Positions 1 through 37,674 of a stretch of DNA of 37,674 bases are shown here, piece by piece. Source of the DNA: Dicyema japonicum (lineage: Eukaryota; Animalia; Dicyemida); assembly GCA_011109175.1 (NCBI GenBank), contig RDEW01000144.1, forward strand, positions 1 to 37,674. The letters run 5' to 3'. Position 1 is the first letter of the stretch; every line of letters begins with the position of its first letter. The notes beneath the pieces are model-generated. The model did no database searches and was not told where the DNA came from. It saw only the letters and a list, made by a program, of their open reading frames with translations. The translations under genes and the position numbers were made by a program.

Positions 1-178
1 TCCCAAAAAGCCTAAATAGTTATTGCTAAACCTTATCCGGCAATTCTTGAGCATGGTTGGTTTTTGCTTAGGCACGTTGAATCCTTCAGGAATAAATTCG
101 AGAGGGTCTTCATGGTTTGTTAGGAACCAATGCTAGATTTTAAGAATTCCACATGTTTTGCCACGACTGACAAAACAA

Positions 179-1250
179 ATAATAATAATAACACCAGAGA
201 CCACGGTTACACAAACTAACTATTCACGTGTTCCCAGCACGCACTAGCAGGGACCTCATCTTGTCCCGATGCTCCTCTCTCGAGCCACACAAGCACGTAT
301 CGGTCGAGTGACTGGACCGTCGCAGTCACGATGGCGCGTTCCACGGTTCATTCGTATCAAGGCTTCAAGTGGTAATGGTGGTTGAACTCTCCAGAAATCC
401 AGCGTTCAGTGATTTTGGAGGCTCTTTTCCGGATAGCCTCGATCTTTGAGACATTCGTTTAAGAGATGAGTGGGCCCCATATACCTTTTTTACTTATTTT
501 TGATACGAATAAAATCAATATAATAGTCTCATTATTTTTTAGTTTTCTTTATGTAACTTTCCTCATCGCACGCCTCCGCAGTTCACGTGGAATCCATGAA
601 TAAGATCTCCGTTTAGTGCTCGAAAAAGTCCTCTGATGTTGAAAGTTTCAATTGTAAACGGGGTAGAATAGACAGTGAGGACATCCCGTCGTATATGGTT
701 CGTGTATTCTCATTTTTCTAATAGCTCCTTCGCGTAGCCCTAAAAGGGTTTCGCTTGAGCATAAAGTTCTTTTGGACACTAAGCGCCCTTTCCACTGCCG
801 CACAACCATGTCAAGCACAGGGTCCAGACTCAATCCAGGGAAGTAACATAAGATTGAGTTAGCAAGGGACAAAGGTAACATGGAATGGCCAAATCGGCTG
901 GAGACTTAAAAGCTATTCTCCCAAACCTTATCGGGAGCTTTCATTTGGTGCAGCCAGTGCTATCAAATCGGATTTTGAGAATTTCTTTACTCATCTGTCT
1001 GATAAGATCCTCCAAATATTCGAGAAAGCTCTTGGAAACAAGGGAATTCGCAGTGAGAATATCATCTTGTGAACAGAAATGTTATTTTTCATTAAGAAAA
1101 GTGTGCTTAAGAGTTAATCTTTCCTCAATGAGCCAGAACGACTTGAGTTTTTCCTAAAAAAAATTTTCGAATCAGGACAAGAATAGAAGGCATTTAAAAA
1201 TAACCGTACCATAGGTCTTCGCACCATGGAACAAAACTACAGGGGGTTTT
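179..1250 (-). mobile_element. Degenerate 3' part of a Jockey/I-group non-LTR retrotransposon (RT C-terminal region, short 3' UTR, (TTA)n tail)
   Basis: The minus strand ends EEHRDKMRSLLVRAGNT* followed by about 50 nt and a (TTA)n tail at 179-189. ORF 648..881 (FPGLSLDPVL...) resembles the post-YADD KYLG/LD region. Many stops and frameshifts. Confidence 0.65.
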
Positions 1251-1261
1251 AGACACTGTAA

Positions 1262-1590
1262 ATTCATTTATTAACCCCGAAACCACGAGAAAGAGATAAA
1301 AGTTATCGTCTAATTAAGTGATCCAGTGATACCAGTTTTGTTCCTGTGGTTAGTTTTGGAGTCCTGGATAATCTCCACAGTGGGGAAGGTTTCTTCTCAT
1401 ATCTCGGGCAGGCGTCCATATATAGTTTGATGTCCGGCCGAGGGGATGGTCAGGGACTTTGCCACTTTGAGGAAGTGTCGGTGACGTTCCGTAAAGTATT
1501 TTATGATTGGGGGACGTTTAGTGTTCTCGGTAGTATCGAGGTGAGTCTCTTTCGAAATTCATATAAGGGAAAATCCCACAGTTAATATAT
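1262..1590 (-). mobile_element. 5'-truncated 3' end of a related LINE family
   Basis: The minus strand reads RPPIIKYFTERHRHFLKVA... and ends GGATCACTTAATTAG...TTTCGGGGTTAATAAA, close to the 3' ends at 23737-23801 and 24037-24112. Confidence 0.6.
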
Positions 1591-3010
1591 AAATAAATCA
1601 GTAGGTGCATAATGTATAAGCACTCACATTGAGTAAACGTTCTGCTTATTTTCTAGACGACTTTTCAAAAATTATTGAAGTGAATATTTTATTAAAAATG
1701 TTTAATTAGTAGTCTTTAAATGCATCTTCTCCCTAGGTCATTCTCTTGTTCCACTACTCTTGTCGCTTCGATTTCCTTAAAAAATTTACAGAAGAGTCCT
1801 TCTTCAAGACAGATTCCACAACCTAACTGACAAATTTTATTATTTCTGTATGTCCTATAAAATCAATGACTTCCGTCAATTTGGACACGAAAAATAATTT
1901 TTTGAGATTTGAAGAAATAGACCATCTCAGCGACAGATTTATAAGCCACTTGATATAATGGAGTTTGTATGCCGTAGATGACTAAGAATTCATGGATTAC
2001 TGTCGAGACTACTCAGAGTTAAACAAGATTTAATAAGGAACAGAAAATTGCTAGTTGCCATAAGTGTTGCAACTATTCGGACATTGTCTTGTTAAACTAC
2101 TTGATATATTGGGATTATAAAATCCTTTTAAATCAATTGATTCCAATAATCTGTCGATTTCCAAATTCTAGCACTTTATTAAATGATAGAAACAAGTCAG
2201 GATCCAGCTACCAAAAGACGGTAAGGATTGCCGGAGACGATGACAATTCCAAAGAATAGAGAAAACCTTGGTTCACTTAGGTCTTTAAGTCGTGTCGCGA
2301 TTGCATTCCCAATTTCATTGCTGACTTCTTTTACCAATTCTTCCAACCTATCTTGAAAATTCGAAGGAGATTGAGACAGAATAGAGCGATTTCCACGTGA
2401 GATTCCCCCATTGTACCCATTTCTGGGAACTCTATTAAAGCTTAAAAAGATTAAAGTTGAAAGTTATAGAAATCAGCATTAAAAGTCACGCCACGTGATA
2501 TGGTAACAAGCGTTCAACTCATCAAAAAAGTTCCAGAACGCGAAGACTAAATATTTGAGCTCTGGGGACCTGAGGTCAGAACAAGTATGGCAGTCCTAGA
2601 AAGCTAACATATACACACGTGCAAAGTTAGAGAAAATTGAGTTAACTCATTTGAAATCGTTCCTCTAATGAACTTGGAGAAAGAACTTACTCCAAACAAT
2701 CTTGGCAAGGCTAAAGTTTTCTTAGATATCAGATATTATTACTTTTTGAGTTGTCTCTATACCGATCAAAAAATTTTTATGCTGTCCTTGAATGAAGGGA
2801 TTATGTAAGGACCAAATGGACTAATGTGATAGTTTATATCCACAGCTCTTCCGCGAACATAATACCACAAAAAATCAGAATACGATATTCTCTTACACTG
2901 AAACATCCCCATCAGCCTTTCGGGAAACTCAATTTCATCAAGGCCGCACAATCGAACCGAACCTAACACTCAAAGAATATCTACATCCGGACTCTACAAA
3001 ATCATATCCC

Positions 3011-3189
3011 GGTAATGGTGCAGTTTAATGAGCTATATTTTTTTCGAGAAAACCATGTTATTTAAATTTATTCAAATATAAAAGAGAAAGTTACTCTAAA
3101 TATGCTGATATAATTAATAATATACTTATTTATTTTATTATTTCTTATTTTCTCAAAAAAAAATATAGCTCAATAACTGCAACATTACG
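3011..3189. mobile_element. MITE, about 180 bp, with about 40-bp imperfect TIRs
   Basis: The left end GGTAATGGTGCAGTTTAATGAGCTATATTTTTTT pairs with the right end AAAAAAATATAGCTCAATAACTGCAACATTACG. The interior is AT-rich and non-coding. No TSD found. Confidence 0.75.
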
Positions 3190-3375
3190 AAAAGATGACG
3201 GTTCTTTTCTATACATGCTTCACGAAATTTCATTATATGAATTAATGAAATTTTTTTTGAATATTAGATCTAAAAATAAAAAAATGAACAATGCTGAATT
3301 TGTAAATATTATTATATAATTTTTTAAATAAAATTTTGAATTTTTTACCGGCTTGTGAAGAGTAATATAGTTGTT

Positions 3376-3773
3376 ATGAGAAAATATTCAAAACTGAAGG
3401 ACTACAAACTACCACTTCTGAAATGGAGTCAGTTGCCTTCCTTCAGGAGGTTGGAGTCTTTCCGAAAGAAATGCCTTAAAAGACATTTGATGATCCTTTT
3501 TCATCAGCGGGAAAATACAACATGGGTGTGCGATAAAAGCGATGTAAACCTCAAAGTTAATTACAGGTTTATCAAAATTTGCTTATAAATTTGCAGACGA
3601 AATTTTATAGACCCGAGGACAGGTGCACATACGCAGACTGTTGAGAGGTTCACATAAAAATTAAATAGGAAAATTTAGAATGTGGGGAAGCGCAAAATGC
3701 CGCAATAAAAGACAAAGAGGTAACGCGCGTCACTTCATGGGTTCATATTTTGAAGGGTTTCTTTTTAGGTAAA
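3376..3773 (+). pseudogene. Merlin transposase remnant: N-terminus and C-terminus retained, most of the catalytic core deleted, two candidate introns (3567-3596, 3648-3678)
   Basis: N-terminal SEMESVAFLQEVGVFPK and a Cys-containing stretch, with frameshifts. The spliced C-terminus reads LKVNYRRNFIDPRTGAHTQTVERMWGSAKCRNKRQRGNARHFMGSYFEGFLFR*, matching the VNH..NFVDP.TG.HT[N/Q].IE..W pattern of DDE_Tnp_IS1595 proteins. Confidence 0.85.
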
Positions 3774-3959
3774 AGGTCGTTGATAGCTCAGCATTGACTT
3801 TGTCGGTATCGTTTTAACACTACTAATTAGTAAAGATTTAGCAATTTATTTAAAAAAAATTTATAATAATATTTACAAATTCGGGATTGTTCATTTTTTT
3901 AAATTTTTTCATTAATTGATTAAAAAAATTTCATTAATTCATATAAAGCCTTATTTCGT

Positions 3960-4140
3960 TTTTAAATTTTAAATTGTAGCGTGGCGTTATGTGGTCGTTA
4001 TGGTCCACCAATTCAAAAATTTCAAAATGATTTGGCAACCCCCAGAGGGCTTCTAATGCTCTCCCGAAAAGGACCATTAGACCCCTTCCCCCCGTGGTCA
4101 TTATCGACCCCCGGCGATGTGCACAAAAAATTAAGAAAAG
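3960..4140 (+). mobile_element. SINE-like insertion in the right TIR of the Merlin element
   Basis: Flanked by a 13-bp direct repeat AGCCTTATTTCGT (3947-3959, 4141-4153). Carries TAGCGTGGCGTTATGTG near its start, shared with the copy at 18855-19015. A-rich end. Confidence 0.7.
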
Positions 4141-4229
4141 AGCCTTATTTCGTGAAGTACCAAGATGACATCTTTGACAGTTTCCCCCAACGAGGAAAGA
4201 TTCATACTCTACAAATATTACTTTATTAG

Positions 4230-4800
4230 TGATATTTGTAAAAATTTATGACCTCAAGGTTGTTTTTTGTCGACCTCGATACGTTGTTTTGTTTAATATA
4301 GAGAAGTATGATTCCATGGCCTGATTGGCCGGTGCCACTTCCGAAACTCTTAAGATATATCCAAAGAGCTGCCATTTTGCCAAAGTCATTTTATTCCCAA
4401 TCTGTGATGTTTGGGCGATTCTGAAGAGCTCGTCTTTGGTCATCCGTTTTGGCCATTAGATATCCAGAAGTCGTAGTTGTTTTCTTTGGAAAGAGTTGAG
4501 CATCTCCTTCGGTGGTTAGGCCTCAGGTCCTCACGTTTAAAAGCAGAATTGGTTCGATAAATCAGTTGTATAACCGAATTCGAAGGCGAGTGTCTATGTA
4601 CTTTCCCGTATCCAGAACGCCCATATTTTTAGAAGCAACCGCCAGCACTTTCCTGTGACCGATTCCCTAGAAAGATCCAACTTTCTTGCCTGTTTCTACT
4701 TTTCCTCGTTTCTTGTCGTGCAACGCGATATGCTAGTTCTTTCTGTTTTGTCTGGGTTTACTACCAGAAACCATTCCTCCAACCCTTTACTTTAAAAGTA
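4230..4800 (-). mobile_element. RTE-like non-LTR retrotransposon, RT C-terminal fragment
   Basis: EEWFLVVNPDKTERT...IRLYN*FIEPILL...NSFQRKQLR...KWQLFGYILRV...PANQAMESYF...YRGRQKTTL. Same family as 31100-32235. Confidence 0.8.
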
Positions 4801-5649
4801 AATTTAAAAAATTATAGTTTTATACTAACATGAATTTATTATGGGGTAGCCAAAAGGGTCACTCTCCCTGTCTCCTTCAACAAGGATCTTATTACTATCG
4901 AAAAGAAATTGGAATTTATAGATGATCTAGAAGACTTACAGTCGCATGCCATGGACAGAGCCTGCTAAAAACGTCTTGTAAAGAGGATCTTAAATCATGT
5001 GTGACAAACGTACTTTAGTTAATATAACATTGAGCGAACCTTTCTTAGACATCTGTCACCCACCGACTTTCTGTGTAGACACAAACGCAGACATTTCCTG
5101 GAAGGGATTTCTTGATGAGCATATGATGAGAATGGACAGGGCTATAGGGGTAACCGGAATCACCTAAGTAGTTTGGCAAATAGTAATGTTATTAAAATCA
5201 GATTGTTTAAACCCATCGAATAACAGAATAGTGATGTTGAAACATAATAAATAACTTTCAAGAGGAAATAATAATTCTATGAGCGAAGCATTGCACATGT
5301 GGGATCATATGCTCTACTCAAGCATTGAGCCATTACCACTTTATCCAAAAAGTGTTATCTAAGTGAATCCAGTCAATTATAGATAAAAATTATAAATCAT
5401 ATAGTTCGAACATTGTATTCTGTCAATAAAATAAATTTCATGAATGTATAGAAACAACCGATTCTTTAATTCACTCTAACCCATTCTCTAATCAAACAAA
5501 AAATCATATAAACCTTAAGCAATCAATAATGTCTTGAGAACAAGCAATAGTTTATTCTGACAAATCAACTTCAAGAATGTATTTTTTGTTCTTTTAAAAC
5601 ATGACCGTAAAAAATTAGTCTAAAACAACGATATTAAATTCTTTTCAAT

Positions 5650-5990
5650 AATACCAAAAGTGGATAATCTTTGATATATGTACGTTACAATGCGAGATCA
5701 ATCTACTGAAAAACCTATCAGGACTATGGAGATCACAAACACCTTATTAACGTTATCGAGAAGTATATCGATCCGTGTATTTCTTATGCATGTACTCTGT
5801 AGGGCCCATTTTTGACAAATACTGAGATGATGACGTCTATCCGGAAAAAAGTAATACTGAGTGACGAAACAGTGATGACTTAAAAAACAATTACCATTTA
5901 GAAAAACGATTAATCTAGAAACCGTAATTTATCATGCATAAGAAATACAAGGAACGATATACTGCTTTCCGGCTACTATTCATAATCGAC
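5650..5990 (+). mobile_element. Degenerate LINE RT C-terminal fragment
   Basis: INLLKNLSGLW and YIDPCISYACTL*GP resemble the RLN.LK.L...W and YIRP.LEYA..VW.P pattern of Jockey/I-group ORF2. Confidence 0.45.
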
Positions 5991-6012
5991 GTATTAAATA
6001 TAACATTTCCAG

Positions 6013-6340
6013 TTATAGAGGGGCCAGATGTCTCAGATTCATAATTGAGATGGAACCCGATCTTCTGCTTCTGGAGTTACATGTCATAGGTATTGTCCGA
6101 TGGAAATCAGTGCAGTAAAATACGATCCAGTACATGGAGGTTTCCGTTTTAATCCTCTTAAGTATACTCGATAATCTTGGAGAAATCTTTGTGTGAAACT
6201 GAACCATAATATTAATCATATTGTTTTGATAAACGTGGATTTTTTCGAGATGTTGTACAATGGAGTGTTTGACGGATTTGATCATATTCCATACTTTTCT
6301 AACAGATGAATTTGCAGATAGTTTCTTCCACCGTTTATGT
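6013..6340 (-). mobile_element. LINE ORF2 endonuclease-RT linker fragment
   Basis: KRWKKLSANSSVRKVWNMIKS resembles the W..F...L......VW..IK linker motif. It is open into ORF 6013..6285. Confidence 0.5.
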
Positions 6341-6353
6341 GTGTGTCTTTGTC

Positions 6354-7014
6354 TTGACGAGTGACGCCGTCATTAGTGAACATTCACTGGTGATACAAAA
6401 AAATTGAGAACCTCTGCATTGAATTTCGTGGGTTGTTAACATGTTAAGTAATATTTATTGCGGAATAATGAAAAAGTTGTTGATTTCAGATCATACAGTC
6501 TTACAACAGAAGCCTTCAGTGCAGTAAGGTAGCCTTTCAGTGCAGTAATCTTCGCAGAGTAATTCATTTAATACGTGTCCATTAAAAATTAATTGGAGTT
6601 CATTTTGAATGGACCCAATTAATAAGTTGGCCTACAATTTCTTTATCTGATAAAAATTAACAACTTTTAGATCAACATAAATATAAAGTCGTCGTTAGAA
6701 AACTGATGGAAAAAATATTTAATGGTTGTCTCTGAAGAAGGTAAAAATAGTGTATTTTTACAAATTTATTTGTTGGATAAAAAAATGTGTATTTTGTAAA
6801 ATTCGTCATTTTGGTAAAGTCTGAAGAGGGTCAATTTATTTTTTGGATAAAAAGTAATTGAATAAATATTTAAAAAATTTACTTGTTATATAATTAATTG
6901 GTGGCATAGTGGTTAGGTGTCGGGCTAAAGTGATTCTCACTGCTGTTTACCTGGTGGAAGGTTCCATGCATCTACGATGCCAAAAGGGTTTGACGAGTGA
7001 CGCCGTCATTAGTG
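6354..7014 (+). repeat. Perfect 25-bp direct repeat TTGACGAGTGACGCCGTCATTAGTG at 6354-6378 and 6990-7014
   Basis: Read directly from the sequence. Confidence 0.95.
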
Positions 7015-7128
7015 GATACTCATTGCGGAACTACATTGTTTAGAAAAAACTCACACACAGGATAAAAAGTGAAGATCATTCCTTGGTTCTACGGTTAGTT
7101 AAATTAACTGTTCTTTACTTAAATAAAA
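6900..7128 (+). mobile_element. Candidate tRNA-derived SINE
   Basis: A-box TGGCATAGTGG (6902-6912) and B-box-like GGTTCCATGC (6960-6969). The 3' end GATCA...TTAGTT...TAAATAAAA resembles the LINE 3' ends in this window. It does not fold into a full cloverleaf by eye. Confidence 0.5.
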
Positions 7129-8049
7129 GTGTGTGTCTTGCATATGCAGAGCTATAAATATTATGACTTTCGTGAAAAAGCTGTTATTATTATTATAATA
7201 ATTAATTGTGATTAGTGGAAATGACAAGGATATTAATGAAAGGAACAAATTATATCGTTATTTGATTTACAATGTTATTGAATTTAATGTTTGATATATT
7301 ATTTAATTTAGTGTTCTGGAGTGAGGGCTACTGCTTTACTGTTTGTAAATCTTGTGTTGATAGATAAATAATTTTTCCAAGATGTCAGAAAATTAAAAAA
7401 ATATTACTTAATAATAAATTAGAGTCATTTTCTGCAAAAATAATGAATTTTAGTGTACTTCTTTTGTTCCTAAAGTTTTATTTTTTATTTAGATTTTTCT
7501 TATAAATTTTAAGCAGTTATTTGCTAGAAGTGATGGTTTAATTTTTTCAACAAGTCAATCAAGTTTACATATTTATTTAGTAAAGCCTTATTATTTTGGT
7601 CGTAGTGACACTACTCTTAAGTAGAAACTTCCCAATATAATACTGTTGATTTTAAATTAAAAGCATTCCAACATTAAGGGTAATTTTTACTTTTATTATA
7701 GAAATTTACCAATATTTAAGTCATAATTGTACTTTTAAATGAAAATAATATTTTGACTAAAGTTTTGATTGTGTTTATACTAATATTCTAAGGATATGAG
7801 ATCAATGGTTGAATGTAATTATAAAAGTTGTCATCCTAATAACGACAAATATAAGCACCCATTACTATGATGAGTAACTACAACCACATAAGTTATGTCG
7901 TTTAATAAAGACTATTTTTTACAGGAAACGTAGGACGTATTCAATTCAAAAAACCATTAAGATGAGCTGTGACGTTCTCGTTATCCACATGTTTCTTTCA
8001 CTCGATTGGGGCAGATCAGAGGAATAATTGAGTGTTTGATTAAATCGGT

Positions 8050-8420
8050 TAAAGAAAAAAGTCTCTAGGTCTAATTTAAGATGATGTATGACAAGACCGT
8101 CTGGACATTTTGCATTCGAATGCTAGCAACAAGTTGAGTAATGAAGGATTTCGGAATAATGAGAGGTCTGTATAGTTGTGAACATTTCTCAATGCCGTCT
8201 CTTAAAGTAGAGGACTTAAGACTTAGGAAGGTGACTTATCTTGGAATAGTGACCCATTAATAAGTTGATCTGTTCTCGGAAGGATAACACAGATTAGTGA
8301 GACCAATACTATGGGGGACTGGAGGGACGTTTGTTTTAAGTTAATCTTTTTAATGATTTACCAGAACCAGGAGAGTCCGAATACAGATTAAAAGTGGCGA
8401 TAAAGTCATTCCGCTTGTTG
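8050..8420 (+). mobile_element. Highly decayed LINE RT fragment
   Basis: LF*VNLFNDLPE resembles the LLF.IF.NDLP RT motif. Other motifs are barely recognisable. Confidence 0.3.
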
Positions 8421-9479
8421 TACTTGTGATTGTTAATTTGTTAATTTTAGACAGATTTAGATCCTTTCTTTCTCAAAACACATCGATTTAATCCTCAGGT
8501 GTTTACGAAATAAATCAATAATTTCGAGGGGGATGTGAAAGTCACGATTCGGTATGAAACAACAAAGAATATACTTATTTCATCAATAAGAAAACAATGT
8601 GTGAAAAACATTACACTCATTCCTACATAAATCCTATTTTCCACATTTAATATGTCTTCTAGTTTGGTTGAGGTTGTGACGTCCTTTTTTAATACTGGTA
8701 CTGTCTCAAAAACACTATGGGTGACTAAATTTCATTTTAATGACTTTTAAGGTGAGAGGAATCAGTTCTGAAATACTAAAAAATCAGCTTTGCCAAAATT
8801 TAAAGCATTACATAGTGGCTGTTGAAGACTATGGAGATTAAAGATATATGTTTCTGGAACCGGACTGTAGGCACTAAGGAATGGGTTTTGTGGTGCATAA
8901 AAGCATTACAATAGAAAAGTATTGGAAAGTCAATTTGCATAATCCAGATATGGATTAGCAATAAATCAACAACAATAAGGTTCTTGCCTAGTTGATGACC
9001 GCCACTTATTAATTATTATTAAAAAGCACTTTCACAGAACCAAAGAACGTTAAATTAACTAAGTTCCGTTTGTACTCCACGTTTCAAAATCTACTTCACT
9101 AGGAGTTTCCATCGTTCTCTGCTTTGCACATCTGACCTTAGATCACCACTTTCCTGAAACAAAATCAATATATGATAATTTTTTTTAGTTAAAAATTAAA
9201 TATTTAATTTTTATTCGTTTACGAATATTTTTTTACTTTTAAATATTTTTATCTACAAATATACTTTGATGCGAGTACTTATGCGGAACACAATTCTTTT
9301 TAATCTAACTCAAAATAGAAGAAGCTATTAAATGTTTATTCTTCCACCGGGGCTACAATAATCCAGATGAAATTTATCTATTCTAGGTTGTACTGCTTTG
9401 ACTCTTTGATGATATCCATTGATGCTATTTTGTATTTATTGCTGGGAATTGGATCTCAAAAGTTGGAAGACGGCGTAGT

Positions 9480-9660
9480 GGTCAAAGATTCATTGGAAGT
9501 CACAACAGAGTCAAAAGAAACGCAAATGGAGATGCACTTTCTGACTTGTGTACTGCAGCTTGGCTGTTAATATACTTTCTGCTTTCAAACGCCCAGCAAA
9601 ACATATGACCACATGAATTGGTCAGAGGAAAAGTGGAGATGAAACAATTAAGGCCCAATT
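9480..9660 (-). pseudogene. Possible RING-finger (C3HC4-type) remnant
   Basis: CFIS...SCGHMFCWAF, then in another frame RKCISICVSFDSV. Several zinc ligands are missing. Confidence 0.25.
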
Positions 9661-9929
9661 GTAAAAACGCTATGACACGAGGATCTCTGTTGAATAATTG
9701 AACACAAATGCTGACATTCGGAAAAGTTCGTGGAAAGGATCAACAACCATATCTCGAGATTACTTGAAACCTGTCAACCCGACCAACGTTGAACGGAATT
9801 GCGGCCAAATTATATGTGCAGTGTCAAGTTTATTAAAGGTCGCCTCAACAATGCCCACAACCAACATTCTATATAAGCAAATTCAAGAGTTACAAGAATT
9901 TTTTTTTCAACAAAGACATATTTATTTAT

Positions 9930-10450
9930 AACAATAAAATCGTTCTAAAGTCCAGCGGATATGATCGAGTGGCTGTTAGCTCTGACTACTGCCAGGGATA
10001 TCCTTTGGAAAAGCCACTCGGTTACCCGACGCTCCCTCGAGGCTTTGGTCAATAGACACCCAAGTGCTCCAAGGAAAGAGACCGTTTTGGGGCCAAAGAC
10101 TCCGCTCGTCTCGACGACCACTGGCTGTACATGGAAACGGTTTAGGAGGCTGCTGTATTTCTTTATTTTTGAGTTTTCATATAAACGGGCGGCCTCTCCC
10201 GCTTTCATTGCCGACCTCAAAAGTTTCGACTGGGAAAAGCTGTCAGTACAGGCAGCATCCCAAATTAAGCATTTGCCCCGAGAGAAGGGGAAGACAGTAA
10301 TTCCATCGGGTCGCTTCCCATCATCCCTACTCAAGCCCGTTGGCTCTAGAATGGATGGGTATCCGCCAACTCGAGGGCGCGCTTCACCACTTCATTTATA
10401 GCCTTGTGTCTAGCGAATCGACCTGCGCTTTTTCGACAAGAAGTAGTTAC
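9930..10450 (-). mobile_element. CRE-like (RLE-endonuclease) non-LTR retrotransposon, 3' fragment
   Basis: SCRKSAGRFARHKAINEVVKRAL then YPSILEPTGLSRDDGKRPDGITVFPFSRGKCLIWDAACTDSFS...VVVETSGVFGP...LFQRISLAVVRANSHSII* (ORF 9945..10334), followed by an AT-rich tail. Confidence 0.9.
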
Positions 10451-11049
10451 AAGAATTTTTGGTTAGTTACAAGAATACAAAAGAATTTACAGCTTCTGAG
10501 AAATCTGGGATTACATTATGTAAATTTAAACTCTGAAGGAGAATAGCCCACCATGCGATCTTGTGTATGATGAAGTTGAGACTCGATTCGGATATGTTTT
10601 ATTTATTTTTCTCCTACCATTATTCCATCACTCCTCTATGGACTGGAAGGATGGTATTACACTTCATACAAAAAGCGTTTTATCTTGCTTCTTGAACAAG
10701 ATTGCCCTGGGCATAAGGCTCGACGGGAAGTTATATGAAAATAAAGATTTGTTATTAGTGTTGATCAGAGATGCAACAGAGACAAAGATGGCAAACTTTC
10801 TAAAAAGATCCCTTCATTGACTCATGGTGCTACACAGAATGAACGACAAGAGGGTCTGAAAGCGCAGAGAATAATCCATGCTACTGTAGGACTTATGGTG
10901 AGAATCCTCAAATTAATAATTACTTTACTTTCCTTGGTTAATAAAGTTTGTTAATGTTAACGGACCGGGTAGGAAAATACACAACAAACTTAAAAGAAAG
11001 TGCTAATTGATTGCTTCCAATTTCAAAAATCAATTCCACAACACGGAGC

Positions 11050-11135
11050 ACCAAATTAAATAATTTACTGACTCTAAATGACCTAATTTCACATAAAGAG
11101 GTTTTTAGTGCAATCAAAAAGCTAAAAAATAGTAA
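11050..11135 (+). mobile_element. LINE RT N-terminal fragment, cut off at the SINE-like copy at 11141
   Basis: LLTLNDLISHKEVFSAIKKLKNS resembles L...IT..EV..AIKKLK..KA.G. Confidence 0.45.
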
Positions 11136-11140
11136 TTAAA

Positions 11141-11371
11141 TTTATTACATAGAACAAGGGTAACTAAACTAATTATCTCCTTGATCTTGACTCGTTCCAG
11201 CATTCCAGAACTTGTCTCCAGGTAACGACATTGCCCCTTGGGAAAGAATAGTGTATCCTCTTGATGCCGGCCAGCCATTGGGCGTCTCTTCATTAAGGTG
11301 GATCCAATGACGCTATCGGAAGGAAAATAATTTAAGACAAACTAGCCACATAGCACTACATGGCGCCACGC
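11141..11371 (-). mobile_element. SINE-like family copy (head, core and LINE-like tail)
   Basis: Head GCGTGGCGCCATGTAGTGC and core GCGTCATTGGATCCACC...GACGCCCA...CCGGCA. The tail GATAATTAGTTTAGTTACC...TAATAAA is close to the LINE 3' end at 18425-18470. Confidence 0.65.
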
Positions 11372-11444
11372 AGAATATTTATTAATTTTTGGTCCATGGA
11401 TAGATGGAATATATAGAGAACTCATAAAAAATGCTTCCAAATTA

Positions 11445-11900
11445 TTGACAAAAAATTTCAATATTTTTAACAAAATGTTTGAAACGCATACCTTTAAGCT
11501 TTCTAATCCCAGTGGAGATAAGAAGCGCCCAAACGGGGTAACTGTCTTCACCTTCTTTCGGGAGAGATGCTTGATTTGGGATAGGGTTTGTACCAAAACC
11601 TTTTCCCAGTCGAGATTTGCTGGTTTCGCGTTGAAAGCTGCGGAGGCTGCTCAGACTTTCGTGAAATTCAAGATAAAAAAACGAGTTTCTCCACAAGGTA
11701 CCGTTTACATCCCGTTGTTGTAGAAGAGTGGAGTCTTTGGCACAAGACGATCTCTTTTCTAATATCCTTTTGTCACTAATATCGAAAGTGAGTATTGAGA
11801 GTCGGGAAACCGAATTGGTGTTCCAAATGATTTCTCTGATAGTTGTTAGAGGATACAACCATTCTATCCTCAGTTGGATTATTTTGATTGCCTTGTTACG
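11445..11900 (+). mobile_element. CRE-like RLE fragment, frameshifted
   Basis: DKKRPNGVTVFTFFRERCLIWDRVCTKTFSQS...HPVVVE...LVFQMISLIVVRGYNHSIL. Homologous to 9945..10334 and in the opposite orientation. Confidence 0.85.
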
Positions 11901-12439
11901 CAATAAATTGTTTTTATTATATAATAATACTCAGACCCGTAACTCTATGTCTCTATCACATGTTTTTATCTCCTCTAAGTAAATAACTTTTCTTTCTCGA
12001 TAGACTTAGAAGACTTCAAGATACTCTAACTTGGAAAATAATTGGATAAGTTGAACAAAATCAACTCCTTACATGAGAAGACTATGCCTTTTGCTATGTC
12101 GAACAGATCACACCCCCGTCACTCCACCAATATGAGGAATATGGGTCTGTAAGAGACTGGGGAAATCCTCGCCCACCCAGGCTTCAGGATCGGTCGTATA
12201 TCGGACAACTGTATATAACAAATTATAAATTATACAAAAAACAATAACTTTATTAATTTTAGAAACTTTCTGATGTGTTGTCATGTCTATCAGTGATTTT
12301 ATATCACTAGATACGAGAAAAGAGTCTTATTATCGAAAAGTTCCAAATTATCGCATGTTTCCGAATTATTTATTACCTGCTCTATAGGTTTAGGATTATC
12401 CATAATATTACATAGAGTTAAGTAGATTTAGAGCGATTT

Positions 12440-13000
12440 GGACTAATATACGGGGGAGACATGCTTGGGGTGTTCCTGGTGTCACCACTGCTCTAGACTT
12501 ATGTAGAGAGACCGACGATCATGTGGGACACCGGGAGCGACCACATACCCCGAGAGATGTTATTGAACCTGGCTCCAGACTCCACGGAATCTGTGTTTAC
12601 AGGTTACGACCTAACAAGAGTAAACTGGGAACACTACAGAAGGTACATATCAAGAAATCTCAAAGACTGGAAAGATAAAGAATATTCCCGAAGTGAAATT
12701 GACATCATAGACAATGAACTCTCCATCGTGAAGACATACTTACTTTTTTACGCAAGGAGGAGATCCTCAAGTACCAATCATGGTAAGAGGATTAGTCTTT
12801 CCCGTTCCACATTATCTATAATCAATAAAAAAATCGCCTGAGGACCAAACTCAGAAGGTGTGTTTACTGGATAGACCGAATTACATTGACCGGACAATTG
12901 AAGATAATTATAAAAGCCATTGAAGAGGGAACAAGACTGTCTCAAGAACAATGGTTGAGGGTAGAGGAAAGCAAACAAAACACCAAAGACCCCTCGTTCT
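12440..13000 (+). mobile_element. LINE APE endonuclease C-terminus and linker fragment
   Basis: TALDLC, GSDHIP (SDH motif), YDLTRVNWEHY, then LTGQLKIIIKAIEE...EQW. Confidence 0.7.
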
Positions 13001-13899
13001 GAAAATTATATATATTAATTTAATAAATCAAAAAAAATTTTTTTGATTTTTTTTCTAAGTCCACTAGTGTAACGCGCCTGTGACATAATGTCATTATAGG
13101 AAACTGTTAAAAAAAGTCTAGAATAATATCAATTCCTCCCAATTCAACAAACAACATGGCATTTACTCTGTTTGCATCTAACACGTACGTAAAACAAGGT
13201 CACCTAAAAGATACCACAAAATTATCCACGACATACTACAATACGGAGAAGCTACTACTTGTTTGTATTTTCTGACATGATTCACAATTGACTAAATTTA
13301 GGTTAACTTTACCTCGATTGTTCCGTAACATCCCAAATAAAACAAAACCCAATACTTTGACTCTTCATTATAGGATACATGACATCGTGATCCATGTGCG
13401 AGTGGATCTCTTTCATAAACGTTTGAGTAAAAAACGAAAAAGACAAAATCTAAATTTGTAAACAAAATACAAAATTCGATAACTCGCAAGGTTTTGTGAC
13501 CTCCATAATTGTGTATAATATTCTTCTTAACTGAAAAAAGTAAAACATTGACTACCTCGTGATCACAGCAATAAGCACTTCAAGCAACAAGAATAGCTTC
13601 ATTAATAAGACTAAGTCAACATGAACTCAAACCATCAATAAGATTCTGATATGGGCATTCCACTCATTCTGGTTTTTAAACAATACCTATGAATTATTTA
13701 CGCAAATACATAGAGTGTATCCTTAGGATTTTGTGATGTTTTCAACAAACGGCAGAGAAACTGAAATATGCCTTCAATTACCATTAAAAATCGTTTATTA
13801 AGAGATGATTGAATTTCAGAGTCACAGTTATAAATATAGAGTAAGGTAGAACAGAGTAGCCCATCCTTATGCTCAAAGTGAAAAAGGGCACTTACCAAA

Positions 13900-14560
13900 T
13901 TGCTCAACAGGAAATGTGACTCATTCTACAGTAATTATGAAGTGACATTATTTTTGAAAAATTGCGATGCAAAATTTGTTGGTCTTTGTTTTCAACAGTT
14001 CTCTAAATCTAGTGCGGTAAAATACAAAATTGGTAATTCATAATCAATTGAAAATCCGGACAAATCAAAAAATTCCAAATTCTGAGCTAATTTCAACAAT
14101 GTATGCAATCACAGCTTAATTTATGGACATTTTTGCTGTTTGTATAGGAAAAAGTATCTAAATCTAACAAAATGATAACTTTAGAGATCTGGGACTGTTT
14201 AGACTTGGAAAAATCCTCGAAACTGGTAATCAATACATTGTCGAAATTAATTCTCTCGAGTTCTTTAATCTGTCTGAAAAGCAACAGTAAATTTTAGCGC
14301 CGAATCCACTTTGAAATAGAAAATGAAGCAAAACTGAATCATCATATTCCAAAAGGGTGAAAGAATTGACATTATTTGGGGAATACTGCAGATAGGGCGA
14401 ATTCTCATAAGTTATTATTTTTGCCAATTAGATATTCGTTAAATTTGGTGGACGTTGCCACAAATTCCCCAAATCTTTAAGATCGATTTGTTTATTGGAA
14501 AAATCAAGGCGCAAAATGTTGTAACGTACTTGTGTGAGTTTGCTTATGTTGATTAATCAT
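13900..14560 (-). pseudogene. Possible leucine-rich-repeat gene remnant
   Basis: Three LRR-like segments in order on the minus strand but in different frames: ILRLDFSNKQIDLKDLGNLWQRPPNLTNI*LAK, IKELERINFDNVLITSFEDF and AQNLEFFDLSGFSIDYELPILYFTALDLENC. Confidence 0.4.
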
Positions 14561-14904
14561 GAAACATTTATAATATCTTATGTGAACAGTGTGCTTTCAA
14601 ATATTCTAATTCAAAATGTTTTCTTTTGCCGATCATCATCTCCCGATTCTGAGCTTAATCCACAACATTGATTAGTGTTTTTTTTCGAAATTCATTAATG
14701 CATACTGCATACAACAAAGGAATTTGTATTATGTTTAAAATTTACATATTTTATATTAATTTATTAACCCTGGATACACCGAGAAAGAAGTTTAAGTAAA
14801 CAACTAATTAAGTGTATCCAGTTTTCACATCTACAGAAACAGAGTACATCCGGAATCAGCATAAAAAGTAAGACGTTCATTACATGCATTTGTGGAAACT
14901 TATC

Positions 14905-15073
14905 CAGTGGAGTGGGGAAGAGCATATAATCTTTTTTTGTGCCGGTCTGGCACTGGGCGTCATCTAGACAGGTGGATCACATGACGCCACTCTAATGAGA
15001 AGAAAGAGGAGGAACAGACAAGCACGCAGAAAACTTTAACCAATTAACCACGCAGCACCTCATGGCGTCACGC
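14905..15073 (-). mobile_element. SINE-like family copy
   Basis: Head GCGTGACGCCATGAGGTGCTGCGTGGTTAATTGGTT and core GGCGTCATGTGATCCACC...GACGCCCAGTG...CCGGCACAAAAAAG, shared with 11141-11371. Confidence 0.65.
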
Positions 15074-15154
15074 GGCTAATCTATATTTATATTAAAAACA
15101 ATATTTAAAAAAAGTCCCAAATTAAAAAAAACTATTCGAATTATTTTACACTTA

Positions 15155-15863
15155 CAGGCTTTTTTATTTCAAAGTGAAAACTTATTCACATCAATGTGAT
15201 TATCATTGACATCAAAGTGAGAATTTCTTTAGTTAAGATACAATACTCGTATAAAAATAAACGATAATTTATTTATCGAATGAGAATGAAAAATTGATTA
15301 ATTTATTTATTTACCCATCATTTTCATGTAAAATGATTCGCAATCATTTTGTGAAATCGTCTTGACTGGTTCTTCTATTGCAGAGAAAAGCATTTTTTCG
15401 TTTGTTGGCTTTAGATTTTTCACTATTTTTTTCCACTTAGAAAACATATTCTCAATATTATTTAAAAAGGGGAATAAGGAGACAATAATTTCAGTTGGTT
15501 ATTGTTTTGATCAAAATTTCCCTATATCAAAGCACTTTTATGAAATGGAACATTATCGCAGATCACCACAATATTTTGTAAGTTTTTTCATTTACCAAAT
15601 ATTGGAAAAGATCATTTATATATCCCATGAAACTTTCCGTACTATATGGCTTCATTGAAATTTTGTAAAATATGATCCCCGACTTTGACATTGCACAGCC
15701 TATTTTCATCAGACAAATTTCGGGACATTAACAATTACGAAGATTAAATATTTAAAGTTACAAAGAATAAAATTTATTTAATGTCATTTTAAATATTTCT
15801 CACTTTGATGTGAATGATTCTCACATTGATGTGAATAAGTTCTCACTTTGAAGTGAGAACCCT
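15155..15863 (-). mobile_element. Internally deleted Tc1/IS630-like DD34E transposon
   Basis: TA flanks at 15153-54 and 15864-65. TIRs of about 68 bp (15155-15223 versus 15797-15863). The minus strand 15665..15307 encodes VICDNVPFHKS...LLSPYSPF[fs]LNNIENMFSKWKKIVK...DCESFY, with 34 residues between D and E. Confidence 0.9.
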
Positions 15864-16067
15864 ATAGTTTTTTTGTATAAATTTTTTTCATTTTTACCAC
15901 ATACAAAACTGATAATCTTGTGACCGCCTCTGAAACACACGTCTTTTTCCTCTCATTTCGAAGGCATCTTAGGAAGCTGCTCAAGAAAGCTAATTAAACT
16001 ATTTTTTGGTGACATTAAGATCCTTTTCCTGTACAAACAATGTTTGACGTTTAAGGTAATTTTTATG

Positions 16068-16346
16068 ATTATTATTATTATTATTGAAAGGAACCCCCTT
16101 GAATATGAAAAGGCATTAATGGCCAACTCAAAGCGCGCTCGCTGCGGCTTTGGATAGCTTGACACACCCGAGGTGGAAGAAATTTCCACAACCAGAGCAG
16201 GAGATCCCACGCTTCTGAGTTCTGACTAGCCGACAGGGTGAACATTTCTCGGATGACTTGGTCGGTACGATTTTCCTACGGAACAGGAAACTTGAAAGAC
16301 AGATTCTCTGGGGATCTAGGGGATGATAGTTTTTGATTATCAACAT
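16068..16346 (-). pseudogene. Truncated PHD-finger coding fragment next to an (ATT)6 microsatellite, probably of retroelement origin
   Basis: CSPC-x10-CSGC-x4-H-x2-C gives the first six ligands of C4HC3 in ORF 16128..16346. The last CxxC is lost. (ATT)n lies at 16068-16085. Confidence 0.55.
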
Positions 16347-17799
16347 AAAATTTTATTGAAATTAAAAAAATAATTGAAATTTTTGATGGAACTGGAATTT
16401 TAAGCGAAAAGCTTTGAAGTGATCTAACAAAATGAACTAGGTACATAGTTATGGGGAAGTCAATATTGGATGTAAATTAATAAAGATAGTAGAAGCACTT
16501 TATTTCACAATATAAATTGAAAAACTGTATTTCTTCAGGCGACGAATAGTGATGTTTCCATTGTTTAAACCTTATTTTAGAACTCACTTTATTTCCAAGA
16601 GATGCCATAGTGAAAATTATTGTCGTCTCCTGGTAAACAGTTCATTTTTGAACCAGTCGCAAACGTCAGGAATCATAAGAAGCATGCCACTGGTCCTACT
16701 AAACAGAATCGGATCGCTCATCATGAATAAAAATGATAGGAGAGAAAGGAGTAGGCTCATTTAGCGTATTTCCTTGCAAATCATCAGGGGAAATGCGCTC
16801 ACAATTATGATAGAAGCCAGTAGTTGTTAGTTTTGCATTAAATTTTTTTTTATTCGACAAAAAATTATTGTCCTATACGATAAGAACCCTGGCGAATGTT
16901 CATGTGATGATTGATAAATTTCTATTCATTGATGAAACCAGATGTACGACAAAGTATTACAGAACCAAAAGAATTGAATATTCACACTGAAAAAACGGCC
17001 CTTTTTCTTTTTGTGGACTTAACTTTGATTTGACTTTTAGAAATTTGGGGGTTGTGATAAACTGACCATTAGGCCAATTAACATTTGTATGTAACTATAA
17101 ACATCAAATATTGATTATGGCTATGTAATATAAATAGAATTTATGAGACTGTTAAATATGACAGACATGATGCACACTACTTTTATTTCTTACGTCTAAC
17201 CTTGTGCTTTGACTCTAGAAAACATTCTCGTTACTTTTTAATACTCTTCTTGTAGTCGTATCCACTAGTCGAATATCTAAGTTAACTTTCAATAACTTGT
17301 ACAGGATGATTCTCAAAGCTCTTCTTTTTATTCAAAACCCTGTCCAGCCTCTTTTGATAATAAACTTAATTGCTACGTTGTTGACCTTCATGACCGAGAT
17401 GATGCGATTCATTTTATAAGAAAAAAACAAGCCCACACATTTATACGTAAAGGACCATTTAAACTATCTCATCTCAATAATTGCCTTCTTTTCTTAATCC
17501 CAGGACTCCTCTTTCTTGTATATGATGGCTGACTTTTGACTTAATACTTCATCCCAGGACTCCTCATGTCTTTTCCACGGAAATAAGTCTATATATGGGA
17601 CTTTCCTTTCGAAAAGTCAACAAGTAACATCAGAAATAAATTCTTTCGTTTCTGCAGAGAATAAAAAACTTTATTTACAAACAAAAAACTGTCTCCATGC
17701 CATAATAAAACGTCGCCAGGTAAATTTTCTTTTTACCTATTAATAATTATATTTTTTTATTTTTTTTTTATTAACTATATTTTATTTAAAGGAAAAAGG

Positions 17800-17900
17800 A
17801 AAAAGAATAGTTAATTTTAATTCAGCTGTTGGGAGATGCACAAGCTATTCCCACGGACAACAGCCAACGAGAGCCTCTCCTTGAGCCATCTTGTCTCACG
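17800..17900 (-). mobile_element. CRE-like element, extreme 3' end
   Basis: RETRWLKERLSLAVVRGNSLCISQQLN* followed by an A/T-rich tail. Confidence 0.75.
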
Positions 17901-18049
17901 AAGATCACCAGTTTTAATTATATTTTAAATTTTAAATATTTGATAAAACAAAAAAATATAAAAATGGACAATTAAACTGACAGGTTGAGGTCGTGGCGTA
18001 CCAATCTTGCGCTTTATGTCTTCAAAGCATTCGGAACGATTATCTTCTC

Positions 18050-18480
18050 AATGTTCTGGGAATTGCGCAAAAATACAAAAGAGTAACACTACTTGATGAC
18101 ATTAAAGCATAAGGTCTAACATTGTGCTGCCTACAAGAGACTATCCCCTGACTCAAGACACTATGGACTGGGTCTTGCAGTCCAAAGGATCGTTATTCTT
18201 AACTCCACGACCACTTACTGGTTGAATGAAAACATACCCTCCTCAAGAATCTAGAGCACTCATCACAATAATATATGTTTATGCTCCACACAGCGAAAGA
18301 ATCTCACATGACATTGAAGAACTTGGTTTGTCCCGAAAATTCAGGCAGCCGTCTTGTATGTTTATGCACGGGCACGAAGGAAGAACACAGAGCAAAGATG
18401 AGGTCTCTGTTAGAATGGATGGGGATCACGTGATAATTAGTTTGGTTTTACCGTAGTCTTGGGTTAAATAAATTAAAAAA
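18050..18480 (+). mobile_element. Jockey/I-group LINE 3' fragment
   Basis: Ends EEHRAKMRSLLEWMGIT* with a short 3' UTR and TAAATAAA tail. Homologous to the end at 179-300. Confidence 0.65.
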
Positions 18481-18529
18481 AGTAATATTTATATTAACAG
18501 CTGTTATTTAATTTAAGTAATTTTCAGAC

Positions 18530-18835
18530 ATCTGGAGCAGCTGCTTCAACCGCGAGAACCTAAAAATCAAAAAATATTCTTGCCTCGAGGACCGCTACCG
18601 ATTTACTCCTGTTGCGACCAAATCATCGGGAGCCGTTGGTCTAATGACGGCTATGTTCTTGCGAGAACTCGGAGGAATGCTTGCCAGAAAGAAAAACGAT
18701 CAACGAGAAGGGTTATGACTGAGACAAAAGATTAGAATGGACATACTCCGATGAAACTCGTTCGCAATCCACGCAGCCGGCTTCCTCAACTAACATTTGT
18801 TTCTTTGTTAAAAATTTATTAAATCAAAAAATTAA
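18530..18835 (+). mobile_element. CRE-like RLE 3' fragment
   Basis: KIKKYSCLEDRYRFTPVATKSSGAVG...FLRELGGML...LRQKIRMDILR*NSFAI followed by an A-rich tail. Confidence 0.8.
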
Positions 18836-18854
18836 AAAAAAAACAAATTATTCA

Positions 18855-19015
18855 TTTTATTAAGTAATGATAAACTATTATTGTTGGTTCTCAATTCCAG
18901 GAGGTATACCATCCAGGCATACGAGGAGTCTGGATTGGGAAGAGAAAATGGTTCTTTTTGGTGTTATTCGACACTGAGCGCCACCATAAAAGGTGAATCA
19001 CATGACGCCACGCTA
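18855..19015 (-). mobile_element. SINE-like family copy
   Basis: TAGCGTGGCGTCATGTGATTCACC core, CCTGGA...CTGGAAT and an AATAATAGTTTATC...TAATAAA tail. Confidence 0.6.
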
Positions 19016-19164
19016 ACATTTTGATCATATTATTCAATGCTTCTTACATATACTGACGCAGGATCAAATACGTGGATATGGCAAAATCAGAGCTTTAGTC
19101 ACATATTCACGACTTGTGAGCCTGGTTAAATTTGAATCGTCTCTCTATATCGAGGATAAATCAA

Positions 19165-19815
19165 CGTATACTATCTTCGCCACAGACAGAAAAAAATATA
19201 CACTGGATTTGACCATATATGGAGACTCTTTACCTTTATAGATTCATACAACTATTCTGAGTGACTTTCGACCCTTTGATGACATTTTTTCAACATTCAA
19301 AGAACGTTGTGAAAAGGTTCTCAGAAAACTGAATATAATGAAATCGTTCTTAAAGTCCAGGCCGTCATGGGAATGCGCTGTCATCTTGTACAACAACTTT
19401 TAAAACCGATGGTTGAGTATGCTTGTGCTTCATAGACTTGTGGAGTTTCAATATCCAATTTGTACAAGATCAATTCCCTAACAGTCAAATTGGTACGTCT
19501 AACGAATCTACCTGCCGATTTTCCCCCAATGCTTGATCACGCCTCAAACGAAAACAACGGCTCGGTTTCATCGGTCTGTGTGGTCACAAAAAAGTCGTTT
19601 CTTCCATTCAAGAATAAAAACCTCAAATAAACGTAAATTGGAAAAAAAACCCACCCCTCTTCAAATCTTAAAGAAATGTTATCGTCGTCGATACAAGAAA
19701 GCCGTGGGTACTCTGGAGGAACATAAGAAAAACATCTCGATCCTTAGAACAACTTAATTAGGTGGTTTACTCCTTTTTCTGGTGTTCTCTTCTCAGGGTT
19801 ATTAAATAAATAAAT
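19165..19815 (+). mobile_element. Older, frameshifted copy of the LINE family at 23130-23801
   Basis: Colinear nucleotide similarity to 23130-23801 from ...ACAGAAAAAAATATACACTGGATTTG to ...GGGTTATTAAATAAATAAATAA. Ends EEHKKNISILRTT*. Confidence 0.85.
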
Positions 19816-20379
19816 AATTCCAGGACATTTATGATATTGTTCAAGATTCTCATAATAGACAATTTCAATGTCTGGTAGCGTCTCTCTAAAAATTCGTATG
19901 AAAATGCTCTCAACTAGACGTTTTTCCTTTTGTTCTCTCTTCTCTTTTTTGCTATGTGAAAACTCAATGATATAATCTTTTTGAAGTAAGGAAAACTAGC
20001 CCTCTTACCGTGTATATGTAAGGGTCTAAAATGACCCATTTGTAATGATATCCATAATAGTGACAATCAGTACTTCTGTCGTTAGAAAAATCTATTCATT
20101 TGTGCCTATGATAGATTAGCGGAGATATTATTCATTTACGAATAAAAATCTAAAAAAATATTCCTACATCTAAATATGCGTCAAGGAACTTTCCACCTTA
20201 TGTAGGTAGTTCAAAACTGATGAACACACATTCTGTTGCCATTAACTCAAAAAAATTATCACTTTGTTTGAATATTAATCATGACAATTCAATATGCTAA
20301 AGTAATTTTATTATGTAAATTCGCAACAAGAAAGTTAATCAATTGACGTCGCTTGTTCCGCACCTGGATGATCTTTGAA

Positions 20380-20950
20380 GTCAGACGCTAAAAACGACGT
20401 GGCCAGTACATAAGACCAATACATGTATGCCAGATTTATGCAATTTGGATACAAATTGTTTTACCAGAATATTATTCGACTATATTAAGGCATACAGCCA
20501 GTGGCAATCATTTAGGAACACGAAGAATGTGTCAGGGGATCATTAGGAACACGAAGAATCATTTAGGAACTTCTGTAAACCAGTGCATTAACCAACAGAA
20601 CAGGAATAATTTGGCCGCCATGTGAATAGATGTTAAGATGGCTTCCGATTCAGTGGATACAATTTGATAACTCTTGAGTCCTTTAATGAATTGTAGATTT
20701 CGTGGAAATTGATCACAAAATGGAAAATTAAGTTGAAGTTTAACCACAAAGAAATTGGAGAAATCAACACAAAGAGAGGGACACTGGAGGGTGACATTTC
20801 GACATCGCATATCTTTGTGTTGTAATGGACCTTCTGAGGAGGAAGATAAATGGAATACACCAAAGTAATTATTCCAACCACGACCAATGATCCCATAGTT
20901 ATCCAGCAAACCATTTTCTGTTTATGGATGACCTAATAAATATTCTCTAA
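20380..20950 (+). mobile_element. R4/Dong-like (RLE group) RT fragment
   Basis: RPI/TCMP, IDVKMASDSV (cf. IDYKKAYDSV), WKIKLKF...GEINTKRGTLEGDIS (cf. RGIFQGDSLSP) and HFLFMDDL. Contains a short triplication of ATCATTTAGGAAC(ACGAAGAAT) at about 20508-20572. Confidence 0.6.
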
Positions 20951-21649
20951 AAAAAACATTCAGCTCAATTCTGATTAGTTTTTTCTGTATAGTAGCATTC
21001 GGAGAGATAATACTGCAAAAAGTCGTTGTCTTAATTTGTCTCTCATAAATTAGTCATCAATTTTATTATCTCCACGTGCATATCCACCCCATTTTCGTTT
21101 TATTTTTGTTTTTATCGCTGTTTTGGTATATAAGTATTCAGTTTTGGCATACATATTCCAAAACGGGAGATATGCTAATTTATCTACGATATTCAAATTT
21201 CATTTATTTATAGATTCCATTTTAGGAAGTGAAAAATTCATAGTGAGGGGCGGTTAAAATAATATGGACCCTACTTCGAAGTGCCTGAACTCTTCAATAG
21301 GGTCCATCTCCAACGGGTCATTCCAAGTATGCTTTTTCAAGGGTAGTTATTTTCTTCTTCACATTCGCCTTCAGTAGTCAGTAATTTCTCCTGGTCCACG
21401 TTTAACTTGGAGTCAGACAACATCCTTCTTCTTTTTCAGCATAAAAATAATTTTCTATTTGATGCTTCCTAGTCCTAGATATATTCCATTCAAATTAAAA
21501 AAAACGGAAAAATGGAATAGATCAGTAATAAAGGATTAGGTATCTCTGCATAGTTTACTACCATTAGCTAGGTAGCGAATGGTCTTGCTATTTTTGTATA
21601 AAATATTAGATATAAAGTCAATACAACATAAATATTTTAATGAAAAAAG

Positions 21650-21780
21650 AAAAAAAGTAAAGTCTTCTAATTACGAGGCCAGTACAGCGAAGGTGTTTCC
21701 TTTGATCATCTCAATTTCGAGCCTCTACCTCAACTAGAGTCTTCTTCGGTCTTCACATTTTTCGAAGCCTTCGTTTGAAA
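21650..21780 (-). mobile_element. CRE-like element, extreme 3' end
   Basis: RRRL*LR*RLEIEMIKGNTFAVLAS* (cf. WLRQRISLAI.RGN..SIL) followed by a T-rich then A-rich UTR. Confidence 0.6.
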
Positions 21781-22429
21781 ATTTCTAAGAAAAAAATTCT
21801 ATTCTATTAATTGGCCAATTTTTAATTAAATATTATTTTAATAAAAAATTTCTAAGTGAATATACTAAGTTTTGTAAAATGTAAGCTGATACACTACGCT
21901 TTGTATTCAATCCCAAATGCCGCAAAATACGGAGCAACTTGAACAGTCTTCCTTCTATATATATCGAGGAAGTATTAGTTTGATAATTATTTCCAAAACG
22001 TTCTAAGCACTAATTCTGATCTCTGAAAAAAAACTATTTTAAAAATTACTGGTACTTATGAAATAATCGAAACCTCAGGGTTTATAATTTCTGTAAAAGC
22101 AAGAGTCTCTTTTTTGATGTTGCATGAGAATGAATTGAGCCAAATGAAAAATTTTAAACCTCTTTACTAGAAACATAATATTTTTGCCGTCAGCTACGCA
22201 CAGCGTAGGTTGAAAACAGAACTCGTAACTAGGGAGAAAAATAGTCTCCCAGTGGGATATTGAAATAGATTCTCTAGAATATCGGCCAAGCATTCAGCGT
22301 CCTATGAATAGACGTCACTAGAAACTTGGTGCAAAAAAATAAAGATATTGAATGTTAACTTATTTTCGTAGGTATATTTAAAGTTAAAAATTATCGTCGA
22401 GAAAAATCTGCCTTTAAAAATTAAAATAT

Positions 22430-22620
22430 CTTCAATTGATCATTTTATTTAACTTGAAGACACAACATTTTGCAAAGAAACAGGAACTCCAATGGAAACA
22501 AGATTGCTCATCCGGATCACTCTTTACGTAGAAAAAAATGTTGAACAAATTCGAATGCCATAAGGGGACTTTCGGAAATAGAATGGATCACCGGCAAATC
22601 ATTCGAAAAGAAATAGGAAA
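22430..22620 (+). mobile_element. Possible Penelope-like RT trace
   Basis: EDTTFCKETGTPMETRL...LYVEK resembles F....Y.Q..G.PMGS..SP..A.LYME. Confidence 0.3.
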
Positions 22621-22678
22621 TTGTTCATTATCAAATCGTAAAAGTTACTCTAAAAATCCTACTATGACGTTTAATTAG

Positions 22679-22790
22679 AATGGCGTCTTGTGGTTCACTC
22701 ATTTTTGTGGAGCTCATCCCAAAAGGCACTAAAAACATTTTGATTATAAGAGCCAGACCTGCTCCTTCCTTTGTTCGCGTTCTTTTCAAC
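22679..22790 (+). mobile_element. SINE-like family copy, partial
   Basis: TGGCGTCTTGTGGTTCACTCATTTTTGTGGAGCTCA aligns with TGGCGTCATGTGATTCACCTTTTATGGTGGCGCTCA (minus strand of about 18975-19011). Confidence 0.5.
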
Positions 22791-23129
22791 GACGATCTTG
22801 AGTTTTAAATGAAACACTCATTTTTGGAAAACTTGAACATGTAGTCGATAAAGCAGCGGAAACAGAGTACATAATTAACTCATCACCCACCTATAAGTGA
22901 CAGCGAGCATGTTTTTGCGTTATGCATGCGTAGATAATTCTATTTTAAACTGTGGCTAACTACATTGTGAAGTCAGTCATTTCAAGAATTGTAACATGTG
23001 AATTAACGAGAGAATCAATTTTTCCAAATATATTTATTATTTTTTTAATTTTATAATTTATTTTCAATTTTTCCAAATATTTGGTTCTATTGGTTTTGTT
23101 GTTATATCTTCAATTATCATGGGATCACG

Positions 23130-23801
23130 TCACATATACAATCTTCACACGGACAGAAAAGAAAACATACACTTGATTTGAACATTTTTGGAGACTCCTT
23201 ACCACTACAGACTCGTCCAACTATCCTGGGAGTGATATTTGACCCTTTGATGTCATTTTCTCAACATGTGAAGAACGTTATGACAAAGGGTCTCAGGAAA
23301 CTTAATATTATCAAACCGCTCTTGAAGTCCAAACCTCACAGGAATGCGGCCCTCGTCGTGTTCAATCAACTCCTAAAACCGACGATTGAGTACGCCTGTG
23401 CCTCATGGGCCTATGGAGCTTCGATATCAAATTCACTCAAGATCAATACCCTAATTGGAAAACTAGCACGTCAAACAAATCTACCCCCCGATCTTTTCCC
23501 TCCAATGCTTGACCACGCCGCAATCAAAAATAATGGCTCCGGCTTCATCTGTCTGTGTGGCCAAGAAACAAGTCGTTTCTTCCATTCAAGGCTGAAGGCT
23601 TCAAATACACGAAATTTGGGGAAAAACCCCACTCCTCTTCAAACCCTAATGAAAGATGATCGTCGTTTATTCAGGAAAGCCGTGGGTACTCTGGAGGAAC
23701 ACAGGAAAAACCTCTCGATCCTGTTGAGGCGTACCGGGATCACTTAATTAGTTGGATTACTCCTTCTTTCTTGTGTTCCCTTTTCGGGGTTATTAAATAA
23801 A
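23130..23801 (+). mobile_element. Young 5'-truncated Jockey/I-group LINE copy with an open ORF2 C-terminus
   Basis: ORF 23178..23747 (189 aa): ILGVIFDPLMSFSQHVKNV...RKLNIIKPL...LKPTIEYACASW...EEHRKNLSILLRRTGIT*, followed by a TAAA tail. Confidence 0.9.
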
Positions 23802-23814
23802 NATGGGTGTTCTC

Positions 23815-24112
23815 CGCCGCAATCAAAACTAATGGCTCCGGCTTCATCTGTCTGTGTGGCCAAGAAACAAGTCGTTTCTTCCATTCAAGGCTAAAGGCTT
23901 CAAATACACGAAATTTGGGGAAAAACCCCACTCCTCTTCAAACCCTAATGAAAGATGATCGTCGTTTATTCAGGAAAGCCGTGGGTACTCTGGAGGAACA
24001 CAGGAAAAACCTCTCGATCCTGTTGAGGCGTACCGGGATCACTTAATTAGTTGGATTACTCCTTTCTTGGTGTTCCCTTTTCGGGGTTATTAAATAAATA
24101 ATAAATAAATAA
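23815..24112 (+). mobile_element. 298-bp 5'-truncated copy of the same LINE with a 12-bp TSD
   Basis: Near-identical to 23516-23801 (2 substitutions plus an indel region). Flanked by ATGGGTGTTCTC at 23803-23814 and 24113-24124. (TAAA)n tail. Confidence 0.8.
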
Positions 24113-24229
24113 ATGGGTGTTCTCGACTGATATCAAATTTATTAAAAACTTAAGAGTAATATATAAATATAATGGATTATTTTTTTAGAATTCGTAAGTT
24201 TATTAATCAAAAAATAAATATTTAATTCC

Positions 24230-24760
24230 CGCAAACATTATTGATGCTGCGTTTTCCTTCTGGACCACTATGGAGATCAACTGGATGAGCCATTATTCCT
24301 GTTGTCTTGACAGCAATCGTACGGAAAGCATATCGAATTATAAATTTATCGTTGTGGTTAATAATCGTATTGAGGAAAGGTGAGAAACATTACCAAATTA
24401 CCTATTCACTAATAATGATTAAGGAAAAACCCTAATTATGTAGACGCAGGAAATCTGGAATTTTCCTACAACAAGGAATCTCAACCAATCATCAGTGACC
24501 ATTCTTCTAAGACCCTATATGGGCAATTATGTTAAAAACGACATTAATGTTTAATGGAGTGCTCAAATGATGACTCTGTCAAAGCCAGATATATGAGAAT
24601 GGCTTGGGGAGGACTGCCGCTAATTATGAAGGGCTTCAATGTCCGTTTTAGTAAGACAATTATATAGGCAATTCAAGAACACAGTCAATAATAGTCAGGA
24701 AGAGTACATCTTGAGGTTATTAAAAAAATTCGAGCTGAAAACAATTAACGTGAAATTACA
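24230..24760 (+). mobile_element. Possible MULE transposase remnant
   Basis: CCVF../PLWRSTG (cf. GC.FH..Q.LWR) and later GGLPLIMKGFNVRFSK (cf. GLPRTNN..EG.H.RF) occur in the expected order. Many stops. Confidence 0.35.
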
Positions 24761-24839
24761 AATTTTGGAAAAATCATTTTTTTAGAATTCGAATCTCCAA
24801 ACTGAGATCGTCTATTCCACAAAATAGAAAAAATTCCTT

Positions 24840-27125
24840 ATCAATCCTGGAATCGCTGATACGTTGTGGCTTCTACATTGGATCGAACAAAATCATTTGT
24901 GAGTGGATGAAGAGGCGCCCTCTTATCTGCTACAATTTCGAACGAATTGGTCATATCGCCCCACATTGCAAGGAGAAGAAAAGGTGACCCAAGTGTGGAG
25001 GGGAACACGACCAAACGTGGAGACAAATTGTGGAGGAGAAGACATAATGGCCGTTACAGTGGATGTCCTGCTATGAAAGAGGCATCCAAGAAAATTATTC
25101 CCATACAGACAGTCTAGAAAGGAGAAGATCAAACCAACACAAGAGATAAATTGGACAAATATATCACATTTTCAGGGTGGGACGGTGGAGCGGAGCGGTA
25201 CAAAAAAACTTATGCAGTGCAAATCAGAAGTTTCCGAGACGGTATCTCGAGAAGCGGTGAAGCAAACACAAGAGATGATGAGGACCAATATATCACATAC
25301 TCAGGATGGGTCAGTGGAGAGGAGTGCTACACGGAAACTTGAGCAGAGGAAGGCAGGAGTTTCCGAGACGGTGTCTCGGAAACTAAATGAAATTATCGCT
25401 CTTCTGAACAACCTAGGTACACTGCTGAGAGTGGATTTATGGAGTCTGGTGGACCTGGCTGTGGAGAGCGCAGGACAACAACAAAAACTATGTAATTTGA
25501 AAATAGTGCAGATGAATGCCCGCTCCTTGGTGAAAAGGCATGATGAACTATCGCTTTTTGCGATGAATGCCAAGGTGGATTTCATGGCTGTCAACGAAAA
25601 TTAAACACGGATAAAAGTATAATATAAAAGGATATGATTTGGTGGACAATCCATGGAAAGATAGAGAAGTGACTGGAACCTCGATCTTTTTTCATAAAGA
25701 ATTGCAAACACGGAACGACTGTATTGTGTTGGAAGACGACTCGGAATTCGTGTCCGTTGATGTACAATGTGGAGGGACATGGATAAGAGTGAGAGGGCTA
25801 TACTCTAAGGACCTGAATTCTAAGAATACGAGCTACGGATGTAGGAAAAAAATGAGGAACATAATAATGTGTAACAATATCCAGGAAATGTTTAAAAAAT
25901 TTTTTGTCGAGTTGAAACTTATTTCCATCGACCTGGAAAAGGTCGATTGTTCGGATGATTGGAAAGAAAGGAAAATCAAGATCTAATCCAGAAAATTATA
26001 GACCAATTAGTCTTATTTGTTCAACTTCAAAAATTATGAAGAAAATTGTCTTCAATATATTATCAAAAGTGGTTGAGGAAAACAATTTTCTTGCAAACAA
26101 TCAGTGAGGGTTCCGTAAAAATAGATGAACTGAAGACTGCATCTGGGAACTTAGAAAGTCAATTCAAGAATCTATAAGTAAGAAAGAATACCATACTGCA
26201 ACGTGTTTGGACATATCCAAGGGTTTTGACAGTGTCTGGCATGAAAGACTTCTAGAGAAATTGTCAAAGGCGAACATTGGAAAGTCGGCGCTCATGCGGA
26301 GTAGAGACTTCCTTATGGGAAGAGAGTCTTATATTCGTGTGGGAAATATGCTCTCTAAAAAGATAAAACTAAGTAGAGGTGTTCCACAAGGTTCAATTTT
26401 GAGTCCCCTCCTCTTCAACTGTATAAGGAGCGAGGTACCAAAACCGGAACACATCAATACCAAAATCATAATTTATGCAGACGACATTCTAATTTTGGAC
26501 ACTAGTATAAATATATCAATATCATGGAAAAGAACAGTAGCTGTAACCTGGATATCAAGAAAAAAAGTTCTGTAACCTGGATAGCGAGAAATAGGAGGAA
26601 TCAATATGTTGATACAGGGAATTCTCGGAAAACCTGATATACATTGGAGTATGAATTAACAAAAAAGGATCGTTTAAAGAGCACATCAAAATACGAAGAG
26701 AGAAAGCTACAGGAATGCTCAAGTCCATACTCGGCTTTCATTTGTCTCCAGGTACTTTTATGTTTGTCTACAAAACGTGTATTGAACTTTTCCTAATATA
26801 TGGATATCAAGGTTGGTTTAAAACAGAGGAGGAATCAGACCTACTAACTAAATTAGAAAAGACAAGAAGGTATGCAATTAAACTTGCACATGGATTGGAT
26901 TTAGCATCTGAAATTGATGACGAATACGAAAGAAAAACGAGAAGAATCGGTGATTTATTACATTGCTTGTGGAAACTCGTATTGTAATTGGGGCTTTTTA
27001 CGGAGAAGAGACATACGGTGTCTCATGAGAGTGTCCCGATATAGACGACCCCAAATCTTGGCTTTCCTCTTTAGTTAATCTTGACTCTTACCTTGTTTAG
27101 TTAGTTGGGGTTTTACGAATAAATT
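24840..27125 (+). mobile_element. Near full-length but decayed, internally deleted Jockey/I-group LINE (ORF1 zinc knuckles, APE, RT, 3' UTR)
   Basis: CYNFERIGHIAPHC, *PKCGGEH and NCGGE..Y.GCP knuckles (24925-25075); APE start LKIVQMNARSL (about 25497); NYRPISLI; DISKGFDSVWHERLL; GVPQGSILSPLLFN; IYADD. Confidence 0.92.
25136..25390 (+). repeat. In-frame tandem duplication, period 129 bp (43 aa), in the LINE ORF1 C-terminal region
   Basis: AACACAAGAGAT starts at 25136 and 25265. The units translate as TQEINWTNISHFQGGTVERSGTKKLMQCKSEVSETVSREAVKQ and TQEMMRTNISHTQDGSVERSATRKLEQRKAGVSETVSRKLNE. Confidence 0.85.
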
Positions 27126-27424
27126 ATGTTATGTTGTATACGTTATGAAGAATCTACCAGTTTTCGATATAGTACAACTCTGAGGAATAACATTAGCTCC
27201 ATTAACGAAAATCAATTAGCGAATAAAGTATGGAGGAAATAGTGGTTGATATACAAAAACTAGTGTTTTGATCTGTAATACAAAAAGATCTCAGGATCCG
27301 ATCTGAAAAAACAAGTGCACCGGAAAAAATAAACGAGCTCAGCGCCAAGTGGGACAGTCCAAACAAAAATCAAACAAATACAAAAATTACTTGCCATAAA
27401 ATGAGTAGAAAGACAAATTTTCTA

Positions 27425-27652
27425 AAATATAAAACGGTCAAAATCCGTAGAGTCAGAAAATCGTAAATTCGATGTAATCGATGCCAAAAATAAAAACAAT
27501 TTGTCGAATATTCATCCCTAAAAACATAATCATGTGAAACGATACCCAGGAAATGTGTAAAACAGATTTGTATCGAAAAACAAATGAATTAATTGGTGGA
27601 CATTAATGTTAACCCCACTGAAAGAGAATCCAAATTTGAAGACATGTAAAAA
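27425..27652 (+). repeat. Dispersed repeat A, about 230 bp, with an inverted copy at 37442-37670
   Basis: Reverse-complement match with about a dozen differences counted by eye. Confidence 0.92.
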
Positions 27653-28190
27653 ATTATTAAATAAAATGTATTGAGAAAACTGACCGTAGAGGCTTTCTTC
27701 CAACAAGCATTAAACAATGAGAGGAGTGAGAAAGTAAATTCGAACCATACAATACCGCAAATAGAATGAACTAGACGGACGACAAATATCAGAAGAAATA
27801 CCTAACTTGATGGTCGATCATTTTCACTATTCTGTGTAGAAATAACTCTAATTTAAGTTGTATTATCCTGGATCGCTTTAAACAAAAAATATTCACTGGC
27901 ATGCTGTCACTAAAAGTATTTAGAAGTTAGACCTGGTAATTTCTACTTGTCTTCCGACTTGATCAATTATGAATATGTCATTAATGTTCAAAAAATCAAT
28001 AAAAAACTCCAAAATATGAAATTAAATTGGTAATATATAATAAATTTGACATTCACATAATTTCTTCATGATTAAAAGCTATATAATTAATTGATTAGTC
28101 AAGGATTTATTTGATAAAACTTTGATCAATCTTACACGTTCAATAATGAAGAAATGACAAAGAGACTAAAATATATACATGACCACAAGA

Positions 28191-28230
28191 GGCAATAAGA
28201 ACGTGTTTAATAAACTTTATTCTGCTGATA
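28191..28230 (+). repeat. Dispersed repeat B, 40 bp, with a direct copy at 37400-37439
   Basis: GGCAAT(A/G)AGAACGTGTTTAATAAACTTTATTCTGCTGATA, 39/40 identical. Confidence 0.92.
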
Positions 28231-28699
28231 GTTTGCCATATTAAAGTATAAATTTTAGATAATTTAATTAAATAACTTATTTTTATTTGACTTTTTTAAA
28301 CTTTATATTCATCGTGTTATTGATTAAAAGTTCATTTATGGCCCAATATTTTTTCCTCAGTTTAGCTACTTTATAAAAGATTTCTTGTCTTTTATCTTTT
28401 CTCGTTCCACAAGACTAGCGTCATTTTATTTAGTTATATTTTCGTCAGTGTATTTTAACAGTATTTGTAGAATTAAGTATATCCTCAAAGCCATACTTGT
28501 CTTACACGATCAGTATTTTCGATTTAACAAGCTTATTATAGTTTCTAAAAGTTTTAGAATCAAACATTTTTGGTACTTTAGAACCAACATCGATATAAAC
28601 CAAAGATTTGTTTACTGTCCTTCGATTTTAGTGTGTGATTTTTTAACGATTGAAGTGAAAGGATTCTATTAAGATATTATAAAATAAGGTAGTCGGCCT

Positions 28700-29020
28700 A
28701 TCCGATATGATGACGTCACCTTTAGCTACAATGTCTTTATAGATCTAAATTGAGAATACTCCACCCCGCATCAAAATATCCACGATGGGGTATCAACGAA
28801 CGCGATTTGAACCCTTGGATTAACAGGTTTCTGAATAGTTCTTCACCGAACATCCATGCTAGCGAAAATTCGGATGAAATAGCGCGCCTTCGCTGTGGTA
28901 ATAAATGGGTCTCTGTGCATGCTTATTTAAGACCTGGCAGGCAGTCATCACTTTCCCCTCTATGATCGCCTATTGACCGCCGGACAAATTAATTGGTTAA
29001 CTGATCCGAATGTTGAGGTG
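28700..29020 (+). mobile_element. Possible decayed APE endonuclease fragment
   Basis: IDLN, KYPRWG..ERDLNPWIN and GSHHFPL resemble GDxN, H..WG and SDH.P in the expected order, across frameshifts. Confidence 0.3.
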
Positions 29021-30269
29021 GTGAATTAATTATGGTCTACTGTATCATAGTAATACTACACTAAATGGCTTCATTTATACTTTTACTCACTTTTTAACAG
29101 AACCGGGAGACATCAGAAAACAGTTTTTAGAAATAAGGAAGCATGATATATCTAATTTCTGTGTTCTAAACACATCTGGGTTAGATTCAAAAAATTGGAT
29201 TGAGGAGGATCAAGGGAATTGATGGTAATATTTTTAATGGTATTGTTGGGGGTTTTATTGATACTGTTAATTTAACCCTAACGGTTATTAACCTTAGAAT
29301 TCGTCCAAACCGTTCATAAAACACGGAGTAATATCTGGTGACTAGTCATAACGGAAAACCAACAGTTTGTGCATTAAATTTGAAAACTCAAAGAAATCGT
29401 TAATCGGCGAAATAAGTCGCACATGAATCTTTGAAAACACAAGTAGTCATGCTTTGTGAGTGTGTTGTAAAATGGGCAAATAACGAGTGTTGTCAAATGG
29501 AAGTTGTTGTTCCTACAAGACCTTTTTATGAACTGGCAGAATTAGAAACCTTATTTTAACCAGCCGAACAAAAAAGTTAAATAATTTGCGAAATATAATT
29601 TACTTTATAATAAATTATCAATTTGACGCCTATTCAGTTAACAATTTACCCATCATGTTTTCTTGACAATCAGAGGACACCTCCGATTTCTGCACAGAAC
29701 CAAATAAACCTGTTGGATCTCTGGGAACATCTGTTTTTTGCTGTTAAGTACTTGATAGCCAGAGGTTTTCTTCGCTCGAAGAAACATATGTTAAATAAAC
29801 AAATATTCACCTTTCCTCTTATAAGGAAAATAATAAACGATCCATTTGACCTCCTCTGTTTCCTTTTCAATTAAACTGAGTAGTCAGTTACGCCAATTGG
29901 ATATATATGATTTTGTAGTTTGATGTTTTGGTTCTTAAACAGAGAATTAAGAATATAATAATATATTCACTCGATAAAGAATCTCATTCACATGGAACTT
30001 AACCACGTGTTTATTGGTTGAAGTAATGACATGCTTCTGTTTTTCCCCAGAAAAATTATGTATTTATTATGATAAGTTTCAAACTCCTTGTTCATCATCG
30101 CCACATACAACGTTTGAGGCTTCTCATCTCTATTCAAGAGGTAGCAACTATCTGAAGATCTTTCACGTTACAAAATTGACATCTGCTGCTTACAAAAGAC
30201 AAAAAGTACCCTTGGATACGAAGGAACCTTTGGACACTACTGGATTATCTTACTCCCATTAGACAATCG

Positions 30270-31030
30270 TCATTATTATTATTATTATTATTTAAGCCAA
30301 AGAAACACCGTCTTAACCAATAACTAATATTCAGGTGATCCCAGCATCTCTCAATAATCGGGCCATTTTTTCTCGATGCTCCGACCGTGATCCCACGCAT
30401 TTTCTACACGGACGGGAAGTCTTTTTTCTTTCCTCTTCTGAAATTGCCTCCAGTTGCCTCTATGATAGACTCGAGTGCTCTGGGGGCAATTTCTTTATCT
30501 GTATATTTTTCCAGTAATTTTTTTGCTCTTGACTGGATCTCTTGAATTTTTGTTAGGTTCGTTGCCGACAGGTTAGATCCCCATGCAGCACATGCATAGC
30601 CTATTGTTGGCTCGACATACTGCTTGTAGAGGGTCCCAATACCTGGCAGATAAATTCCTCCACAGTTCCAAAGGAAGGCCTATACAAAATTGATCTTCTT
30701 TGCACAGGTTGATATGATAGATTCTACATGGGCTGAGAAGCAGAGGAAAGTATCAAAAGTTACTCCCAGTATCTTCTGCGATTTCTTTTGTGATATAGGT
30801 ACTCCATTTAACGTGACATCAATTGTTTGCGTTCCTATCTTTCTATTCTTAGTAAATAGAGTGACTACTGACTTTTCGGAACATGCATTTAATCGATTTT
30901 CACACAACCATCCAAATATGTTATTTAGTATTCTTTGTAGTCTTCTTTTAGCATGTTCGACATTTACGTCTCTAGATGCAACAACTATGTCATCGGCATA
31001 AGAAAGTAGCATGTCATTATTATTCATGAC
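30270..31030 (-). mobile_element. 5'-truncated Jockey/I-group LINE (YADD to 3' end, (TAA)n tail)
   Basis: ORF 30680..31027 has SYADDIVV and KILGVTFD. The frameshifted tail ends SEHREKMARLLRDAGIT*. (TAA)n lies at about 30272-30293. Confidence 0.9.
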
Positions 31031-31099
31031 ATGCTACTTGACATGTTATGCTTGGAGACCCTCGTCAATTTCCAATAAAAGAGTTTCTTCATTCGTAGG

Positions 31100-32235
31100 T
31101 TTTAAATCCTCAGGAACTTAGGCGATCATACACAGAGGATACTGCACTTTCCAAACATATTCGGGAGAACATAAGAATTTACAACAGTCTATTACACTTA
31201 CATCGTTTGGAGTAACATTACGTTTATTGACGAATCTAGTCTAAGAATAATTCAAATCCTTTTATCTAACACAGAGCTCCTTGTGAGAGTTGAAATAACC
31301 TACTCAAGAAAATTTGAAACAAACACAGGCACTCCTCAAGGAGATTCCCTTTCTCCGCTACTATTCACAATATACATGGAGGCCGCTATGAGGGAATTGA
31401 GACCATTATACCAAGGAAAAATAGAAGAAGTGATTTATGCTGATGATGTCGGCCTAATTTCTGAAGACAAAGGACTTCTGGAGTATGTACTAGAAAAAGA
31501 ACCAGATATACTTTGGAAATGGTTTCTCACCGTGAACAGAGAAAAAACAGAACGGACAGAGATAAGACGAATGAACAACTCACTCGAAAAAAATGGAGAC
31601 ACATAAAGAAACTTGGCTCTCTACTAGGAGATAGCGAAGACATCATACGGAGAAAAACATTGGCAAATGCGGCATTACAAAGGATGAAAAATTTTTGGCT
31701 AAACGGAAAGAGTATAACATAAAATAAAAGATTATGTTATACGACATCTTCATCAAACCAATTCTACTATACATCTCTGGGACCTGGGCCACCTCTAAAG
31801 AGGAATTGGAGAGGCTAGACTCATTTCACAGGAATCATCTAAGAAACATAACTGGAATGTCCTGGCCATCCAAAATTTCGCGGAATGAACTGTACAATAA
31901 GTGTGACTGTACACCATTAAGTCACGAGATCATTGAAAACTTTTTGGACGCGTCCTGAGGTTGGACCCGATGTCCCCTTTGAATATCGCAATGGAAGATT
32001 ACCACTCCTCCTATGTAAAACGCTTTCGTGGAAGACCGAGAACTACCCTCCCAGTCGTTCTACAATCTGAAAGCCGTGAAGAAAACATTGGCATCTGGTG
32101 ACGATCTGGACTCACTGAGGGACCTAGCAAAGAACATAAGAGCTTGGAGCAACCTAACTAATTCTCTTATATTTTTTGCTACACATGCGAGGCTATAAAT
32201 ATTATGGCTCTCGTGAAAGTGCTAATAATAATTAT
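31100..32235 (+). mobile_element. RTE-like non-LTR retrotransposon, RT and C-terminus with TAA-type tail
   Basis: GTPQGDSLSPLLFTIYME, IYADD, KKLGSLLG, IKPILLY..GTW, FHRNHLR and FRGRPRTTLP, then a TAATAATAATT tail at about 32223. Confidence 0.9.
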
Positions 32236-32284
32236 TATTTGGATGACTAGGAAATTTTGTCCACTTTGTTTAGAAGTATTGGGA

Positions 32285-32900
32285 AATACTGTTCCTTTAG
32301 CCGTCATTCATAAGTTGCCTGGCTGAACGCCTATCCATGTGGCGAAATTGGCAACCTGTTAGATGATGAAGCAGTGAGAGTAGCCACCTCGCCATGTATT
32401 GTCTTACGATTTGTGCGAATCAAAATGTCGCTGTGAACGTTTAATGGACCTATATTTCTACCATCCACTATATTGCAGGTTGAGCGCTGTCTGTTTCCCA
32501 AAGTATATCTGTCTCAACGTGATATTGAAAAACGTACTTTTAACCATTGCATTTCGAAGCAGACTGTTCTCTTGGGGCGATGACAAACGGTCTGATAGGA
32601 TGACAGCATTCCCTTTTGGTAATAGTCGGAACCAGGTTTGGGACTCTAAGTTTTTTGATACGTACTCTCTGAAAAATTTGGTTGCTTCAGTCTCAGACAC
32701 AGGTCTAAGCAAGCTGAAGATCAAAAGGGAAGGAAGCACCGAAGCATTTTGGAAGATCACTTTTCGTTGCTGCTGAGGCGATAGCAATTCTTGACCAATA
32801 GGCGGACGATCGTAATGATCCAATAAAGGCAGGATGGCTTCGAGAAGATTTTTCGATAGCTATTGTCAGAAGAAACAGTCTAGCAATCCAAAAACCTTAG
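32285..32900 (+). mobile_element. CRE-like fragment including the CCHC zinc finger and a decayed RLE
   Basis: AWLNAYPCGEIGNLLDDEAVRVA, CRCERLMDLYFYHPLYC and DDKRSDRMTAFPF...VWDSKFFDTYS. Confidence 0.8.
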
Positions 32901-32999
32901 ATTTACTTTGTGGTATATTATAGTCATTTATTAAAGTCACAAGTCCGAAGAATATGTTCAAATTTAACTATTACGGATTATTCATATCACCAGAAACTA

Positions 33000-34040
33000 T
33001 TCTCGATAGAAAATCATGAATTAACTGACGGAATTGTAAACACAGTTAACTTCACCTCAAAAGAAATAACCGACATTTAATATTCAAGACAAGAAGTTTA
33101 CGATCAAATAGTGAATTAGCGAAATTTAACACACAGACCATTCTCATATAAATGGCAAACTCACAAGCTCTTATTCTTCCATAAAGTATATTTGTCAAAA
33201 TTTCTCCAATTTTTGTACCTGATGAAATTCGACGCTTAAATTCCGTCATTTCTACAATCCACAAAAGAAATGGGGTCCAATAAGATTTATTTATCAAGAG
33301 TAGACCACTTAACCTTCGGGTCAATAAACCACATTGTTATCCGTTATTTAACATTAGAGACATAAGAATCTCGGTGGCTCAAGTAACTTCACTGTGAATT
33401 GAAGAAGTCAAAAAGCAGAAAGGAAATCTTTCGACCAGAAGGCATATATTGTTGTTCCCTTGCGATGAGGGGAAAGAACTCACTGCAATAAGAGCTGCAA
33501 AAGACAGCACTACAACTAGGATATCTGCTACAGATTTTCTNNNNNNNNNNNNNNNNNNNNNNNNNNNNNNNNNNNNNNNNNNNNNNNNNNNNNNNNNNNN
33601 NNNNNNNNNNNATCTCGAATTAATGTTTATGCACGGATACATTAAAATCATGCTTCTTATTGTATTTTTAAGCTTTTCAAGGTCAACAAATTTAACAACT
33701 GCCCATGCGTTTCGTAGAGTCTCACAGGGATCGATTCTTAGCTCTATGCAATTTGACATCATGAGAGCATACCTCCCAATGTCATGACGTCAGAACATGA
33801 GGACGTTGATTTACGTAAACGAAGCATTTTATTGGAGACTTTTAAATAAGGGTTGACGTAGAAAATTTAACAACTGCCCATGCGTTTCGTAGAGTCTCAC
33901 ATGGATCGATTTTTAGCACTATGCAATTTGACATCATGAGAGTATACCTCCCAATGTCATGACGTCAGAACATGAGGACGTTGATTTACGTAAACGAAGC
34001 ATTTTATTGAAGACTTTTAAATAAGGGTTGACCTAGAAAT
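33000..34040 (+). mobile_element. Decayed LINE RT spanning the assembly gap, with a 175-bp tandem duplication (33688-33862, 33863-34037)
   Basis: ISTIHKRNG...SRPLNL before the gap, and RVSQGSILSSMQF and LIYVN after it. Confidence 0.45.
33541..33611. other. Scaffold gap, 71 N
   Basis: Read directly from the sequence. Confidence 1.
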
Positions 34041-35719
34041 ATTAAAAACTTTCACAAAAAAACAAACGCAGTTTATATCTCCAATTGCCGAAGATATCGA
34101 CGATAGACAATTACGCTGGCTGGTGTGGAATCTGTGGACTTGTGAGATCACTGATAAGAGCATTGTAAAGTTCAAAAGAAATCCTCTATCTCCAATTCGC
34201 AAGCTCGACTAAGAGAGAAATGGCGAATGGGACCTTTGTAAAGAGCCCAGCCTTAATGAGCAGCTAATCAATTACAATAAAACTTTCTTACTCTCATATT
34301 TCCTGTGTTAATAATGAAGTCGCAGTGGTCATAGCAAACTAAGATAACGCAAAATGCAGAAAAATGAAAAAGTTAACCAAAGTAAAAAAGTTAACCACAC
34401 GGAATAGTAAAGTTAATAAAACATTATCTTAGCAAACCAAAAGTTGGCATTTTTTTATCTCGTCCTTTTATGTATCCTAAATAATCATAAACATTACCCA
34501 TCTGTGTATGAATGGAATAAATTCCCATTAGAAAAACCTTTTTTGCAAGGAAACCAGTGAATCGACTCTTAATTTACAATTTCCATTAGGATTGAAATAT
34601 ATATTAAAAAAAACAAGAAAAGTTTTTTAGATAAGAGGCCAGAATTGCAAAGGCGCTCACATAATTACTGTAATTCGAGTCTCTTTAGCCAAAGTCCTTC
34701 TTAGGGATTGAATCTCAGCGAAGCAAGCCTTCGTCCAAAATTGGAGAGAAATGTGTCCATCTACTCTNAAAACAAGAAAAGTTTTTTAGATAAGAGGCCA
34801 GGATTGCAAAGGCGCTCACATAATTACTGTAATTCGAGTCTCTTTAACCAAAGTCCTTCTTAGGGATTGATTCTCAGCGAAGCAAACCTTCGTCCAAAAT
34901 TGGAGAGAAATGTGTCCATTTACTACTCTCCCAAGATTTCGGAATCGAAATAAGAGTAAAATCGTAGTTATCGCTAGTTATCCGAAGTTTTATTTTTTTG
35001 CGATTCACTGACTTTCTCCAAAGAGCTATGAGACCCATTACTCATGCAAATGAAAGCCGATCGGTCCTAAAGAAAAACAAACCGATAGAGTTCAGTTGAA
35101 GCATTCTCTGAATCTATACCGTTTTAAAGTTTGGACACTGGAAGACCATGTAAGAAAAGTCTGAAGATTATTCACTTAATTAGTTGTTTTTAACATCTTT
35201 CTTGATAGAAGAGTAATGATTACTCCTTATTTGTAAAGAAAATATAAGGATATGTTTACAGTTAACTCCTTCATTAAGCCAAAAAACCTTTCATCAAACA
35301 TACAATCACAAACGAAGTAACACGAAACAATGACCGAGAACGAGACATTCTTTTTGGCAGATATTGTCTACAATAAAAAGTAGATCTTAATGAAAGAAAG
35401 TCTATCAACTTTCTCTACTAAAAACTGAAACATTTTCAACGAACGGTCTCCCAAGAGAGTAATCTAAAGGTTGAGTTCGATTTCAGAACTCATCGCCAGG
35501 GAACGTAATTGTCTCCCAGAGAAATGAATAGATAGATCTTTTTGAATGTCGATTTCTCTTGAATAATGTGGAGTCAATGACGCNAGTAACACGAAACAAT
35601 GACCGAGAACGAGACATTCTTTTTGGCAGATATTGTCTACAATAAAAAGAAGATCTTAATGAAAGAAAGTCTATCAACTTTCTCTACTAAAAACTGAAAC
35701 ATTTTCAACGAACGGTCTC

Positions 35720-35856
35720 CCAAGAGAGTAATCTAAAGGATGAGTTCGATTTCAGAACTCGTCGCCAGGGAACGTAATTGTCTCCCAGAGAAATGAATAG
35801 ATAGATCTTTTTGAATGCCGATTTCTCTTGAATAATGTGGAGTCAATGACGCCATC
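35720..35856 (-). mobile_element. SINE-like family copy (duplicated at about 35450-35583 by a probable assembly artefact)
   Basis: GATGGCGTCATTGACTCCACATTATTCAAGAGA...CAATTACGTTCCCTGGCGACGAGTTCTGAAAT aligns with GATAGCGTCATTGGATCCACCTTAATGAAGAGA...CAATGTCGTTACCTGGAGACAAGTTCTGGAAT of the 11141-11371 copy. Confidence 0.65.
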
Positions 35857-37399
35857 AGAGGGAAGGATGAAATTCATTAATCTTATTGTCGGCGTGTTTA
35901 ATAACCCACCAATGTCCAGTCTTTGATGATACAAAAATATTCACAAATCGATGGAAAAAAGAATGGAGGCATAGTATATTAAGCGCAACTGATGAAAATC
36001 AAGTATTGAATTGGTTCTTGGCTACGTTGCTATCCTGAATGCATACTAAATCAAGTATAGTTAAATTTATTAATTCTCGATAAATTTTGAATTATCTAAA
36101 TTAATTTAATATTTATTTTTTAAAATTTTTTTATTAGATGGCGAACCCTCTAATACATTATTATACTATTTGACGCATGTTTGCCAATTCGTTGTGGTTG
36201 GTTCTTTTGTTCTAAATTTTATCTGCTTTTTCTCGTGTATTGTCATATTTTTTCTTCAATGTTATATATATTATTCGATTTATCAAATAGTGTCGAAAGT
36301 CGTCATCAAAATGTAAAATATATATTTTGATTACCTACAAATATGGATTATTCTCCACTATTCGATCTATCGGTTCTGAATTTAATTTATTTCTTCATTC
36401 TACTTGTTTTATTTTTTATTTAAAAATTTATTTTAATTTATTTTTTATCACTATTTTTGATATTTTTTGAAGAAAATTTTGTAATAATTCTTTATTGGGC
36501 GCTAAAATTCCGTATTTCCGGCAATATTCTGAAGAATTCGAATTTTTGTTCAACGAGTCCACTCATCAAAATAAGCGAGAAAATTTAGTCATCCAATCGT
36601 GTGTGACATCAGCTATCAAAATATTAATATTTGGGTAACCACAAATAAGCTTATTTCCGCAGTATATTTATTATTTTTCAGTAGTGATACAGAAAATATA
36701 TTGAATATTGTTGAAACACACAATATATTAAATATTTTATTGTTTTTCGCTATTGAAATATAAATATCTATTGTTATTATAACAAGTGTGTCCACTCATG
36801 TGAGCTATTGAAAAATTCCTATTTCATCACAATTTAAATAAGCTAAGGTGAGCATGCCATAGACATTCCTCCAAATTCTGTTATAAATTCATTAAATCAT
36901 GTTTTTCAGTACAAATATTTTAACAGAGAACACGTCGAAACAAAGTCAGGAAATGTTTTTTGCGACAGTTCCTTTTCTTTCTTTAATATTTTTGATTTGT
37001 CAATGAACATTTTCTACAATTTTATAGCTTCCATATACTCCCCCATTTGCCTAAATGAATCCCCTATCTCACGATAAACCTTCCCCAATATGTGGGGATT
37101 CTCGTTGGTATGTACAATGATTCATTTCACAGACTAAATGGCCCTACTGGACATCCTCAAATTTGGATACAAATGGCTATATCAATCATAGCATTTGCCA
37201 TCTCCACCTTATCTCCCTAAAATTGAGTCTCTTTAAGAATCAAATAGACTAACCAGTGTTTGGTAGTGGTATTCCTTGCCGTAATCCCCTCTGACATAGT
37301 AGCATATCTCAATCAAATTAAAGTCCCTTCCTTTCTCAAGGACACTGCAAGGGCTGCTGTAGTACTTACTAAGACTCAGATATAGCTATACGAGAAATA

Positions 37400-37670
37400 G
37401 GCAATGAGAACGTGTTTAATAAACTTTATTCTGCTGATATATTTTTACATGTCTTCTAATTTGGATTGTCCTTCAGTGGGGTTAATATTATTGTCCACTA
37501 ATTAATTCATTTGTATTTTTGATACAAATCTGTTTTACACATTTCCTGGGTATCGTTTCACATGATTATGTTTTTAGGGATGAATATTCGACAAATTGTT
37601 TTTATTTTTGGTATCGATAACACCGAACTTACGATTTTCTGACTCTACGGATTTTGACCGTTTTATATTT
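37400..37670. repeat. Repeat B (37400-37439, direct) abutting repeat A (37442-37670, inverted)
   Basis: Matches 28191-28230 and the reverse complement of 27425-27652. Confidence 0.9.
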
Positions 37671-37674
37671 CGTT

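Follow-up and report, generated by a model that had tools for sequence, protein, structure and literature searches.

Host-sized GT-AG introns in the transposase gene of a Merlin-like DNA transposon family of Dicyema japonicum, one of them found in a single subfamily

A 37,674-nt stretch of the Dicyema japonicum genome, referred to here in its entirety as the window, contains the remains of a transposase gene whose reading frame is broken by two short insertions, and the question it raises is whether these are introns, and if so how a mobile element came by them. Read directly from the sequence, the first insert (3567-3596) is 30 nt long, runs from GTTTATC to TTTGCAG, and has an in-frame TAA inside; the second (3648-3678) is 31 nt long, runs from GTTCAC to AATTTAG, and shifts the frame. 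Each splits an Arg codon as AG|A, which makes both phase 2. The original prediction, made from the window alone, was of a Merlin transposase gene with two miniature GT-AG introns in phase 2, and its coordinates and intron ends proved exact.

The element that carries them lies on the forward strand at 3200-4161 (962 bp, including a nested insert). It was delimited by homology, which in more than 40 genomic copies begins at 3199-3205, and by its termini, GG at 3200-3201 and CC at 4160-4161; immediately outside these, the 8-mer AAGATGAC is found in identical copies at 3192-3199 and 4162-4169, as a perfect target-site duplication (TSD). The left terminal inverted repeat (TIR) and subterminal repeat (GGTTCTTTTC-TATACATGCTTCACGAAAT..., 3200-3348) form an I1/I2 pair with 3830-3946, and their terminus is that of the family ends. 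Translations, together with alignments to the copies on C31 and C365, identify 3423-3541 as a remnant of exon 1 (MESVAFLQE...WVCDKS, a zinc-finger-like N-terminus), in which a 5-nt deletion has shifted the frame. It stops at an internal deletion junction (3541/3542), marked by BLAST breakpoints in many copies, where the remainder of exon 1, exons 2 and 3 with introns 1-3, and most of exon 4 have gone, and with them both catalytic Asp residues. The stretch at 3550-3773 is no complete gene: of the seven exons that the longer copies described below show, it holds only 5, 6, and the tail of 4. By alignment, what is left of exon 4 is its final 25 nt (3542-3566; ...LKVNY and the Arg codon up to its second base), leading into the first insert, which is intron 4 of the family gene; then come exon 5 (3597-3647; RNFIDPRTGAHTQTVE plus the split Arg, with the presumed catalytic Glu inside), the second insert, which is intron 5, and exon 6 (3679-3755; MWGSAKCRNKRQRGNARHFMGSYF..). 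At a second junction, which comparison with the C365 copy puts at about 3756 (3755-3757), intron 6 and exon 7 have been lost along with a portion of the 3' non-coding region. The sequence EGFLFR* at 3753-3773 was considered as a C-terminal exon 7 and ruled out, as it is this deletion junction.

The right end seems at first truncated at 3959, and the true end becomes visible only once a nested repeat is recognized. The right subterminal inverted repeat (3830-3959) is followed, within the right TIR, by a 181-bp SINE-like repeat with an A-rich 3' end (3960-4140), flanked by a 13-bp duplication (AGCCTTATTTCGT, at 3947-3959 and 4141-4153); at least 40 scored copies of it (from 73 candidates) are found elsewhere in the genome at 82-93% identity. 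Beyond it, comparison with the right ends of the C365 and C367 copies identifies a terminus remnant (...CGTGAAGTACC, 4141-4161), about 15 nt of which are missing relative to the family ends. With both catalytic Asp exons lost and a frameshift in addition, the window copy is dead: an immobile, internally deleted, MITE-like element. Two other copies, on C18 and C68, have the same junction at 3541/3542, which means that the deleted form has itself transposed.

The surroundings are mostly repeats. Just upstream of the Merlin left end is a 20-nt inverted repeat (3025-3044 and 3157-3176, 95% complementary) flanking an AT-rich stretch of 112 nt, and could represent a hairpin or a further small element. 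Among window ORFs of at least 110 aa there is no conserved host gene, only fragments of reverse transcriptase; ORFs at 26207-26572 (forward strand) and 30683-31027 (reverse strand) match RVT_1.

Copies of the element were sought in the whole assembly (67,542,437 b, 377 contigs). Besides the main family, subfamily A, which is that of the window and the most abundant lineage, the same genome contains two related subfamilies, B (C31:12876-13419 and C201) and C (C74). The ends of many copies give the family termini as GGTTCTTTTTCAATACATGCTTCACGA and GGTACTTTTGCAATACATGCTTCACGA. An 8-bp TSD is present in five or six copies besides that of the window: the C46 copy, too, has a perfect one (GGAAATAC), and four further copies match at seven of eight positions. 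In a six-frame scan of the genome with PF12762 (DDE_Tnp_IS1595; cut-off 27 bits), the main-family C31 copy scored 30.4 bits and subfamily B 41.3 bits; exon 3 alone gave 24.5 bits for A and 28.3 bits for C. The window exons of 22 and 30 aa, which are very short as queries, found no match in Pfam. A 73-aa family exon matched 2761 library proteins at E<=0.001, the best at 58-62% identity, and no near-identical predicted protein was present in the library. Counted by eye across exons 3-5 in full-length copies, 38 residues separate the TD of HTDKW from the E of TVE, consistent with the DD(36-38)E spacing of Merlin/IS1595-like elements; in P0048, an unrelated Merlin protein of the library, the corresponding spacing is 37 residues. 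On all four features tested (transposase domain, termini, TSD, and catalytic spacing) the family is thus a Merlin/IS1595-like DNA transposon, as the original prediction, which also noted GG termini and an 8-9 bp TSD, had it.

How the two inserts sit in the protein was examined by tblastn of the window DNA with the 295-aa P0048 as query. Residues 218-241 align with a 10-codon gap lying exactly over 3567-3596; the alignment restarts at residue 244, in another frame, after 3678. The two residues left unaligned between these parts correspond to the split Arg codon and a Met, so that homologues are collinear across both inserts with no residue missing or extra, and the motif spacing expected upon removal of both does hold. 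These comparisons were made exon by exon, on the sequences as they stand. With GT..AG ends, and with frame and homologue collinearity restored by their removal, the inserts at 3567-3596 and 3648-3678 behave as spliceosomal introns would be expected to. Retention of either would truncate the protein, intron 4 by its in-frame stop and intron 5 by a stop after two codons. Intron 5 was predicted to lie immediately after the presumed catalytic Glu, and its position is indeed one codon past it.

The longer copies (C31, C365, C367, and C212) extend this from two introns, as first proposed, to six, all GT..AG and 26-31 nt long, between seven exons. Introns 1 (28 nt), 2 (26-27 nt), 3 (31 nt), and 6 (28 nt) are in phase 1, and introns 4 (30 nt) and 5 (31 nt) in phase 2. 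The sites are covered by 19, 10, 10, 10, 18, and 19 distinct main-family copies, in order from intron 1 to intron 6, and at none of the six is there a covering main-family copy without the intron. Lengths are near-invariant across main-family copies, and GT and AG are kept in most of them, the exceptions being as frequent as expected for copies differing by 6-12%. Intron 4 is GT..AG and 30 nt in 10 of 10 main-family copies; intron 5 is present in 18 of 18, with GT in 14 and AG in 16. No fully intact main-family copy was found among those examined. The longest (C31:43004-46214, minus strand) has a tandem duplicate of exon 3 around a single N, and a run of Ns after exon 7; both are likely scaffolding artifacts of a heterozygous assembly.

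Intron 4 is supported by comparative evidence. In subfamily C, introns occupy sites 1, 2, 3, 4, and 6 (26, 22, 26, 23, and 26 nt, respectively), and in subfamily B they occupy sites 3, 4, and 6 (27-32, 30, and 28 nt), intron 4 thus being found at the same site in both, at 30 nt in B and 23 nt in C. GT..AG is kept in these introns, while their sequences cannot be aligned to those of subfamily A. Summed exon by exon, A and B are 72% identical, with pN 0.16, pS 0.67, and a dN/dS of about 0.11; the best global alignment of their introns reaches 58% identity. Positions and splice dinucleotides have therefore been kept through considerable divergence beside exons under purifying selection, which gives the introns a functional look and is strong comparative evidence that intron 4 is a real one. 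A conserved position with diverged sequence is found for introns 1, 2, 3, 4, and 6, which on this comparison appear old within the Merlin lineage, and is not found for intron 5.

Intron 5 has a different distribution. It is absent at the exact site in subfamilies B and C, as judged from one informative copy of each (C31:12876-13419 and C74); in the second B copy, on C201, a larger deletion spans the site. The B copy reads ...GTAGAGAGG|ATGTGGGG... and the C copy ...GTAGAACG|AATGTGG..., and both encode VER|MWG straight through, with introns 4 and 6 kept 51 and 77 nt away. The finding of copies without the insertions had been named beforehand as evidence against introns: within the main family none lacks either, and the sister subfamily precisely lacks the second alone, which favors a discrete intron-like unit that has been gained or lost. 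Merlin families of this genome that are more distant also read without a break through the intron 5 site. One of them, on C313 (minus strand, 1417-2601 of the segment examined), has an uninterrupted ORF of 394 aa (PF12762, 71 bits), and all six sites are without an intron; a short block of this ORF is duplicated around an X, which is probably an artifact of the assembly.

In a tree of exon 3 peptides, B is sister to A (support 94/84) and C lies further out. A single gain of intron 5 on the A stem, at an AG|G site, is the most parsimonious reading of these sequences, since the alternative needs one gain and two precise losses on the same tree. Two possible sources for the inserted sequence were considered and rejected: a pattern search allowing up to three mismatches found intron 5 only in the 18 family copies, which speaks against a multicopy introner, and its best match elsewhere in the element was no better than those of shuffled controls, which speaks against local duplication. 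Within subfamily A, the ratio of nonsynonymous to synonymous differences was 55:21 for shared and 141:41 for singleton changes (p=0.42); the two ratios are similar and give no sign of continued selection on the A transposase after the gain. That intron 5 arose recently and de novo, as a minimal spliceosomal intron of 31 nt inside a transposase gene that was still active, has about an even chance of being correct.

Four other accounts have to be set against this. The 31 nt at 3648-3678 could be no intron but a frameshifting insertion that killed the A transposase, after which A copies, the one in the window among them, were spread in trans by the transposase of a related Merlin. Such an event would account for the confinement of the insert to subfamily A, for the missing signal of purifying selection within the A radiation, and for the failure to see an intact A copy; cross-mobilization is also conceivable, since the right terminus of subfamily B ends, as A does, in GGTACTTTT. 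(The right end of subfamily B on C31, ...CATAAAAGTACC, has the same last 9-10 nt as the main-family terminus.) A killing insertion would, however, have had to arrive with exact GT..AG ends, for which the odds are about 1 in 256 if only GT and AG are counted, at the modal length of host introns, AT-rich, in an AG|G proto-splice site, and with frame and motif exactly restored by its removal, and would then have to characterize the most abundant lineage; it is unlikely. Intron 5 might instead be ancestral to A, B, and C, with B and C each having lost it precisely in separate events. Precise loss via reverse-transcribed mRNA is known, and loss prevailed in CACTA transposases (PMC4158355). Set against the single gain, this needs two independent losses in addition to the gain; it leaves B and C with the adjoining introns 4 and 6 intact only 51 and 77 nt off; and no intron is found there in any of the more distant Merlin families of this genome. 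Ancestry with double loss seems improbable to the same degree as the killing insertion.

The remaining two concern what both inserts are, or do. Chance GT..AG stretches, or insertions accumulated by a dead element, might be expected in a copy as heavily degraded as that in the window, but six of six interruptions are GT..AG and 26-31 nt long, all are present in every main-family copy covering the site, five are conserved in position across subfamilies, and the flanking exons have a dN/dS of about 0.1; an origin by chance or decay is very improbable indeed. The original prediction further suggested splice control of activity, in the manner of the P-element third intron, with retention or removal of an intron regulating transposition. 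The position of intron 5 one codon past the catalytic Glu, and the truncation expected from either retained form, could be read in this way by analogy, but any intron with a stop codon would act so, and the host has about five or six introns per gene. For the window copy itself such control is impossible, since it is frameshifted and the exons with the catalytic Asp residues are gone; for the family it would be a doubtful proposition, somewhat less probable than either the killing insertion or the double loss. The resemblance to the P-element IVS3, an intron in a transposase gene whose retention would truncate the protein, is only formal.

The reading preferred here, and very probably the right one, is that the window holds a MITE-like copy of a Merlin family whose seven-exon gene carries six introns of host size, intron 4 being old and intron 5 most simply explained as a recent gain. 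The most likely mechanism is that of an ordinary cut-and-paste Merlin: its mRNA would be spliced at the six micro-introns to yield a DD38E transposase; abortive gap repair would produce deletion derivatives such as the window copy; and these would be mobilized in trans, acquire an 8-bp TSD on insertion, and then decay. Removal of the introns from the transposase mRNA by the spliceosome is what we infer from the sequences, and would be necessary for any active master copy.

The size of the inserts, which the original prediction called miniature, is the norm for this host and marks no special class. In dicyemids the median intron is 27 bp long, and about two thirds are below 30 bp (PMC6543705); the D. 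japonicum assembly (67.5 Mb, 377 scaffolds, GC 36.7%) has a mean intron length of 38 bp (PMC6736024), and a gene contains about five or six introns of this kind (PMC6736024, PMC6543705). D. japonicum was the sole non-myxozoan animal found to have introns this short (PMC13644364). In a six-frame search of the same genome for tubulin, exon matches, judged from their coordinates only, were separated by about 31 and 37 nt. About 30 nt is an ordinary intron size in the host genome.

That a resident transposon has introns like those of its host argues for a long residence of this Merlin lineage in dicyemids, and makes it less likely to be a contaminant from the cephalopod host. The family also amounts to a natural experiment in intron turnover, with five positions long held while their sequences drifted and a sixth occupied in one subfamily only. 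If the recent gain is correct, intron 5 would be a rare and cleanly polarized animal case of intron birth, in a species whose introns are among the shortest known, with the intron-free state preserved in a sister subfamily of the same genome. The states before and after the gain would lend themselves to experimental comparison. Knowledge of Merlin transposition and of splice regulation is left unchanged by the finding.

There is a practical warning for annotation as well: transposon or gene finders with a minimum intron length above about 20 nt would call such transposases pseudogenes. As a separate observation, P0007 and P0021, which are two of the closest library proteins, depart from the Merlin motif directly behind VNH[KR], at precisely the intron 4 site, and seem to continue in a shifted frame beyond it; in these, gene prediction in another organism may have run through a short intron that it did not recognize.

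Among known systems, the closest is the Merlin superfamily itself, eukaryotic DNA transposons related to bacterial IS1016/IS1595 (Feschotte, 2004, Mol Biol Evol 21:1769, as cited in PMC3673617 and PMC8293314). The D. japonicum family shares with it the PF12762 transposase, a Cys-rich N-terminus, TIRs starting with GG, an 8-bp TSD, and the motifs VDESxFxKRKNNxGR, xTDxW, and HTQxVExxW, and differs in having its gene split by six introns of 26-31 nt. Repbase Merlin entries with several exons exist; in the literature searched, which did not include the original 2004 description of Merlin, nothing was found on whether intron-bearing Merlin transposases have been described.

Ogino and colleagues reportedly described ultra-short spliceosomal introns of dicyemids in 2010. 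The Merlin introns resemble such introns in being GT-AG and about 22-31 nt long, and in fitting the host median; they differ from those of host genes in residing in a multicopy mobile element, and in that one of them is polymorphic between subfamilies.

Introns have been gained and lost in the genes of other DNA transposases, including those of CACTA elements (PMC4158355) and of the bivalve Tc1-like TLEWI (bioRxiv 10.1101/656579). The acquisition of introns by a bacterial-type transposase gene, as proposed, is hence not new as a phenomenon. Common to all three is a DDE transposase gene in which the number of spliceosomal introns differs between related lineages. TLEWI has no TIRs and looks domesticated, whereas the Merlin family, which has TIRs and TSDs and exists in dozens of copies, with deletion derivatives among them, was for these reasons a true transposon; and while loss is the dominant process in CACTA, the one event that can be polarized in the Merlin family looks like a gain. 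Dicyemid micro-introns and introns in transposase genes were both already known, and the detail of interest here is the polarized presence and absence of intron 5.
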